Shown here: positions 1 to 64,000 of the stretch, piece after piece
Layout of the letters: the number at the start of each line of letters is the position of its first letter
Position numbering within the stretch: the first letter of the stretch is position 1
DNA from: Dictyostelium discoideum
Taxonomy: Eukaryota
Assembly: GCA_000004695.1 (NCBI GenBank)
Contig: CM000154.2
Span: 2,112,001 to 2,176,000, forward strand
Direction: 5' to 3'
Length of the DNA: 64,000 bases
Translations under genes and position numbers: made by a program
Notes under the pieces: model-generated
The model's input: the letters and a program-made list of their open reading frames with translations, nothing else
Database searches by the model: none
Told to the model about the DNA's origin: nothing

Positions 1-806
1 TTGTTTATTTTAAAAAAAAAAAAAATTTATTTTTAAAACTTTCCACTCAAAAATAAATTTAATATAATATAAAATAAAAAAAAGACATATTTATATATTT
101 ATATTATATTATATATATATAAATATTGATTGTGGCAGTTATTTTTAATTATTTTTATGTAAACTTTTTTTGATATTTCAAGATTTTATATATAGGGTAT
201 ATTAAGTAACCTTTTTTAAATATTAATTTTGAAATTACACAAAATAAATAATTCATTGAGGAAAAACAGTATTAGTGTGTGTTTAGTGGTTAAATTTGTA
301 AACCAAAATAGTTTTGGGTGTGTTACATAAATCATCCCAAAAAAAAAAAAAAAAATTAAAAAAATTATTATTTTATTTAATTGGAAGAAGAGTATGATAC
401 AAATAATAAAAACAATAATAATGGTAAAAAAATCTTTTTATATAAAGGGGTTGTGTCAGTTTCCCAAAAAACATGAAAAATTCGAAAAATTAAAATAATA
501 GATCAAATTACAACTTTTTTTAAATAAAAAAAAAAAAAAAAATTAAGAAATAATAATAAAATAAAGAAAATAATAATCGTGGGCATTAATAATAATAATT
601 TATAATAAAAAAAATTATAATTCCTTATCAACATATTTTATTATTTAAATATTTTTTTATTATAATTTTATTTTTTTATTTAATTTTAATTTTTTTATTT
701 TATTTTATTTTTAAATGTATAAATAAAATTTAAATATAAACTATTATAATTTTTTATTTTTTAATACACTTTTAAATTTAGATTAAAAAAGAGTTTTTTT
801 TAAAAA

Positions 807-1412
<606 letters not shown>

Positions 1413-1859
1413 AACTTATTTTTAATAGTTAGTCATATAAAATATAAATAAAAGTTTAATCACTTATAAAGTTTTTTTTTTTTTTTATATCTTTTTATGT
1501 ATTTTTGAGTGTATATTTTAATATACTAAATTCATATTGAAATTAAATAAAAATAAATTTTAAAATTAAAAAAAAATGAAATATTTTTTAATTGTCAAGA
1601 TGACACAATATGAAGATTAGAGAATGTAAAAGTAGGTCTTGATTGTTATTGATAAACTATTGATGATTTTACACACCACCTATAGGTAAATAGTTATAAA
1701 ATTACCACTTTTTTAGGAACAATATAAATGCAACAAATTATTCTTGGAATTTTTTATTTTTTTACTTTTTATTTTTTTTTTATTTTTTTTATTTATTTTT
1801 TTATTTTTATTTTTTTTTTGCCATTTCACAAAAAAAGAAAAACAAAACAAGTTATAAAT

Positions 1860-2407
1860 ATGTCAAATAAAATTATAGAACATTCAAAAATTGTAATGAT
1901 AGATGAGATAATGAATAATAGTAAAGAGTTCTCATTAAAAGAAAGGTCATCAATAAAGACGATAGGGATTTTGAAATTGATAGATTTAGATAATAATTTA
2001 GCATTATTAGAATATAAACAAACTTTTTTATATTGCACAATTGATCAATTCATTTCTCATTTACCTTCAAAATTAAATACATATTACCAAATAATAGGTG
2101 AATTAGAGAAACCAAATGTATGTATATATTTAAAAAACTATAACATAAAATTCTAAAAAAATATATAAAATAATCACAAACTAAACTTTAATATTATATT
2201 TATATATATAATGTTAATAATAATACATTTTAGTTAAAACAGCAAAAAGAAATTGAAAAAAGAGAAAATTTAGGTAATAATATTAATAAAGATTGGATAT
2301 TAAATTCTAGAGTTTATAGATTAATTGATGGTATTGATATTGATTTATATAAAGAGTCTTTGATTGTCCGAAGAAATTTTGAACAACAGAATGCTTCTTT
2401 TAATTAA
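1860..2407 (+). CDS. Hypothetical protein, two exons (1860..2117, 2234..2407), about 143 aa
   Basis: The ORF track's 1728 start reads through a poly-T tract and gives FFFIF junk. The first plausible ATG is at 1860 (MSNKIIEHSK...). A GTATGT donor at 2118 and a TTTTAG acceptor at 2231-2233 join in phase 0 to a second open segment (LKQQKEIEKRENLGNN...QNASFN) ending at TAA 2405-2407. Both segments are non-low-complexity. Confidence 0.5.
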
Positions 2408-2787
2408 TAATTTTTAAAATACCAAAATAAACAATTGTAAATAATAAAATAAAATAAAATTATTTTTAAAGACTAGTGGTTGTTGTAATGGAGACAATTG
2501 CTTGTGTGCTAAAATCAACTACCAACTACAACTTTAGTGCCAATCTCTTCTTGTGATCCAAATGTCAAATCAAATTTATTTTTGATAATTAAAATTATTT
2601 ATTATAATATCTTGGATATTTTAATTGTCTAAAAATAATAATATCTAATATCTAATTTTTTATTTAAAAAGATAACTAAAATTAATAAAAGTAAAAAAAT
2701 ATCAAATTATACAATTTTATAAATAGTATTGTTAATTGTATTTATTTTTTTTTTAAAAAAAAAAAAAAAAAAAAAATGTATTTATTT

Positions 2788-5700
2788 TTATTTAACTGTA
2801 ACTCCTGTTGGTGAAGATTCTTTATTGTTATTTGATTTCTTTTCAACTCTTAATTCAATATCTTCACTTCCAATTGAGGAAGAAGATGATTTATCTTTAT
2901 CTTGTTCGATTAATCTTTCAATATCATCTTTTCTACCAGGTTTTGGACTTGTGGTCTTGGTTATAATTTTATTTGGTGGTGATAATAGACTATTGGTAGT
3001 GGTTGAAGTTGATGCTGGTGGGGATGTTTTTGTTGCGATTGTGGCAGTTGATGTTGAAACAAAACGTGGTGATACTGGATTAGTGGTGGTAGTAGGGGTT
3101 GACTTTGCCATAGTTGTTGCAGTTGATGTATAACGTGGTGATGAAGGATTAACTGATTTTGGATCATTTGATGAAGTTGGTGATATTGGAGTTGGTGATG
3201 TTGTTGTTGGTGATGTTGTTGTTGTTGGAGATAATTTTGAAATTGTAACTGGTGGTTTATTTACAGATGATGTTGTTGTTGAGGTTGTTGAAGTAACTGT
3301 TGGAGCAGTTTTATTGATTGTATTCGTTTCAGGTTTAGAAACTGTGGTTGATGTAGGTTTTGAGGCTGTTGCTGTTGAAATAGTTGCTGATGATTTCAAA
3401 GTTGGAGATATAGAAGGCTTAGCTGTAACTGTTGATGTTGGTGATAATGATGATGATGTTGGTGATTTTGGTGAAACTACTGATGTCGTTGTTTTATTTT
3501 CAGTTGGTGATGCTGATGGTTTAGCGACAGCTGTAGTTGTAGTAGTGGTGGTGGTTGGTGAAATTGGTGATTTTGGTGAAACTACTGATGTCGTTTTATT
3601 TTCAGTTGGTGATGTAGTTGGTGTTGTTGAGAGTGGTTTATTTACAGTTGCTGTAGATTTACTTGTTGCAATGGTTGAAGTTGTTGTTGTTGTTGCTGCT
3701 GCAGCAGGCTTATTAAATGTTGCAGCTATTTTACTAATATTAACGGGTGGTACAACTGTAGTGGTGGGTTTGTTAATTGTTGATGTGGTAGTAGTTGTTG
3801 TACCAACAGTAGCAGCAGCAGGTTTATTGGTTACAGTAGTAGCAGCAGGTTTATTGGTTACAGTAGTAGCAGCAGGTTTATTGGTCACAGTAGTAGTGGC
3901 AGGTTTATTGATTATATTAGTATTAGCAGCAGCAGGTTTGTTGGTTACAGTAGCAGCAGGCTTATTAGTTACAATAGTATCAGCCGGTTTACTGATAGAA
4001 GTCGTATTTGTAATTGGAGTAGTGGCAGCAGGCTTATTAAATGCTGCAGCAAGTTTATTTATATTAGAAGAGGGAGTAGATGGTGCAGTTGATGGTATAG
4101 TTGGTTTATTAATAGTGGTTGATACTGGTTTTGGTGAAATTGTTGTTTTATTTACATTGGTTGTTGATGGTGGTGATGATGATGATGATGATGATACATT
4201 CTCTACTGGTTTGTTGCTATCAGAAGTTGAAATTTTTTCAACTATTGGCGGCGAAGTTTTAATACTTTCTGATGATTTAACTAAAGTGGATGGTTTAATA
4301 ACACTATTTTCATTTTCAACTTTTGGAGTTGGAGGTCTATGAACAGGTGCTTTAGTACCCTCTGATGATTTATTCAAATTACTAATTGGTGTTGATGAAG
4401 TTAAACTTATTGGTGAGGTAATTGGACTTACAGAGTTTGTAGTTGTATTGGAACCACTAATTAATGGAGAGGTGGTAGTTGTAGTAGTGGTTGTGGTTGT
4501 GGTAGTTGTAGTAGTAGTGACTAAAGATGCTATTGTTGATGGTGAAGATAGTGATAGAGATGGAGATGAAGATGGTGGTTGTGATTTCTCATCAGTTTGA
4601 GAGATAACAATTGGTAAGACAATTTTTTCTTCAGTCGTAGTGGTTGTTGAAGAAGAGGATGATGATGATGATGTTGAAACTGGTTGTGATAATTCAGGTG
4701 ATACAATTAATTCTTTTACCTTTTCTTTTTCTTTTTCTTTTTCTTTTTCAGTCTCTTTTTCTTTTACAGTCTCTATTTCTTCTTTTTCTTTTTCAGTCTC
4801 TATTTCTTTTTCTAATTTTTCTTCCTCTTTTTCTACATTCTTTTCTCTCTTTATCACTACCTTTTCTTGGTTTACCTTTTCTACAAACTCTTTTTCAGAT
4901 TCTTTTTCCTTTTCTTTTTCAATTTCTTTGTTATCTTTCTTTTCATGTTGTTCTGATTCTTTTGATGGTGTTATTTGTATTGGTGGTGATGATTCTGGTT
5001 GTGATTGTGATGTCTCTGTTATAATTATTGGAGTTGGTAATGAGGTAATTGATCTTTCTTTTACAACCAATCCCTCATCTTCTTCTTTTGGTTTTTCTTC
5101 TTTTTGTTGTTGTTGTTGTTGTTGTTTTAGTTGATCCATTCTATTATTTGTACCAATGAATTCTTCATCCAATTTACTTTGATCAGAGAAATCGATTGGA
5201 GTTGAATGGGCAATTGTCATTCTTCTTGAAGGTGGTTTAACACTTAACCTCTTTGCCCTGTCTCTTGTTGGGTGTGATAATAATGATGAATTTGCTTTTG
5301 CTTCTTCCTCAGTGACTGGTTGTATTGGTTTAACAGGACTATTATTATTACTATTTGAACCTTGTACAATCATACTACCTCCACCTCTTGCGAATCCTGG
5401 ATTACCACCCATACCAATCAAACCCTCTAATTTTGATGCAAATTCAGAATTCTTTTTAATTGGACTTGAACCACTAACTTTATTATTTGGTATGGCTATT
5501 GAATTTCTGTATGTTATTTTATTAGGTGATCCTGATAAACCACCAATATTATTATTACTATTATTATTATTATTATTATTATTACTAACACCCATATTAT
5601 GTTGAGTTGGTGGAATAATTGGAACAAATGAATGTCTTTTATTTGGTGAAGGTTTATTTGAAGTTGGTGTTATTAAATTTTTAACTGGGGTTGTAGTTGA

Positions 5701-6314
5701 ATTTGGTTTTGGTTCTTCTGGTGATATTAAAATTGGTGGAGTTACTACTTTTTCTTTTTGTTGTTGATCAGGTGATACTGATTTAGGTAATGTCTCTGTA
5801 TTTGATTTTGGTGGTAAAATTGGAGCTTCTTTTTGAATTTCTTTTTCAACCTCTTTTACTTTTTCAATTTCTTTTTTAGTATGTTTTTCACTCTCTTTTT
5901 CCTCCTCTTTCTCTTTTTCCTCATTTTCAATTTTATTTATTTCATCTACTTTTGTTGTTGTTGTTGAAGTGGTTTTTGGAGATAAATCTTCTTTTTCAGT
6001 ATCAGAGGGTGATTTTGTTGTTGAAACTGATGTTGGTTTAGAATCAGCTATGATTGGTATTGGTGGTGATGTTAAATCTACATCAGATGGTGATGATGAT
6101 AAGATTGATTCAGAATTTTTATTATCATTAACTGTTGGTGGTGGTGGTTGTTCAATTTCTTTAACATCATTTGTTTCTTTTGTATCTTTCTTTTTATCTT
6201 TATCTTTTATATCTTTATCCTTTGTTTTATCTTTTTTTGGTTCTTTTGTTGATTTTTCTTTATCATCTTTATTTTTTCTATCAATAAAAATTAAATAAAT
6301 TAATTTAAAACAAT

Positions 6315-6355
<41 letters not shown>

Positions 6356-6427
6356 CTTTGATAAACCTAATTTGTCAAACAAACTTTTTTTCTTTTTTTG
6401 TTTTTTGTCTAAATCTTGTTGCTCCAT
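2788..6427 (-). CDS. Large Ser/Thr/Pro-rich low-complexity (mucin-like) protein, two exons (6357..6427, 2788..6277), about 1186 aa
   Basis: Minus-strand ATG (plus 6425-6427) encodes MEQQDLDKKQKKKKSLFDKLGLS plus 2 nt. The minus-strand donor GTAAGT lies at plus 6351-6356 and the acceptor TTGATAG at plus 6278-6284. The phase-2 junction (aa+a=AAA) was verified by hand. The exon then runs as one open frame (KNKDDKEKSTKEPKK...) into the 2788..5595 ORF. That ORF only appears to begin at 5595 because it is the first Met after the intron stop. The product is KE/EKEK-rich N-terminally and has tandem NKPAATTVT-type repeats with poly-T/poly-S runs. Confidence 0.6.
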
Positions 6428-7307
6428 TTTGGCTATTAAATTGAGGTAACTTTAAATTATCTGTAATGAAAATTAAAAATATAAAAAAAAAAAGATTTTT
6501 TTATTTTTTTTTTTTTTTTTTTTTTTTATTTTATGTTTTGTTTTCTAAGTTGTTTTTTTTTTTTTAAAGTTTTAAATAAATAAATAATAAATAAATAAAA
6601 TAAATGTAAAAGAAAAATAAAAATAATAAAAAAAAAACAAAATTAAAATTAAAATAAAGTGTGGAGGTTTTTAAAAAAAAAAAAAATGAAAAAATAAAAT
6701 AAAAAAATAAAAAAAAATAACAATTAGTGGGTTAACTATGGAATAAACAAAAAATATATATAAATTTTAAAAAATAAAAAAAAAAATAAAAAATAAAAAA
6801 AAGTTAATTTATGTAAAAATTATTATAATGTGTGGTTTAAATGAATGAATTCAAATAAAATTTCTTAATTTGAACTATTTTTTTATAATTTTTTTTTTAA
6901 TTTTTTCAATATTTTTTTTATTTTTTAATTTTTAATTTTTTTTTTTTTATTTGAAATCTGATCAAAAAAATATCTTTTTTTTTTTTTTTTTTTTTTCAGT
7001 TTTTTTTTTTTATGAAATTGTTTTATTAAGGTTTAAAGATTAATGAAGAATATGAGCATTAGTAAAAAAAAAAAAGATAGTTGGAAAATCCAAAAAACCA
7101 GTGTGGCAAAAAAATTTGGTGTTGCCATTACTGTTCGGCAATTGAAAGTTTTGGTGTTTAAGAACTATAATTAGTTTAAATAATGTTTTTGAAAAAAAAA
7201 AAAAAAAAAAAATAAAATATCTTTTTTTTTTTTTTTTATTTTTTTTTATTTTTTTTTTTTTAATTTTAAAAAGATTCGAGTTTAGAAAAATTACAATTTC
7301 GATAAAA

Positions 7308-8353
7308 ATGGGATTAGATGAAAATGAAATAATTAATAATGATTGTAACATTGGAAATGACAATAATAATAATAGTAATATTATATTGAATAGACAATTA
7401 GTTGTAATAGTAACAGGTAGTAGTGATGGTTTAGGTAAAGTTGTTTCTGGAATGCTTGCCAAAACCAATTATTTTGTAATTTTAGCAAATAGAGATTTAA
7501 TTAAAGCTAAATTAGTATTGGATGAAATTTTATCAACAACACCAAATAACAAAAATGTAATTTCAATGAAATTGGATTTATCATCATTTGATTCAATTAA
7601 AGAATTTGTAAATCAATTTGAAAAATTAAATTTACAATTAGATGTTTTAATTAATAATGCTGGAATTTACACACCACCATTTTCATTGCCAGAAGGTTTT
7701 GAAAGTCAATTAATGGTAAATCATCTTGGTCCATTTTTATTAACAAATTTATTAATTAATAAATTTACAGAGTAAATATAAAATATAATAATTTTTCAAT
7801 AATATTTATTATTAATTATTAATTATTAATTATTTTTTTACTTTTTTAAAAAAAATTATATAGGAATGCAAGAATTATAAATTTATCAAGTATTGCACAT
7901 AAAAATTCAGAAATATTCAATGTTGAAGATTTATCATGTAAATCAATTGATAGTTATAATGCAATAAAGAGATATTCAAATTCAAAATTATATGCAATTT
8001 TATTTACAAAAGAGTTGAATAGAATTTTCAAGAAAAACAATTCAAAAATCATTGCATTATCATTACATCCAGGTGTTATTAGTACGACAAATTTATTTAA
8101 AAATATACCAAATTATATAAAACTATTATTAACTATATCAAAACCATTCACAACGACAATTAATACAGCTTCAACTGCAATCTATCGTTTAGCAGTTGGT
8201 GCTGATCCAGAATTACCATTATTAACTGGTGGTGAATATTTTAATATTAATGTACTTGTTGATCCAATACCTCAAGCTTTATCACAAGAGAATTGGAGAT
8301 TATTATGGGCAAAAAGTTGTGAATATTGTAAAATTGATGACATTGGAAAATAA
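7308..8353 (+). CDS. Short-chain dehydrogenase/reductase (SDR) family oxidoreductase, two exons (7308..7771, 7864..8353), about 317 aa
   Basis: It carries the TGSSDGLG (TGxxxGxG) NAD(P)-binding motif, an NNAG motif, and a YSNSK (YxxxK) catalytic motif in exon 2. A GTAAAT donor at 7772 and a TATATAG acceptor at 7861-7863 give a phase-2 junction that rebuilds ...KFTE|NARIINLSSIAH... (a typical SDR N-A-R-I-x-N-x-S-S segment). The stop is TAA 8351-8353. Confidence 0.8.
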
Positions 8354-8575
8354 AAATTTTAAAATCTGATATTTAATTTTTATTTTATTTTATTTATACA
8401 TAAAAATAAAAATAAAAATAAAATAAAAATAAAAATAAAAAAAAGAATTATTAATTCTTTAAATTGATTAAATTAAATAGTTTTTTTTATTTTTATAAAT
8501 AATAAAAGATTTGAAAAGTAAAAATTTTTAAATAGAAATTATATAAGATTTTGAAAGAGAGAGTAAAAATTTAAA

Positions 8576-10433
8576 ACTATTGAGGTGCTTCAAAGAGAGC
8601 ATTTTCACCACCATTATTTGATTGTTGATACAATGGATTTGCATTACTACTTGCAAATACTTGTCCTTGATTCGCTTTCCAATGATCATATCCTTTTTTA
8701 CCAGCAAACTAAAAAAAAAAAAAAAATTAGTTAATTATTATTAAAAATTTTGGAATAAAAATTAAAAAAAAAAAATATTTACAATTGCAGCACCTAAAAC
8801 AACAGCACCTACTACAACAACAGAAGCAACAACAGCAGTTGAAACTATTGCACCAGTTTGGCAAATAAATGGTTTAGGATCATAATCTACAGATTTACAT
8901 TTACCAGGTTCAGTTGCAGTTGCATTAACACAAACACCACTTTGACACTTTGAATTATCAGGTGAGCAACGTTTTTCAAAAGTTATACAACCAATAGCTT
9001 CATCACATTGGGAAACTAAACAGAAAGCAGTTGAATTACAAACACGTGGTACAAGTGTACAACCTTTAACACTATCACAAACACCAACTTGACAATTACC
9101 ACTATTTGGACATACCACTGGTTTTGAAACACAACCTTTATTAGTATCACAAGTATATACTAAACATTTATCAGTGGTTGGACATGAAACTGTCTTATTT
9201 GAACATTCACCTTGATTTATATTTGTAGCTGCAGCAACACAAATATTATCAGTACATTCATTACCATCTTGACATTCATTATTTGTTGGTGAACATGAGC
9301 CAGTGGTTGTATTGCATTTCATACAACCTGTACATTTTGTAGTTATATTATGGGTTATTAAACCAGTGGTTTCATCACAATGGTCATCGGTACATGGATT
9401 ACCATCATCAATTTCATCTAATGGAAGTGGTGAACATACTGATGTACCATTTGAAGCGGTAACACAATTATTCTTTTGACATTTATTTAATACACAACCA
9501 CATGAACAAACTGATGGATCTAATTTCTTTATTGTACATACACCAGCATTACAAACATTTTGTTCACATGAATCTGGACCTTGTTTACATAATGGTTGAG
9601 AAACACAGCCACTATTAATATCACAATAATAGACTTTGCATGGATCATTACCCAATTCAGCTGCACAAGTACTATTTGATTTGGTTTGACATTGGCCATT
9701 TGAACAAGCACCTGTATTACATGGATTATGAGCTGAAGTACATGATGAAGTATACAAACATCCACTTGATGGGTCACATGGTTTTAATGTTAAACATTGA
9801 GATGATTTATCATCACATTTAATTGATGTTGGTGTACATTGACCACTTTTAGAATCACATGTATTATTTGTACACATATCAATTGATGGACATGATACTG
9901 GTGCATGTTGACAAAGATCTGAAATTGAAAACCCTGCTGGAATAATTGTATCACGTGGTGGGCATGAATCAATTGTACATAAATCACCATCATTACAATT
10001 TACTACTGGATCACAACAAGTTGAACCATCACCATAACAAACACCACAATAATCATAAAACTATATTTTAAAAATTAAAAAAATTAAAATTTAAAATTAA
10101 AATTATTGTTATTATTTTAAAATATTATATACATATAATCAATTTTTTTTACTTACTGGACAATATGCTTGAATTGAAGTTTCAATTCTAATTGTTGATT
10201 TGGTTGTATGTCTTTCACAATAAAAGAAATCAAATGTATAATCTTTATTTTTTGTTAAACCCAATGTTGTTAAATCAATATTCTTACCTGCAGCTTCATG
10301 AAGACCACCCAAATCAATAACTAATTGATCATTGATAAATACCCATACATCATCATCACCAACAAAATAAAATACTTCATTACCAGTATATGTAAAACGT
10401 GTATTTATCTAAAAATTTTAATTATATTAGATT

Positions 10434-10471
<38 letters not shown>

Positions 10472-10979
10472 GAAATCAATAATTACTTTTAAACAAAAAT
10501 GGAAATTATGATAATCAGTTCCATCTGTATAATTACGATAAAATGGATTTGTATCAAAACCTTGATAATCAACTAAAATTATTATTTATTTTAAAATAGA
10601 AAAATAAAATAAAATAAAAATTAATAATTAATTTAATTATATAATAAAATTTTTTAAAAAGTTTTAAATTTACTTACTTGGGAAAAAGAATTGATTATCA
10701 TAAACATAAGTACCAGTTGATGGATTCAAAGTTAAATTTACAGTCATTGGGATTGGGAAATTTGCACCAGAATTATTTGTTAATGGAGCATTTTTATTTG
10801 GTTGATAGAAATATTGGAATAAACTTGGAGTTACCATTCTTCCCATTACATTTGTTGTTGTAAATGGCAATAATGTATTTAATGTTGGAGTTCTTGTAGT
10901 TGTATTGATTGCATTTTGGACAAGTCTAGTTGTTAATGAACCTGCAATTGGTTCAAAATTATTATCATAATCTATATTT

Positions 10980-11021
<42 letters not shown>

Positions 11022-11203
11022 TTATAATTAATTTATTTTTTTAATAATTGTAAATTTAAAAAATATAAAAATATTATTTACTTACATGGATATTGATCAT
11101 ATATAGTTCCCTCTAATTTTAAAGTTGTGGCTTGTGTTGTTGATTGGGAATTTATAAAATTAACCAAACTAAATAATATTAGTAAATTGAATATTATTTT
11201 CAT
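8576..11203 (-). CDS. psi-family (PA14 domain) cysteine-rich type-I membrane glycoprotein. Exons on minus: 11086..11203, 10678..10971, 10487..10572, 10157..10408, 8783..10060, plus a probable terminal exon 8576..8707. About 719 aa.
   Basis: Exon 1 is a signal peptide ([20 protein letters not shown]...). Exons 2-4 encode a PA14 domain (…[34 protein letters not shown]…). The large exon holds many C-x-C/C-x-x-C repeats and then a TM helix ([23 protein letters not shown]). All junction phases were checked by hand (1,1,0,0), and every donor is GTAAGT or GTAATT. The last 44 codons ([14 protein letters not shown]...EAPQ*) are reached through a 75-nt GTAAAT..TTTTAG intron. Without that intron the ORF stops at 8762 (…IVNIFFF*). 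The architecture matches the Dictyostelium psiA-psiR family. Confidence 0.75.
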
Positions 11204-12170
11204 TTTTTTATTTTTTAAAAAATAATAAAAATTTTAATAAATTTAGGATTTTATTATAACCCAAATCCAATATATGTAATATATTATAAATAAATTTAAA
11301 AATTATAAAGGATTTTTTTTTTTTTTTTTGGTTTTTTTTTTTTTTTTTTTTTAGAAAATAATTTTTTAATTATTAATAAAATTTTTTAATTGATTTTATT
11401 TTAAAATGATCAATTTATTTTTAATTTATTGGAGGAAAAAAAATAAAAGAAAAAATAAAAAAATAAAAAAATAATCAAATTAAAAAAAAAAAAAAAAAAA
11501 AAGAAAAGGAAAAAAAAAAAAAAAAAGGAAAAAAAATAATAAAAAAAATAAAAAAATCTGAACTGTGTAAATAAATTTATTTTTGATGTTATTAACAAAC
11601 TTATTATGATAAAAAAAACAAATCAAAAATTGACCATATGTATTAAATTTTTTGTACAATACTATTATTTATATTGGTATCAAAATTTCTTTAACTCTGA
11701 AATTCTACATGTTTTTTTGTGTTACCCCAATATATATAAATAAATAAAAAAAAAAAATAAAAAAAAAACTTACTAAAAATTTACCTTTATAACATCAATG
11801 GAATCATTAATTGTGTTCTGAAAATCCAACATATCAAAAGTTAATTTAACCCCATCCAATTTATTATTTAATAAAAAAAAGGAAAAAAAAAAAAAAATGA
11901 AAATATTTTTTTTTTTTTTTTTATCAAAACTCCATAGAGTTAAAAATAGAATTTGTGGTTAAAAAAAAGACTTAATGTTTGAAATTTTTTTTTTTTTTTT
12001 ATTATTTTTTTTATTAAAAAACAAATTGTATTTTAATCATCGAGATTTACAAAACGATAAATATCTCAGATTCAAAATTAGTGATAATAAAAAAAAAAAA
12101 AAAAAAATAATAAAATTGGTAAATGATTTTAATTTTTATGTGTTATGTTTAATTAAATTAATTTAAATAA

Positions 12171-12203
<33 letters not shown>

Positions 12204-12371
12204 CTAAAAAAGACATGTTAAAATTTACTTCAAAGAACTTAATATAATTTTTAAATCTATTCTTTTAGATTTTTTTTTTTTTTTGAATTTTTTTTTTTTT
12301 TTTTTAATATATAAAAATAAAATTAAAAATAAATTCCCACTAAATCTCAAATGAAAATAAGATTTTATTAC

Positions 12372-12405
<34 letters not shown>

Positions 12406-12477
12406 CTTATTTATATATTTATTTACGATTGTTTATAATATTTATTTTTTTCAATAATAAATTAATAAATTATTAAA

Positions 12478-13149
12478 TTATTGAACATTAATTGTTGTTG
12501 ATTTAACATAACTATTTTTTGGAATACTAATTTCTAAAATACCATTATTCATAATAGCTTTAATTAAAGAAACATCAATATCTTCAGGTAATTTAATTGA
12601 TTTTTTAAATTCCATTAATGATTGATGTTGTGATTCTACTTGTTGATTATTTGATGATGGTTGTTGAATGGTTGTATTTTTATTTAAAGCATCAATATTT
12701 AATAAACCATTTGAAAAATCAATTTTAACATTTTCTTTTGAAAAACCTGGTAATTCTACTCTAATTTCAATTCCTTTATCAGATTCATTAATAAAGGTTT
12801 TTGGTGATCTAAATCCGCGAGTTTTTGAAAATTCATGTTCCCAATTATCAAAAATACTCTCAAATTTATCCATATATTGTTGACCACCATGACTATAATA
12901 GAAATGTCTAAAACATTCATTAAACTTATCGATTTTCTTTGAGAAACGATCTTCAAATTTAACTTGGAAAAAATATGGTTTGTTTGAATAATCATTAGTT
13001 TCACAAATACCTGATGATTGGGATGTTGATAATGTTGATGCTGTTGGTCTACCAAAATTACTTAAATTTGATTCTGGATAACCTCCTCTTCTACCACAGA
13101 GAAAAGCACGACGAAAGAAAAATGGTGTAGTTTTTGAAAGTTTATACAT
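12478..13149 (-). CDS. Small heat-shock protein (alpha-crystallin/HSP20 domain), HspG-like, about 223 aa
   Basis: It has an alpha-crystallin-domain-like C-terminus (GIEIRVELPGFSKENVKIDFSNGLLNIDALNK ... KLPEDIDVSLIKAIMNNGILEISIPK). The true start is the ATG at minus 13149 (MYKLSK...). The ORF-track start at 13323 reads through poly-A as KKKK/FFF junk. Confidence 0.75.
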   Translation of the reverse strand: MYKLSKTTPFFFRRAFLCGRRGGYPESNLSNFGRPTASTLSTSQSSGICETNDYSNKPYFFQVKFEDRFSKKIDKFNECFRHFYYSHGGQQYMDKFESIFDNWEHEFSKTRGFRSPKTFINESDKGIEIRVELPGFSKENVKIDFSNGLLNIDALNKNTTIQQPSSNNQQVESQHQSLMEFKKSIKLPEDIDVSLIKAIMNNGILEISIPKNSYVKSTTINVQ

Positions 13150-13264
13150 TTTTTTGTTTTGTTTTTTTTTTAAAAAAAAAAATATTGAAAAATAATTATT
13201 ATTATTATTATTTGAATGATGGAAATAAAATATGAATATAAAAAATAAAAAAAAATATTTATAT

Positions 13265-13303
<39 letters not shown>

Positions 13304-13602
13304 TAAAAATAAAAAAAAAACATATAAATGTAATTATTATGTTTAATTTTTCATTTAATTGATGATATTATTATTACATATTAATATAATATTTTAAAAT
13401 AATATGAAAATACAATAAAAAAATAAAATTAAAAATTCATAAAAATAAAAATTCAAAAAAAAAAAACAACAAATTTTGATGTGTTTATTTTAACACCCAA
13501 ATTTGTAAATTTTAAATACTGCGACATTTATTTTCTTTTTTTTGTATAGGGTCTCAAAAACTATTTTTAGATATTATATCAATACAAAATAATTATGTAT
13601 AT

Positions 13603-13635
<33 letters not shown>

Positions 13636-15042
13636 CGCCAATCTCTGATTTTTTTTTATAATTTTTATATTTTATATTCCCAAAAGTATAAAAAAAAGTA
13701 ATCCCCAAACCTCCCAAATTAACCACCTTACTTTTTTTTTCAAAAAAAAAAAAAAAAAATTATTTTTTAATTACCCAAATTTTGATTATAGTTTTCTAAA
13801 ATTGGAGAATTACACTAAATCTTCAAGAAAGGAAGAAAATTACAGTTGTGATGCTAAATAATCTGTTGTTACTGTTATTGTTGCTATTGCTGTTGTTGGT
13901 GTTCTTATTCTTAATGAAAGCATTGTTAATTATTAAATATGTTGATTGTGAAATGTGAAAACAGTTGATAGTGAAATGTGAAAATTGTTAAATTGATGAT
14001 GTTGGTGAATATATGAATTGAAAGTAATAAATCCTTTTGATAAATACAAAAGTTCTTGTATTTTTGATTGTTGTTCTCTCTCTTTCTCTTGTTTCTTCGT
14101 AAAAAATTTGTTTTGTTTGCCTCTTGATCCATCTTTGGCAAAATATTAAATTGATTAATTGTACTACCAGAAGAAAAGAATAAAAAAAAAAAAAAATAAA
14201 AAAAAATATTAATAAAACAAATATTTCTAGTCTCTTTTATATAGAAACCAAAAGTATATCAAAAACTTATTGACAATCTGGAATATTAGTCAAGGAATTA
14301 ATTACTTCATCAATACAAACCGATTTTACATGAACATTATGGAAATCAAAAAATCAAAAAATAAAATTATGGTTGTTTTGCGATGTTTCTTTTGAAAATC
14401 AAAAAAAAAGAAAAAACTTTGTGGATGTAATTGGTCAATATGCCAAGGAAAATGGTCTTCTAAGAAAAAGTCTCGTGGAAAAAGAAAAGCCATCAAGCCA
14501 CATCCCTTATGAAAATTTTTTTTTAATGATTTCAATAAAAAAAAAAAAAAAATCAATAAAAATACATTTAAATAAAATATTTAATCTTTTTTAATTAACT
14601 CTAGAAATTGCATACCTTTATTTAATTTGTTTTATTCATTTATATTTTTATTTTTACTTTTATAATTATTTACTTAAAGTAGTTAATTTTATATTTTTTA
14701 AAAAAATGAATTCCTTTAAATGGATTTAATTAAATATTTTTGTCAAAATCATAATTTATCCATAAAAGGAATATTTAAAAATGTTGGGTTTTTATCAAAA
14801 AATCCCACCAGGGGATATGAAAATATGAAAAAAAAAAAAAAAATAGGCAAATAAATAAATAAATAAATAAAAAAAAAAAAAAAAAAAATTCGTAATAATA
14901 TTTTTATTTTTATAAATCTTAATTAATATAGTTTTGATTTGATTAATTAATTAATTAATTAAAATAAATAAAAAAAAAAAAATAAAAACATTAAACTTTT
15001 TTGCGAATAAAATCATAACTATGAACACCGTTAAAATTTGGG

Positions 15043-15074
<32 letters not shown>

Positions 15075-15209
15075 ATTCCTTTTTTTTTTTTTTATTTTTT
15101 TTTTTTTTTTTTAAAAAATTTTGATTTTTTTCATTTTTCTACTATTATTTTTTTTTTTTTTTTTTTTTAAACATACAATAATATATATCATTTTACAAAA
15201 AAAAGAAAA

Positions 15210-17497
15210 ATGATGAATTTAGGTAATCGTGTTAAATCGGTTATTAAATTAACTTCAACAACAGGTTTAACAGGCAAAGATTTTCAAGCAACCAAAGTTG
15301 CAACATTTTCAACAGCACAAGTTCAACAAGCACAAGAAAATGTTAGATCATATGGTGGTTTGAAGGATAAAGATCGTATTTTCACAAATTTATATGGTGA
15401 ACATGACGTTTATTTAAAGGGTGCTATTGCACGTGGAGATTGGTATAAAACTAAAAATATTATTGATAAAGGTAAAGATTGGATATTAAAAGAAATGATG
15501 GCCTCTGGTTTAAGAGGTAGAGGTGGTGCTGGTTTCCCATCAGGTTTGAAATGGAGTTTCATGCCAAAAACAACTTCAAAAGATAGACCACAATACCTTG
15601 TCATCAATGCTGATGAGGGTGAACCTGGAACATGCAAAGATAGAGAAATTATGAGACACGATCCTCATAAATTAATTGAAGGTTGTTTACTTGCTGGTTT
15701 TGCAATGAGAGCATGTGCAGGTATGTTTTTTTTTTAAAAAAAATTAAAAAAATAGATATTTTATAGAAAAAAAAAAAATATATATATATATATATATATT
15801 TTACCAAATAAAGAAAAAAAAAATCTATTTTTCATTTTTACCAAAAAAAAGTAAAGATAACTAATACCTATTTCATTTTAAAATAAAAATAAAATAAAAT
15901 AAAATTAAAATTATAATTACTATTATTATTATTATTTTATTAAAATATAAAAAAAATAATATATATGTATATATGTTATTATTATTTTTTAAAAAAAAAA
16001 AAAAAAAAATATAGCATACATTTATATTCGTGGTGAATTTCATTATGAAGCAAAAGTATTAGAACAAGCAATCGATGAAGCATATAAAGCAGGTTTAATT
16101 GGTGAAAATGCATGCGGTACAGGCTATAAATTTGATGTATATGTTCACAGAGGTGCTGGTGCATACATTTGTGGTGAAGAGACAGCTCTCATTGAAAGTA
16201 TTGAAGGTAAACAAGGTAAACCACGTTTAAAGCCACCTTTCCCAGCTATGGCTGGTCTTTATGGTTGTCCAACAACTGTAACAAATGTTGAAACAGTAGC
16301 TGTTGCTCCAACTATTTTAAGACGGTAAGATTTATCTACATAGATTCATACTATATACAGATAATGAATATATATATATATATATATATATTTAATGAGT
16401 CACAATACCTCTACAATCAAAAAAGCAATGAAAAACAAATCAACAATATAACAATGGTGTCACATAACTTCAATCTATTTTATCACTTGTCATTCATTAT
16501 AACATACAATCATCATGATATTATTACATTATCAAAAAACAAAATAATATGCAAAAAAAAAAAAAAAAGATACTAATAATATTACTTTTTTTTAAAAAAT
16601 ATGTAGTGGCGGTGCTTGGTTTGCAAGTTTTGGTAGACCAAAGAATGCAGGTACTAAATTATTTTGTATTTCCGGTCATGTCAATAATCCATGTACTGTT
16701 GAAGAAGAGATGAGTATTCCATTAAGAGAATTAATTGATAAACATTGTGGTGGTGTCATTGGAGGTTGGGATAACGTTAGTATTATTATTATTATTATTA
16801 TAATTTTTTTTTATTATTTACTAATAATTGTTTTTTTTTTATTTTGAAAAAAATAGTTAAAAGGTGTTATTCCAGGTGGTTCATCAGTACCAGTCCTTCC
16901 AAAAAATATTTGTGATAATGTTTTGTAAGTTGACAAAGAAAATCATGATGATAATGGTGATGATGACGATGATTTTATTAATATTAAAATAATAAATACT
17001 AATTATATAAAATTTATTTAAATAGAATGGATTTCGATGATCTTAGACAACACAGATCTGGTTTAGGTACAGCTGCAGTTATAGTTATGAACAAAGAAAC
17101 TGATATGATTGCAGCAATTGCAAGATTATCTAAATTCTATAAACACGAATCATGTGGTCAATGTACCCCATGTCGTGAAGGTGTTGGATGTATGTATCGA
17201 ATTGCTTTTTTCAATTGTTATCTGTAATGTGGCCTATACTAATTTATCTTTAATTATTTTTTTTTCCAATATAATTTAGGGCTCTATGATATCACCGATC
17301 GTTTAGTCACTGGTAATGCCAAACCCGATGAAATTGATTCACTTGAAGAAATTAGTAGACAAATTGAAGGTCACACCATTTGTGCTTTAGGTGATGCTGC
17401 TGCTTGGCCAGTACAAGGTTTAATTAGACATTTTAGACCAGAAATTGAAGATAGAATTAAACAATTCCAACTCAATAAGAAACAATCACCATTTTAA
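15210..17497 (+). CDS. ndufv1: NADH dehydrogenase [ubiquinone] flavoprotein 1 (complex I 51-kDa subunit), six exons (15210..15720, 16015..16324, 16607..16775, 16857..16924, 17026..17189, 17280..17497), 479 aa
   Basis: Family motifs are present: [69 protein letters not shown], and [12 protein letters not shown] (the 4Fe-4S ligand cysteines). The N-terminus is a mitochondrial presequence. Donors are GTATGT/GTAAGA/GTTAGT/GTAAGT/GTATGT, and all junction phases (1,2,0,2,1) were verified by hand against the conserved protein order. Confidence 0.9.
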
Positions 17498-17653
17498 ATT
17501 GTTTATTAATATTATTTATAATAGTATTATTAAAATAATAATAATAATAATAACAACCAAAAACGAAATAAGAAATTAATTAATATTAATTTTTCCCCAC
17601 TGCATCATAAACCTCATAATATATAATAAAAAAAAAAAAAAAAATTAATAAAA

Positions 17654-17693
<40 letters not shown>

Positions 17694-18047
17694 TTCCCAA
17701 CACTAATATAGGTTGGTTAGTTGCAGTAATCGCAAAATTATCTATCAATTTATTTTAATATTTTAATATTTTAATATTTTATTTTATTTTTTTTATTTTA
17801 TTTTTTTTTATTTTTTTTTTCTTTTTTTGAAAATTTTCATTTTTTTTTTTTAGTTTTTTTTTTTTTTTCTTCTTCTTCCAACAGTCAATATCAAATAATT
17901 ATTAATGTAACCATAATAATAATAATAAAAAAACAACACACAAACTATCAAATAAATACTTAAAGAGATAAAAAAAAAAATAATAAAAAAAAAATAATAA
18001 AAAAAATAAAAAAAAAAACATTTTTTGGAATAGTATTTATATATTAG

Positions 18048-21000
18048 ATGTATGGTTTTAATATTGGTAAAGCAGAAAATGCTGGCTTACATTTAGATAA
18101 TAAAAAAAGCGAAAATAATAATAGTAGCAACAATGAATTACATAAAGTTATTAATACGATTAATAATGGTTTTCAATTCAAAGATGACGATGATGAAGAT
18201 AATGAAAACAATTTAAATAATGAATCAAGTTCAGATGAAGAAAATCAACAACAACAAAATAATAATAATAATAATAATAAAAACCAATTCGAAGATGATG
18301 ATGAAGATCAAGAAGAAGAGGAATATATTAGTGGCGATGATTTAAATAATAATGGTCAAGAATCAGACGATTATGAAGAAGAAGAGGAAGATGATGATGA
18401 AGATGAGGAAGAAGAGGATGAAGAAAGTAAAAAATTAAACTATGATTCATTCTTTGGTGCAAATATGTCTCATAATATGGACTTTTTAAATTCTCAAAAT
18501 ATTAATTCTCAAATTGGTTTAATGGATCCACATTTACATAGTTCTCAATTAAACTTTGAAGAACCACAAGAAGAAATTGAATTACCTGCTCATGCCTGCG
18601 CGTAAGTATATTTATTTTATATTTTAATTAAAATATTTTCTCTAACTCTTTTTCTTTTATTTATTTAATTAAAGATATTGTGCAACACATGAATTATCAA
18701 CAGTTGTTAAATGTATGCATCCATCATGTGGTAAATGGTTTTGTAATGGTAAGGGTAAAACTAAATCATCACATATTATAACACATTTAGTTAAATCCAA
18801 ACATAAGGAAGTAGCATTACATCCAGAGAGTTCATTTGGTGATACAACATTGGAATGTTTTAATTGTGGTTGTAAGAATATATTTTTATTGGGTTTCATT
18901 ACAGCTAGAACCGAATCAGTTGTTGTTTTATTATGTAGAGATCCATGTGCATCTGGTCCATCGAAAGAGGTCAATTGGGATATGAGTAGTTGGCAACCTT
19001 TGATCAATGGTGGTGAAAAAGCATTTTGCAGTTGGTTAGTTAAAACACCATCACAAGTCGATAGTGAACGTTCAAGACAAATTACAATTCAACAAATTCT
19101 TAGACTTGAAGAGTTTTGGAAAATGGATCCAGAGGCCACACTACTCGATATTGAAGCACCAAGATCCGATGATGAAAAGCCAGCAAGCACCCAATTGGCC
19201 TATAAAGATGCCTATGAATATCGTGAGATCATTTCACCCCTAATTGAATTGGAAGCAAAACACGAGAAGGAATTAAGAGAATCCCTCTCTCAAAGTGGTA
19301 TTTCAATAGAGTGGAGTCAAGGTATTAATAAACGTTACACTGCAACATTTCCATTTAGTAGAAGTGATTTAGAATTTAAAGTTGTACCAGGTGATGAATT
19401 AAAACTTCAATTCATTTCATCCACTGGAGGCGTTATTGAATGGGAGGATACTGGTAGAGTAATTCATATCGATGATGAAAATCTATTATCATTGGAAACT
19501 AAGTCAAGGTGTAGCTTTGATTCAGGTCCAAAGGGTTCCTATAGAATGGAGATGGTTTGGCGTTCAACTTCATCTGAACGTATTTTAAGTGCAATGAAAT
19601 CATTTGCAATTAAAGAGCAAGCATTATCATCTTATTTATACCATGCATTATTAGGTCATCCAGATATACCACCAGCCCCATTGGATATTCAATTACCTAC
19701 AAATTTCCATTTAAAGAATTTACCACGTTTGAATGAATCACAAATTAGTGCAGTAAATAAAGTATTAACAGCACCATTATCATTGATTCAAGGTCCACCA
19801 GGTACTGGTAAAACTGTTATCTCTTCATTTATTATCCATCATTTGGTGAAATATGTCAAAGGTAATGATAAAGTTTTAGTTTGTACACCATCAAATGTTG
19901 CAATCGATCAACTCACTGGTAAACTTCATGAAATTGGTTTAAAGGTTGTTAGATTAAGTAGTAAACTTAGAGAGGAGGTCGCATCACCTGTTGAACATCT
20001 TACACTTCACAAACAAGTTTATAAATTGGATCAAATGGGTGATGGTGAACTTGGTAAACTTAGAAAGTTAAAAGAAGCATTTGGTTCACTCAGTAATGAA
20101 GATGAAAAACGTTATATCTACTTACGTCGTATGATGGAAATGGCGATCCTAAGAAAAGCAGATGTAATTTGTGCAACTTGTGTGGGTGCTGGTGATCCAC
20201 GTCTATCACAATTCCGTTTCCCTCATATTCTTATCGATGAATCAACTCAAGCCTCTGAACCAGAATGTTTGATTCCATTAATGATGGGTGCTAAGCAAGT
20301 CATTCTCGTTGGTGATCATCGTCAATTGGGTCCTGTATTACTTTGTAAAAAAGTAGTTGATGCTGGTCTTTCTCAATCACTCTTTGAACGTTTAATCTCT
20401 TTAGGCCATCATCCTGAACGTTTAACAATTCAATATCGTATGCATCCATCGCTCACAGAGTTCCCTTCAAATACCTCTTACGAAGGTCAATTGGTTAGTG
20501 AACTATCACATACTGATCGTGATTCTCAATCGAAATTCCCATGGCCACAACCAAAAGATCCAATGTTTTTCTTTAATTGTACTGGTAGTGAAGAAATTTC
20601 TTCATCTGGTACCTCTTTTATTAATACTACCGAGGCTTCAATTTGTGAGAAAATCGTTACAAAATTCTTAGAGTTGGGTTCATTACCTGGTCAAATTGGT
20701 ATCATTACACCTTATGAAGGTCAACGTGCTTACATTACTAGTCATATGCAAAAATCTGGTAAATTAAATCTAGAACTCTATAAATCCATTGAGGTTGCAA
20801 GTGTAGATTCTTTTCAAGGTAGAGAAAAAGATTATATTATCCTCTCTTGTGTACGTTCAAATGATTATCAAGGTATTGGTTTCCTTCAAGATCCAAGACG
20901 TTTAAATGTAGCTCTTACTCGTGCTAGATTTGGTTTAATAATTTTAGGTAATGCAAAGGTACTCTCAAAAGATCCACTCTGGAATTCTTTAATCTCTCAC

Positions 21001-21583
21001 TTTAAAAATAAAAATGTTTTGGTAGAGGGTTCTCTTGCAAATTTAAAACAAAGTCCTGTAATTTTACAAAAACCAAAAAAACTCTATGGTCAAGGTAAAC
21101 TTCCAATTCCAGGTCAAAATTCAAATAGTTTTAATTATGATCGTGAACATATTGATCCAAATATTGGTATGAATATGGTTTATGGTATTTCAAATAATAA
21201 TATTAATAATAATAGTAATAATATTAATAATAATAATAATAATAATATTAACAATAATATTAACAATAATAATAATCAAAGATTTAACACCCAAGATGGT
21301 AGATATTCAAATTCACAAACTTCTTCATCAAGTCAAACTTATTATGGTTCAACAAATTCAAGTGGTAATACTATTAATAGTAATCAAAATCAATTCTTTA
21401 ATACACCATCTTCTTATTCTGCAAATACTGGTTCATCTTATCAATATAGATTCCAACAATATCAACAATTACAACAACCACAACCACAACAACAACAACA
21501 ACCACAACAACAACAACAACCACAACAACAACAACAACCACAACAACCACAACAACAACAACCACAACAACAAAAACAATACC

Positions 21584-21645
<62 letters not shown>

Positions 21646-21807
21646 AAGCAACAACCACACCAACAATACCAATCACAAAAGCAGCAACAACAACAACAAT
21701 ACCAACAACCTCAACAATATCAACAACAAAACCAACAATACCACCAATCACAACTTCCACCAAAACAATACCACAATCAACGATTTAATAATAATAATAA
21801 TAACAAT

Positions 21808-21877
<70 letters not shown>

Positions 21878-22089
21878 TTAACAACAATAATTCTAAAAAC
21901 CAAAACCAAAACCAATCACCACGTCGTTCTCCTGTGGTTGGAACTCTCCAGCTACATTGCAAGTTTGATTCACAACCAAATAATAACAAACATATTAGTG
22001 ATCCAAATCAGCCACAAATCTCAAATCCTAATATGTCCATTCCTCTTAGCCAATCTTTAAGCTTTAATGATTTATCTCAAGTAAGTACA

Positions 22090-22136
<47 letters not shown>

Positions 22137-22208
22137 ATAATAATAATAATTCTAACCAAAATTTTATTATAGGAACAATTTAACAAATCAAATTCAAGAA
22201 AAGATTAA
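18048..22208 (+). CDS. upf1: Regulator of nonsense transcripts 1 (UPF1 RNA helicase), three exons (18048..18601, 18675..22080, 22173..22208), about 1331 aa
   Basis: The CH-rich zinc-knuckle region (HACAYC.., CGKWFCNGKG, LECFNCGCKNIFLLGF), the SF1 helicase motifs (GPPGTGKT, DESTQASEPE, VILVGDHRQLGPV, GFLQDPRRLNVALTRAR) and overall collinearity identify UPF1. Exon 1 (184 codons, acidic D/E/N-rich) joins at GTAAGT 18602 / AAAG 18673-18674 and rebuilds the conserved ...ELPAHACA|YCATHE... The 3' splice (GTAAGT 22081; TTATAG acceptor 22171-22172) removes the poly-A-derived KKKK tail of the raw ORF. The C-terminal region has long poly-N and poly-Q tracts. Confidence 0.85.
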
Positions 22209-22488
22209 ACCTTTATTTAACTATTCTATTTCCTCAACCTCCCTTTACTGTTGGAACCTTGATATTTAAATTTTAGATTTTTAAAAACAAGACTACCCAA
22301 TTCAAATTTAAAAAATTGGTTAGATGTGAATTCTTCAAGTACTTAATTCATCCTCTTTCAAGTTTTTTTTTTTTTTGGTATTCCAAAACAAAACAAACAA
22401 AAAAAAAATAAATAAAATAAAAAGTTTGATCTTTTAGCCTTTTTTTTTATCCAGCTTATTAAAAACAATAAAATCGATCTTGGGGAAA

Positions 22489-22525
<37 letters not shown>

Positions 22526-22649
22526 CACCTATATATTTCTTTTTCTTTTTTTTATTTATTTTAATTTTACCTTTTTTTATTTATTATTTATTTATTTATT
22601 TATTTTGATTTTATTACTTTTACTATTAAATTGATTTATTATTTTTTTT

Positions 22650-23356
<707 letters not shown>

Positions 23357-23463
23357 TTTTTTTTTTTTATATATATTAAATAGTTATGTTTGACTTTTTG
23401 AAAAAAAAAAAAAAAGAAAAAAAGTGATTGTGCAATCACGAATTGAAAAAATTTTAAAATTTT

Positions 23464-23500
<37 letters not shown>

Positions 23501-23645
23501 TTTTGCCATATTTTTTCATTTATTTTTATTATTATTATTATTTTTTTTTTTGTTTGTTTTTCAAAAAAAAAAAAGATATATTAAAAAATAAACGGGTGTA
23601 ATAATAGTCAAAGTTCAGTAGAATAATTTTTTTTTTTTTAGAAAA

Positions 23646-23693
<48 letters not shown>

Positions 23694-23700
23694 ATTCAAT

Positions 23701-24728
23701 ATGTCTTTAACAAAAAAAATCAAAAATGAAAAATCATTAAAACAAGAAAAACAAACTGATCAATTAAAATCAAACCTTCGAAATAATAATAATAATATTA
23801 ATAATAAATCGAAACCAAAAGATCAAAACTTAAATACATTACATTATATTAAAACTCACTTAAAAGAAGAATTATTTTTCATATTTTGTGTTGGTGGAAT
23901 TTATATATTTTATTTACTATATGGTTTAGTTCAAGAACAATTGTAATATTTTTTACAAAAAGATAAAAAAAATAAAAAAATAAAAAAATAAAAAATAAAA
24001 TTTAATAAATTACTAACACTTTTTTTTATTTTTTCATTTTTTCATTTTTTTTTATCTATTTCGTTGAGAATATTATAGAAATGTAACAAAATTTGGAACA
24101 GAGAAAAAAGTTTTTGGATTCACAGCATTTTTATTAGCCTTACAATGTTTTTTTAATATGGTATCAGCATGGTTAGTAAGTTTAGTAAATAAAGAACAAA
24201 AAGATAATACACCATTTATGAAGTATGGTTTTGTTTCAATGTTATTAGTTATTTCAACATTTTTAAGTAATCAATCAATTCGTTATATTAGTTATCCAAC
24301 ACAGGTATTGGCAAAATCATGTAAACCAATTCCAGTAATATTTATGGGTTTACTTTTATTTAAAAAGAAATATCCATTCTTAAAATATATTGTTGTAATT
24401 GTAATTTCATTAGGTATTTCTTTATTTATGGTAAGTGTGTTTTTTTTTAAATTTATTTTATTTTTAAAATTTAATATTTTATTTCTAATAATAATAATAA
24501 TTATTATTATTATAATTATCAAAAAGTTACCAAAAGCAACGTCAAAGAAAAATATTCAATTTGAAGGACATGATCATTTATTTGGTAATTTTATTTTATT
24601 TGTTTCATTAATGATGGATGGTGTAATGGGTCCATTTCAAGATAATTTAGTTAGACAATATAAACCATCTGCAACTTCAATGATGTTAAATACAAATATT
24701 TGGAATTTAGGTTTATTTTCAATAAGTA

Positions 24729-24768
<40 letters not shown>

Positions 24769-25186
24769 AAATTATTAATATAATTAAATTTAAATTATAG
24801 TGGCATTTGCTAGAGGTGAAGTTAGTCAAGCAATTGATTTCATTTTAGAATATCCAGAAGTAATTAAATTAATATTAGCATTTTGTATTACTAGTGCTAT
24901 TGGTCAACAATTTATATTTTTAACAACAAATAAATTTGGATCATTAAATTGTAGTACTATTACCACAACAAGAAAATTCTTTTCAATTTTAGTCTCAATT
25001 TTCTATTTTGGTCATTCACTCGATAATTTACAATGGGCAGCAATTTGTATGGTGTTTGGTGGTTTAATTTTAGATTTATACATTAGTTACTCAAATAAAA
25101 AGAAAGGTGTTGTTCTTTCACCCATAGCAGCACCAGTAAAGCATCCAACTGCTACTACTCCTCTCGAAAATAAAAAATCATTATAG
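23701..25186 (+). CDS. slc35b1: Solute carrier family 35 member B1-like nucleotide-sugar / ATP-ADP transporter (UDP-galactose-transporter-related), four exons (23701..23942, 24079..24430, 24527..24725, 24801..25186), about 392 aa
   Basis: Conserved SLC35B segments are present: YPTQVLAKSCKPIPVIFMGLLLFKKKYPFLKY, GQQFIFLTTNKFGSLNCSTITTTRKFFSIL, and multiple TM helices. Junction phases (2,0,1) were checked by hand; donors are GTAATA, GTAAGT and GTAAGT. The ORF-track pieces at 24158 and 24800 are internal exons. Confidence 0.8.
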
Positions 25187-25476
25187 ATTTTAAAATCCCT
25201 TAAGGGGAATTAAACGATACTGAAAAAAAAAAAAAAAAAAAAAAAATATCCAAAATATTATGATTTGTTAATAAAGATCAAATTACATTTCCAAATGACG
25301 TGTAGAACTACTTTTTTTTTTTATTACGAATTTTCTTTTTTTTTTAGATTTTTTTTTTTTTTTTAGATTTTTTTTTTTTTTTTTAATCAACTTTTTATTT
25401 TTTTATTTTTATTTTTATTTTTTTTATTTCATATCAAATAAAATTTGTGGTGCAAGTTAACAAACAATTTTATAAA

Positions 25477-26023
25477 ATGAAAATTATTTTAACATTATTA
25501 TTATTAGCATTGGTTTGTGTTAATTCTCAATTGATTAATTATACCCCTTATAACGAAGATTGTACTTCAATTGTAGATGGTGTTGGTTTTGGTTTATTAC
25601 CATTTACTTGTTTATTAAACACTACTACCGAATCAATTTATTCATTTGATTTATATGATCAACCTTATGTAAATATTTCAAGTTCTCATACAGGATATTG
25701 GTAAATATTAATTATATATTCTATTATTTCTTTATATTTAATTTATTAAAAAAACAAATTTAATTAAAAAAAAAAAAAAAATTAATTAAAAAAAAAAAAA
25801 AATAAAGTGATGATCCAGTTTCGACCCAAATTTTTAAACTTGATTCATGTGGATATTATAAATACTCAAAAACAAATTACTATGTTTACCAATCAAATCA
25901 ACCAGAAGTTCCAGCTAATTCATATATATATGAACAATATGACTCTACTTGCGAAACTCGTCAAAGTTATTGGTATGCTACAAATGGTAAGTTAAATATT
26001 ATTATCATTATTATTATTATTAA

Positions 26024-26122
<99 letters not shown>

Positions 26123-26366
26123 TTTTAATTATTATTAATAATTATTTTTTTATTTAATTTTTTTTTTATTTAATTTTTTTTTTTTTTTTTTTTTCAAAAA
26201 AATAGGAACTGTTGTTGTTGATTATAAACAAAATTTTTCAACAACTTATCTTTGCATATCTAATCAACCATTCACTAATGTATGCACAGATGGTAAATGT
26301 GTCCTTACACCAGTGAAGACATCTTGCGAAAATTCAAATGGAATTATTATTACATGTACCGTTTAA
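25477..26366 (+). CDS. Small secreted Cys/Tyr-rich protein, three exons (25477..25700, 25808..25986, 26206..26366), about 191 aa
   Basis: It opens with a signal peptide (MKIILTLLLLALVCVNSQ). Donors are GTAAAT (25701) and GTAAGT (25987); acceptors lie at 25806-25807 and 26204-26205. The phases close exactly on TAA 26364-26366. Intron 2 holds a 130-bp (ATT)n tract. The frame for exon 2 differs from the ORF-track ORF at 25807..25995, which I consider spurious. Confidence 0.5.
26000..26130. repeat. (ATT)n microsatellite, about 130 bp (intronic)
   Basis: Seen directly. Confidence 0.95.
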
Positions 26367-27258
26367 ATAAAATGATATTTTTTTAAAAAAAAAAAAAAAA
26401 ACAATTAAAAAAAATTAAAAATTAACAAAAATAATAATGATAATTAATTTATGATTTTATAAAAAATATTTTATTTGTAATTAAAGTAAAAATTTAAACG
26501 ACACAAAAAATACAATGATATAAATTGTGGTATTAATATATTATTTTTTTTTTTTTTTCTTTGTATTGCAAGATCACTAAATTTTTTATGGAATTATAAT
26601 TTCAATCAAGTAAAAAAAAAAAAAAATAAAATAATATAAACATTAATTTACCTTTTTGTTTTTTTCTTTTTTTTTTCATAAAATCTTATTTTATTGGATT
26701 AAAAAAGATAATATTTTTATTTTTTTTTTCTCACCAAAAAAAAAAAAATCAAAAGATATTTTTTAAAAAAAAAAAGATATTTAAAAAAAAAAATATCTTC
26801 TTTTTAATTTTTTATTGGTTGAAATAATTGAAAATAAAAAAAAGAAATTTAAATATAAGCTAATAATAAAACAAATTTATTGAATGTAATGATTCAATTG
26901 TTTAATTTTTTTTTTTTTTTTTTTTCTTTGTACTCTTTTTTTATAATTAATCCTAGTTATAATAAAATTTTTTAACTGAGTGCCAAAAAAATACACATCA
27001 AAGAATTTTGATTTTCAAATAATAGGGTATTATTTTTAGGAACTTGAATATTTTATGAGAATAATTGGAGGGTGTTGGTAAAAAAAAAAAAAAAAATTTA
27101 AAATAAATAATTTTTTTAATTTTTTTAATTTTTTTTTTTACTAATATCCATTTTTTTTTTTTTATCATTTTTTTTTTTTTTTGATTATTTTTATTTTTAA
27201 TCATTTTTGTTTTTGATATTTTTTTTTTTTTTTTATAAATAATTTCAAACTTCTTTCC

Positions 27259-27484
27259 ATGGATAAAATATTATTGGTTATTTTATTTTTATTTTCAGCC
27301 ATTTCCATAAATGCACAAGATGATTTTGAATGTATTGATAGATTTCTTAAAGGAATAAATCAAGTGTCTATGTTCCCTTCACCTGCAATCTCTATGTATT
27401 GCTATTCTACTCAAAACATAAAATGTGACAGTGAAAATAAAGTTACACTTATTAGGTAATTATTATTATTATTATTATTATTGT

Positions 27485-27525
<41 letters not shown>

Positions 27526-27942
27526 CCCAAAACACCTTCTAACTCTAATTTTCTTAAAAAAATAATAAATAATAAATAATATATAATAAAAAAAGTATTC
27601 GTTCAAATAATTCAAGTTTTGTTTTAAATAGAAGTTATTTAAATTGTTTTAGAAAATTGGAAAATTTTGAATTATCAAATTTTATTTTAAATGATAATAT
27701 TTTTTATTCACCAATAACTAGTCAATCATTAAATACATTCTCTGTTATCTCTCCAAAAATAAATTTATTTTCTTTATCACAACAAATTAAATTAAATATG
27801 TCAATTTTAAAATTAGCTTTTACTGATTTAACTTCAATTTCTCCAATTACACTTCAATATTTACAAAATGTTAAAAAATCAAGGGAATTTTTATTATTAA
27901 AATTTATTATTATTATTACCATTATTAATATTTATAATATTG

Positions 27943-27992
<50 letters not shown>

Positions 27993-30900
27993 ATTTTTTT
28001 TTTTTTAAAAAACCCAAAATTTTTTTTTCATTTTTTTTAATTAATTATTAAAATAGACCATTTAGTAAAAATTCAGGATATATTGATTTTTTAAACAAGG
28101 GTAATCAAATTAAATTACCTTCAATTAATATTTCATCTTTATCAGTTCCAGATTTAACAAATATTGAAATTGAATTTTTGTAAGTTTTCCAAATTAAAAA
28201 AAAAAATAAAAAACAAAAAAAAAAAAAGAATAATACTAAAAATATTAATATTATTTTAGACAATTAACAGTTCCAGGAGTGGCAGGTGGAGGTTTTAATA
28301 CTAGTTCATTTGAAAATTTTAAATCATTTGGAAACGTTAAAAACTTTGTATATCAATCAGGTCCAAATAGATATCCAATTGAATTACATTCATTAACAAC
28401 AAATATAATGGAATCTTTAGAAATGTCATTAATAATTGGTACTGCATTATCAAATACTTTAGATTTTTCAATGTTTACATCTTTAAAAAAATTAAAATTT
28501 AGTAAATCATTAAATTTATTATATAATTCAAATCTTCCAATAGGACTATACCCACAATCTTTACAAGAATTGTATGTATATTAATTTATCATAAACACAT
28601 AAAAAAAAAAAAAAAAAAATTATTAATATTTTATTTTATATTATTATTAGTGATTTTATTGAAAATTCATTAATAAATTTCCCAGATTTATCAATAATTA
28701 AATCACCATTTGTTAATTTAACTGGTAATAATTTTACATCAATTACAATTCAATTTAATTCAAATTTTATTAAAACATTAGATTTATCAAATAATCCAAC
28801 TATTGAAAATACAATTGATGATAGTTTTTGTAAAACAATTACAATTTTAAAAAATAATTTAATGAATGGAATTTTACCAGATTGTATTAAATGTCATCTT
28901 AGTGATAGTACTATTTCATCTTGGTATTCTGGTAATAATTTTGATTTAACACCATTAATTGAATGTTCAAGTATAATTCCAAAAATGAAAATTTTAAATG
29001 GTAATACTTATTTATATGGTTCAAATTTAGGTTTTTTATCAAGCTCAATTAAATCAATACCATCAATTAATTTTCAAATTGATACTCCAAGTACAAGTTT
29101 TTATTCAACACCACAATATAAAACAAGTACACTTTTTAATATAAGTTTTACAAGTTCAGGTAGTAATAAACAATTTACAGTTAGTAATGATCCATATTAT
29201 CCAACACCGAAATCAATTACATTTAAATCAAATTCATTGGTTGAATTTATTGGTGAATATTTTACATATGATAAATCAATAGTAACAATTTTATTTGATT
29301 CAACAGTTAATTGTAGTCCAATTGAAGTTGATTTTTATAGAATTTTATGTAACTTAACTACAACACCATTACAAAGTAATTCAAATATTCCAGTTACAAT
29401 TAAAATTGATAATCTTTCAAGTTCATTAAAATTAAATTCAAATTCAATTGGTGTTATTAATCCAATTGAAAATTGTAAAGATAGTTGTAATAGAGGTGGT
29501 TCATGTAATTTTGAAACATTAAAATGTCAATGTGACCAATTACATTTTGGAGAATATTGTGAGAATAAAGCAATTCAATGCAAAGATCCAACATGTGGTG
29601 GTATTGGTATTTGTGATAAAACAATTGGTCAATGTGATTGTGGTTTATTTAATACTGGTGAAAGTTGTGAATTACCTGCTCATTGGGTAAGTTCAATTGA
29701 ACCACCTTTAGAATCTGGTGGTATTGTAATATTAAATGGTTATTTCGGTAATCAACATTCAAATCTATCTGTAACGATTGGTGGTAACCAACCATGCACA
29801 ATTAGTAATACTTCCCCACCAACTATATCAACTATAACTTGTTCAATCGGTCCTGGTGTTGGTATTAAAAATATAACAGTTATTCAAAATACTGTAACAT
29901 GGTTTAGTAATTCAATGTTTCAATATTTTAATGAAAATTATCATTGTCCAAATGATTGTTCAAATCATGGTACTTGTAATTCAAGTAGTGGAATTTGTAG
30001 TTGTACAAGTGATTGGTCAGGTTTTGATTGTAGTTCAAAATCAAATCATCAAACAAATACAACCATTGATAATGGTTCTGTTACACTTTCAAATCAAGAT
30101 ACTATTTATTCAATTTCAATTTATAAATTAATTGAAATCGATTTAAATGGTAATATAATAAAAGAATTTAATTTTACAAATAATTTATCATGGGATAAGT
30201 CAGTTATAATTGATCAAATTACAAATTCAAAAATTATTAAATATAATAAACAAATCATTTATGATTCTACAAATTTAAAATCAACAAATATAACAACAAC
30301 ATTTGAAGAAGTTACTAAAACTTCTGAAAGATCATTTGCTGGTGTTAATTTTCAATTGGAAAGGGGTTCTGTTAAATTATCAATTTCAATTACAAATTAT
30401 CCTTATAAAAATTATTTAAATTCATTACAACTTTTATTAAAATCAGATTCAACAAATGATAATAATTGTGATGATGATGATAATCAAACAAATTTAGAAA
30501 AAGCTCAAAGTCAAAATTCTCAATTAGATTATATTACAATTAAAAAACAAGATAAAGTTTTAAAAGGTCGTTTCATTAATCGTGTAATTTCTGATGATAG
30601 ATCTACATTTATAACAAATTCAATTAATCAATCAGAGTCATCACCTGATCAAATTATTATAACTTTTAATTTACCTCATTGTACAAAAGAATGTCTTTTA
30701 GATCCTGGTATGTAAATTAATATTTATAAATTATAAATAATAATAGTAGACTAAAATTTGAAAAAAATTATTAATACTTTTTTTTTTAAAAAATAATAAT
30801 TTTAGATTTCTCAGTTTTAGTTGATCCAGATTTTTCAACCTCTTGTGATTCAAAATCTCGTAAATGGGTTGTTCCAGTTGCTGTTGTTGTTAGTGTAGTT

Positions 30901-30993
30901 GGTTTTGTAGCATTAATTGTTGTTTCAGTTCTCCTTTATAAGAAAAATAGAATCAATATTCAAATTAGATTAAAAACATTAAGAAATAGATAG
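27259..30993 (+). CDS. Type-I membrane protein with LRR-like N-terminal repeats, EGF-like Cys repeats, an IPT/TIG domain and a C-terminal TM (Tgr/'tiger'-like), at least six exons, about 1000 aa
   Basis: Proposed exons are 27259..27455 (signal peptide MDKILLVILFLFSAISINAQ; donor GTAATT), 27653..about 27720 (LRR-like; donor uncertain), 28057 or 28077..28179 (donor GTAAGT), 28260..28571 (donor GTATGT), 28651..30707 (donor GTATGT) and 30806..30993 (TM VVPVAVVVSVVGFVALIVVSVLL, stop TAG 30991-30993). Features include LRR-like LDLSNNPTIENTIDDSFC, EGF-like CNRGGSCNFETLKCQCDQLHFGEYCE repeats, and an IPT-like segment PPLESGGIVILNGYFG...ITCSIGPG. The phases of junctions 3-6 were hand-verified. The exon2/exon3 junction is unresolved because no canonical GT lies in the required phase. 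Confidence 0.6.
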
Positions 30994-31008
30994 TCTATAT
31001 GTATTTGT

Positions 31009-31060
<52 letters not shown>

Positions 31061-31282
31061 CCATTTACTTATTTAAAAAAAAAAAAAAAAAATTAAATTA
31101 TTTATTTATTCTGTATTTATAAAAAAAATTAAATTATTTATTTATTTATTTATTCTGTATTTATAAAAAAAACTAAATAAAAAAAAAAAAAAAAGATTTA
31201 TACAAATTTACACACATAATCATCTTATTGATTATAGTATTATTTTTTTTGAAAAAAAAAAAAGAAAAAAAAAAAAGGGAAA

Positions 31283-31658
31283 CTATTTTTTAAAATATAA
31301 ACTAATTCCACCATTATTTGTTGCCATTGTTGATTTTGATTTTGGTTTTAATTTAGATTTTGATTGTTTTCTTGATGATGTGGATGTTGATGTGGTTGTT
31401 GTTGTGGTTGTCTTTTTTACATTTGGCGATTTTTGTTTAGATTTTGATAGTTGTGATTCAGTATCAGGTAAATTAAATTCATCAAAATCATCACTATCAT
31501 CAGCGTCTTTATCTTCATTAGCCACATGAAATTGTGATATTAATGTTGTAGCACCAGCCACTTTTATTTGAGTTTCAACTATCATTGTATGACCAGTTAC
31601 ATACAATCCTTTATACATACCACCTTGATATGGTAGTTCTTCATCTTCTTCTTCTCCT

Positions 31659-31720
<62 letters not shown>

Positions 31721-32539
31721 TTGATTTTGATTTTGATTTTGATTTTTATCATTATCATTATCATCTTTAATAAATATAACATCATCATCTTCATATTCTT
31801 GTGTTGCTGCCAAAGCTATAGCCCTATCATTTAAAATATCAATATCCTCCTCTTTTTCTTCTTTTTCTTTTTCTTTTTCTTTTTCTTTTTCTCTTTCTTT
31901 TTCTTCTTTATCGAATCTTGTTTCTATAACTTCAACATTGTCATCTATTATATTTGTTGGTGATGATGTTGGAATTGTGGTGGTGGTGGTAGTAGTGATT
32001 TTTGTAATTAATTTCTTTTTATCTGAATCAGATTCATTATCTTCTTTTTCTTGTATCTCTTCATCAATAACATCATCTATAATTAAATGATCTTCTTCAT
32101 TCTGTTTATTTTTATCTTTTTTATCTTTTTTGTTATTATTATTATTGCTGTTATTGATACTATCTTTTACTTTATTATCTATATATATTGTTTCTTTTCT
32201 TTTAATTTTAATAGGTTCATTTCTATTTTCTTGTGGTTTTATATTCTTTACCATAATTGAATATCTCGGATAAGTTGGTGCGAATCTAATTGTAAATCCA
32301 ATATCAGATAAATAGATTGGTTTAGATGTTGATGCTGATTCTGGTGCTATATAGGTTGATCTTAATCCCATCCCATTCTTAAAATGATTTCTAATTATAC
32401 CTTGTAAAACTGTAATCAATTCAAGAAATTGAATATTATTAAAATATTGATGATCATGTAATATCAATAATAATGGTAAAACATATCCTTCACAAATTCT
32501 AATATAAAAATGATTTCTTTCTTTAAATATTTGACTCAT
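31283..32539 (-). CDS. Hypothetical protein, single exon, 418 aa, with a central acidic/EKEK and poly-N low-complexity insert
   Basis: This is a continuous minus-strand ORF from ATG (plus 32537-32539) to stop. Structured N-terminal (MSQIFKERNHFYIRICEGYVLPLLLILHDHQYF...) and C-proximal (MYKGLYVTGHTMIVETQIKVAGATTLISQFHV) segments flank a D/E/K/N-rich insert. I do not recognise a family. Confidence 0.5.
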
Positions 32540-32762
32540 TTTAATATAATTTATATTAAAAATAAAAAAACTAAAAAAAAAAAAAAAAAAAAATTTTGGT
32601 TAGAAAAAAAAAAAAAAAAAGGTTCTAAAAATAAAAAAAAGGAAACTTTTAAATATTTAAATTTTTGATACTTTTAATTTTATTTTTAAAATTTTTATTT
32701 TTATTTTATTTTTATTTTTATACAATTTTATTTTTATATATGTATGGGAAAAAAAAAAATTT

Positions 32763-32794
<32 letters not shown>

Positions 32795-32803
32795 CATACA
32801 AAA

Positions 32804-33106
32804 TTAATTTTGAGCCTTACATTCTCTTTCATCTTGTTCAGCTTTAGCGATTAAATCTTCTTGAGAGAATAATCCTGGAAGAAGTTTATGAGTTGAACTT
32901 TTGAAAGTGCTTCTGTCTGGTTTGACACACACAACTTCAAAGTCTCCAAACTAAAAAAAAAAAAAAAATAAAAAAATTAAGGTTAGTCTTTTTTTTTTCT
33001 TTTTTTAATAAAGGGTGGTATTAAAAAAATTACTTACTTCAACACCAAATTGTCTGCAAGCACCACATGGAGTAATAAATCTATCCTTTAAGTCACTGAT
33101 GATAGT

Positions 33107-33142
<36 letters not shown>

Positions 33143-33603
33143 AAAACAGAGTTAAAAAATTTTAGAAAAAATTTGTGAGAGTGGATGCAAGGGGGTATTA
33201 GTATTTTGAAAAAAAAATTAAATTATTGTTGATTTTATGATATTTGTTCATTCTTTATCTATTTTAAATGATTTAATCAGTGTCAATCATCTATTTAGGT
33301 CAATAGAACATAAATTTCCACACAAACAATAAAGAAGTAGAGTGAGGGAGAGAGAGGGACTTACCTAGCTACAACAATTCCTTTAAAACTTTTATAACCC
33401 TCACTTACTGCTTTAGTGTAGGCAGTTCTTTCAGCACAGATTGTTAAACCATATGATGAGTTTTCAACATTGACACCAGTGAAAATTTTACCGCAACTTG
33501 TTAAAAGAGCTGCACCAATTCTGAAATGAGAATATGGACAATGAGCATATTGTTGACTGTTTTGGGCGGCATCAATACATTTTTCTAATTCTTCTTGGTT
33601 CAT
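32804..33603 (-). CDS. cda: Cytidine deaminase, three exons (33365..33603, 33038..33095, 32804..32950), 147 aa
   Basis: Zinc-ligand motifs are present: HCPYS (His), CAER (Cys/Glu) and PCGACRQ. Minus-strand donors are GTAAGT (plus 33359-33364) and GTAAGT (plus 33032-33037). Acceptors are CATCAG (plus 33096-33097) and TTTTTTTTAG (plus 32951-32952). Phases (2,0) were verified by hand, and the total length fits the homotetrameric CDA class. Confidence 0.85.
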
Positions 33604-34738
33604 TCTATAAATATATATATATATGTGTTGTGGTTTTTTTTTTTTAAAAGGTAATTTTGTTTTTAATTTTAAAATGAAAAAAAAAAAAAAAAAAATTGAA
33701 ATTTGTGTGTGGGTAAGTTGATTTTTTGATTTTTTGATTTTTTTTTTTTTTTAAATTTAATTTTTTTTTTATTATTGTTTTTTTTTTTTTTTGTTTTTTT
33801 TTAAGAATGATGATGCTTCCATGGAAATTTAATCCAAATTGAATGGAATTCTTGTCAATAAAATCTAAAGATAATTATGTTTCGAATGAATTTAAAAAAA
33901 AAAAATAATAAAAAAAAAAAAAACAAATAAAAAAAAAAAAAAAAAAAAATAATAATAATAGAGAGAAAAATGCCCGAATGAATAAATAATAGAAATCTAT
34001 TTTTAAATTTTTATTTTTAAAAATTTATTTATTTTTTAATTTTTTTTTAATTTTTTTTTTTTTAATTTTTTTTTTTTTTTCAGCATTGCCCATTATTAAT
34101 TATTAAAAAGTTTAAAATAAAATAAAATAAAATAAAATAAAAAAAACGTTTTCTTTTTTTTTTTTTTTTTTTCTTTTTTCTGCTCCAACCAATGAAAATT
34201 AAGATTTTTAAAAAAAAAAGGTTAGATACTTTTAAAAAATTTGGCCAAAAGAGATTTTTTCTTGATTTGGCAAAAAAGTTTCGTTGGTTTTTTTTTTGTA
34301 TTTATTATTTGAATTTTTTTGATTAAAAATACCAGTCAATTCAAAGTATCCGCTTTATCTAAATCTAAAGTCTTTACTTAATTCTGATTATAAAAAAAAA
34401 AAAAAAAAAAAGAAACTATAATATCTTTTTTTGTAACTAATTATTTTTTTTTATTTTTTTTTTTATTTTTTATTTTTTTAAATTTTTTTTCTTTTTTTTC
34501 CACAAAAAAAAAAAAAAAAAAAAAAAAAAACTATAAAATTCGCACTTTTGTCCAAATTTTTTTTTTTTAAAATAAATAATTATTATAACACAAATATCTT
34601 TTTTTTTTTTTTTTTTTTTTTTTCTTTAATTTCCAGAAAAAAAAATTATAAATAATAATAAATAATAATAAATAATAATATTAAATAAAAGATCACTATA
34701 TAAATATACACACATAAATAAATAAAAAAATAAAAAAA

Positions 34739-34786
34739 ATGACAGGCGGTTTAAATAAAGATTTTGATTGGGGTATGATTTTAAAG

Positions 34787-34820
<34 letters not shown>

Positions 34821-36084
34821 TCTAACTATTTGGATATTATTTATCATTTGATCAATATCAAACACATATATATATATTCTAACTATATAAACTGTTTTGT
34901 GGTAAAAATAATAAATAGTTGTAGCAAAGTTTGAAGAAATGATAAAAAGAGAAACAGAAGTATCAATAGCAATACCAACGATTAGAATTTTAATTGATGT
35001 AATTAGAAAGAGTAACTCAACCACTGTTGTTGGTTTACAAAAAGAATTAGAGGATGCAGTTAAACAATTAAAAAGTTGTCCATACAATCAATCAATTTCA
35101 TTATCATCAGTTTGTGATTCCTTCATTCGTTTCGTAACAAAAAGAACTGAATTAGATTTCCCTGTAAGTTTAATACTATAATACTTTTTTAAAAAAAAAA
35201 AAAATAACAACTCTCATCAATATATATTAATATGCTATTATTATTTTCACAAATATATTCAACATACTCAATCAATATGAATGAATGAATGAATGAATGA
35301 ATGAATGAATGAATGAATGAATGAATGAATCAATCAATCAAATAATTAATCAATCATATGATATTTTTATCTATTACATGCACACACCTATTTATATTTT
35401 TAGAATTTCGATACATGTAAAAGTAATTTAGTTGAAAGAGGTGAACAATTATCAAATAAATCATCAATGAGTAGAACAAAGATTTCACAATTAGCAGATA
35501 AATTTATTAGAGATGGTGTTACCATTTTAGTACATGGTTTTTCAAGAGTAGTTTTAGGTTTATTATTACATGCAGCTTTTCAAGGAAAAAGATTTTCTGT
35601 TATCGTAACTGAATCTAGACCTGATTCTTCTGGGTATTTATTTCTTTTATTTCTTTTATATAACCACACACATACACACACATATATATATATGAATGTT
35701 AGTTCTAACATTGATTATTGTATTATTAAAGTTATAAAACAGCAGCAAGATTACAAGCAGCAAATATTCCAGTTAAATTAATTATGGATGGTGGAGTTTC
35801 AAGAATTATTGATAAAGTTGATTATGTATTGGTTGGAGCTGAAGCAATTGTAGAGAATGGTGGTATCGTTAATAAAATCGGTACTTATCAAATTAGTATT
35901 GTTGCTAAAGCATTCAAAAAACCATTTTATGTTGCTGCTGAAAGTTTTAAATTCACACGTTCATATCCACTCAATCAATCTGATATTGAAAATTTAAAGA
36001 ATGATCATATCTCTGAACCATTTAAAGCTTGTCGTTCTTGTTCAAGTTGTGAAAATCCTGAACAATTAACTGTAAGTTCAAAAG

Positions 36085-36125
<41 letters not shown>

Positions 36126-36344
36126 ATTTCATTCATTCTCAATATATTAATAAACTTTTTTTTATTTTTTTTATTATTAAAAAAAAAAAAAAAAAATAAT
36201 AATAATAATTCTTAAATATTTTTTTAGATTGATTCACCAACATTAGATTATACACCTCCATCATATATTACATTACTTTTTACTGAATTAGGAGTTTTAA
36301 CACCATCAGCAGTCTCTGATGAGTTAATTAAACTTTATTGTTAA
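34739..36344 (+). CDS. eif2b1: Translation initiation factor eIF-2B subunit alpha, five exons (34739..34772, 34919..35163, 35404..35633, 35732..36071, 36228..36344), 321 aa
   Basis: It is collinear with eIF2B-alpha: ...[10 protein letters not shown]...[17 protein letters not shown] ... [49 protein letters not shown] ... [31 protein letters not shown]. Donors are GTATGA, GTAAGT, GTATTT and GTAAGT; phases (1,0,2,0) were hand-verified. Intron 1 contains a (CA)n(TA)n microsatellite and intron 2 a (GAAT)n run. Confidence 0.85.
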
Positions 36345-36703
36345 AAAAAAAAATAAAAATAAAAAAAAAAATAAAAAAATTAATATATACATATAATAAT
36401 AAAAAAAAAAAAAAAAAAAAAAAAATTTAATCATATTGTCACATCCAATTACAAATATAGAATTTGTGATGATCATAAAATGAATTTTTTAAATTTCCCA
36501 TTCCCATTTTTTTTTATTTTTATTTTTATTTTTATTTTTATTTTTCATAAAATTAATAATCAAAAAAAAAAAAAAATTTAAAAAGGTTATTTTTTTATTT
36601 TTTTTAATTTTTTTTTTTTTAAATTACACAAATAACAAATAACAAATAAAAATTAAAAATTAATAATAATAGATAATCTAAAATTTTTTAAAAAAAAAAA
36701 AAA

Positions 36704-37606
36704 ATGAAAGAATTAATAATTTGTAATAATATTAAATTAATTAAAGAAGAGATTCATAAAAAAAAGATAGAGATTTCAAAAAGAAATAATAAAGAATATT
36801 ATGAAATTAAAGTTGGATTTGTACCAACAATGGGATATTTACATAGTGGTCATATATCATTAGTAGAGAGAGCAAAACTTGAAAATGATATTGTTGTAGT
36901 ATCAATATTTGTAAACCCAACTCAATTTAATGCCAATGAAGATTTATCAAGTTATCCAAGTGATATTGAAAATGATTCAAAATTATTAAAAAATGTTGGA
37001 ACTGATTTATTATTTTTACCAACTCCAGATATAATGTATCCAAAGGAAAGTGGTTATTCAACTTTTGTCACTGTAGAATCAATGGAACAAGTGATGGAGG
37101 GGAAAAGCAGACCTGGTCACTTCCGCGGCGTTGCAACTATCGTGACTAAACTATTACTAATTACAACTCCCACTAATTTATATATCGGTCAAAAAGATGC
37201 TATGCAATGTATTTGCATTAAAAGATTAGTTGCAGATTTAAATATTGACACCAATGTGATAATATGTAACACAATTCGTGAAGACACCGGTCTAGCAAAG
37301 TCATCCAGAAATTCTTATTTATCAAATGAGGAACAAATTCAAGCATCGTCAATTTATAAAATTTTAGAATCCTTTAAAAATAATATAAATTCATTCACTG
37401 ATCGTCAAAGTTTTATTAATGAAATAACTAAACAACTTGAACAAAATCCATTGTTCAAAGTTGAATATGTTAGTATTGCTTCAAACATAACTGGTTTAGA
37501 AATAATTGACCAATTTCCACCACCAAAAGATTCAAATTTATCATTAGCATTATTATTTTTTGCTGAAAAACGTAAAACTCGTTTAATTGATATTATAATT
37601 TTATAA
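36704..37606 (+). CDS. panC: Pantoate--beta-alanine ligase (pantothenate synthetase), single exon, 300 aa
   Basis: Family motifs: VGFVPTMGYLHSGHISLV (HxGH), RPGHFRGVATIVTKL, and GQKDAMQ...IREDTGLAKSSRN. Confidence 0.85.
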   Translation: MKELIICNNIKLIKEEIHKKKIEISKRNNKEYYEIKVGFVPTMGYLHSGHISLVERAKLENDIVVVSIFVNPTQFNANEDLSSYPSDIENDSKLLKNVGTDLLFLPTPDIMYPKESGYSTFVTVESMEQVMEGKSRPGHFRGVATIVTKLLLITTPTNLYIGQKDAMQCICIKRLVADLNIDTNVIICNTIREDTGLAKSSRNSYLSNEEQIQASSIYKILESFKNNINSFTDRQSFINEITKQLEQNPLFKVEYVSIASNITGLEIIDQFPPPKDSNLSLALLFFAEKRKTRLIDIIIL

Positions 37607-37734
37607 TTAATAAAAAATAATTTAAAATATCAAATTATAATAAAATAAATTGCATATATGTGTTTATTTTTTTTTTTTTATTTTTTTTTTTTTATTTAAT
37701 TTTTTCTTTTTTTTTTTTTTTAATTTACTAATTT

Positions 37735-38612
37735 TTAAAAAATTTTTCTATGAATTACTGAACAACCATCTTCTTCATATTCTTGACGAGTTACCCATAA
37801 ATCTTTAAAGGTAGATAGAGAAGCTAAAATAGAACCACCCATCCAAGCAGAGTATTTACGTTCAGGTGGTGCAGTAATTTTAATTTTAATATCTTTTGGA
37901 GCCAATTTTTTGACTTCATTTAAAAGACGATCACCAAAACCTTGAAAGAGAGTTGAACCACCACCAAGTATGATATTTGAATAAAATGTTTTTCTAAGAT
38001 CGAGATCACTCTTTCTAATGGACATATCTAAACATTGATGAATACCCAAAGATTCATCACCAATGATATCTGGATGAAATAAGATCTCTGGTGCACGGAA
38101 ACGTTCAGCACCCAATTCAATTACATTTCCATCTGGTAGTGTGTATTGTGGTTGGACAGGTTTGGATGATGATGAATCTGGTTCCAATAGTTCCTCTTCT
38201 TTTTGTGGGTCGTGGGCTACATAACATGTCTTTTCTTTAATGATTCTAACAACTTCTTTCTCTGCACTTGTTTTAAAATTGTAACCTGATCTTCTTAATA
38301 AATGTTGTAAATATTCAGTGATGTCACGACCTGCGATATCAATACGTGAGATTGCATGTGGCAATGCAAATCCTTCAAATACCGGTACAACATGTGTTAC
38401 ACCATCACCTGAATCCAATACAATACCAGTTGTACGACCTGATGCATATAATGATAATACTGCTGGTATTGAAAAATAAAGTGCTGGTGCATTATAAGTT
38501 TCAAAAAATAATTGTGCTGCTCTTTCTCTATGTAATCTTGGATTATTTGGTACATCTGTTAATAATACTGGATGCTATAGAAAAAAAATTATTATTTTTA
38601 AAATTAGATTTT

Positions 38613-38656
<44 letters not shown>

Positions 38657-39215
38657 CTATTATTATTGCATTAATTGATTGTTATTATTAATATTATTAT
38701 TATTATTATTGTAATTAATGTAATTGATCATAATTACCTCTGAAGGTTGAATTTTTAATTGATCATAAGTATATGTCCAAACTCTTTCCATATCACTCCA
38801 ATTTGAAACTATACCATGATCCATTGGATGTTTTAATTTTAAAATTCCTCTCCAATCATTGATTCTATCACCAACAAAATATGTAGATTCATTTTCAATA
38901 TTTAAACCCATAACTTTTTTATATTTTGGATTACCAACTAATGATTGAAAAATATGTGATGGTGGATCTTGACCTGCAAAACCTGCTTTAATAACACCTG
39001 ATCCCTTTTTTTTTTAAAATTAATTTATATAAATTTGTATATTTATACATTGTTGTTTTTGTTGGTTGTTGGTTGTTGGTTGTTATTGGTTAGTTGTTAG
39101 TTGTTAGTTGAATAATAAACAAATTTAATAATAATAATGTAAATATATAAATAAATAATTGGTATCTTACATTATCAATAACAACTGGCTGATTTGAAAA
39201 TTCAACAGAACTCAT
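37735..39215 (-). CDS. arpA: Actin-related protein 1 (centractin, dynactin subunit), three exons (39171..39215, 38738..39004, 37735..38574), 383 aa
   Basis: The N-terminus is [15 protein letters not shown]|[11 protein letters not shown]. It has Arp1-specific segments ([65 protein letters not shown]; [39 protein letters not shown]; [20 protein letters not shown]) and is much closer to Arp1 than to actin or Arp2. Minus-strand donors are GTAAGA (plus 39165-39170) and GTAATT (plus 38732-38737); acceptors AAAAG (plus 39005-39006) and CTATAG (plus 38575-38576). Phases are 0/0. Intron 1 holds a (GTTG)n repeat. Confidence 0.85.
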
Positions 39216-39417
39216 TTTAAAATGACCTTTATTATTTATATATTTTTGTTATTATTGTTGTTGTTGTTTGATTTATACAATTTTATTATACAATGTTAAC
39301 CTCGTTTGTTGTTTGGTTTTTATTTCCAGGTTGTTTGTGTTTTGGTGTAGTTGAGATCTTATAAATAAGAATTGTGATTAGTCGTCACCTTTGTTTATGT
39401 ACCACAATTATATTTTT

Positions 39418-39454
<37 letters not shown>

Positions 39455-39470
39455 AAAAAAGTGATTGTTC

Positions 39471-39504
<34 letters not shown>

Positions 39505-40188
39505 TATTTTTTTTTTTTTTTTATAATTTTTTTTTTTTTTTTTTTTTTTTTTTTCATTGTAAAATACACACAAATTTAAAATAATGTTATTTCATTAAAA
39601 GGTAATTTTTTTTGCCTTTTATTTATTATTTTTTAAAAAAAAAAGTTAATAAATTTTCTCTTTATTTTTTTATTTTTTTTTTTTTTTTTTAGACCTTTTT
39701 TTTTACAACTGGAAAAAAGTTCTTGCAGGAACCTAACCCATTTTCCAAATTGTTTAAATTCAATCATTTCTTTTTATTAACATTTTTTCTTTAAATTAAA
39801 TAAAGTTAAAACCAAAAAAAAAAAAAAAAAAAATAAAAATCCCACAAAAAAAAAAAAAAAAAACTTTTGGACAATTATTTTAAAAATAAAACCAAATAAA
39901 TTTATATATATCTTAATTTGGAAATTTTTTTATTTTTGTTCTATTTTTATCTTTTTATTATATTTTTATTTTAATTTTTTTTCTTTTTTTTATTTTTATC
40001 TTTTTATTATATTTTTAATATTATTTATTTTTTTTTTTTTTAATTTTATTTTTTTAAATTTTTTTTTTTTTTTTTTTTTTGATTTGAGCAATGAAACTGT
40101 TTTTTTTTTTTTTTTTTTTTTTTTTTATTTTTTGTTTTAAAATAAATAAAAAACGAGTTATAGTTCATATGAACTATTTTTTGTTCAA

Positions 40189-40339
40189 ATGAATAAACTA
40201 TTATTTTTATCAAAAAAATCATCAACATCAAATTTATATAGATTTTATAGTAGAGCACCAATAAATGAATCTTCAATAAAATCATCATTTGATCCTGTAA
40301 GTATATTTTTTTTTTTTTTTTAAAATTCACAAATTTTAA

Positions 40340-40381
<42 letters not shown>

Positions 40382-43300
40382 GAAAGTTGTTGAAGAATTT
40401 AAATATAAATATTGGCAAGATAGTGGATTATTTAAACCAAAATCAAATAATGGTGGTGAAAAATTTTCAATGGTATTACCACCACCAAATGTAACAGGAT
40501 CATTACATATTGGACATAGTTTAACAACTACAATTCAAGATTCATTGATTAGATATAATCGTATGATGGGCAAAGAAGTATTATGGGTACCAGGATTGGA
40601 TCATTCTGGAATTGCAACTCAAGTTGCAGTTGAGAAAGAATTACAAGTGAAACAAGGTAAAACTAGATTCGATTTAGGTAGAGAGAAATTTTTAGAACAA
40701 GTTTTCCAATGGACTGATCAATACTCGAGTAATATTAATAATCAGTTAAAGATAACAGGTTCGTCATTGGATTGGAGTAGATCAGTGTTTACATTGGATG
40801 AACAAAGAAACGATGCAGTTCAAACGGCGTTTATTAGAATGTTTGAAATGGGCTTGATTTATAGGTCCACTAGATTGGTTAATTGGTGTCCATATTTGCA
40901 ATCGGTGATTTCAGATATTGAGGTTGATCATAAGGTAATTGAGAAACCAACAATGTTAAAATTAAAGAGTAGAAAGAAGTCAGTTGAAGTTGGTGCAATT
41001 CATAATATTGCCTATATGATGGAGGATCCAATGTTGGCACCATTGATTGTTAGTACTACGAGACCAGAGACGATATTTGGTGATACGGGTCTAGCCATTC
41101 ATCCATTGGATGAGAGGTATAAGGATTATCATGGTAAATTTGCAATTCATCCATTTAATCATGAAAGAATACCAATAGTGTTGGATGATATTTTAGTGAA
41201 TAGAGAGATGGGTACTGGTGTGGTAAAGATTACACCAGCTCATGATTTCAATGATTATCAATGTGGTCAAAGACATTCATTGCCAATTGTAAATATTTTA
41301 AATTCAAATGGTACTCTAAATGAAAATTCAACAGCAGAGTTTGAAGGTGTTGATAGATTGGATGCAAGATCAATGGTAATTGAAAAACTTGAACAAATGG
41401 GATTATATAGAGAGAAATTAGCACATCCACAAACATTATCAATTTGTAGTAGATCTGGTGATCTATTAGAACCAGTGTTAAAACCACAATGGTATGTTAA
41501 ATGTAAAGATATGGCTGATAAATCAATAGAGTTTGTTGAATCTGGTGAAATTAAAATCATACCAGAATCATTCCGTGCAGATTGGTCAAGATGGTTAACT
41601 AATATTCAAGATTGGTGTATATCAAGACAGTTATGGTGGGGTAATCCTATACCTGCCTATAGAGTTATAATGATTGATAAGGTGACTAATGAGGATTTAG
41701 ATATTCATTTAACAGAAACTGAAAGATTAAAACAAGAGAAATGGGTAGTTGGTAAAAATGAAAAAGAAGCAAGAGAAAATGTATTCAAAACTTATGGTAT
41801 CGCCAATGCTGGTGAATATCGTTTAGAGAAGGATCAAGATGTATTGGATACTTGGTTTTCATCTGGACTTTTCCCAATTTCATCAATGGGTTGGCCAACA
41901 GCAACAAAGAATAGTGATAATGATAATGATTTTTCAAGATTTTTACCATTAGATGTTATGGAGACTGGTTCTGATATTCTATTCTTTTGGGTTGCAAGAA
42001 TGGTAATGATGTGTTCCACTCTTAATAATGGTGAAGTACCATTTAAAACCATTCTATTACATCCAATGATTAGAGATTCACAAGGCAGAAAAATGTCAAA
42101 AAGTTTAGGAAATGTAATAGATCCATTACATGTTATCAATGGTATATCATTACAAGATCTTAAAGAGAATCTTTCAAAATCTAATCTTTCACAACAAGAG
42201 AAAGTCACAGCAACCAAAGGTTTAGAAAAAGAATTTCCTCAAGGTATTCCACAATGTGGTACTGATTCATTACGTTTTTCATTAGCTCAATATCCAATCA
42301 ATGGTAAAGATATTAATTTAGATATTTCAAAAATTATTGGTAATCGTTTATTTTGTAATAAACTTTGGAATGCTTCAAAATTTGTTTTTAATTATTTAGT
42401 AAATTTAAATAATCTATCAATTAATTTATATTATAATAATAATAATAATGAAAAAGATCAGCAACAACCATTTAATTATTTAGAATCAACAACATTAATT
42501 GATAAATGGATATTATTAAAATTATCAAAATTAGTTGAAATTGTAAATGAATCATATAAGAGTAATAATTTATCAATTGCAGCACAATCATTATATTCAT
42601 TCTTTCAATATGATTTTTGTGATATTTATATTGAATGTATTAAAGCGGATTTATCGAAACCAATTCTATCAAAACAAAATGAACATTCATCATTGGTATT
42701 GGCAAGTGTATTAGATAGTTATCTTAGAATGCTTCACCCATTTATGCCATTTATAACTGAAGATCTTTGGCAAAGATTACCAAAATCTAAACAACAATTA
42801 GAGATTGCAAACTCTATTGAAATTGATGATTCATTATCAATTATGATTTCAGATTATCCAAATCCATCCTATAAATATCATCAATTATTTAAAAATCAAG
42901 AAATTGAAATTGAAAAACAAGTTAATCTATTCCTTGATACTTTAAAACTAATTAGATCTCAAAAAGTTTCATTAGGAATAAATGAAAAAACAAAATTAAT
43001 TATAAAATTACAAATTATAGGTGATGATCAAATTTTAATTAAATCAAGTTTTAATCAACTAAAAGATTCATTTGAAAAATTATTAAATTCAAATTTAATA
43101 ATTGATGAAAATAATAATAATGATAATAATAATAATAATGATAATAATGATTTAACAAATATATCAATAAATAAATTTACAATTTCAAAAGAATTACAAA
43201 TTTCAATTGAATTTGATAAAGAAATTAATAATCAATTAAATCAAAAATTAATTAATCCAAATCAATCAAATGATAAAAAGATTTTAAAATTAGAAAATTT

Positions 43301-43430
43301 TATTAAACAATTACAAGATGAAATTGATAATCCAGATTTTAAACAAAGAGTACCTGAAAAAGTTCAAAATATTAAAATTGAAAAATTAAATCAATATAAA
43401 ATTGAATTAAAAGAAATTTATAAAAAATAA
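40189..43430 (+). CDS. mvalS: Valyl-tRNA synthetase, probably the mitochondrial isoform, two exons (40189..40296, 40383..43430), about 1051 aa
   Basis: Exon 1 (36 codons: MNKLLFLSKKSSTSNLYRFYSRAPINESS...) is presequence-like. GTAAGT at 40297 and an AAAAAAG acceptor at 40381-40382 give phase 0. The class-I motifs PPPNVTGSLHIGH (HIGH) and GRKMSKSLGN (KMSKS) are present, together with ValRS-specific editing-domain collinearity and a C-terminal coiled-coil region. Confidence 0.85.
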
Positions 43431-43527
43431 AAATAATAAAAAATATTAATTAATTAATTAATTAATTTAAATTTATTTAAATGTGTTTGTATAGTTTTTT
43501 TTTTTTTTTTTTTTTTTTATGATTTTT

Positions 43528-45162
43528 TTAATTTTCAAAATCTAAAATAAAATCAATATTTTCTCTTGAATTTGGATTTAAAAGTATTGATTTTGTAATT
43601 GATTTATAACCAAAACTTGAAACTGTTACATTATAGAAACCATCATCTAATAATCTTGAATAATAACCATTTGAGGGGTCAGTTGTTACAATTTTATCAA
43701 TATTTGAAATTTGAATTTGAGCAAATAAATTCTCATTATTATTATTAGTGACTCTACCAAAGATACTCATTGATAGTGGTAATGAAATGAATTTAACCAA
43801 TGCATTACGATTATCATTCCAAAATCTATTTAATTCAATTGATTTTGGAATTTTCTCTGATGATAGTTCTAATGTGATTTCCATACCATTGGTGAAGTCA
43901 TAGTTGTAATCTTGCATGCCACCTCTGAGAGTGTACCATTTAGCACCGTTGACAATTCCACCAAGGAATTCTTTTGATTGATACATTTTAGCATGATTCA
44001 ATGAATATGTCAATGCCATTCTTCTGAATACGACATCATCGGTTGTTGGATACTGAATACCGAATCCATAGCCATTATCACTGTCTCTGGTCGAATCGAA
44101 TGGGTAGTTGGCAACTAATGAGCCACCATGTAGATTTGCAGACATTACAAAATTTCTTTCTTTACTCCAATCGATGATTGATTGAACTTCAGGTTGAATC
44201 TTTTTATAAAGTTCACTACTTGATCCCACAAATTTATCTGGAAAATTTCTATTCAAATCGAAATGATTTGCATTCTCTCTTTGACCAAGTTCATATCCAT
44301 CTGGATTCATTGATGGTACAATTGAAATAATTAAATTTTCAAATAATTCGACATACTCTTTATCAACTTTTGAATTTCTGTATAATAAATGATCAATTAA
44401 ATAAATTAACATTTGTCTACCAACAACTTCATCACCATGCATATTACCAACTAATTTAACATTTTGTTTAAATTTATTATTATTGTTTTTTTTTAATTGA
44501 AAATTTGATAAATCAATTGCCCATAATTCTCTACCCAATGATGATTTACCAATTGAATATAATTTTGATTGATTTGGATAATAGTTTGAAATTTTTTTCA
44601 TAAAATCAGTTAATTGATTATAATTTAAATAATGATTATAATCAATGATACCAGATTCTGATCTAACTAAAAATGGTGATTGTCCATATGCAGTACTACT
44701 ACCACCTTTATTATAATTATAACGCATTGATTCTAATAAAACTGTAATTCTTTTTAATTTATCCATTTCAGTTTGAATTGTAGTTCCTAAAATTTCTTCT
44801 AAATTTTTCACTAAATTTAATTTGATTTCAAGTCCAAATTCTTTCTTTTTTTCATTTAAAAATTTAAATTGATCTTCATTTAAATAAACATTAAATTGAT
44901 TTTCACTGGTTAATATTAATTTATTATCATCTTGGTTGATTGATAATTGATTTTCAACATAGTCCAATAAATCCCTTGTCAATGGTTGACCAACTGAATT
45001 GATTGTATAAAAATTCAATTTCTTTAATTTTATACAAACATCACCACTTTCATCAAATTTTTCACAACCATTAATCATTAATTGTTCAATTTCACAATTT
45101 ACAACATTTTTAATAAATACTATAAAATAAATAATTAATAAATAAATTGTTAAAATTTTCAT
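43528..45162 (-). CDS. Zinc carboxypeptidase, M14 family (N/E-type regulatory carboxypeptidase-like), secreted, single exon, 544 aa
   Basis: It has a signal peptide (MKILTIYLLIIYFIVFIKNVVNC). Zinc-binding motifs are MHGDEVVGRQ (HxxE) and SANLHGGSLVANYPFD. The substrate-binding NRNFPD and a C-terminal transthyretin-like beta domain are typical of CPD/CPE/CPM-type enzymes. Confidence 0.8.
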   Translation of the reverse strand: MKILTIYLLIIYFIVFIKNVVNCEIEQLMINGCEKFDESGDVCIKLKKLNFYTINSVGQPLTRDLLDYVENQLSINQDDNKLILTSENQFNVYLNEDQFKFLNEKKKEFGLEIKLNLVKNLEEILGTTIQTEMDKLKRITVLLESMRYNYNKGGSSTAYGQSPFLVRSESGIIDYNHYLNYNQLTDFMKKISNYYPNQSKLYSIGKSSLGRELWAIDLSNFQLKKNNNNKFKQNVKLVGNMHGDEVVGRQMLIYLIDHLLYRNSKVDKEYVELFENLIISIVPSMNPDGYELGQRENANHFDLNRNFPDKFVGSSSELYKKIQPEVQSIIDWSKERNFVMSANLHGGSLVANYPFDSTRDSDNGYGFGIQYPTTDDVVFRRMALTYSLNHAKMYQSKEFLGGIVNGAKWYTLRGGMQDYNYDFTNGMEITLELSSEKIPKSIELNRFWNDNRNALVKFISLPLSMSIFGRVTNNNNENLFAQIQISNIDKIVTTDPSNGYYSRLLDDGFYNVTVSSFGYKSITKSILLNPNSRENIDFILDFEN

Positions 45163-45225
45163 TTAAATAAAAAAAAAAAAAGTTTATTATTATTATTTTT
45201 ATTATTATTATTGTTATTGTTATTT

Positions 45226-45268
<43 letters not shown>

Positions 45269-45365
45269 CTTGGTAAATATTTTTTTTATTTCTATTTTTA
45301 AATTTTTTTTTTTTTTTTCTCTTGGTAAATATTTTTTATTTTATTATGTTTTTATTGTATTGTTG

Positions 45366-45405
<40 letters not shown>

Positions 45406-45427
45406 CTATTTTTAGTTGATGTTAAAT

Positions 45428-45458
<31 letters not shown>

Positions 45459-46192
45459 TTTTTTTTTTTTTTATAAAATTATAAAAAATTGTTTGAAAGA
45501 AAATAAAATAAATTTTTTAAAATAATTGCCTTTTACCAAAAATAATTATTTACCTTTTTAATATTTATTGATTATTATTATTGTTATTAATCACTCATTA
45601 TTCTAGTTTGTGGTATTTTTGTGTGTGTTGAAATAGTAGGTTATTATTAAATTACCAAATTGTTTTATTTTTTTTTAATACTTAAAGATTTTTTTTTTTT
45701 TTTATTACTTAATTATTACAATAAAATTGCCATTCTCTTTGAAAATACCAACACTAATCGTTTCTTTTTTATTTTATTTTTTTATTTTTTTTAAATTTTT
45801 TTTTTTTTTTTTGTTTTTTTACAACTTTTTTTTATTTTTTTTTTATTTTTTTTTATTTTTTTTTAATTTTAATTTTTTAAATTAAGTTTTGATAATCTGA
45901 AAAAAAAAAAAAACAAGCTTATAAATAAAATATACTAAAAATAGTAACTTTTTTTTTTTCAATAACATTATTATACTTTCACACTCATATTCAAATACTA
46001 CCACCAACATACATTTGTATATGTTTTTAAACCACAAATTGTGTACTATTTACTGATCCAACTTGCACAACAAATATTTTACCTCAATCCAAATATCCTC
46101 ACACATACATAACCCAAAATTTTATATCTCACAACATACATACATACATACATACATATACATAAAAAAAGTATTAATTTATTAATAATAAC

Positions 46193-46318
<126 letters not shown>

Positions 46319-46459
46319 AATATCCTTGTACATTTTTTTTTTTTTTTTTTTTGGAAAAAATAATAAATTAAAAAAAAGTAAAGAAAAGAAAATTGAGAAT
46401 AGAAAATAGAAAATAAAAAAAAACAAACAAACAACAATAGAATATATATATAAACCATT

Positions 46460-47002
46460 ATGTCATCAAATAATTCATCAAGATATGTAAAGAATGAAAA
46501 CAGAAGACCACCACCAACAATGTGCGATAGTGTCAGAGCTGCTTCTTTAAAATGCTCTGAAACAAATTCAAAATATGATTGCCAAATTTTCTTTGAAGCT
46601 GCCACTAAATGTAGATCTGAAAAGGTATGTTCAATCTTTATGTGTGAGTGTGTGTTGTGTAATTTATTTTTTTTTTATTTTTTTTTTTTTTTTTTTTTTT
46701 AGGTTTAGAAGATTTTATTCTTTTATTTTTTTTTTCCAAGATCTTTAATCTATTATTATTATTATTTTTATTTTCATTTTTTAATTTTATTTTTTTCAAA
46801 AAAAAAATTTATTGAAATTTAAAAATCTTTCCTCTTTATTAATTATTTTTATTCCCATTTTTAGACAAAATTAGAAGATGAAGAGAAAAATATTAAAAAA
46901 TATTTAAATGGAGAATTAACAGATACACAAAGAATATCTTTGCAAAATAGGATGGACGAAATTAAAATTATAAAATCTAAACAATATCCAGTACCAAATT
47001 AA
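46460..47002 (+). CDS. Twin Cx9C (CHCH-domain) protein, Cox19-like, two exons (46460..46624, 46865..47002), 100 aa
   Basis: It has two C-x9-C motifs (CDSVRAASLKC and CQIFFEAATKC), preceded by an RRPPPT segment reminiscent of the Cox19 N-terminus. GTATGT donor at 46625 and TTTTAG acceptor at 46863-46864 join in phase 0, with stop TAA 47000-47002. Confidence 0.6.
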
Positions 47003-47307
47003 AAAATTTAAAATAATAAAATAATCGATTACTTTATTATTAAAAAAAAAAATAATAATAATAATAAAATAAAATTTAATTGGTGATATATAAATTTATT
47101 TTTTTGTTTTTTAATTTAAAATAATAAAATAATCGATTACTTTATTATTTTAAAAAAAAAAAAAAAAAAAATTTAATGATATAATTATTCAATTTAAAAA
47201 CCTAAAAAATAAATTCAAAGCATATATCAAAAAATTCTTTTCACTCTATTTTTTTTTATTTTTTATTACCTACCATCATTAGTAATTAGATTTCTAAATA
47301 ATATCTG

Positions 47308-47348
<41 letters not shown>

Positions 47349-47615
47349 AAAGATATTTTTTGGGAAAAAAAGATATTTTCATTATTCAAGAAAAAAAAAA
47401 GAAAAAAAAAGAAAAAAAATAAAAAATGAAAATTTGTGGGAGAGTGAAATAATTTAGAATGAAAATTTTCATATAAAGTTTTATAATTTTTTTTTTTTTT
47501 TATAAATTCATTTCATTATTAATTTTTAATATATATATATATAATTTTTATATTTACAACACATTTATTATTATAAACAAATTCCAAAGGACAAAAAAAA
47601 AAAAAAAAATAAAAA

Positions 47616-48638
47616 ATGAGAGATGTTATTAGAGCTTGGATTCCAATTGATACAAATGTAAATGCACCAAATTATCAAATTCCAAATTTTGAAAATCAAA
47701 AAGATTTATTTGTTGCAATGTTAGCACCAAGTGAAAATGAACCACCTTCACCACCATCAAATCCACATTCTTACAATGAACCAAAAGATGAAAAGGATAA
47801 GAAAATTGATGAATTAACTTTAGATTGGATTGACACTATGAGTTACTCACACAATGTTTCATCAAATTCAAAAGAGTCACATCTTGGTGAATTAACATTA
47901 ACCAAATTTGTTTGTGACCGTTCACCATCATTGAATTATATGGCATTACGTCGTGAAATCATTCCTCATATTATTCATCGTTGTATTGGTAAAATGAAGG
48001 ATAATGTACTCCCAATCATTGAATATGAATTACATTATTGTACATTGAGAAATGTTTCCATCTCTGGTGGTGTCGGTGGAAAACCAGTTGAAACATTATC
48101 AATTGCATGTAAAATCATGATTATAAAGAATATTAAAATCAATGTTGAATCTGGTGAATTATTATGTTACCAAGTTTGCAACTGGGATACTCTTAAGGAA
48201 ACTGGCTCAAAGACAATTCGTCCATCAATTAATGGTACTTCAACAAAATCATCCTTATTAGATTTAGCAAAGAAACGTTTAATGGTTGATTTCGATTCTC
48301 ATGATCCCTCAATGATTAAATTATTAAAAGATCTTGGAATTGTATCTGAATATAATTTACCACATTCAGATAATAGTAATGTTGATGAAACTGAGTTCCA
48401 TAGAGTTATGATTAATAAAGAACCCCCACTATTCCAAGTACTTGATTTACCACCAACACGTACTTTAACAGTTGAAAAAGTTAAAAAATCAATCTCTGAT
48501 AAACTTAATATTCCATTAGATACAATCAAACATTTATTTAATCATTCAAATGGTATCTTGATTGATTCTCCAAAAATTTTAAAAATTTCAACTTCATATA
48601 TGGTACAACTTACCGATGGTAAATTCTATGGTCATTAA
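47616..48638 (+). CDS. Hypothetical protein, single exon, 340 aa
   Basis: A continuous ORF of non-low-complexity composition (MRDVIRAWIPIDTNVNAPNYQ...). No family recognised. Confidence 0.5.
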   Translation: MRDVIRAWIPIDTNVNAPNYQIPNFENQKDLFVAMLAPSENEPPSPPSNPHSYNEPKDEKDKKIDELTLDWIDTMSYSHNVSSNSKESHLGELTLTKFVCDRSPSLNYMALRREIIPHIIHRCIGKMKDNVLPIIEYELHYCTLRNVSISGGVGGKPVETLSIACKIMIIKNIKINVESGELLCYQVCNWDTLKETGSKTIRPSINGTSTKSSLLDLAKKRLMVDFDSHDPSMIKLLKDLGIVSEYNLPHSDNSNVDETEFHRVMINKEPPLFQVLDLPPTRTLTVEKVKKSISDKLNIPLDTIKHLFNHSNGILIDSPKILKISTSYMVQLTDGKFYGH

Positions 48639-48672
48639 ATAAAATAAATAAAGTTTTTCTATTTATTTAATT

Positions 48673-48703
<31 letters not shown>

Positions 48704-49697
48704 AGTTATGTTAAATTTTAATATGAATAAAAATAAATAATTCAAAATATTCAATATATTAATTGAAATCATTAAATAATCTGTTATTGATTGATTTATA
48801 TTTATTATTATTATTTTTATAAAGTGTTGCCATTTGAAATTGATTTATTTTAATACTTTAACCACTGCCAATACTAATGACATCAATAGAATTTAAACTT
48901 GATAAAACTTTTAATTACAAGGATTTCTTTTGAAGAGTATCAAGAGTTGTTTCGTGAGTTGCAATTCTGTTGACTGTGGTGGATATGGTGATTGATGATG
49001 TTGCATTTAGTGGTGATGAATATTACATTTTTAGTGATTCCGCTTGGTCAATGTTAACATTGACTGCTTTGATTTATATTATTATTATTATTATTATTAT
49101 TATCACTATTTGGAAATTCCATTGACCCACTTAGTAGATTATTCGTTATATTACCTCTTGAACTATTTCTTGATCTTTCACTTCTATGCTCTCAATCTTT
49201 TGATATTCTTGAACGATCTATGTATCGGGAATATTTTCAATTCTCTATCTGATTTTTGAAATAATTACCTAGTTCTGTTTACAAATACTCTATCACCTGA
49301 CTAAATTTAGTTGTTGTAGCTTCAAATAGTGCAACTTCACTGGATTTTTTAAATAACTAAATCAAATCTTTGCCAACACACCAATTTATTGATGGTATCT
49401 TCTTCTATACCCAATCCTAATTGAGAATTCATCTTCACTGGTTTTATAGATTTTTTTATTGAATTTTCATATGTCAAGATTACCAAGAATGCTTGGAATT
49501 GTACCGAGTAAAATAAAATGAAAAAAAATAAAATAAAATAAAATAAAAAGTGTTAAATAAAGGGAAAGGTCAAAATAAAAGAAATGAGAGATAATTTTCA
49601 TTTATTATTTAAATAAATACCAAACTCTTGGTCGATGTAAATATTTTTTTTTTTTTTTTAAATAAATGTGTAAAGAGATATATATGGGTAATGGAAA

Positions 49698-49749
<52 letters not shown>

Positions 49750-50209
49750 AAATAAAAAAAATTTTTAAAAATTTTAAAAAAAGATTTATATATACCAAAA
49801 GAAGAGAAAAAAAAAAATTTTTGTGATTGGTAGTTTCTGAGAAAAAAATGAAAAAAAAAAAAAAAATAAAAATATTTTTACTATTCATATTAAGTTATAA
49901 TTTCTTGGTAAACCAAGAATTTTCAAAAAAAAATTTCGATCTGAGAAGATCAAAAAAAAAAAAAAAAATTAAAAAAATAAAAAAAAAATAAAAAAAAAAT
50001 AAAAAAAAAAAAAATTCGAAGAAGATATGATTTTAGAGATATTTTTTTTTTTTGTTTTTTTAATTTTTTTTTTTTTTTTTTTTTAAAAATAAAACTCCCA
50101 ACTGAAATTTTTTGCTATAAAACTTTTTTTTCAAGTCATTATTTTAACAACAATAAAAGAGTCAAAGTAATTTGTATAACAGTAATAATAATAATAATAA
50201 TAATTTGTA

Positions 50210-50256
<47 letters not shown>

Positions 50257-50284
50257 TATAAAAAAAAAATAAAAAAATAAAAAA

Positions 50285-50615
50285 ATGATTGAAATAAATA
50301 AATTAAAATCATTTGAAGAAGATAAACAAAATATCTTTCAAACTTTTTTAACAAGTGAAAATGATACCAACTTACTTTTCACCACAGCAAAAAAGTTTTT
50401 AGAAAATAAGAATCCAGAACCAACTTTAACAATTAAAATTTGTGAAAAAATTCATAAGATCTATGAAGAAAAAGAGATTCAAAATAAAAAAATCAATTCA
50501 ATTATCCAAGAAGAAGAAAATTGGAAATTAAGTATTTCAAAAGAATTACAAAATAAACATCATGGTAAGTTTATTATTATTATTATTTTTATTATTATTT
50601 TAATTATTATTAATT

Positions 50616-50656
<41 letters not shown>

Positions 50657-53600
50657 AATTAGATTATAAAGAAGAACTTGAAAAAATTCAAAAGAATAAA
50701 GATTTTTATGATTTTTTACCAACAAGTATTAAATCGAATGTATTAGAATATCAAAGAAAAATGTTAGATGTTAGTATGTTAATGGTAAAGAGTGCATACC
50801 ACATTTATGATGATTCAATGATTAGATTGAAAACACCAAAAGCTCAACAACAACAAGACAAAATGGATATTGATTCAAATGAAAATGAAGATCAAGCAAT
50901 CGATTCAAAACAATTAGAGAATGATTATTTATTATCATTTAATAAAGTTTTAAATCAAGCAATTAAAGATATCATTCCAAGTTTTTCAATTGAAATTGCT
51001 AAATTTTTAAAAGAAAAGAATTTACCAACGATTTGCACAAGAGTTTGTAAAGAATTGGCAATTAAGATATCAAATGAAAGAAAAGTCGAGAGAGAAACAC
51101 TAAAGAAGTCAGACTGTGGTGATTTAGACCAAGTGATGTATCAAGTGATTGAGACTTGTATTGGTTCAATCTTTGATACCATTTCAAAATTGGATCAAAA
51201 AGTCAAACTTTCACCACACTTAGTTACCGACAGAGAACTTTCAGATTTAACCATGTTAAAGAATGGTGAATTGTTAAAAGAATTCATTGAATTCATTTTA
51301 CCAGACTATTTACAATCACCAGAGGGTATCATTAAAATCGGTCAATACTTATTATCAATCAATCAATACAATCATGTTGTATTGGTTGCTGAACGTGGTA
51401 GAATCAGATTGGAAAAATTAAAGAAAGAACAAGTTGAAAAGGAACAATTGCAACAAAAACTTGCATTTTTATCCAAAGAAATTGAATCCATTGAAAAGGT
51501 ATCTGGTTACTCCGATGAAAAGAGAGGCGATTTAGTTCAATTGGAAAAGGAATTCTCTGTTTATAAAATGTATCCAACTTATTATTCAATGAACAAAAGA
51601 GAATTTAGTAAACATAATCTCGATATTGCAACCCTTAGAATTAAATCGATCTTGGAGATGAAAGATGCTTCCAAAGGTGTATTGAATATTCAATCACATT
51701 TAGACGACACCTTAAAGACTTTATTAGATCCAAATCATATCTACCAATTGGCTGTCCTTTTACAAAAAACTGAAATTGATACTGCTTTAGTTTATGGTGA
51801 ACGTTGTCAAAGATTCATCACTGATTTAGAGATTCTTAGAGAGGTTAGATTACCATTAACTTTAAGAATTAAAGAATTGGAGGGCGAAGAAACTACACTT
51901 CGTTTAGATGGTCGTACAATCTCTGAAGAAAAGAAAACTGAATTGGAACAATTGTTAGAGAATACTAAATCACTTCCAGAATTCCCATTCTTTTCAGAGT
52001 TAACCAATCGTAATGAATATGATCGTCTCAATTTACAAGTTGCTCAAATGATGATTACATGTGTCTTGGAAAAGAAATCCAAATTATCAACCTCAAAAGA
52101 TCAATCACAAAAAGATCGTCTCAATCAACAAGTTTCAGCTTTAATCATAATGTGTTTAGAGAAATTTAAAGATCCAAAATATTTATTAGAGTTGGAGAAA
52201 CATTTATTACTTTCAAGAGAGGATAAAGTTGTAATTCAAATTGCTAATCAAATCTTTAATCGTTGTGATGAAATTGAAAATCAACGTATTCAAAGAGTTT
52301 TACTCGAAAAGAAAGAAAAAGAAACAACCGATGATTTGGAAAAATCAAAAATCGGTGAACAAATTAAAAAATTACCAACTTTCCCTTACTATGCTTCATT
52401 AACAATTGAAAATCAATATGATGAAACAATTTATGATGCCGCTGAACAATTGATGAGCTTCCTCTTGGATAATATTTCATTCATTGATGAGAAATTAAGA
52501 AAATCTAAACTTTTCAATATTAAAAACATTGAAGATGAACAATTAATTAAAGATAGAGAAGAAACCGAGAAATTAGTTACTGAATCATTATCAAATTGTC
52601 TTAGATTTGTTAGATCACCATCATTGGTTTGTAAATTTGCAAATGCTTTAGGAGCAAAGAGAGAATCATTATATTTAGAGATTTCAAAACATATTCATCC
52701 AATTATCATTGAAAAACATAAACAAGCAATGGAAATTAAACAACATCAATTCCTTATTGAAACTTTAAATTTAGAATTATCTGATCTCTCAAAGATGAAG
52801 AAAGAAATGCCGGAATCCGATATCGAATTACTTCAATCAACAACTGATCGTATGAAAACCATTCAATTCCCATACCTTGATCAATGGGTTAGATCAAGTC
52901 ATTATAATTCACAATTGATTTCAAATGGTATACAATTATTATTAAAGAATAAACAAGAATATCAATCACCAAAAACCACCACAATTTCAAAGAATGAATT
53001 AGCAAATCTCGTTAAATTAAATCAAGAGAATTTCATTGAACAATTTAAATTACTCTCTCAATATTTAGAAGATCCAAAAACTTTTACCCAAATTTTAACT
53101 CTTCTTAGAGTTAGTAATGATTTTGAAAATGTTACAGAAGTTGGTAAATTAGCATTTGCAAAATTAAAATTATTTAGAGAACATCAAAATAAAGTTAAAG
53201 AATTGAATGAAAATAAGAAATTATTAGTAGAAGAACGTGACCAACTCAATAAACAACGTCGTCGTCTTTCAACTGAGAAGCATTTATCTCTTAGAGAAAT
53301 TACAATCACTGAACATTTAAATTCATTATTGGAGCCATATTATATTGCAAATTTAGATTCATTGGCTTTAATCATTGGTAGTGTATTAATTGAAGCAAAT
53401 ACTTGTGAAAGAAGTGAATTTGAAATTAAAGTGTCTTCAAAAGCATTTGAAAATCAATTTAAATATATCTCTGAACAAAGAAAACGTATCAATGATAACA
53501 TTAGTCAAACAATTAAATTGGTAGTTGAAAATATTGAATCAATTGAAGATTTACTTAAATTTACAAATGATTTATATTCAAAGAAAGAATATTTATTAGT

Positions 53601-54798
53601 ATTACAAGTTGGTACAATCATTGAAGCATCATTAGAACAAAAAAAGAATGCCATTGAACATAAAGAGAATTTATTAAAAGAAATTAAAGAACTTCAAGGT
53701 AAATATCTTCATTCACAAAATCCAAAAGATCGTGAAAAGATTCAAGCATTTATCGATCAAAATCAACAAGAATACGATTCAATCACTCTTGATCATACCT
53801 ATGAAGTCAATAAGGAATTAACCATTCAAATCACTAAACTTATGATTGAATCTGCTTCAATCGAAGATCAAGGTGATATTTTACGTGAACAACTCATCCT
53901 CTCTTTCAAAAATACAACTTCACCATTGGATTGGGATCGTATTCGTAACATTTCAAATGAAGAAGAATGGGCTGAAACAAAGAAAGAATTGGTCATTTAT
54001 ATCATGAAGAGAGAGGAAAATATTAATAGTAAAATTGAATTACTACTTAAGGATCTCTTATTTGAAGAAGCAATTCAAATTTTCCCACATCCATCATCTG
54101 ATAATGATCAAGAGTTGGATATTCAATTGAATCTTTTAGTTAGTCTTTATGATGCTGTAGATCAACATGCTTTCCATTTAATTAATGGTGTAATTCCAAT
54201 CATTCAACGTTTCGCTAAAAGATGTTATATCGAATGGAAATATGAAAAATTAGATATTCTCTATGATTCACTTCAAAAGAGATTCCCAAAGGAAATCATT
54301 TCAATCTTTACCATTGCCATTGATATGATGTTGGTTAATATCTTACAAAGTCAATATCCATTGTTTTTAAATATGATGAAATCAATGAAAAATCGTCTTG
54401 TTGCAACACTTGGTCTAGATGGTCTTTGGGAAGATTTCTTGGCTGGTTTTAGAAAGAATTATAAATCAAAAAAGAGACTCATTCAAATGATTTCTTTAAT
54501 TGGTGATTCTGTTTGGCAAATTAATGTAAATCCAAATAGTGCCACTGGTAAACAAATTGCAAAAAGAACTCTCCCACAATCATCACAATCTGTTCATAAA
54601 AAGATTAAAGTTTCTGCTCCAACTCCTTCACTTACTGGTGTACCAAAAAAATTATCTGCTAAAAAATCTGTTGACGATGATGAAGAATTTGATGAAAATG
54701 AAAATGAAAATGGATATGAAGATGAAAATGAAAATGAAAATGGATATGAAAATGAAAATGAAGAACAAGAAGAATTAGAAGCAACTGATGAAGAATAA
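50285..54798 (+). CDS. Hypothetical large alpha-helical protein, two exons (50285..50564, 50663..54798), about 1471 aa
   Basis: GTAAGT donor at 50565 and an AATTAG acceptor at 50661-50662 give phase 1 (G+AT=GAT), joining the 50285 ORF to the 1345-aa ORF. The protein is predicted helical/coiled-coil throughout. It has a basic KRTLPQSSQSVHKKIKVSAP segment (NLS-like) and an acidic ENENENGYEDENE C-terminal tail. Family not recognised. Confidence 0.6.
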
Positions 54799-55098
54799 AT
54801 ATTTAAAGAATAAAAAAAAAAAAAAATAATAAAAAAAAAAATATATAATCATAAAATATAAAATAAACTCTTTAACCATATTAATTATATCCTCAAATCA
54901 AAATTGGATCTATCAGATTCAATACCTAAATCTTTGATATATTTAAAATTCATTTCATAAAATTAAGAAAAAAAAAAAAAAAAAAAACAATTCAATAAAA
55001 CTCTAAATAATAATATTGTACTTAAGTAGATCTGAAAAAATATAAAAATTACCCAATAATTTAAAACAAAAACTATCATTGTGATAATTTTACATTGC

Positions 55099-55129
<31 letters not shown>

Positions 55130-55143
55130 TTATGTTTAACTTT

Positions 55144-55177
<34 letters not shown>

Positions 55178-55512
55178 CTATGTAAAATTTGGTTGAAACT
55201 TTAACAAAATAAAAACTGAACCGCCATATCAATTTTGATTTTGATAGTACCCAATACCAAAGGGTATAAAATTAAAATTCAAATAATTTAATTTTTTTTA
55301 TAAAAAAAAAAAATAATAAAAAAAAATGAACCATTTTTTCATTTTCAAATAATTTGGAAAAAAAAAATCACAAAATTTGACCCATCATAAAATGGGAATA
55401 AAAATTTAATTAATTTTGATTTTTTTTTTTTTTTTTTATTTTTTTTTTTTTTTTTTTATTTTTGGATAAATATTAAATTTTTTTTTTTTTCTTATCATTA
55501 TTCAATCTATAA

Positions 55513-56664
<1,152 letters not shown>

Positions 56665-56857
56665 ACAATTAATAAATATGTTGTATTTTATTTAAACTTA
56701 TATTATAAAAAAAAAAACAATAACCTTTTTATTTCCAATCAAGTTATTTTTTTGACTTTATTTTTATTTCTTTTTTTTAATAAGTGTATATTTATATAAT
56801 ATTAAATGTTTTTTAATTTTTTAATTTTATTGTTTTTTTTTTTTTTTTTTTTTAATT

Positions 56858-58750
56858 TTAAATATTTCCATCTTCTAATGCTACTTGAAGTATTCTTGAT
56901 AATTCTAAGAATCTATTTGCAAAATTTGGATGATTTTGCATAGCGATATTCATTAATTCAATACCACCAGAACGAGCTATTGTTAATTTATTTTTAGGAT
57001 TACATGAAAGGTTTTTCAAGGCACCTCTACCTTGCATTTGAACACCACTATGGAAAGGATGATTTCTCATTGCCTTTAGGATTAAATTGATACCACCTTC
57101 ACGAGCAATTGTTTCTTCATTTGCTTCATCTTGATAAGCTAAATTGATGAGAGCAGCACAACCTTCATCTTGAACGTCTGGATCATCTGGATGATTTGAC
57201 ATTGCACCCAAAACCAATTGAATACCATTTTGACGAGAGATCATATTTTTATTATCTTCATTACGAGCCAAATTTCTAAGAGCACCACAACCATTCAATT
57301 GTAAATCAGGATGAGAAGAAAAGGATCTCATTGCACGTAAAATTAAACCGATACCACCTTCTTTTGCACTTAAAACCTTATTACTATCGTTACAACCTAA
57401 ATTTCTTAGGGCACCACAACCTTGTGTTTGAATTCCAATATGATTTGGATGATTTTTCATTGCGGTTGCAATCGATTGAATACCACCCTCAATTGCCACT
57501 CTACTTTCACTAACATCATTACGTGCAAGATTTCTCAATACAAAGCTTGTATTATATTGTACACCTGGATTCATCATATGATTTTTCATTGCTTGTAATA
57601 TCAATTGAATACCACCTTGCTCGACAACTGATAGATAGTTATCATTTGAATATAAACCCATATTGTTTGGTGAATCACAAGTTAAATTTCCTAATGCACC
57701 ACATGCATCTTCTTGAACACCGGCATCATATGGATGATTCTTCATTGCTTGTAAAATTAAACTAATACCACCATATCTTGCAATTAAACTTTCATGTTCA
57801 TCCTCTTTTCTTTGTCTATAACTTAATCTCTTTAAAATATAACAAGTTTCTCTTAAAATCATTGGATTATGTAAATTTTCATTCATTACTCCAATAATTT
57901 TTTTAATTTGACCACTTTCATCTGATTTATCAAAATTTTTATAATTATCCTAATTTTTTAAAATAAAAAAAATAATAAAATTAATATAATTTAAAAAAAA
58001 ATAACCAAACTAAAAACTATTTATATAAATCTTACAGTTGGTAATCTATCGATATAACATAAAATCATTTTTGATTGAAATGAAGTTGGATTTGACCATC
58101 TTGAATTAAATTGCATAGCATAATATATTCTTGGACAAGTTTGTTCAAATAATAATTCCCAAAATTTGAAAACATCAACAATGTACCAAATTCTTTTACA
58201 AGTTAAACTTATTCTCCAAAGATCATTTGCAGATAAGAAAGATAATAAATGTACCAACATTTCAGTTGGAATTAAAAAGATATCGAATTGATTATTTTCA
58301 TCATAATGATTGGAATTATTATTATTATAGTTTGAAACATTTAATTGATTATTTACATTATTACTACTTTCAATTAAATTACCATTATTTGAATGATGAT
58401 GATGATTATTATTGTTGTTGTTGTTGTGGTTATTAGTGCTACCATTTGAAGATAATCCAAAAGGTGAAATATAAGTTTTTGAAACTGATGGAATTAAAGT
58501 ATTTGGCGAACTATAATTTGACATTGATTTAGCAGTCATTTTGATAAGGAATTTTATTTTTTGAATCGTTTCTTGTTCTGATAAAAAATCGTTTTGATCT
58601 TCTATACCTTCTAAAAAATTAAATTGATTAAAAAGTTCTTCTTCTTGTTGTTCTAGTTGTTGTTTTTGTTTTTTTTGTAATTCTAATTCGTTATCCTCCT
58701 CTAATTTATTAAATTTGGATAGTATACTACTACTACTACTACTACTATTA

Positions 58751-58845
<95 letters not shown>

Positions 58846-59048
58846 TTCTTCTAAAATATAATTTGATGTTGTTGTACTTTTTATAAAATTATTTTGATTT
58901 TCTAAAAGAATTTGTTCAATATAATCCTCTGTAATATTGTTTTTTAAATATCCAATTGTAAATTTAATTATTAAACGTTCAATTAAGTCACTGTTTAAAA
59001 ATGAGTTATTAAAAATGTTCGTATTGGTATTATTACTATCGTTGTTAC

Positions 59049-59082
<34 letters not shown>

Positions 59083-59214
59083 TATATTATTGTTAATACT
59101 ACTATTATTTAACAATGGTTTTTGTTGTAATTTTAAATGTTGTTGTAATTTTAAATGTTTAAATAATAAATTCATTTTAAATAGTTTTTTATTAAATAGA
59201 CTTCCACAATCATT

Positions 59215-59217
<3 letters not shown>
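56858..59217 (-). CDS. F-box and armadillo-repeat protein, two exons (58036..59217, 56858..57949), about 757 aa
   Basis: Exon 1 has a poly-N/S-rich N-terminal region and an F-box (IFLIPTEMLVHLLSFLSANDLWRISLTCKRIWYIVDVFKFWELLFEQ), ending ...YIDRLPT at a GTAAGA donor (plus 58030-58035). The AAAATTAG acceptor (plus 57950-57951) is in phase 0 to DNYKNFDKSDESGQIKKIIGVMNENL... This is followed by at least 7 ARM-type repeats (GGIQLILQAMKNH...VQ..ACGALRNL...). Both phases were verified by hand. Confidence 0.75.
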
Positions 59218-59257
<40 letters not shown>

Positions 59258-59458
59258 TTTTAATAATAAATAATTAATTAATTATTATTATTATGGTCAC
59301 TTTGGATGATAGTTAAAAATATTCTTCCTTTTTCTATGTGTTGTTTTTGCTGTTATTGTTGAAAAGTATTATATTGTTGTTTTTGTTATCGTCTTTATTT
59401 GAGTTTATGTATTAAAAGTTGTTTATATAAATTATATATATATATATATATAAATTAT

Positions 59459-59560
59459 TTATATGTATGTATGTGTTGGAGTGTGGAAGTGTGTGGGTGT
59501 GTGGTGTGGTTGGAGTGTGGAAGTGTGGGGTGGTGTGGGGGTATGTGTGTGTGTGTAGAG
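59459..59560. repeat. G/T-rich tandem repeat (imperfect duplication of a GGAGTGTGGAAGTGTGGG unit)
   Basis: tatgtatgtatgtgttggagtgtggaagtgtgtgggtgtgtggtgtggttggagtgtggaagtgtggggtggtgtgggggtatgtgtgtgtgtg. It stands out sharply against the AT-rich background. Confidence 0.8.
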
Positions 59561-59770
59561 ACTATGATTTTATATTTGTTTTATTATTTATAAAATAAAA
59601 AAATATAATCACTATAAATTATTGTTTTTATTTATTTTGAATAATTTTGAGGTTATGATCAAATTTAATGGTAAGAGATTTTATGGTTAGTTTTGGTATT
59701 CTTTTTAAATTTTGATTAGTGAGTGATTTTTGGTTAGATAGTGGTATATGTGTGTTTGTTAAATTTGGTT

Positions 59771-59773
59771 TGA

Positions 59774-59864
<91 letters not shown>

Positions 59865-59866
59865 TT
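59771..59866. repeat. (ATT)n microsatellite
   Basis: Seen directly; a second (ATT)n lies at 60131..60225. Confidence 0.95.
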
Positions 59867-60145
59867 TGTTTCTATAACTTTGGAAACGACAAAGATAGAA
59901 TTTAATATATATATGTATAAAAAAAAAAATAATAAAAAAAAAAAATAAAATAATGAATTAAAAAAATAATTTTTATTATTTTTTAAAATAAAATTTTTAT
60001 TTTAAATAATTTGTTTAATGTTGGGATTGGAAATAAAATTTAATTTTGAATTTAATATATATATTTCCTAATTTATATATATTTATTATTTTTATTTATA
60101 TTTATGACAACTTAAAATTATTATTATTATTTTTTATTATTCTAA

Positions 60146-60226
<81 letters not shown>

Positions 60227-60425
60227 TTTTTTTTTTTTAATTCTATTGCAAGGAGTAGTACAAACACATAAACTTTTTTTTATTTTTTTTTTTATTATTT
60301 TTTTTTATTTAAATTTTATTAATTTTTTATTATTTTTTTAATATAAAACACAAATAATATAATTAAAAAAAAATTACCCTTTTGTTTTAATTCCTCCTAA
60401 ACAATTTGCAATGGAAATGAAATAT

Positions 60426-60468
<43 letters not shown>

Positions 60469-60501
60469 AATAAAAATACCTTTTAAATTTAATATTAAAT
60501 A

Positions 60502-60601
60502 NNNNNNNNNNNNNNNNNNNNNNNNNNNNNNNNNNNNNNNNNNNNNNNNNNNNNNNNNNNNNNNNNNNNNNNNNNNNNNNNNNNNNNNNNNNNNNNNNNN
60601 N
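60502..60601. other. Assembly gap (100 N)
   Basis: A run of exactly 100 n characters. Confidence 1.
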
Positions 60602-60637
60602 GAGAGTGGTTGCTTAATCTTTAAGATCTGATTTTTG

Positions 60638-60668
<31 letters not shown>

Positions 60669-61010
60669 TTTTTTTTCCCTTAATTACTTTTAATTTCTTT
60701 AGAGCTGAAAATGTCGATCGAAAAAATAATTTATTATTTAAATTTGTTTTAACCTTAATTTTTTATCCACATTAACATTGTTTTTTTTTTTTTTTTAAAT
60801 AAAAAAAAAAATTATATAGGATATTTCCATTTAATATTTATTTTTAAAAATTATTACAATACAAAATAAAATAAATAAATAAAATCGTTATTGAACTTAA
60901 TATTTTTTAACAATTATTTTTTTCCCTTTGAAATTAATGTTTTATTTTATTGAAATTTAAAAAGTTTGATAATCATTACTAATTGATCGTTATTTTTATT
61001 TTTTAATTAT

Positions 61011-61023
61011 TATTATTTTTATT

Positions 61024-61088
<65 letters not shown>

Positions 61089-61180
61089 AGATAAAATAAA
61101 ATAAAATAAAATAAAATAAAATAAAATAAAATAAAATAAAATAAAATAAAATTGAATAAAATAAAATAAAATTAAATAAA
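61011..61180. repeat. Compound microsatellite, (ATT)n followed by (AAAAT)n
   Basis: Seen directly. Confidence 0.9.
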
Positions 61181-62328
61181 ACAAAAAAATGAAAAAAAAC
61201 AAAAAAAAAAAAAAAAAAAAAACACTTTGTTTTCTTAAATTTGAGTCTAATACATTATTATATATATATATATATATTATTAATTAAAAAGTTACCTAGG
61301 ATTTTTTTTTATTTGATTATTCTTTATATTAATTTAAATAAATTGTTTAGTTAATTTTTTTTTTTTTTTTTTATTTTTTTATTTTTTTTTTTTTTTTGAA
61401 GAAAAAAATAAAAATAGACCAACTTGAAAAAAAAAAAAACAAATGAAAATATTAATTTGTAAAATTATTTGTTTCGCAAAATAAATTCATAAAAAAGAAT
61501 GATAATTAAATATATCTTTTTTTAAAAAAAAAAAAAAATAAAAAAATGATATGCTCTTGTTTTTATTTAAGAGTTTCTCTACCACATAAATTAATTTTTT
61601 ATTTTTATTATTATTATTTTTTTTTTTTTTTTTTATTATTATTTCTATATATATATTTTTTTTTTTTTTTTTTTTTCACAAAAAAAATTATTATAACTTA
61701 AAAAAATAAAAATAAATAAAAAAAATAAAAATAAAATATATAACACTTATTTTTATTTTATTTTATTTTTTTTTTTTTATTTTTTTATTTTTTTTTTTTT
61801 TAAATAATTTTTTAATTTTTTTTTTTTTAAAGGGGAATTTTTTTTTTTTTTTTTTTTTAACCAAACCAAAAAGGGTAAAAATTTTGGGGGGGCAAAAAAA
61901 ACCACTTTTAACTCCAAATTTAAAAAAGGGGGTGGGACATTTTTAAGTTTTTGGGTTTAAAAACAGATTTTTAACAAGATTAAAAGGGGTTTTAATTTTT
62001 TAATTCAAAAAAAGTAGCCCCCCCGTTCCAAAAAAATTAAAAATTTTAAAAATAAAAAAATTAAAAATTTAAATTTAAATTGAAAAATTAAAATTAAAAT
62101 TAAAAAACCCATTTTAAAATTAAATTAATTAAATAAAAAAATTTTTTAATGGAATAAAAAATTTTAATAAAATTAAAAATTTTTTTTAAATGGTTTAATA
62201 AAATCAATGCTATGGGTTAAAAAAAAAAAAAAAAAAAAAAAGTCCCCTTTTGCTTTTAAAGGTTTATTTTTGTTTTTTTTTTTGGCCAAAAAATTAAGAC
62301 AAAATTTTTATTTATTATTATTATTATT

Positions 62329-62415
62329 TTATATATAGCCTTTTTCTTTTATTAACTTTGCAACGATTGATGCTAATTTATCAGTATCAATAGAATTTTC
62401 ATTTTCAGTTTGTTG

Positions 62416-62454
<39 letters not shown>

Positions 62455-62480
62455 ATTACTGGCACTGTTTGTTTGATATA

Positions 62481-62576
<96 letters not shown>

Positions 62577-64000
62577 GCGATCTCTTTTTATCCAAACTTT
62601 TAAGTTTATCTAAAATATTTTCATTTGATTGTGATTCGGTTGTCGATATAGATACAAAAGGTGCTGATGATGTTGAACTACCACCACTTGAAGGTGATGG
62701 TAAAGATGATGTAGATGTAACTGATATTGGGTCAACAATAGTTGTATGTTGTTGTTGTTGTTGTTGTTGCTGTTGTTGTTGTTTTTGAATTACACTTGTA
62801 TTATTAATAGAACCTGATGAACCAGTTAAACTTTGATTTGAAGAAAAAAAAGATGACTCTAATGTCAAAGGTTGATAGAATTTATATGTCTTCTTTATAT
62901 ATTTATCAAAAAATGGATTATAAATTGAAATTGATGATGTTGGGAATAAAACTTTAATTGTCTAATAATTATAATAAATAGATTGTTAGTATTTTTATAA
63001 TTTTTTTTTTCTAAATTTTTTGTATTTTTTTTTATTTTTTTTTTTACTTACTTGACAATCTTTTTCTAAATCTAAAAACTTTTGAGTATATTGTGGAAGA
63101 TTATCATTTTCGAAATTCTTTTGAACATCAGAATCTTTAAAATAATCTAAACTTGGAATTAATCTAAAAGTGTGTAATAAATTGACGATATAGGTTTTAC
63201 CAGTTTGAAGTGTTTTCAAAGTTAAAAGATCCATTGTCTTTGAATTTGATTTTCTATACATTGAAACACCATATGCAAATGTCAATGGTGATGTTGAATT
63301 AAACTTTTTAATGAACCATCTAGATAACTTTTCTAAATCAAATTGATTCTTTGATAATAATTGCTTTGCATATAAATCAAACTTTGATGTCGATGTTGCT
63401 GATGAAATTGAATCATTTGATACTGATGGTGAAATAGTGGAATCATTTGAAGCTGATACTGTCTCATTTGTATTAGAAGTAGTAGTACTAGTACTAGTAG
63501 TAGTAGTAGTCGTTGAGGAGGAAGAGGAGGAGGAAGAGCTCTCTTTAATTAATGGTATAACAGTTGCAGACCATTTATTTTGAGAGAAAGTCGAATTTAT
63601 ATTATGTAAAGTACTACTATATAATGTATCAACTTTTGAATAAGAAGGGAATAATTGATTTCTATCTAAATCAGTACCTAAAACAATTTGAATATCATTC
63701 TCTAAATATAAAACTGGATATGATTGAAGGGAATGAAACGAATCTGATCTATGTAATGGAATATGACCAACAACTTGATTATTTGTAAATATTGTCCAGT
63801 ATGCTCTTGTATCATTTGTACCTGTTATATATAATGGACAAGTATATGGATCTTCAAATTTTGTAACTAAATTTTTCTATATATACATATATACATGAAT
63901 AATATTGTTAATAATAGTGGTGGTGGTGGTGGTGGTGTGGTGGTGCAAATTAATTTGAAAAAAAATAAAAAAATAAAAAATAAAATAAACCCTACATGAA
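62329..64000 (-). CDS. Hypothetical protein, 3' part of a gene whose 5' end lies beyond the window. Exons include 62329..62961, 63053..63876 and more upstream.
   Basis: The terminal exon (TIKVLFPTSSISIYNPFFDKYIKKTYKFYQPLTLESSFFSSNQ...poly-Q...poly-N...KLIKEKGYI*) joins via TAATTATTAG (acceptor plus 62962-62963) to an upstream exon that ends ...FLDLEKDCQ at a GTAAGT donor (plus 63046-63051). That exon runs up to a TATATATAG acceptor (plus 63877-63878) and encodes KNLVTKFEDPYTCPLYITGTNDTRAYWTIF...poly-S/T...FAYGVSMYRKSNSKTMDLL... The frame continuity of the 800-nt exon was only partly checked. Confidence 0.45.

Follow-up and report, generated by a model that had tools for sequence, protein, structure and literature searches.

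The question raised by this locus is whether the 935-aa open reading frame (ORF) that begins at Met-5595 on the minus strand represents a complete gene product or the downstream portion of a longer protein, and in which cellular compartment a product so rich in threonine, serine and proline would be expected to act. The stretch of DNA analysed (the window) comprises 64,000 nucleotides of Dictyostelium discoideum, and a reading of its sequence had proposed that a small 5' exon is spliced onto the frame upstream of Met-5595, giving a mucin-like repeat protein of more than 1100 aa that may be intracellular or nuclear. The explanation that best accounts for the combined evidence, and which we consider very probable, is that the feature is the annotated D. 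discoideum AX4 gene DDB_G0288915, consisting of two exons and encoding a disordered, ErkB-linked protein.

Identity of the gene and its product

The spliced coding sequence on the minus strand (window 2788..6427) is 3561 nt in length and encodes a product of 1186 aa with no internal stops. The components of this model and the features of the encoded protein are listed in Table 1. The FASTA header of DDB_G0288915 in Table S3 of PMC6397043 places the gene on chromosome 5 at 2114788..2118427 (span 3640 bp), and subtraction of 2,112,000 (33 x 64,000) from these coordinates gives window positions 2788..6427, the same start and end. Four published phosphosites of this gene are S283, S692, S1070 and S1093; the published windows for all four fall on the same residue numbers in the spliced model, and only the 79-nt intron at 6356..6278 reproduces this numbering. 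Because the span and the four phosphosite numbers agree, the curated model must have the same two-exon structure and 1186-aa product, and no difference between the curated and spliced models was detected as judged by span and numbering.

This gene is also represented by dictyBase protein DDB0306662, UniProt Q54I94 and GenBank EAL62981.1, the last described as a 'hypothetical protein'. The two-exon gene and its 1186-aa product are thus already known, being in the public annotation with the protein seen by mass spectrometry. The first exon, which the original prediction had described as hidden, is already present in that annotation, and as a finding of a genome scan the locus adds nothing new. 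The splice reasoning, made from raw sequence alone, proved exact to the base.

Table 1. Positions of gene and protein features in the window (residue numbers refer to the 1186-aa spliced product)
Feature	Residues	Window position	Strand	Description
Exon 1		6357..6427	-	71 nt; ATG 6427..6425; encodes MEQQDLDKKQKKKKSLFDKLGLS plus two bases AA
Intron (spliceosomal, phase 2)		6278..6356	-	79 nt; donor GTAAGT 6356..6351; acceptor TTGATAG 6284..6278
Exon 2		2788..6277	-	3490 nt; stop codon TAA 2790..2788
Stop-free stretch 5' of first in-frame Met		5596..6276	-	227 codons; overlooked by simple ORF call
Lys-rich N-terminal zone	1-60	6169..6427 (across intron)	-	24 K, 15 D+E; includes KKQKKKKSLFDKLGLSKK
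K/E-rich zone 1	137-171	5836..5940	-	E+K+R 0.69; low-confidence AF2 helix
Highest sequence complexity	252-414	5107..5595	-	Poly-N run, Gly-rich stretch, S283, short predicted helix
K/E-rich zone 2	472-546	4711..4935	-	E+K+R 0.71; one 75-residue alpha-helix predicted by AF2
Poly-Thr run		4475..4515	-	Inside S/T/P-rich zone, residues 546-740
NKP/SKP zone	747-905	3634..4110	-	12 units; bracketed by two K[LI]AA[AT]FNKPAA motifs
Tight nonapeptide array	786-849	3802..3993	-	~7 x [NS]KPA(A/T)T(T)VT; 27-nt DNA period
SPTENKTT(T)SVVSPKSP x2	912-964	3457..3615	-	Copies 34 residues apart
Duplicated 23-residue module NPxSPR[YF]xST..TAT		3019..3159	-	Holds both induced p[S/T]PR sites

Phosphorylation, expression and conservation

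The published phosphoproteome provides the link between this protein and chemoattractant signaling. DDB_G0288915 is among the 78 proteins of the 'core chemotactic phosphoproteome', where it bears the p[S/T]PR mark and is entered as responding to both cAMP and folate (Table 1 of PMC6397043). Two SPR motifs, at S1070 (codon 3141..3139) and S1093 (codon 3072..3070, both minus strand), are the only [ST]PR motifs in the protein, and in wild type cells the two sites increased by log2 values of 3.7 and 2.8 (7- to 13-fold) 45 s after folate (Table S2 of PMC6397043). Both are recorded as 'ND' (not detected) in the erkB- experiment (PMC6397043), which is weaker evidence than sites detected but unresponsive would be. 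ErkB targets such as EppA, GefM, ForA and GacG likewise show chemoattractant-induced phosphorylation at a p[S/T]PR motif (Nichols et al. 2019, PMC6397043). Most members of the core set have signaling domains (GEF, GAP, kinase), whereas DDB_G0288915 has no recognisable domain. Published abundance data record the protein in both replicates of the aggregation and culmination stages, at a low level (~1e6 versus ~1e9 for NDP kinase). It is one of the 48 of 78 core proteins for which a described mutant is absent (PMC6397043).

Searches for related proteins were uniformly negative. Pfam returned no family at E <= 1, and neither the 1186-aa product nor the 935-aa ORF had an exact match in a collection of 15 billion proteins. 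A word-indexed homology search with the whole protein gave 8000 candidates, a list saturated by low-complexity words, with no significant match, and the same search restricted to the 141 most complex residues gave 20 candidates and no match. Exhaustive HMMER comparison with 1.84 billion representatives identified no true homologue and no self-match; since the libraries searched do not contain the protein itself, the absence of homologues says little about other dictyostelids. The five HMMER matches were rejected as unrelated repeat proteins aligning to the NKPAATTVT or K/E zones. One of these five, a zinc-finger protein from a vertebrate, contains EEPAQTSYT repeats.

The absence of both a domain and a homologue, together with the low abundance and the lack of a described mutant phenotype, would also fit a fast-evolving low-complexity orphan that is expressed but has no specific role, with the SPR sites phosphorylated only incidentally, as bystanders on a disordered and accessible chain; at this composition ~0.5 [ST]PR motifs are expected by chance (calculated). 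Both SPR sites, however, lie inside the duplicated module of 23 residues, whose flanks are conserved (NPxSPR[YF]xST), both respond strongly, and all core-set candidates tested in PMC6397043 had chemotaxis or motility roles. We therefore regard an orphan without function as rather unlikely and favor a specific, ErkB-linked role for the product.

Splice model and start of translation

Evidence for the first exon derives from several properties of the sequence. Exon 1 supplies the first two bases of the Lys-24 codon (AAA), which is formed across the exon junction, and unspliced read-through terminates right at the donor (AAG/TAA). The ATG at 6427 is the sole minus-strand ATG across 630 nt upstream. 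A 28-nt T run follows the GTAAGT donor, and GC content is 8.9% in the intron, whereas exon 1 has 24% and the opening 300 nt of exon 2 have 28%. The 79-nt intron has all of the marks of a Dictyostelium spliceosomal intron that were checked (GTAAGT, very low GC, short length), and its length is inside the range of 12 further GTAAGT intron candidates in the window (73-219 nt, 3-15% GC). No weight attaches to the GTAAGT hexamer by itself, which occurs 14 times per strand versus ~20 expected from base composition.

Among 61 frame-compatible GT..AG combinations that were enumerated, only 6356/6278 joins a GTAAGT donor to an acceptor located where the open frame begins. The other GTAAGT pairing was rejected because 129 open, coding-like codons would be lost with the 466 nt that it removes, and the remaining frame-compatible pairs were rejected for poor donors (GTTTGT, GTTTGA, GTTTAT) or for deletion of coding-like sequence. 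The 71-nt exon, phase 2 donor and acceptor at 6278-6284 of the original prediction were thereby reproduced, and its extension of about 250 aa was measured as 251, the Met at 5595 being residue 252 of the spliced product. The first exon is supported by this sequence logic and by agreement with the curated annotation.

It could be argued that the true product is the 935-aa ORF from Met-5595 and that the upstream frame and small exon are coincidental or an untranslated leader, as this ORF is the sole uninterrupted one initiated by ATG and no peptide from residues 1-251 appears in those parts of the phosphoproteome and proteome supplementary tables that were searched. The region between 5596 and 6276 is nevertheless free of stops in the gene frame while the other two sense frames contain 12 and 34. 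Shuffles matched in composition had a mean of 16.9 stops, none of 20,000 lacked stops altogether, and the analytic probability of an open frame of this length is ~3e-8. Third-position GC of these codons is 6%, which is usual for Dictyostelium coding sequence. The published site numbers (S283 and others) additionally need the 251 added N-terminal residues, and the annotated gene span starts at 6427. Initiation at Met-5595 is, on this evidence, very improbable, and the two-exon model is retained.

ORFs on the plus strand over the gene (3314..4342, 4640..5134 and others) were dismissed as antisense artefacts of low-complexity codons. Scans of the whole window with Rfam and for tRNAs gave no match, nor did megablast against phages, as expected. 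An AATAAA at 2781..2786 (minus strand), directly past the stop codon, is a putative polyadenylation signal.

Composition and predicted structure

The 1186-aa product contains 16.7% T, 15.1% S and 10.4% P (Thr+Ser+Pro 42%), is Lys-rich and has neither Cys nor Trp. Its N-terminus (MEQQDLDKKQKKKK) is strongly charged, and no hydrophobic, membrane or signal segment was identified, the 19-residue Kyte-Doolittle maximum over the whole protein being 0.78. This product shares Pro/Thr/Ser tandem repeats and homopolymeric S/T tracts with mucins and with those spore-coat proteins of Dictyostelium that have mucin-like domains; mucins and spore-coat proteins carry Cys-rich domains. Unlike mucins, DDB_G0288915 lacks a signal peptide, Cys-rich flanks (VWD, CK) and a SEA/TM anchor. 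A secreted or cell-surface mucin-like glycoprotein (e.g. of the slime sheath or spore coat) with Golgi O-glycosylated Pro/Thr/Ser repeats, which the T/P/A-rich tandem nonapeptides, the poly-T/poly-S runs and the composition might suggest, is scarcely credible given the missing N-terminal or internal hydrophobic segment, the charged N-terminus, the lack of Cys residues, and the SPR phosphorylation within 45 s that is ascribed to the cytosolic MAP kinase ErkB (PMC6397043). The results support an intracellular disordered phosphoprotein rather than a mucin, in line with the earlier view that a protein lacking a signal peptide may be intracellular and disordered.

Structure prediction with AF2 was run on the exon-2 part (1162 residues) as a single sequence, an input that by itself lowers confidence. 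Mean pLDDT was 35.6, with values below 50 in 1014 of the 1162 residues, and three helices only were predicted: zone 1 (113-147 in exon-2 numbering, pLDDT 52-56), residues 393-414 and zone 2 (448-522 in exon-2 numbering, pLDDT 64-80). The product is predicted from this model to be disordered apart from the K/E-rich helices.

Along the chain, the nonapeptides and poly-T/poly-S stretches that had been anticipated are present, but the single charged zone resolves into two K/E-rich zones and a K/D-rich N-terminus, and the nonapeptide array, described as long, is limited to the ~7 tight units of residues 786-849, nested in the looser NKP/SKP stretch. Tandem Repeats Finder reports this array as 27-nt units at 3806..3991 (6.8 copies, matches 77%) and finds DNA periodicities of 6, 27 and 45 nt across 4711..4834, within zone 2. 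The region of highest complexity holds, besides S283 (codon 5502..5500, minus strand), two consensus sites for basophilic kinases, KRLS369 and RRMT378, with KRHS240 just upstream. The Lys-rich N-terminal zone may act as a nuclear localisation signal, or alternatively as a polybasic patch that binds membranes.

K/E-rich zone 2 may serve as a spacer, in the form of either a single alpha-helix or a coiled coil. Like an ER/K single alpha-helix, it is rich in E+K+R (71%) and modeled by AF2 as one uninterrupted helix. Unlike such helices, residues 472-546 are almost without Arg and have regularly scattered V/I/L, so that a coiled coil would be equally possible.

Proposed cellular role

The features described above suggest an intrinsically disordered protein of the cytosol or nucleus, one that would be a direct substrate of ErkB in signaling downstream of the chemoattractant receptors. 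The duplicated C-terminal NPxSPR[YF] module would probably represent the regulated switch, with the K/E helices probably functioning as stiff spacers and the polybasic first exon probably directing the protein to the nucleus or membrane. The NKPAATTVT array and poly-S/T tracts may be low-complexity linkers that expanded by slippage, as is typical of this genome.

A more elaborate proposal is that of an 'intracellular mucin', a domain-less chemotaxis scaffold targeted by the polybasic patch of exon 1 either to the nucleus or to the inner membrane with its negative charge, O-fucosylated by Spy on its Ser/Thr tracts and switched by ErkB at NPxSPR[YF]. DDB_G0288915 resembles the nucleocytoplasmic substrates of the Spy O-fucosyltransferase (Dictyostelium, Toxoplasma, plants; PMC11853108) in being non-secreted with long disordered Ser/Thr tracts, and the protein was not found in one supplementary file of that study, consulted as an O-fucose lead. 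We consider this proposal decidedly improbable. If true, it would mean that glycosylation and MAP-kinase phosphorylation are integrated on one disordered chain.

For the biology of Dictyostelium, the value of the ErkB-linked reading is that an uncharacterised 'hypothetical protein' gains a testable role, with its two regulated sites mapped to a duplicated C-terminal module.

Gene structure and coding support

The target gene, a two-exon minus-strand gene at 2788..6427, is already known as DDB_G0288915 and is an ordinary low-complexity Dictyostelium gene whose small first exon is correctly annotated. The window has a GC content of 22.6% and carries long ORFs for actin, an Arp1-like protein, a UPF1-type helicase, valyl-tRNA synthetase and pantoate-beta-alanine ligase, among others, all of these with poly-N/poly-Q tracts, a combination characteristic of Dictyostelium discoideum. 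Joining the two exons (the spliced model) gives a 3561-nt coding sequence with no internal stop and a product of 1186 aa, in agreement with the original prediction of more than 1100 aa; the 71-nt 5' exon, GTAAGT donor, phase-2 join and acceptor at 6278-6284 are exactly as it had placed them. Met-5595, the start of a simple 935-aa ORF call, is residue 252 of the spliced product, and the N-terminal extension, expected to be about 250 aa, is therefore 251 aa.

Several results place the upstream open frame and the splice beyond chance. An in-frame stop between 5596 and 6277 on the minus strand was looked for, and the 227 codons of 5596..6276 contain none; the two remaining sense frames have 12 and 34, and the antisense frames range from 3 to 25. 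Same-base shuffles average 16.9 stops (minimum 4 in 20,000 trials), and the analytic probability of the open frame is ~3e-8. GC content is 43%, 36% and 6% at first, second and third codon positions, a low third-position pattern typical of coding sequence that makes this stretch coding-like. Unspliced, the frame from ATG-6427, the sole minus-strand ATG in the upstream ~630 nt, terminates at once (AAG TAA), and among 61 frame-compatible GT..AG pairs tested only 6356/6278 pairs the consensus donor with an acceptor lying where the open frame begins. GTAAGT is not enriched in the window (14 per strand observed versus ~20 expected); 12 of these sites look like introns (73-219 nt, 3-15% GC), a class into which the proposed 79-nt intron falls.

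Antisense to the target gene are plus-strand ORFs of up to 342 aa (3314..4342, 4640..5134 and 5969..6298; V/G/A/D-rich or F/S-rich). These were rejected as genes: they are artefacts, their frames kept open by nothing more than the low-complexity Thr/Ala/Pro or Lys/Glu codons of the sense strand.

Features of the target gene and its product (nt, window nucleotides; aa, residues of the 1186-aa product)
Feature	Position	Strand	Description	Basis
Exon 1	71 nt from ATG at nt 6427	minus	encodes MEQQDLDKKQKKKKSLFDKLGLS plus two bases	
Donor GTAAGT	nt 6356..6351	minus	directly after exon 1	
Intron	79 nt; acceptor end TTGATAG at nt 6284..6278	minus	8.9% GC	sequence
Exon 2	frame restarts at nt 6277; TAA at nt 2790..2788	minus	phase 2	sequence
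Polybasic head	aa 1-60		Lys/Asp-rich; exon 1 supplies aa 1-23	
S/P/T linker	between head and aa 252		contains K/E helix 1	
K/E helix 1	aa 137-171		K/E-rich	AlphaFold2 prediction
Most complex segment	aa 252-470		poly-N run, Gly-rich stretch, basophilic kinase motifs KRLS and RRMT	
Short helix	aa 393-414			AlphaFold2 prediction
K/E helix 2	aa 472-546		K/E-rich, pLDDT 64-80, 71% E+K+R	AlphaFold2 prediction
S/T/P zone	after K/E helix 2		includes 18-residue poly-T run	
NKP-punctuated zone	aa 747-905		core of ~7 tight nonapeptides	
Nonapeptide array DNA	nt 3806..3991		27-nt period, 6.8 copies, 77% matches	
34-residue duplication	after NKP zone		SPTENKTTSVVSPKSP	
Duplicated 23-residue module NPxSPR[YF]xST..TAT	nt 3019..3159	minus	holds S1070 and S1093; NPSSPRYTSTATTMAKSTPTTTT / NPVSPRFVSTSTATIATKTSP...	
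Charged tail	C-terminus			

Neighboring features

A 140-bp island of 28% GC (7035..7175) lies within the intergenic region of ~9% GC between the target gene and a divergent short-chain-dehydrogenase-like gene (ATG 7308, plus). It contains a 33-codon plus-strand ORF (ATG 7043, MKNMSISKKKKIVGKSKKPVWQKNLVLPLLFGN) and has no match in Rfam; a small gene, a non-coding RNA and a leader exon are all possible readings of it. In the UPF1-type helicase gene (18048..22137, plus), which a 73-nt GTAAGT intron candidate interrupts at 18602..18674, the final ~350 residues are almost pure poly-Q/poly-N, and an overlapping out-of-frame 292-aa ORF (21182..22060) is a product of the same repeats. A 371-aa Cys-rich repeat ORF (8762..9877, minus) has a hydrophobic C-terminal segment and no obvious signal peptide at its start; candidate GTAAGT introns upstream of it, at 10156, 10677 and 11085, suggest that it may have further 5' exons.

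Composition and predicted structure

The product contains 16.7% Thr, 15.1% Ser, 12.0% Lys, 10.4% Pro and 8.1% Glu, with no Cys or Trp. Its highest 19-mer hydropathy anywhere is 0.78, so it has no signal peptide, as had been proposed for the N-terminus, and no membrane segment. Protein-library searches returned neither an exact match nor a homologue, and Pfam no family at E <= 1. When 1.84 billion representatives were scanned exhaustively with HMMER, five matches came back, all unrelated repeat proteins aligned to the nonapeptide or K/E zones; as the target protein itself is not in that library (no self-hit), this outcome is silent on dictyostelid orthologues. Single-sequence AlphaFold2 gave a mean pLDDT of 35.6 (under 50 for 1014 of 1162 residues) and three helices as the only secondary structure.

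Of the three-zone plan first proposed, the nonapeptides and S/T stretches stand, but the single charged zone gives way to a charged head, two K/E helices and a charged tail, and the supposedly long nonapeptide array comprises only about seven tight units. A further basophilic kinase motif, KRHS240, lies just upstream of residues 252-470. Expansion by replication slippage, a common event in the Dictyostelium genome, is the best explanation for the repeats.

Correspondence with DDB_G0288915

[S/T]PR motifs occur just twice in the protein, and the supplements of the core chemotactic phosphoproteome (Nichols et al. 2019, PMC6397043) were searched with the flanking sequences of both. In the tables examined, KSVNPSSPRYTST is listed as "S1070, DDB_G0288915" and TTTNPVSPRFVST as "S1093, DDB_G0288915", together with S283 (KITYRNSIAIPNN) and S692 (PSTLVKSSESIKT), and all four fall on identically numbered residues of the spliced model. 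The Table S3 FASTA header reads [quoted passage not shown], a 3640-bp span equal to that of 2788..6427 at an offset of 2,112,000 (33 x 64,000); by the dictyBase coordinates of this gene, the window covers chromosome 5 positions 2,112,001..2,176,000, number 34 when the chromosome is tiled in steps of 64 kb. As start, end and numbering are all shared, there is no room for another exon structure in the curated model, which is the predicted one. The small exon, put forward as hidden, was thus already in the annotation. A 2026 proteome paper gives the gene as EAL62981.1 / Q54I94, "hypothetical/uncharacterized protein".

Phosphorylation and proposed role

In PMC6397043, the protein belongs to a set of 78 that gain phosphorylation by a factor of 2 or more in response to cAMP as well as to folate; it bears the p[S/T]PR mark. 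After 45 s of folate, S1093 is up by log2 3.7 and S1070 by log2 2.8, both being "not detected" in cells lacking the cytosolic MAP kinase ErkB (erkB-), and S283 and S692 are phosphorylated yet unresponsive. The main-text passages and supplementary tables examined do not mention the duplication of the SPR module, and no mutant of DDB_G0288915 has been described. At both aggregation and culmination, each of the two replicates gives a low abundance value for the protein. The protein is intracellular: it lacks a secretion signal and is phosphorylated in a matter of seconds along a pathway ascribed to ErkB in PMC6397043. Together with the low pLDDT, this upholds the proposal of an intracellular disordered protein rather than a true mucin.

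An expressed orphan without function, phosphorylated as a bystander, is a possible but unlikely alternative, against which stand the duplication of the SPR module with conserved flanks and the strong phosphorylation response. That the real product is the short 935-aa ORF only is very improbable, being contradicted by the open upstream frame, the published residue numbering and the annotated gene span. A true secreted mucin is scarcely credible for a protein with no signal peptide, Cys-rich domains or anchor that is phosphorylated via a cytosolic kinase pathway.

The likeness to mucins is one of composition only. The Ser/Thr-rich character resembles that of Spy O-fucosylated nucleocytoplasmic proteins, which may offer a lead rather than membership (criterion in PMC11853108), and the notion of an intracellular mucin that integrates O-fucose with ErkB phosphorylation is improbable. 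Predicted K/E helix 2 (residues 472-546) likewise resembles ER/K single alpha-helices, again a possible lead rather than membership. By function, the protein belongs with the ErkB target set, sharing its [S/T]PR motif and chemoattractant induction, and its sites, "not detected" in erkB- cells, are putatively erkB-dependent. We infer a disordered substrate of ErkB. Regulation would act on the C-terminal SPR module, the K/E helices would serve to space the chain, and the polybasic peptide encoded by exon 1 may target the protein to the nucleus or a membrane.

Follow-up and report, generated by a model that had tools for sequence, protein, structure and literature searches.

The psiI gene of Dictyostelium discoideum has six exons and probably encodes a membrane glycoprotein with a linear-motif docking or sorting tail

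The minus-strand gene at positions 11203-8577 of the window (a 64,000-nucleotide stretch of the D. discoideum genome, contig CM000154.2) is best explained as psiI, with six exons that encode a type-I membrane glycoprotein ending in a linear-motif tail for docking or sorting. We put the probability of this reading at roughly 90%. The spliced product has 719 amino acids and is 100% identical, tail included, to psiI of D. discoideum AX4 (EAL62983.1, XP_636487.1, UniProt Q54I92, PSII_DICDI, DDB_G0288919). A preliminary description of this region had proposed a psi-family PA14 protein of type-I topology, and Pfam, homology to psi proteins, and the identity to psiI all agree with that. It had also called the tail exon "likely unannotated," which is mistaken, as the exact spliced protein is the reference psiI product (Q54I92). 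The tail exon is real and is already in the reference annotation of psiI, so the gene structure by itself adds nothing new.

The gene model, including its splices, is almost certainly correct. Translation begins with the ATG at 11203-11201. All five introns are GT..AG introns (114, 105, 78, 96, and 74 nt) with a GC content of 4-9%, and the exons have a GC content of 23-35%. The features are:

11086..11203, minus strand: exon 1, signal peptide and first mature residues (splice model; UniProt Q54I92 is labelled "Precursor")
10678..10971, minus strand: exon 2, with the start of PA14 near 10717 (splice model and Pfam PA14)
10487..10572, minus strand: exon 3, middle part of PA14 (splice model and Pfam PA14)
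10157..10408, minus strand: exon 4, main part of PA14 (splice model and Pfam PA14)
8783..10060, minus strand: exon 5, end of PA14 (to about 10037), Cys-rich Dicty_CTDC-type stalk, and most of the transmembrane (TM) helix (about 8854-8783, amino acids 653-676)
8709..8782, minus strand: intron 5, 74 nt, GTAAAT...T-run plus AG, 6.8% GC, phase 0
8762..8764, minus strand: TAA, met only when intron 5 is retained (...IVNIFFF and stop)
8577..8708, minus strand: exon 6, last TM residue and 42-amino-acid cytoplasmic tail, with the stop codon TAG at 8579-8577
8486..8491, minus strand: AATAAA, the first one 3' of the stop codon (86 nt away) and a likely poly(A) signal (pattern match only)

Intron 5 falls at the cytoplasmic end of the TM helix, between the codons for Ile676 and Phe677 (donor at 8782, acceptor ending at 8709). 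Without splicing, the frame finishes with ...AAIVNIFFF, and the raw ORF does stop just past the TM helix at 8762, as the preliminary description had stated. This stop might suggest that the tail exon is genuine but was missed by annotation, and that the catalogued protein ends right past the TM helix. One database product would fit: P0009, predicted from Logan contigs by gene calling of the prokaryotic kind, is the only one that ends with ...IVNIFFF. However, this explanation is refuted, and we give it practically no chance: the 719-amino-acid psiI is in both NCBI and UniProt, and the unspliced form of 682 amino acids is absent as a protein from both. Also, the three Logan contigs behind P0009 are 100% colinear with the genome and keep intron 4 as well, which implies that they are genomic DNA; we therefore rejected P0009 as an intron-retention isoform. 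As far as the evidence goes, the splicing of intron 5 appears to be constitutive. More broadly, when ORFs in Dictyostelium DNA are read naively, type-I membrane proteins are cut short at an intron within the TM helix, and P0009 is a public example.

The preliminary description had argued that the splice leads from a GTAAAT donor, in phase 0, onto an open block that is unlike its surroundings and unlikely to arise by chance. The block does stand out: its GC content is 34.9%, versus 6.8% in intron 5 and 7.5% in the 200 nt past the stop codon, and given the local non-coding composition, 43 open codons would arise by chance with a probability of about 0.03. Across the window, 10.5% of all 129-nt segments reach 35% GC. 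The earlier splice layout holds, and its translation of exon 6 has the same letters as ours, but three details needed correction: intron 5 has 74 nt instead of 75, the stop codon ends at 8577 instead of 8576, and exon 6 has 43 sense codons plus a stop instead of 44 codons.

Far stronger support for exon 6 comes from comparisons with relatives. When the tail was aligned to family members, as had been suggested, the exon proved to be strongly conserved in orthologs and paralogs; all of the orthologs keep it, and the changes are mostly synonymous. Intron 5 is at the identical codon boundary (ATT/GT..AG/TTT GCT GGT) in D. discoideum, D. citrinum, D. firmibasis, D. dimigraforme, and psiK, with lengths of 74, 100, 84, 136, and 91 nt and with sequences that cannot be aligned. 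This shared position, along with relatives that lack the intron, bears out the proposed phase-0 splice. The tail is also present in the independent annotations of D. citrinum, D. firmibasis, D. dimigraforme, and D. purpureum, and a 710-amino-acid relative is wholly encoded by one ORF (JGI contig L009).

We also considered whether psiI might end at 8762, with no tail, which would make the block of open frame at 8708-8580, with its higher GC content, a product of chance or a relic. The donor is GTAAAT in D. discoideum psiI, versus GTAAGT in the other species, which would fit. However, the amino acids of the block are conserved across four species with almost only synonymous change: in the tail exon, D. 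citrinum and D. dimigraforme differ by seven synonymous and no non-synonymous codon changes, and D. firmibasis and D. dimigraforme differ by nine and none. The position of the intron is conserved, but the read-through peptides past its donor show no conservation between species. Furthermore, no intron separates the TM helix from the tail peptide in relatives from D. purpureum, where both lie in one uninterrupted exon (a 153-codon ORF), and P. violaceum, where they are contiguous in one exon. A psiI without a tail is thus exceedingly improbable, and the comparisons decide firmly in favor of the splice.

By these data, psiI would be a type-I membrane glycoprotein with a signal peptide, a lectin-like PA14 domain, a Cys-rich stalk, one TM helix, and a cytoplasmic tail of 42 amino acids. 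PA14 (PF07691) matches amino acids 125-258 (E = 1.1e-19, 71 bits, cutoff 24) and is spread over exons 2-5. The match to Dicty_CTDC is below the Pfam threshold (25.6 versus 27 bits). Of the 64 cysteines, 61 are from exon 5. The N-terminus is hydrophobic, as expected for a signal peptide, and the strongest hydrophobic 19-mer is at amino acids 659-677, within a TM helix of about amino acids 653-677. A homology search returned 358 family matches, including psiK (E = 1.3e-212), psiB (E = 7.5e-114), and psiA (E = 1.8e-104). So, psiI has the psi-family features that we looked for: PA14, homology to named psi proteins, and a hydrophobic N-terminus with a Cys-rich region. It fits the membrane-anchored psi subgroup, in which a C-terminal TM helix is followed by a GKKGYDxWK...NPLY tail, with a variant second motif. 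psiK has the same architecture (PA14, Cys-rich stalk, TM helix, and tail), and PsiA (P0052) lacks the TM helix and the tail. The PsiI protein has been detected by mass spectrometry, with protein-level intensities that are highest at culmination and in the fruiting body (PMC12821622). Within the 64-kb window, tblastn returned psiI alone and no other psi paralogs.

In the membrane-anchored psi family, the tail has the layout GKKGYDxWK-x11-NPLY-x8-NPxY/F, with NPLY at +21 and NPxY/F at +33/34. In psiI, NPLY is at +21 from GKKGY and NALF is at +33:

8676..8702, minus strand: juxtamembrane GKKGYDHWK (family consensus GGKKGYDYWK; G11 and Y15 invariant)
8628..8639, minus strand: membrane-proximal NPLY, amino acids 700-703 (N, P, and Y invariant across the family)
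8592..8603, minus strand: distal NALF, amino acids 712-715, where the family has its second NPxY/F (this site is degenerate in the psiI clade)

The tail with this fixed spacing was found in 60 of the 128 sequences retrieved, with G11, Y15, N32, P33, and Y35 invariant. The spacing of the invariant residues holds throughout Dictyostelia and extends to Variosea-type amoebae. Two NPx[YFWH] motifs are present in 48 of the 60 family tails; psiI has one NPxY (NPLY) and NALF. The preliminary description had suggested a structured tail, perhaps with a signaling or sorting motif. The tail does contain a recognizable NPxY docking or sorting motif, but instead of a folded domain, we found a short, low-complexity region of linear motifs.

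The same tail occurs on other kinds of receptors: 7 of 38 further tail carriers are VWA+Dicty_CTDC proteins, which come from other amoebae. At the sequence level, then, the tail is a linear-motif cassette that the membrane-anchored psi proteins share with other amoebozoan receptors, and it is found on both PA14 and VWA/Sib-like types. Searching a word-indexed database with the tail profile returned only short ORFs (37-98 amino acids), which were uninformative about architecture, so we used an exhaustive representative search instead. Some of these short ORFs seemed to be isolated tail exons from metagenome contigs, and the others were bacterial peptides with NPLY repeats. Matches of the tail profile to RHS-repeat and CarboxypepD_reg proteins (P0290, P0297, P0244, P0278, and P0257) were internal bacterial repeats of NPLY type rather than C-terminal tails, and we set them aside as motif-level noise.

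NPxY motifs could serve as docking sites for adaptors of the FERM/PTB type, such as talin. psiI would then link an ectodomain that binds carbohydrate to the actin machinery of the cell cortex, enter NPxY-dependent endocytic sorting, or both. It keeps the membrane-proximal NPLY that is expected to be critical for talin, and its distal site has relaxed to NxxF. The NPxY of psiI probably functions in adaptor docking or sorting; that the adaptor is talin in particular, or another FERM protein, is somewhat less than an even bet. In the literature searched, we found no link between a psi tail and NPxY or talin and no binding data for a psi tail. The possible link to talin is a modest lead.

The tail could instead be chiefly an endocytic or recycling signal, read by PTB/FERM proteins of the clathrin-adaptor or sorting-nexin type that set the surface level of PsiI, instead of a talin-actin link. 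NPxY is a classical internalization signal, established for the LDL receptor, which favors this idea. Similarly, chimeras with the TM helix and tail of SibA pass through early endocytic compartments, and sorting sets their surface level (PMC3279395). However, a double motif with the 8-residue spacing of integrins is closer to a talin/kindlin-type arrangement than to a single FxNPxY. We view a tail that acts chiefly in sorting as possible, at odds of perhaps one in three or a bit less, and the sorting and talin readings do not exclude each other.

Another potential explanation is that PsiI is mainly a shed extracellular factor, like PsiA, and that its TM helix and tail act only in delivery and are left behind as a stub. 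In its favor, PsiA acts as a secreted signal, and exposed signals are said to include psiF and psiN (PMC4931340). The density-sensing factor DPF, another single-pass protein of Dictyostelium, undergoes shedding, and the TM/cytoplasmic stub that remains influences cell-substratum adhesion (PMC6889452). Like psiI, DPF has one TM helix, which joins a large, glycosylated ectodomain to a short stretch in the cytoplasm (about 30 amino acids in DPF); it is, however, a different protein of 1483 amino acids, and we compare it as a functional precedent only (PMC6889452). PsiI also accumulates late in development, alongside matrix and spore-coat proteins. However, a mere stub does not explain why residues are invariant at fixed spacing from Dictyostelia to Variosea-type amoebae, and PsiA, which has neither the TM helix nor the tail, indicates that secretion does not need them. 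Shedding as the main role of PsiI thus seems unlikely.

Returning to the docking and sorting reading, the psi tails bear some likeness to the cytoplasmic domains of integrin beta subunits (beta1D, beta3, and beta7; 3g9w, 2l1c, and 2brq), which also belong to single-pass receptors and have NPxY-x8-NxxY/F near the C-terminus. All eight of the PDB sequences that match the tail profile at E <= 10 are integrin-beta tails, although none is individually significant (E = 0.12-0.9). They align with the same 8-residue spacing between the motifs and include the talin-bound beta1D tail (3g9w). Weak matches to Integrin_b_cyt (PF08725) were found for 31 of 42 family tails (best E = 0.003), but the tail of psiI itself does not match PF08725 even at E <= 10. 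In psi tails, the membrane-proximal HDRR/KE region of integrin beta is replaced by GKKGYDxWK, and the ectodomains are unrelated. The LLxxxHDRK/RE motif for pairing with the alpha subunit is absent from the psiI tail; it is also reported to be missing from amoebozoan ITGB homologs (bioRxiv 10.1101/2020.04.29.069435). Overall, the resemblance is weak and could reflect convergence on short motifs.

The Sib ("similar to integrin beta") adhesion receptors of Dictyostelium offer another comparison. SibA has two NPxY motifs, of which the membrane-proximal one is essential for binding talin A (PMC9197732). Talin A, together with myosin VII, is the documented reader of the SibA tail in Dictyostelium, and SibA transmits talin force (PMC9197732, PMC12686525). 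By their published descriptions (rather than by alignment), SibA-E resemble the membrane-anchored psi proteins: they are of type I, many residues of their TM helix are small, and their short tail is conserved and has two NPxY-type motifs (PMC9197732, PMC3279395). psiI differs in that it has PA14 instead of VWA and a distal NALF instead of a second NPxY; Pfam identified no VWA domain in psiI at E <= 0.01, whereas Sib proteins have one. A homology search seeded with a VWA-bearing tail carrier (P0314) returned only Planoprotostelium-type proteins and none of D. discoideum SibA-E.

We propose, tentatively and at less than even odds, that the membrane-anchored psi proteins, including psiI, could form a second, so far unrecognized class of dictyostelid surface receptors that couple to talin or FERM proteins. 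These would combine a PA14 lectin-type head with the stalk-TM-NPxY module of VWA (Sib-like) receptors and would act in adhesion to, and mechanosensing of, a carbohydrate matrix at culmination, rather than being just precursors of secreted "psi factor." No paper in the literature searched links psi proteins to a class of talin/FERM receptors. If the proposal is true, psi receptors could explain why talin A still localizes to adhesion spots when SibA is absent. Should psi tails bind talin in the way that the tail of SibA does, about 20 proteins now classed as "secreted differentiation factors" or "matrix proteins" would join the machinery for adhesion and force coupling.

Finally, a glycine-rich TM domain with GxxxG is a feature of the Sib family. 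The TM helix of psiI is 12% glycine and 44% glycine, alanine, or serine, and it lacks GxxxG. Across the psi-type tail carriers, the median is 20% glycine, with GxxxG in 28 of 60 sequences. Judging by these compositions, the TM helix of psiI would be less Sib-like than those of many of its paralogs.

The gene analyzed here is psiI itself, which is already known. It lies in an extremely AT-rich window (22.6% GC overall), for whose encoded proteins D. discoideum is the match, and introns there are short and very AT-rich. Explicit assembly of psiI gave six exons, which are listed with the neighboring genes.

psiI exons and neighboring genes (window positions)
11203-11086, minus strand: psiI exon 1, with the ATG at 11203
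10971-10678, minus strand: psiI exon 2
10572-10487, minus strand: psiI exon 3
10408-10157, minus strand: psiI exon 4
10060-8783, minus strand: psiI exon 5
8708-8577, minus strand: psiI exon 6 (tail), with TAG at 8579-8577
7308-8353, plus strand: two-exon short-chain dehydrogenase, convergent with psiI, with about 220 nt between the stops
12478-13323, minus strand: ORF upstream of psiI whose C-terminal half resembles alpha-crystallin/small HSPs
2788-5595, minus strand: neighboring 935-aa ORF, low-complexity and Ser/Thr/Asn-rich

All five introns (114, 105, 78, 96, and 74 nt) are GT..AG, with a GC content of 4-9% versus 23-35% for the exons. The spliced coding sequence is 2160 nt (719 codons plus TAG), and an AATAAA lies 86 nt past the stop. 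The sequence observation in the preliminary description was confirmed and its coordinates were right overall, but the last intron is 74 nt, not 75, and the stop codon ends at 8577, not 8576. Pfam places a PA14 domain at amino acids 125-258 (E = 1.1e-19) and finds a Dicty_CTDC repeat just below threshold. Exon 5 encodes 61 of the 64 cysteines, and amino acids 659-677 form the strongest hydrophobic segment. A homology search identified 358 relatives, including psiK, psiB, and psiA, in Dictyostelium, Polysphondylium, Heterostelium, Acytostelium, Tieghemostelium, and Cavenderia; bacterial "fibro-slime" PA14 proteins are more distant matches, over the PA14 part only. There is no second copy of psiI within the 64-kb window.

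The tail exon had been proposed to be unannotated, which is incorrect: an exact-sequence look-up identified the 719-aa spliced product as "Protein psiI" of D. discoideum AX4 (EAL62983.1, XP_636487.1, UniProt Q54I92), with identical proteins in several other D. discoideum-complex assemblies. As posed, the tail-exon finding is of low interest. Without the last splice, the frame does end at 8762, as described (TAA at 8764-8762), and the same look-up found no 682-aa unspliced product in the protein collection. The single database protein ending in ...IVNIFFF (P0009, 371 aa) comes from three Logan contigs. We rejected it as an intron-retaining transcript: because the contigs match the genome with 100% colinearity between 10231 and 8419 and keep intron 4 as well, they are genomic DNA in which an ORF was called in prokaryote style.

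The last splice is in phase 0 and joins Ile676 (ATT, ending at 8783) to Phe677 (TTT, starting at 8708). The tail block has a GC content of 34.9%, while the flanking intron and 3' flank have 6.8% and 7.5%; 43 open codons would be expected by chance, in the local non-coding composition, with a probability of roughly 0.03. We compared the locus with the orthologs from D. citrinum, D. firmibasis, D. dimigraforme, and D. purpureum and with the D. discoideum paralog psiK. Conservation in paralogs, which the preliminary description had suggested checking, was evident: psiK and the first three orthologs have the intron at precisely the same codon boundary (...GCA ATT, then GTA(A/T)GT ... AG, then TTT GCT GGT AAR AAA GG...), with near-identical flanking exons. 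The introns themselves (100, 84, 136, and 91 nt in D. citrinum, D. firmibasis, D. dimigraforme, and psiK) cannot be aligned across loci. Most differences between species within the tail exon are synonymous: D. dimigraforme differs from D. citrinum by 7 synonymous changes and from D. firmibasis by 9, with no non-synonymous changes in either case; D. discoideum differs from each other species by 2-4 synonymous and 2 non-synonymous changes. Conservation between species does not extend to the read-through peptides. At the sequence level, we regard these comparisons as proof that the last splice is real, and they exclude a chance open frame. PsiI has also been detected by mass spectrometry, with a peak at culmination and in the fruiting body, although these are protein-level data only (PMC12821622).

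The D. purpureum ortholog lacks the last intron, so that a single ORF of 153 codons encodes the stalk, TM helix, and tail. A P. violaceum homolog has no intron at the TM/tail boundary either (its last exon covers amino acids 164-706), and a 710-aa family member on JGI contig L009 is one uninterrupted ORF. Among the fetched loci, the boundary intron (8709-8782 in psiI) is present in L004, L005, L006, and L008 and absent from L007 and L011. psiK is 49% identical to psiI, and both carry the intron in the D. discoideum complex. Its presence in both genes but not in D. purpureum or P. violaceum implies that it was lost in those lineages or else gained in parallel.

The suggestion that the tail is conserved and carries a sorting or signaling motif was supported. 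In 60 of 128 retrieved sequences, the C terminus consists of a TM helix and then a tail cassette: G-K-K-G-Y-D-x-W-K, NPLY exactly 21 residues past the first G, and a second NPxY/F at +33 or +34. In an alignment of 42 tails, G11, Y15, N32, P33, and Y35 are invariant, and conservation reaches 90% or more at K12, G14, D16, L34, N44, and P45. The distal motif of psiI is NALF, which is unusual for the family but conserved among the D. discoideum-complex orthologs; the D. purpureum ortholog has NPLF. An exhaustive search of 1.84 billion representatives with a tail profile found 390 proteins at E ≤ 1e-3. In a set of 38 additional tail carriers 200 aa or longer, Dicty_CTDC repeats occur in 27, PA14 in 13, and a VWA domain in 7; the closest named relative of one VWA+CTDC carrier is from Planoprotostelium fungivorum. 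Since both PA14 and VWA proteins carry the tail, psi-type proteins (PA14) and Sib-like ones (VWA) on the amoebozoan cell surface have the stalk/TM/tail module in common.

Some of the matching sequences seem to be misannotated. P0293 (1506 aa) is a psi-like protein (PA14, a TM helix, and GKKGYDYWK...NANPF) that, around residues 640-730, passes directly into a family 63 glycosyl hydrolase; this does seem to be a mis-modelled psi-type tail, probably a gene-fusion misannotation with the tail cut at the first NPxY. Dozens of metagenome ORFs of 60-100 aa (P0129-P0161, on JGI/Logan contigs of 0.9-4 kb) consist of a Gly/Ala-rich TM helix and a GKKGYD..NPLY..NPLY tail. These probably represent last exons, or the 3' ends, of receptor genes from amoebozoans, called as stand-alone ORFs by prokaryotic gene finders.

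The tails also weakly resemble those of beta integrins. Pfam's Integrin_b_cyt weakly matches 31 of the 42 family tails (best E = 0.003) but not the tail of psiI, which is not an integrin beta tail by Pfam criteria. At E ≤ 10, the family profile matches eight PDB sequences, all of them tails of integrin beta1D, beta3, or beta7, which align motif to motif with an identical 8-residue spacer (E = 0.12-0.9). Because these E values are individually insignificant and psiI's tail has no Pfam match, we suggest a functional resemblance at the motif level, and do not claim membership or demonstrated homology. As a lead, the integrin-like tail module that PA14 receptors share is modest and testable. The profile also matches small bacterial ORFs with MKK..TANDLQGITGG followed by several NNPLY repeats (P0162, P0171, and P0174), which resemble peptides bearing a double-glycine leader, and RHS-repeat and CarboxypepD_reg proteins with internal NPLY repeats (P0290, P0297, P0244, P0278, and P0257). 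Integrin_b_cyt matches P0162, P0171, P0244, P0278, and P0257 as well. The bacterial similarity is at the level of motif repeats and shows that NPLY repeats easily match PF08725 (Integrin_b_cyt).

NPxY is a docking site for PTB and FERM-F3 domains. On our preferred reading, PsiI is a type I surface receptor. Its ectodomain, with PA14 and the Cys-rich part, would interact with carbohydrate or matrix during late development. Its tail would serve to recruit an adaptor of the FERM/PTB kind, for which talin A with myosin VII is the most plausible candidate, to direct sorting through NPxY, or to do both. Of the two NPxY motifs in the tail of SibA, a Sib ("similar to integrin beta") adhesion receptor and the documented case in Dictyostelium, the membrane-proximal one is essential for binding talin A (PMC9197732), and the SibA-talin link transmits piconewton forces (PMC12686525). 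psiI keeps NPLY at this proximal position. psiI is not a Sib family member: it has no VWA domain and, going by published descriptions of that family, differs in having just one canonical NPxY. Its TM helix contains no GxxxG. In the literature searched, no paper connected psi tails with NPxY or talin. The tail might instead be mainly an endocytic sorting signal, which we hold as a tentative alternative: chimeras with the TM helix and tail of SibA are regulated by endocytic sorting (PMC3279395). A second, unlikely alternative is that PsiI is for the most part shed and leaves a stub behind; the unrelated factor DPF is shed in this way (PMC6889452). Both alternatives are compatible with PsiI being a surface receptor.

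psiI also has long homopolymer runs, which are typical of Dictyostelium non-coding DNA: poly-A of ~40 nt in intron 3 (10440-10480, minus strand), poly-T of ~35 nt in intron 1 (10985-11020, minus strand), and a poly-A run upstream of the ATG (11310-11350). They have no apparent tie to the tail exon. D. citrinum and D. firmibasis also have the adjacent short-chain dehydrogenase in a syntenic position. The D. firmibasis ortholog is annotated as a 685-aa protein that begins with MINIHVLYDNNF, without a signal peptide. Upstream of this start is a clear exon 1 homolog (L005, ~907-1014) that is followed by GTATGT and has ATT in place of the D. discoideum ATG, just past a long stretch of poly-A. Possible causes are loss of the start codon, an assembly error at the homopolymer, and misannotation of the 5' end.

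Follow-up and report, generated by a model that had tools for sequence, protein, structure and literature searches.

Clustered base-call errors as the probable cause of a missing splice donor in DDB_G0288957, a ComC-family gene of Dictyostelium discoideum

The first bases of intron 2 of DDB_G0288957 read GG in the window (the whole 64,000-nt stretch of D. discoideum DNA analysed here, to which all positions refer), and this GG is very probably the mark of a low-quality patch in the window's assembly; as judged from sequence comparison, the real junction would be a canonical GT-AG intron at 27884..28056. In the mechanism that we propose, poor base calls across a ~610-nt stretch (27627..28236) would have turned the donor GT into GG. 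Exon 2 would be vulnerable through the runs of 39 T and 47 A on its two sides (T39 and A47), where reads crossing the runs would lose register. The correct local sequence would read ...AAAAAATCAAT/GTAATTTTTATT... (a slash marks an exon-intron boundary throughout) and would give a 1054-aa protein, with intron 2 (27884..28056) predicted to split a codon after its second base (phase 2). The decisive errors are those of the donor itself, at 27885 (+2) and 27883 (-1). That the window variant is a technical error and not a real allele we infer by comparison. The gene most likely has six exons, as predicted from sequence, with ordinary U2-type GT-AG introns throughout.

Exon map and open frames

A ComC-family gene on the + strand begins at ATG 27259 in the window. 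Cluster membership of the relatives of its exon 5 translation identifies it as DDB_G0288957 of D. discoideum AX4. The AT content of the window is extreme, and its introns follow the Dictyostelium pattern, being short with a GTA.. start and an ..AG end. We mapped the exons from reading frames and splice signals and afterwards checked the map against orthologues:

Exon 1, 27259..27455, + strand: ATG and a signal-peptide-like N-terminus; 2 nt (AG) left over
Exon 1 donor, 27456, + strand: TAG/GTAATT, also written TAG/GTAATTATT
Intron 1, 27456..27595, + strand: 140 nt, GT..AG; holds the T39 run at 27487..27525
Exon 2, 27596..27883, + strand: 288 nt, 96 codons, phase 2 to 2; preceded by AAAAAAAG
Intron 2 donor site, 27884..27889, + strand: GGAATT in the window; GTAA(T/A/G)(T/A) in all seven relatives
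Intron 2, inferred, 27884..28056, + strand: 173 nt in the window against 144 nt in L005 (see below)
Exon 3, 28057..28179, + strand: 123 nt, 41 codons, phase 2 to 2; acceptor AAAATAG/, donor /GTAAGT
Exon 4, 28260..28571, + strand: contains the internal Met (MESLEMS) at which the AX4 database model starts
Exon 5, 28651..30707, + strand: end of the LRR-like region, beta-sandwich/IPT-like part, EGF repeats and ComC supersandwich domain
Exon 6, 30806..30993, + strand: transmembrane helix, short tail and stop TAG

Joined in this way, the six exons of the window (model A) encode 1054 aa with a single, terminal stop. The translation has a hydrophobic N-terminus, MDKILLVILFLFSAISINA, and a C-terminal hydrophobic stretch, VVPVAVVVSVVGFVALIVVSVLLY, which forms the single predicted transmembrane helix; the predicted product is a ComC-family type I membrane protein.

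The interval 27576..28037 is a single open frame of 154 codons, far longer than expected in DNA of ~16% GC, in which about one in ten random codons is a stop. A preliminary description of this DNA had reported two open coding blocks around the junction, and both are indeed open, the first within this frame and the second at 28057..28179, bounded by ..AAAATAG/ and /GTAAGT. Its limits for the first block, 27653..27900, enclose the 3' part of exon 2 and the first bases of intron 2. The 'ttttag' at its proposed start of 27653 is coding (C-F-R), and the conserved exon begins at 27596, where DNA conservation among the related assemblies sets in and where the L005 exon map also places it. Across 27596..27652 the orthologue proteins read SI(N/R)SNNSSFVLDSSYLNCFS-KLENF.

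Donor candidates at the exon 2/3 junction

Exon 1 leaves 2 nt, and the block from 27596 and that at 28057..28179 each take 2 nt, so that either can be joined to exon 1 in frame, as had been described. The intron 2 junction is in phase 2 in the window and in all orthologues, and its position in the orthologues is conserved. We checked each GT and GC of the first block for phase and product, and the full listing bears out the earlier observation that this block lacks a consensus-like donor in the required phase. GT 27721 (GTCAAT), previously named as the only phase-compatible GT, leaves 1 nt rather than 2 and leads to a stop at codon 120. The only frame-keeping GT in exon 2 is GT 27800 (27800..27805, + strand, likewise GTCAAT), which gives a 257-nt intron and a product of 1026 aa; the 356-nt intron of the preliminary description corresponds to neither. 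GT 27800 sits in coding sequence (N-M-S) conserved in all relatives. The ~22 donors that we picked heuristically elsewhere in the window all start with GTA, none having C at +3, and GTCAAT would therefore be a poor donor.

Other candidates are lacking as well. The full listing of the block's GTs contains none between 27871 and 28056, and the sole GC of the first block (27816) is in phase 0 and leads to a premature stop, leaving no GC donor in the required phase. Direct reading of the sequence found no U12-type donor (ATATCC, GTATCC) at the junction. The in-phase sequence at 27884 is AAG/GGAATTTTT in the window, also written AAG/GGAATTTTTATT. This context is donor-like: apart from the G at +2, where a donor has T, it closely resembles TAG/GTAATTATT of exon 1. 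The acceptor of intron 2, TAAAATAG/A (28049..28057), ends in AG after an A/T-rich tract; it is the same in six of the seven related assemblies, and the seventh (L004) has TATATAG/, retaining the terminal AG.

Orthologous loci

A search with the exon 5 translation found seven orthologous loci in other assemblies:

L005, L006 and L007: D. discoideum (three assemblies)
L002 and L001: D. cf. discoideum (two assemblies)
L003: D. citrinum
L004: D. dimigraforme

These assemblies were produced in a 2025 study by Nanopore plus Illumina sequencing of wild isolates and the laboratory strain AX2-214 (PMC12745789). Both the alleles and the neighbouring protein of L005 match those of AX4 exactly, so that L005 is probably AX2-214; the window itself is presumably the AX4 reference sequence. 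Window and L005 carry all lineage-specific alleles in common when set against the other assemblies compared, which places them in one strain background. Over 9.2 kb (window 24257..33500) they are 99.08% identical.

At the position homologous to 27884, all seven assemblies read AAATCAAT/GTAA.. (AAT/GTAATT in L005). The GT at +1/+2 of intron 2 is thus absent in the window (GG at 27884-85) and present in every relative, and the earlier suggestion of a non-canonical donor finds no support in this comparison. Splicing L005 at the homologous exon coordinates reproduces exactly the deposited protein KAM9947469.1 (1054 aa), with all five introns GT-AG. This D. discoideum entry (ACTFIT_000793, GCA_054883475.1) lies in the same locus, among the same neighbouring genes, as the window gene, has the same six-exon structure as the window model and encodes a protein identical to it outside exons 2-3. 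Nine residues differ, all within these two exons (window>L005: N77D, R78S, R85S, N94D, R162I, P163T, F164I, K176N and N186Y). Eight of them trace to bases private to the window; N94D is private to L005. An exact look-up of three window-derived protein models (A, B and C) in the protein collection returned no match.

The length of intron 2 varies strongly across the clade, and in L001 (3700..3800) it contains a long (ATT)n microsatellite, which the other species lack.

A patch of clustered mismatches between two homopolymers

The differences between window and L005 are strongly clustered. Within the 9.2 kb compared, 23 of 26 mismatches fall in 27627..28236 (binomial P ~1.5e-24), and the poly-A tract there also differs in length by 29 nt. 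Polarising the differences with L006, L007, L002, L001 and L003 (six aligned assemblies including L005) left 17 substitutions in the patch that are private to the window and absent in all six, among them those at 27883 and 27885 (both T>G). At 17/17 of these sites L005 agrees with every other aligned assembly, for which reason we rejected the idea that L005 is the faulty one.

The private substitutions have a distinctive form: all except one (16/17) duplicate the adjacent base. At the donor, TGT is replaced by GGG; ACT becomes CCC at 28013-15, and TGG becomes GGG at 28099. In 20,000 simulations with random placement this count was never reached (P < 5e-5). Transversions make up about two thirds of the private substitutions. 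Eight changes are AT>GC, and a neighbour is copied by seven of the eight new G/C bases in the patch. An excess of transversions and of AT>GC changes is not expected from spontaneous mutation in this AT-rich genome.

Two positions in the patch stand apart. The window-private A>C at 28236, in intron 3, changes AATAATAAAA to AATACTAAAA and is the one exception to neighbour copying among the private changes; the window thereby gains an ACTAA motif missing at that place in all relatives. At 27678 (L005 3410) the window and all relatives have A, and L005 has G, the base underlying N94D. This, the only L005-private change in the patch, could reflect a genuine SNP of the strain or an L005 assembly error; at least some of the difference within the patch is therefore not window error. 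Outside the patch, window and L005 differ at 31009, 31055, 31277, 32759, 32764 and 27168, all non-coding and adjoining homopolymers. The neighbour-copy look of the patch recurs in these differences, as in AAAAAGGGAAA versus AAAAAAGGAAA at 31277.

Exon 2 lies between T39 (27487..27525, intron 1) and A47 (27943..27989, intron 2). The homologous runs in L005 are T29 and A20, respectively. Reads across long homopolymers tend toward register loss, and loss of register at T39 and A47 would account for errors both before and beyond the tracts. Nanopore-based assemblies, too, are unreliable in the length of such runs, and the lengths T39/T29 and A47/A20 are to be taken as approximate. The intron 2 tract reads A47-GGG-A-T13-A6-CCC-AAAA in the window and A20-G-AAA-TTATAATATTTAAGAATACT (also written A20-G-AAA-TTATAATATTTAAGAATACTAAAA) in L005, and the ACTAAAA motif of the relatives that align there (L005, L006, L007, L002, L001 and L003) is ACCCAAAA in the window. 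Read side by side, the window's intron 2 looks like a smoothed version of that of L005. The preliminary description had offered a local sequence error in the neighbouring poly-A tract as one explanation. It named the right kind of cause, and the poly-A does differ; the location was too narrow, as the errors span ~610 nt and those that matter for splicing are in the donor.

The T39 and A47 runs are complementary to each other. Looping out of exon 2 by poly-U/poly-A pairing was considered and dropped, as such tracts are common in the window and these two are shorter in L005.

Alternative readings of the junction

If the window is correct, the patch would be a real and very recent cluster of mutations in the strain, arising for example by error-prone repair or slippage between the homopolymers, an explanation that we regard as unlikely. 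It would destroy the donor of intron 2 and the ACTAA motif, leaving three outcomes for the transcript: skipping of exon 2 (loss of 27456..28056, 958 aa), splicing at GT 27800 (1026 aa) or retention of the intron, with a stop at 28038. Several observations agree with it: exon 2 skipping and cryptic use of GT 27800 both keep the frame, exon 2 remains fully open in the window, L005 too has one private change in the patch, and localised hypervariability is known in Dictyostelium at the tgrBC locus (PMC12745789). That hotspot is, however, described as structural, consisting of duplication, recombination and gene gain or loss, not of clustered point mutations (PMC12745789). Real mutation would also have to explain why 610 nt hold ~20 substitutions and the remaining 8.6 kb only 3, between genomes that are otherwise identical. 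The base-substitution rate that PMC3466296 and PMC7466956 give for D. discoideum is ~2.5-2.9e-11 per site per generation. At this published rate, 1e5 generations per lineage would still be expected to put only ~0.003 real substitutions into 610 nt. The copying of neighbours and the bias toward transversions and AT>GC look technical. An accurate window would more specifically require a burst of ~20 point changes together with homopolymer expansions, confined to ~600 nt around two A/T runs, and we consider such a burst very improbable; were it true, an otherwise intact gene would have lost a donor and an ACTAA motif within the few decades that the laboratory lineages have been apart. Errors in the reference have precedent, as 1916 differences from it are common to AX4-derived lines and reference errors are among the likely causes (PMC3466296).

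Two further sources of real change were examined. Comutation by nitrosoguanidine in the history of the laboratory strains was rejected, as the changes are mostly transversions; the spectrum of this mutagen is G:C>A:T. A tblastn search of the window with the protein found no paralogue there, and the window thus offers no local donor for gene conversion.

The preliminary description also raised alternative splicing of the two blocks: two isoforms would arise, one with exon 1 joined to the 27596/27653 block and one with exon 1 joined to 28057. All three junctions are in phase 2 and either choice is in frame, yet continuing from the first block to exon 4 would also require a donor, and the block has none in the window as written. 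The blocks (96 and 41 codons) are dissimilar in sequence and non-homologous, they stand in series in all orthologue models, and the LRR_ComC region of paralogues aligns unbroken through the exon 2/3 junction; we give this scheme scant credence. A genuine non-canonical GG-AG intron spliced at 27884 would agree with the ancestral donor in position, phase and flanks (AAG/G.AATTTTT) and is scarcely conceivable nonetheless. The T at +2 of U2-type donors is close to invariant; all ~22 of the heuristically picked window donors start with GTA, all relatives have GT at the site, and the junction shows no U12-type consensus.

ComC-family membership and the public gene model

The C-terminal part of the protein is readily assigned. 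In Pfam, the ComC supersandwich domain (ComC_SSD, PF22933) matches with E = 4e-49 and 167.7 bits against a cutoff of 24, and EGF_2 and EGF_Teneurin also score above their cutoffs. The N-terminal region has no Pfam match to LRR_ComC (PF24141) or TIG at E <= 1. We therefore turned to profile comparison, in which the orthologue N-termini were aligned by hhalign with a profile of paralogue N-termini, two of which (P0154 and P0155) have Pfam LRR_ComC matches. The two profiles align with a probability of 99.3% (E = 3.5e-20, columns 1-323), and the alignment crosses the exon 2/3 junction unbroken. A homologue search with the spliced N-terminal 553 aa gave no match; low-complexity words probably swamped the candidates. 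The ComC family (Dictyostelium EGF-like domain-containing protein ComC; Pfam LRR_ComC, Beta-sand_ComC, ComC_SSD) includes hundreds of homologues of the EGF/ComC_SSD C-terminal region, and the full-length paralogues inspected have their overall layout in common with DDB_G0288957. The predicted product is a divergent member of the family.

The AX4 gene model in the databases, XP_636495.1 / Q54I84 ('EGF-like domain-containing protein'), differs from the six-exon structure at both ends. Its 742 residues are identical to those that the window encodes from the exon 4 Met on through exon 5. Without exons 1-3, it has no signal peptide and lacks the first ~250 residues of the LRR-like ectodomain; a predictor failing to bridge the exon 2/3 junction would yield such a model, which would account for its start. 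At the other end, it reads through the exon 5 donor GTATGT (30708) and ends in ..LLDP-GM*, without exon 6 and its transmembrane helix and tail. The predicted 1054-aa six-exon model should replace the 742-aa model. An insertion mutant of DDB_G0288957 has been used in a published study (PMC6637605), and the correct architecture of the protein bears on how that mutant is read. The biological weight of the junction is small, because it would be an ordinary GT-AG intron. More broadly, exons of this assembly that lie between long homopolymers appear able to carry clustered errors that mimic non-canonical splicing or pseudogenes.

Gene models at this locus vary in other assemblies as well. In L006 (1001..6425) and L007 (1001..6406), both from wild D. 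discoideum, deposited 1226-aa models join the ComC-family gene to a CfaA_B_C-family gene upstream, the orthologue of DDB_G0288931; these fusions are probably annotation merges.

Follow-up and report, generated by a model that had tools for sequence, protein, structure and literature searches.

Within a window of 64,000 nucleotides of Dictyostelium DNA (the whole stretch analysed), two open reading frames on the minus strand, one of 398 aa (58021..59217) and one of 342 aa (56858..57886), raise the question of whether they belong to one gene and, if so, what a protein joining an F-box to an array of armadillo (ARM) repeats might do. The best explanation of the whole, to which we give a probability of about 0.9, is the two-exon aardvark gene (aarA), encoding a protein with a disordered N-terminus, an F-box, a linker, and an ARM array, together with the mechanism that we infer for it.

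Gene structure

From start to stop codon the gene occupies the interval already proposed in a sequence-only reading of this DNA, whose coordinates proved correct, and the spliced product has 757 aa. The elements of the gene are as follows.

56858..59217, minus strand: aarA (aardvark) gene, from the ORFs, the splice reconstruction, and orthologs named Aardvark at 78-93% identity
59218..59253, minus strand: A36 run directly 5' of the ATG (leader), with in-frame stops further upstream
58036..59217, minus strand: coding exon 1, aa 1-394, with N/S-rich disorder, S/T-ladder motif, F-box, and start of the linker
57950..58035, minus strand: intron, 86 nt, GTAAGA...TTAG, phase 0, 91.9% A+T
56858..57949, minus strand: coding exon 2, aa 395-757, with end of the linker, ARM cap, and ARM repeats 1-7
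56858..56860, minus strand: TAA stop codon
56826..56831, minus strand: AATAAA, candidate poly(A) signal, 27 nt past the stop, from sequence only

Only one plausible GT..AG pair with canonical signals restores a single frame across the locus, with the donor GTAAGA at 58035 and the acceptor TTAG ending at 57950. The A+T content of the intron compares with 68-80% in the exons, stops occur within it in both exon frames, and the frame of exon 1, extended beyond the donor, meets a stop after four codons. The frame is also restored by an alternative 137-nt phase-1 intron whose donor lies at 58058; it was rejected because that donor, GTTATA, is non-consensus and because the intron would remove residues kept in all orthologs.

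The splice junction (aa 394|395) is crossed without gaps in an alignment of six dictyostelid orthologs, and D. purpureum, P. violaceum, and C. fasciculata each have a phase-0 intron at exactly this codon boundary, after aa 394, whereas other introns differ. For the ortholog P0004, at least eight mRNA-like contigs carry one uninterrupted ORF across the splice site and, set against P. violaceum genomic DNA, skip exactly the conserved intron. The phase-0 join across this intron, as first proposed, is thus supported by the alignment, the three shared introns, and the P0004 contigs.

The reading of the two ORFs as independent genes, an F-box protein and an ARM protein starting at ATG 57886, is effectively refuted and has a negligible probability: the exon-2 ORF does open with an ATG, but the 21 codons between the acceptor and that ATG are conserved coding sequence and part of a confidently modelled helix, the intron position is kept in three species, the ortholog mRNA-like contigs form one continuous ORF, exon 1 stops soon after its donor, and the published Aardvark protein has both domains (PMC4265756, PMC9485057, PMC3989760). 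Near the start of exon 2, D401, D404, E405, and G407-K411 are invariant in the ortholog alignment, and it is the conserved coding sequence upstream of ATG 57886 that shows exon 2 not to be a separate gene. The orthologs do not bear out the suspicion that the locus could easily be mis-annotated as two genes, since every model joins both parts; the sole defective model, from D. purpureum, is truncated at an assembly gap, not split.

Identity of the gene

The gene is almost certainly the well-studied, beta-catenin-like aarA of the social amoeba Dictyostelium discoideum, or of a near-identical strain. A published F-box string, orthologs bearing the name Aardvark, and the actin next to the gene are the grounds for this identification, which does not come from a full-length match. 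Orthologs share 78-93% identity over 97-100% of a 447-aa query covering the F-box, linker, and ARM region; those from T. lacteum and C. fasciculata carry the name Aardvark, and a phase-0 intron separating the F-box and linker from the ARM domain is shared with the ortholog genes of three species. The adjacent actin exactly equals the major actin of D. discoideum AX4. The order of parts (N/S-rich N-terminus, F-box, ARM) is the same as in D. discoideum Aardvark (AarA), with no difference detected, and AarA was reportedly studied by Grimson et al. (2000, Nature 408:727), Coates et al. (2002), and Dickinson et al. (2011). The F-box string given for aarA (..PTEMLVH..SANDLWRISLT-CKRIWYIVDVF-KFWELL, ARM; PMC9485057, Fig. 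S3), which was machine-read with small letter losses, matches the F-box in the window. Among the sequences compared, the combination R334/Y345/I346/V347 is found only in the window protein.

Looking up the exact 757-aa protein in the protein collection gave no match, and the homology search of that collection returned no relative above 93% identity. Four long neighbouring ORFs are absent from it as well, with only actin matched, probably owing to introns, different start codons, or a source genome that is not indexed. No tRNA genes were found within the 64-kb window.

The architecture has a published history. PMC3989760 ascribes the F-box and ARM layout of Aardvark to Grimson et al. 2000, PMC4265756 also mentions it, and a table of F-box-protein candidates includes aarA, with 'ARM' given for the substrate-receptor domain (PMC9485057, Fig. 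S3). The idea that the locus is a new or uncommon find and would define a distinct SCF receptor is not supported, as the gene is aarA and its layout has been known since 2000 (PMC3989760, PMC9485057). The plant ARABIDILLO proteins are a second known F-box/ARM class (PMC3989760, PMC4982054). Because gene, product, and layout have been published since 2000, the finding is correct and ordinary and adds nothing as a discovery; with both the splice and the domains read correctly from raw DNA, it makes a clean validation case. UniProt, too, annotates this architecture.

Domain architecture

The domains and tracts of the encoded protein are listed from the N-terminus.

59028..59109, minus strand: first Asn-rich low-complexity tract, ~aa 37-63
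58746..58845, minus strand: (AAT)33 tract, long poly-Asn within aa 124-163, running into poly-Ser (TRF)
58459..58518, minus strand: short linear motif NYSSPNTLIPSVSKTYISPF, aa 234-253, conserved within otherwise disordered sequence
58147..58284, minus strand: F-box DIFLIPTEMLVHLLSFLSANDLWRISLTCKRIWYIVDVFKFWELLF, aa 312-357 (Pfam, PDB matches, ortholog conservation, published string)
58036..58146, minus strand: linker, exon-1 part, aa 358-394, helical, conserved
57920..57949, minus strand: linker, exon-2 part, aa 395-404, conserved
57821..57919, minus strand: two-helix ARM cap, aa 405-437 (AlphaFold exon-2 model)
57683..57796, minus strand: ARM repeat 1, aa 446-483 (AlphaFold model)
57527..57640, minus strand: ARM repeat 2, aa 498-535, after a 14-aa loop (AlphaFold model)
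57398..57517, minus strand: ARM repeat 3, aa 539-578 (AlphaFold model)
57269..57388, minus strand: ARM repeat 4, aa 582-621 (AlphaFold model)
57137..57259, minus strand: ARM repeat 5, aa 625-665 (AlphaFold model)
57008..57127, minus strand: ARM repeat 6, aa 669-708 (AlphaFold model)
56867..56998, minus strand: ARM repeat 7 and long C-terminal capping helix, aa 712-755 (AlphaFold model)

The N-terminal 310 aa are 32% Asn, and the poly-N/poly-S region described earlier for exon 1 is confirmed by the two tracts, the (AAT)33 tract having period 3, 33.3 copies, and 97% matches in TRF. Within this region the motif NYSSPNTLIPSVSKTYISPF is 90-95% identical in three orthologs, versus 14-31% for its flanks, and has a pLDDT of ~30 in the ortholog model. 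Its residues S236, T240, S244, and T248 make up a spacing-4 S/T ladder of four rungs that occurs nowhere else in the protein and would form a putative GSK3-type phosphorylation site. This N-terminal spacing-4 ladder recalls the S33/S37/T41/S45 ladder of beta-catenin. Searches of the aarA protein for a DSGxxS degron (D[ST]G..[ST]) and for a classical basic nuclear localisation signal found neither.

HMM searches of the joined protein (PF12937, PF00646, PF00514) bear out the order in which an F-box precedes seven or more ARM repeats. At ~aa 315-354, F-box-like PF12937 scores 27.3 bits (cut-off, 24.3) and F-box PF00646 scores 21.0 bits (cut-off, 20.5), each only just exceeding its cut-off. The domain keeps all of the consensus anchors (I-P, E, a hydrophobic heptad, DL, CKR-W, and FW), 27 of its 46 columns are invariant among orthologs, and its best PDB sequence matches are the F-boxes of FBXW7, AnkB, and Skp2. 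Structures were modelled separately for the exon-2 translation and for one full-length ortholog. The ortholog model has three helices in the F-box, at pLDDT 51-65, followed by a helical linker of ~90 aa to the ARM array. No LRR family was detected between F-box and ARM in a Pfam scan at E<=1.

Pfam Arm (PF00514) scores 58.8 bits on the joined protein (E=4e-16), and the unit GGIxLILxAMKNH...VQxxGCGALRNL occurs seven times, at aa 454, 506, 549, 592, 635, 679, and 722. The exon-2 model (pLDDT 93.7, pTM 0.90) consists of a two-helix N-terminal cap (residues 11-24 and 29-43 of the model) and seven full three-helix repeats, and Foldseek gives a probability of 1.00 to designed ARM proteins, Vac8, APC, and beta-catenin. 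As in the ARM superfamily, tandem three-helix units of ~42 aa wind into a right-handed superhelix, and helix 3 of repeats 1-6 bears an Asn ladder. As modelled, this seven-repeat solenoid with its Asn ladder forms a C-terminal protein-interaction domain that would be able to present substrates.

Identity among orthologs is 73-92% in the F-box and 81-93% in the ARM part, and ~25% in the N-terminus; the F-box, linker, and ARM parts are under strong purifying selection.

Comparison with other ARM-repeat proteins

The ARABIDILLO and PHYSCODILLO proteins of plants likewise have an N-terminal F-box followed by an ARM array, and ARABIDILLO proteins have been described as the nearest plant relatives of Aardvark (PMC3989760). 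Their F-box is reported to interact with ASK proteins, forming SCF complexes (PMC3989760), and ARABIDILLO/PHYSCODILLO proteins are proteasome-unstable through the F-box region (PMC4982054). Whereas ARABIDILLO has LRRs between F-box and ARM, Aardvark has the helical ~90-aa linker with no Pfam LRR, and phylogeny places the two in separate clades (PMC3141441). A literature search joining Arabidillo, Aardvark, and F-box found no papers.

With beta-catenin and plakoglobin, Aardvark has in common the ARM solenoid fold and sequence similarity (E=1e-13 for plakoglobin and 8e-11 for beta-catenin). Binding of Aardvark to Dictyostelium alpha-catenin in vitro is attributed to Dickinson et al. 2011 in PMC3216324, and alpha-catenin binding, a junction/polarity role, and a GSK3 linkage are reported features that Aardvark shares with these catenins (PMC3216324, PMC3135261). 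Beta-catenin has twelve ARM repeats and a DSGxxS phosphodegron for beta-TrCP, whereas Aardvark has seven plus a two-helix cap and lacks the degron; Aardvark bears its own F-box, whereas beta-catenin is the substrate of one; and GSK3 reportedly activates Aardvark and does not destroy it (PMC3135261). Published trees place Aardvark outside the beta-catenin clade (PMC4265756, PMC3141441).

ARMC6 and Vac8 match aarA as well as or better than beta-catenin and plakoglobin do. The best animal homologs in the protein search are ARMC6 (E=3e-20), in agreement with the reciprocal-BLAST result of PMC4265756, and yeast Vac8 is the best natural solved-structure match to the ARM array. Identity of ARMC6 and Vac8 to aarA is only 20-32%, and the ARMC6 matches P0053 and P0054 have no F-box among their precomputed Pfam domains.

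In distant homologs, an F-box, a U-box, or a BTB domain accompanies a related ARM array in the same protein, and one of these homologs, P0012, has the whole F-box-linker-ARM layout at 31% identity. In the U-box/ARM (plant PUB-type) and BTB/ARM adaptors the same type of array is tied to an E3-recruiting domain, although the E3 module differs from the F-box of Aardvark and the proteins come from metagenomic or protist sources. That ARM arrays are joined to E3-recruiting U-box and BTB domains suggests that the array is a substrate-recognition module.

Does Aardvark act through Skp1 and cullin-1?

Aardvark is required for actin-associated junctions and tip-epithelium polarity and for normal stalk and tip formation, as stated in PMC3216324, PMC4265756, PMC3135261, PMC1431509, and PMC3989760, and it lies downstream of GSK3 in prespore gene expression (PMC3135261). 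Whether it also engages Skp1 and cullin-1 is a question that pre-exists in the field and is not raised by the present finding; it matters for understanding the relation between ubiquitin-ligase adaptors and catenin-type proteins of adhesion and polarity. In the Skp1 interactome study, aarA is in class 'ab' only and is absent from four co-IP/proteomics data sets, a non-detection that the authors consider explicable by low expression or stage (PMC9485057). Tip and stalk cells express Aardvark at culmination. None of the papers found names a substrate of F-box-dependent ubiquitination.

In the mechanism we propose, the ARM groove with its Asn ladder would hold partner proteins by their extended peptide segments, GSK3 would probably act through the conserved S236/T240/S244/T248 ladder, and the F-box would most likely dock Skp1. 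By docking Skp1, Aardvark would also act as a cullin-1 adaptor, ubiquitinating an ARM-bound partner or itself. That the F-box binds Skp1 in vivo has slightly less than an even chance, and a role as an SCF receptor is plausible. The full proposal, that Aardvark may be an SCF receptor ubiquitinating ARM-bound proteins at the cortical alpha-catenin complex and that ligase-coupled ARM arrays may be ancestral, is tentative and on balance doubtful, though compatible with the strong constraint on the F-box and with the recurrence of the architecture. If true, the Dictyostelium 'beta-catenin' would be, mechanistically, an E3 adaptor bringing Skp1-cullin-1 to the cortical alpha-catenin complex, and animal beta-catenin would have arisen, by loss of the ligase module, from an older state in which catenin-like ARM arrays were coupled to ubiquitin ligases through F-box, U-box, or BTB fusions.

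Somewhat less probable is that the main role of the F-box is to destabilise or autoregulate the protein, SCF turning over Aardvark itself while the ARM array presents no other substrates. ARABIDILLO/PHYSCODILLO proteins of plants owe their proteasome-dependent instability to the F-box and the region next to it (PMC4982054), Aardvark has a conserved GSK3-like S/T ladder upstream of its F-box, and GSK3 is reported to regulate Aardvark (PMC3135261). However, the U-box- and BTB-fused relatives point to substrate recognition by the ARM array, and the Skp1 co-IPs contain no aarA signal (PMC9485057).

That same lack of signal, in vegetative and slug Skp1 interactomes with two antibodies (PMC9485057), favours a further and still less likely explanation, in which the F-box is not for SCF (being structural or part of a non-SCF Skp1 complex) and Aardvark serves purely as a scaffold of the catenin type that connects alpha-catenin with cortical partners, although the interactome authors themselves offer low expression or stage for the non-detection (PMC9485057). 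The published functions found, in PMC4265756, PMC3216324, PMC3135261, and PMC1431509, all relate to junctions, polarity, and GSK3 signalling, and holozoan Aardvark-like proteins lack an F-box (PMC4265756). While the Pfam scores of the F-box are marginal, all its consensus anchors are retained and its best matches are Skp1-bound F-boxes. Across every dictyostelid group sampled it is also conserved as strongly as the ARM repeats, 27 of its 46 columns being invariant, which argues against a pure scaffold.

Gene structure of aarA

In a window of 77% A+T, with poly-Asn coding tracts and short, extremely A+T-rich introns, the mechanical ORF list places two minus-strand ORFs at the locus, of 398 aa (58021..59217) and 342 aa (56858..57886). 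Every GT..AG pair between them was scanned and retained if it restored a single open frame, which left two. One is an 86-nt phase 0 intron (58035..57950; donor GTAAGA, acceptor TTAG), exactly where the sequence-only reading had put it. Its A+T content is 91.9%, versus 68-80% in the exons, and it has stop codons in both exon frames; on read-through past the donor, the exon 1 frame ends after four codons. The alternative, a 137-nt phase 1 intron, was rejected because its donor (GTTATA) is poor and residues conserved in every ortholog would be lost. The joined product has 757 aa. An A36 run lies 5' of the ATG, with in-frame stops further upstream, and an AATAAA is read 27 nt 3' of the TAA stop. 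Translation may start at M1 or at M15, in an N-terminus that is unconserved in orthologs. Features within and beside the gene are as follows.

59122..59159, minus strand, perfect 18-nt tandem duplication in the aarA 5' coding region, encoding HLKLQQ-HLKLQQ (aa 20-32)
58459..58518, minus strand, conserved island NYSSPNTLIPSVSKTYISPF (aa 234-253) in a disordered region that is elsewhere unconserved
55534..56664, plus strand, intronless actin gene with a 376-aa product identical to the "Major actin" (ACT1_DICDI group) of D. discoideum AX4

Four independent lines favor one gene, so that a two-gene reading is effectively excluded by sequence comparison and modeling. First, the joined protein aligns without gaps to six dictyostelid orthologs over aa 394|395, and the 21 codons from the acceptor to the first ATG of the exon-2 ORF are conserved coding, with D401, D404, E405, and G407-K411 invariant. 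Second, when the exon structures of three ortholog loci were rebuilt under an exact-translation requirement, a phase 0 intron fell at the codon boundary matching aa 394 in Dictyostelium purpureum (64 nt), Polysphondylium violaceum (73 nt), and Cavenderia fasciculata (72 nt), whose remaining introns are not common to them. Third, a single ORF of 1869 nt, without interruption, encodes the ortholog P0004 on eight or more contigs (~2.2 kb, from different samples). As these lack precisely the junction intron and the second intron relative to P. violaceum genomic DNA, and have near-identical 3' ends directly past an AATAAA-like signal, they behave like spliced mRNA assemblies. Fourth, a confident helix in the structure model spans the ATG of the exon-2 ORF.

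The concern that the two halves could be mis-annotated as separate genes was not borne out, as none of the dictyostelid ortholog models compared is split. The sole defective one is the 442-aa model of D. purpureum, the first Met of which lies inside the F-box because a run of ~306 N (an assembly gap) is directly upstream (locus L001 of GL871573.1, 5081..5470). Because in-frame sequence before the annotated start extends the F-box (..FDLFLIPTE), this public model is truncated N-terminally.

Domains and fold

Profile searches of the joined protein place an F-box at approximately aa 315-354 (F-box-like PF12937, 27.3 bits, cut-off 24.3; F-box PF00646, 21.0 bits, cut-off 20.5), followed by an ARM array (Arm PF00514, 58.8 bits, E=4e-16). 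ARM_LRRK2 and Atx10homo_assoc, both general ARM-like models, also match. The F-box keeps every consensus anchor (I-P, E, hydrophobic heptad, D-L, C-K-R-x-W, F-W), and this segment alone, searched against all PDB chains, matches its counterparts in FBXW7 (E=0.01), Legionella AnkB, and Skp2.

The AlphaFold2 model of the exon-2 translation, built from a 44-sequence alignment (pLDDT 93.7, pTM 0.90), has a two-helix N-terminal cap and then seven complete ARM repeats of three helices each, the last bearing a long capping helix; the proposed "seven-plus" repeats were thus an accurate count. The GGI-type unit recurs seven times, beginning at aa 454, 506, 549, 592, 635, 679, and 722. Repeats 1 to 6 carry an Asn ladder in helix 3 (N482, N534, N577, N620, N663, and N707). 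Such a ladder is an ARM consensus feature that binds extended peptide backbones in importin-alpha and designed ARM proteins. The Foldseek matches in PDB (14-23% identical) include designed ARM proteins, Vac8, APC-ARM, and beta-catenin, and sequence matches rank Vac8 (2e-17), plakoglobin (1e-13), and beta-catenin (8e-11). In a full-length model of the T. lacteum ortholog (86% identical), the N-terminus is disordered and is followed by three short helices of the F-box, by helical elements of the linker, and by the solenoid; the modest confidence of the F-box helices (pLDDT 51-65) is not unexpected without Skp1.

Every structural detail of the sequence-only reading was confirmed, to the credit of an unaided reading. 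Its further proposal, an SCF receptor of an uncommon and distinct kind that could be taken for two genes, finds only partial support: the architecture is real, but earlier work had described and annotated it, and an SCF function of Aardvark is a published candidate.

Identity and relation to known families

The nearest proteins are dictyostelid: D. purpureum (93%), T. lacteum, P. violaceum, and P0004 (86%), C. fasciculata (78%), and P0006 (75%), two of which bear the source-given name "Aardvark." D. discoideum Aardvark, related to beta-catenin and first reported by Grimson et al. in 2000, has an F-box besides ARM repeats (PMC4265756, PMC3989760), and "aarA" is among the F-box-protein candidates, with "ARM" as substrate-receptor domain, in Fig. 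S3 of a Skp1-interactome study (PMC9485057). The F-box string printed there (..PTEMLVH..SANDLWRISLT-CKRIWYIVDVF-KFWELL) equals the window sequence save for a few machine-reading letter losses. Because of this match, an R334/Y345-I346-V347 combination found only in the window among the sequences compared, and the adjoining exact D. discoideum actin, we conclude on sequence grounds that the gene is aarA. By similarity to the proteins named Aardvark and by shared gene structure, its product belongs to the Aardvark orthologous group; with the D. discoideum reference, the comparison covered the F-box string.

A 15-billion-protein collection has no match for the exact 757-aa product or for four further long single-ORF products encoded in the window, and it yielded Aardvark relatives up to 93% identity and none above; the AX4 actin is present. 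The absences may reflect intron-bearing gene models or a source genome that was not indexed.

By its domains, the product classifies as an F-box protein. By the features tested, it falls outside the beta-catenin family: it has seven ARM repeats where beta-catenin has twelve, no DSGxxS degron was found in the protein, and ARMC6 and Vac8 match it equally well or better than beta-catenin, consistent with published phylogenies. The reported alpha-catenin binding is nevertheless shared with beta-catenin. Nor is the product of the ARABIDILLO type, as no LRR block of that type was found in it.

Aardvark-type ARM fusions to U-box, BTB, U-box plus kinase, PARP, caspase, or F-box domains were also seen in protist or metagenome proteins (P0008, P0010, P0023, P0024, P0030, P0037, P0027, and P0012). 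At 31% identity, the alignment with P0012 runs from the F-box over the linker and on into the ARM repeats, and P0012 has the whole layout on an intronless 1.8-kb contig.

Conservation and possible function

Among orthologs, identity is 73-92% in the F-box (27 of 46 columns invariant), 81-93% in the ARM array, and ~25% in the N-terminal 230 aa; constraint on the F-box and linker is about that on the ARM array. Of the orthologs, P0002, P0003, and P0004 keep the island NYSSPNTLIPSVSKTYISPF at 90-95% identity, and P0005 (C. fasciculata) and P0006 have lost it. Within it, S236, T240, S244, and T248 (S-x3-T-x3-S-x3-T) form the only four-rung, spacing-4 S/T ladder in the whole protein, a candidate site of processive GSK3 phosphorylation with the pattern as expected. 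In prespore differentiation, a positive action of GSK3 on Aardvark has been described (PMC3135261).

Aardvark contains an alpha-catenin-binding motif, binds Dictyostelium alpha-catenin in vitro, and with it organizes the epithelial-like polarity of the culminant tip (PMC3216324, PMC4265756); when aarA is lost, the stalk-tube neck has no actin-associated junctions and ectopic tips form (PMC1431509). In distant homologs the ARM array is fused to an F-box, U-boxes, and BTB, kinase, PARP, or caspase domains, which suggests a portable recognition module, often joined to E3-recruiting domains. Given these E3-domain fusions, the conservation, and the published functions, Aardvark is most likely a bifunctional adaptor. 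The ARM groove would bind partner peptides, the pre-ARM region would bind alpha-catenin, and the F-box may dock Skp1-cullin-1 for ubiquitination of the bound partner or of Aardvark itself.

In the Skp1-interactome study, aarA was detected in none of four Skp1 co-IP data sets, vegetative or slug, and its only tags are "a" (UniProt-annotated) and "b" (BLASTp-predicted) (PMC9485057). We put engagement of Skp1 by the F-box at slightly under an even chance (roughly 0.45). The F-box may instead serve self-destabilization, as reported for the plant proteins ARABIDILLO and PHYSCODILLO. A further rival is that it is not used for SCF.

Surroundings of aarA

The actin gene is convergent with aarA, and since only 193 bp (90.7% A+T) separate the stop codons, the two 3' UTRs necessarily touch or overlap. 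A G/T-rich island (59483..59555), made up of 2.8 copies of an imperfect 26-nt unit (GTGGGAGTGTGTG...), lies about 270-340 bp 5' of the aarA start and differs in composition from the A+T-rich intergenic DNA around it. Further upstream are the trinucleotide tracts (TAT)30 (59774..59864) and (ATT)37 (60117..60226). The poly-L and poly-Y ORFs listed at these tracts were dismissed as mechanical artifacts. Read on the minus strand, the tracts would give poly-Asn or poly-Ile-like runs; they may be part of a neighboring gene or intergenic microsatellites.
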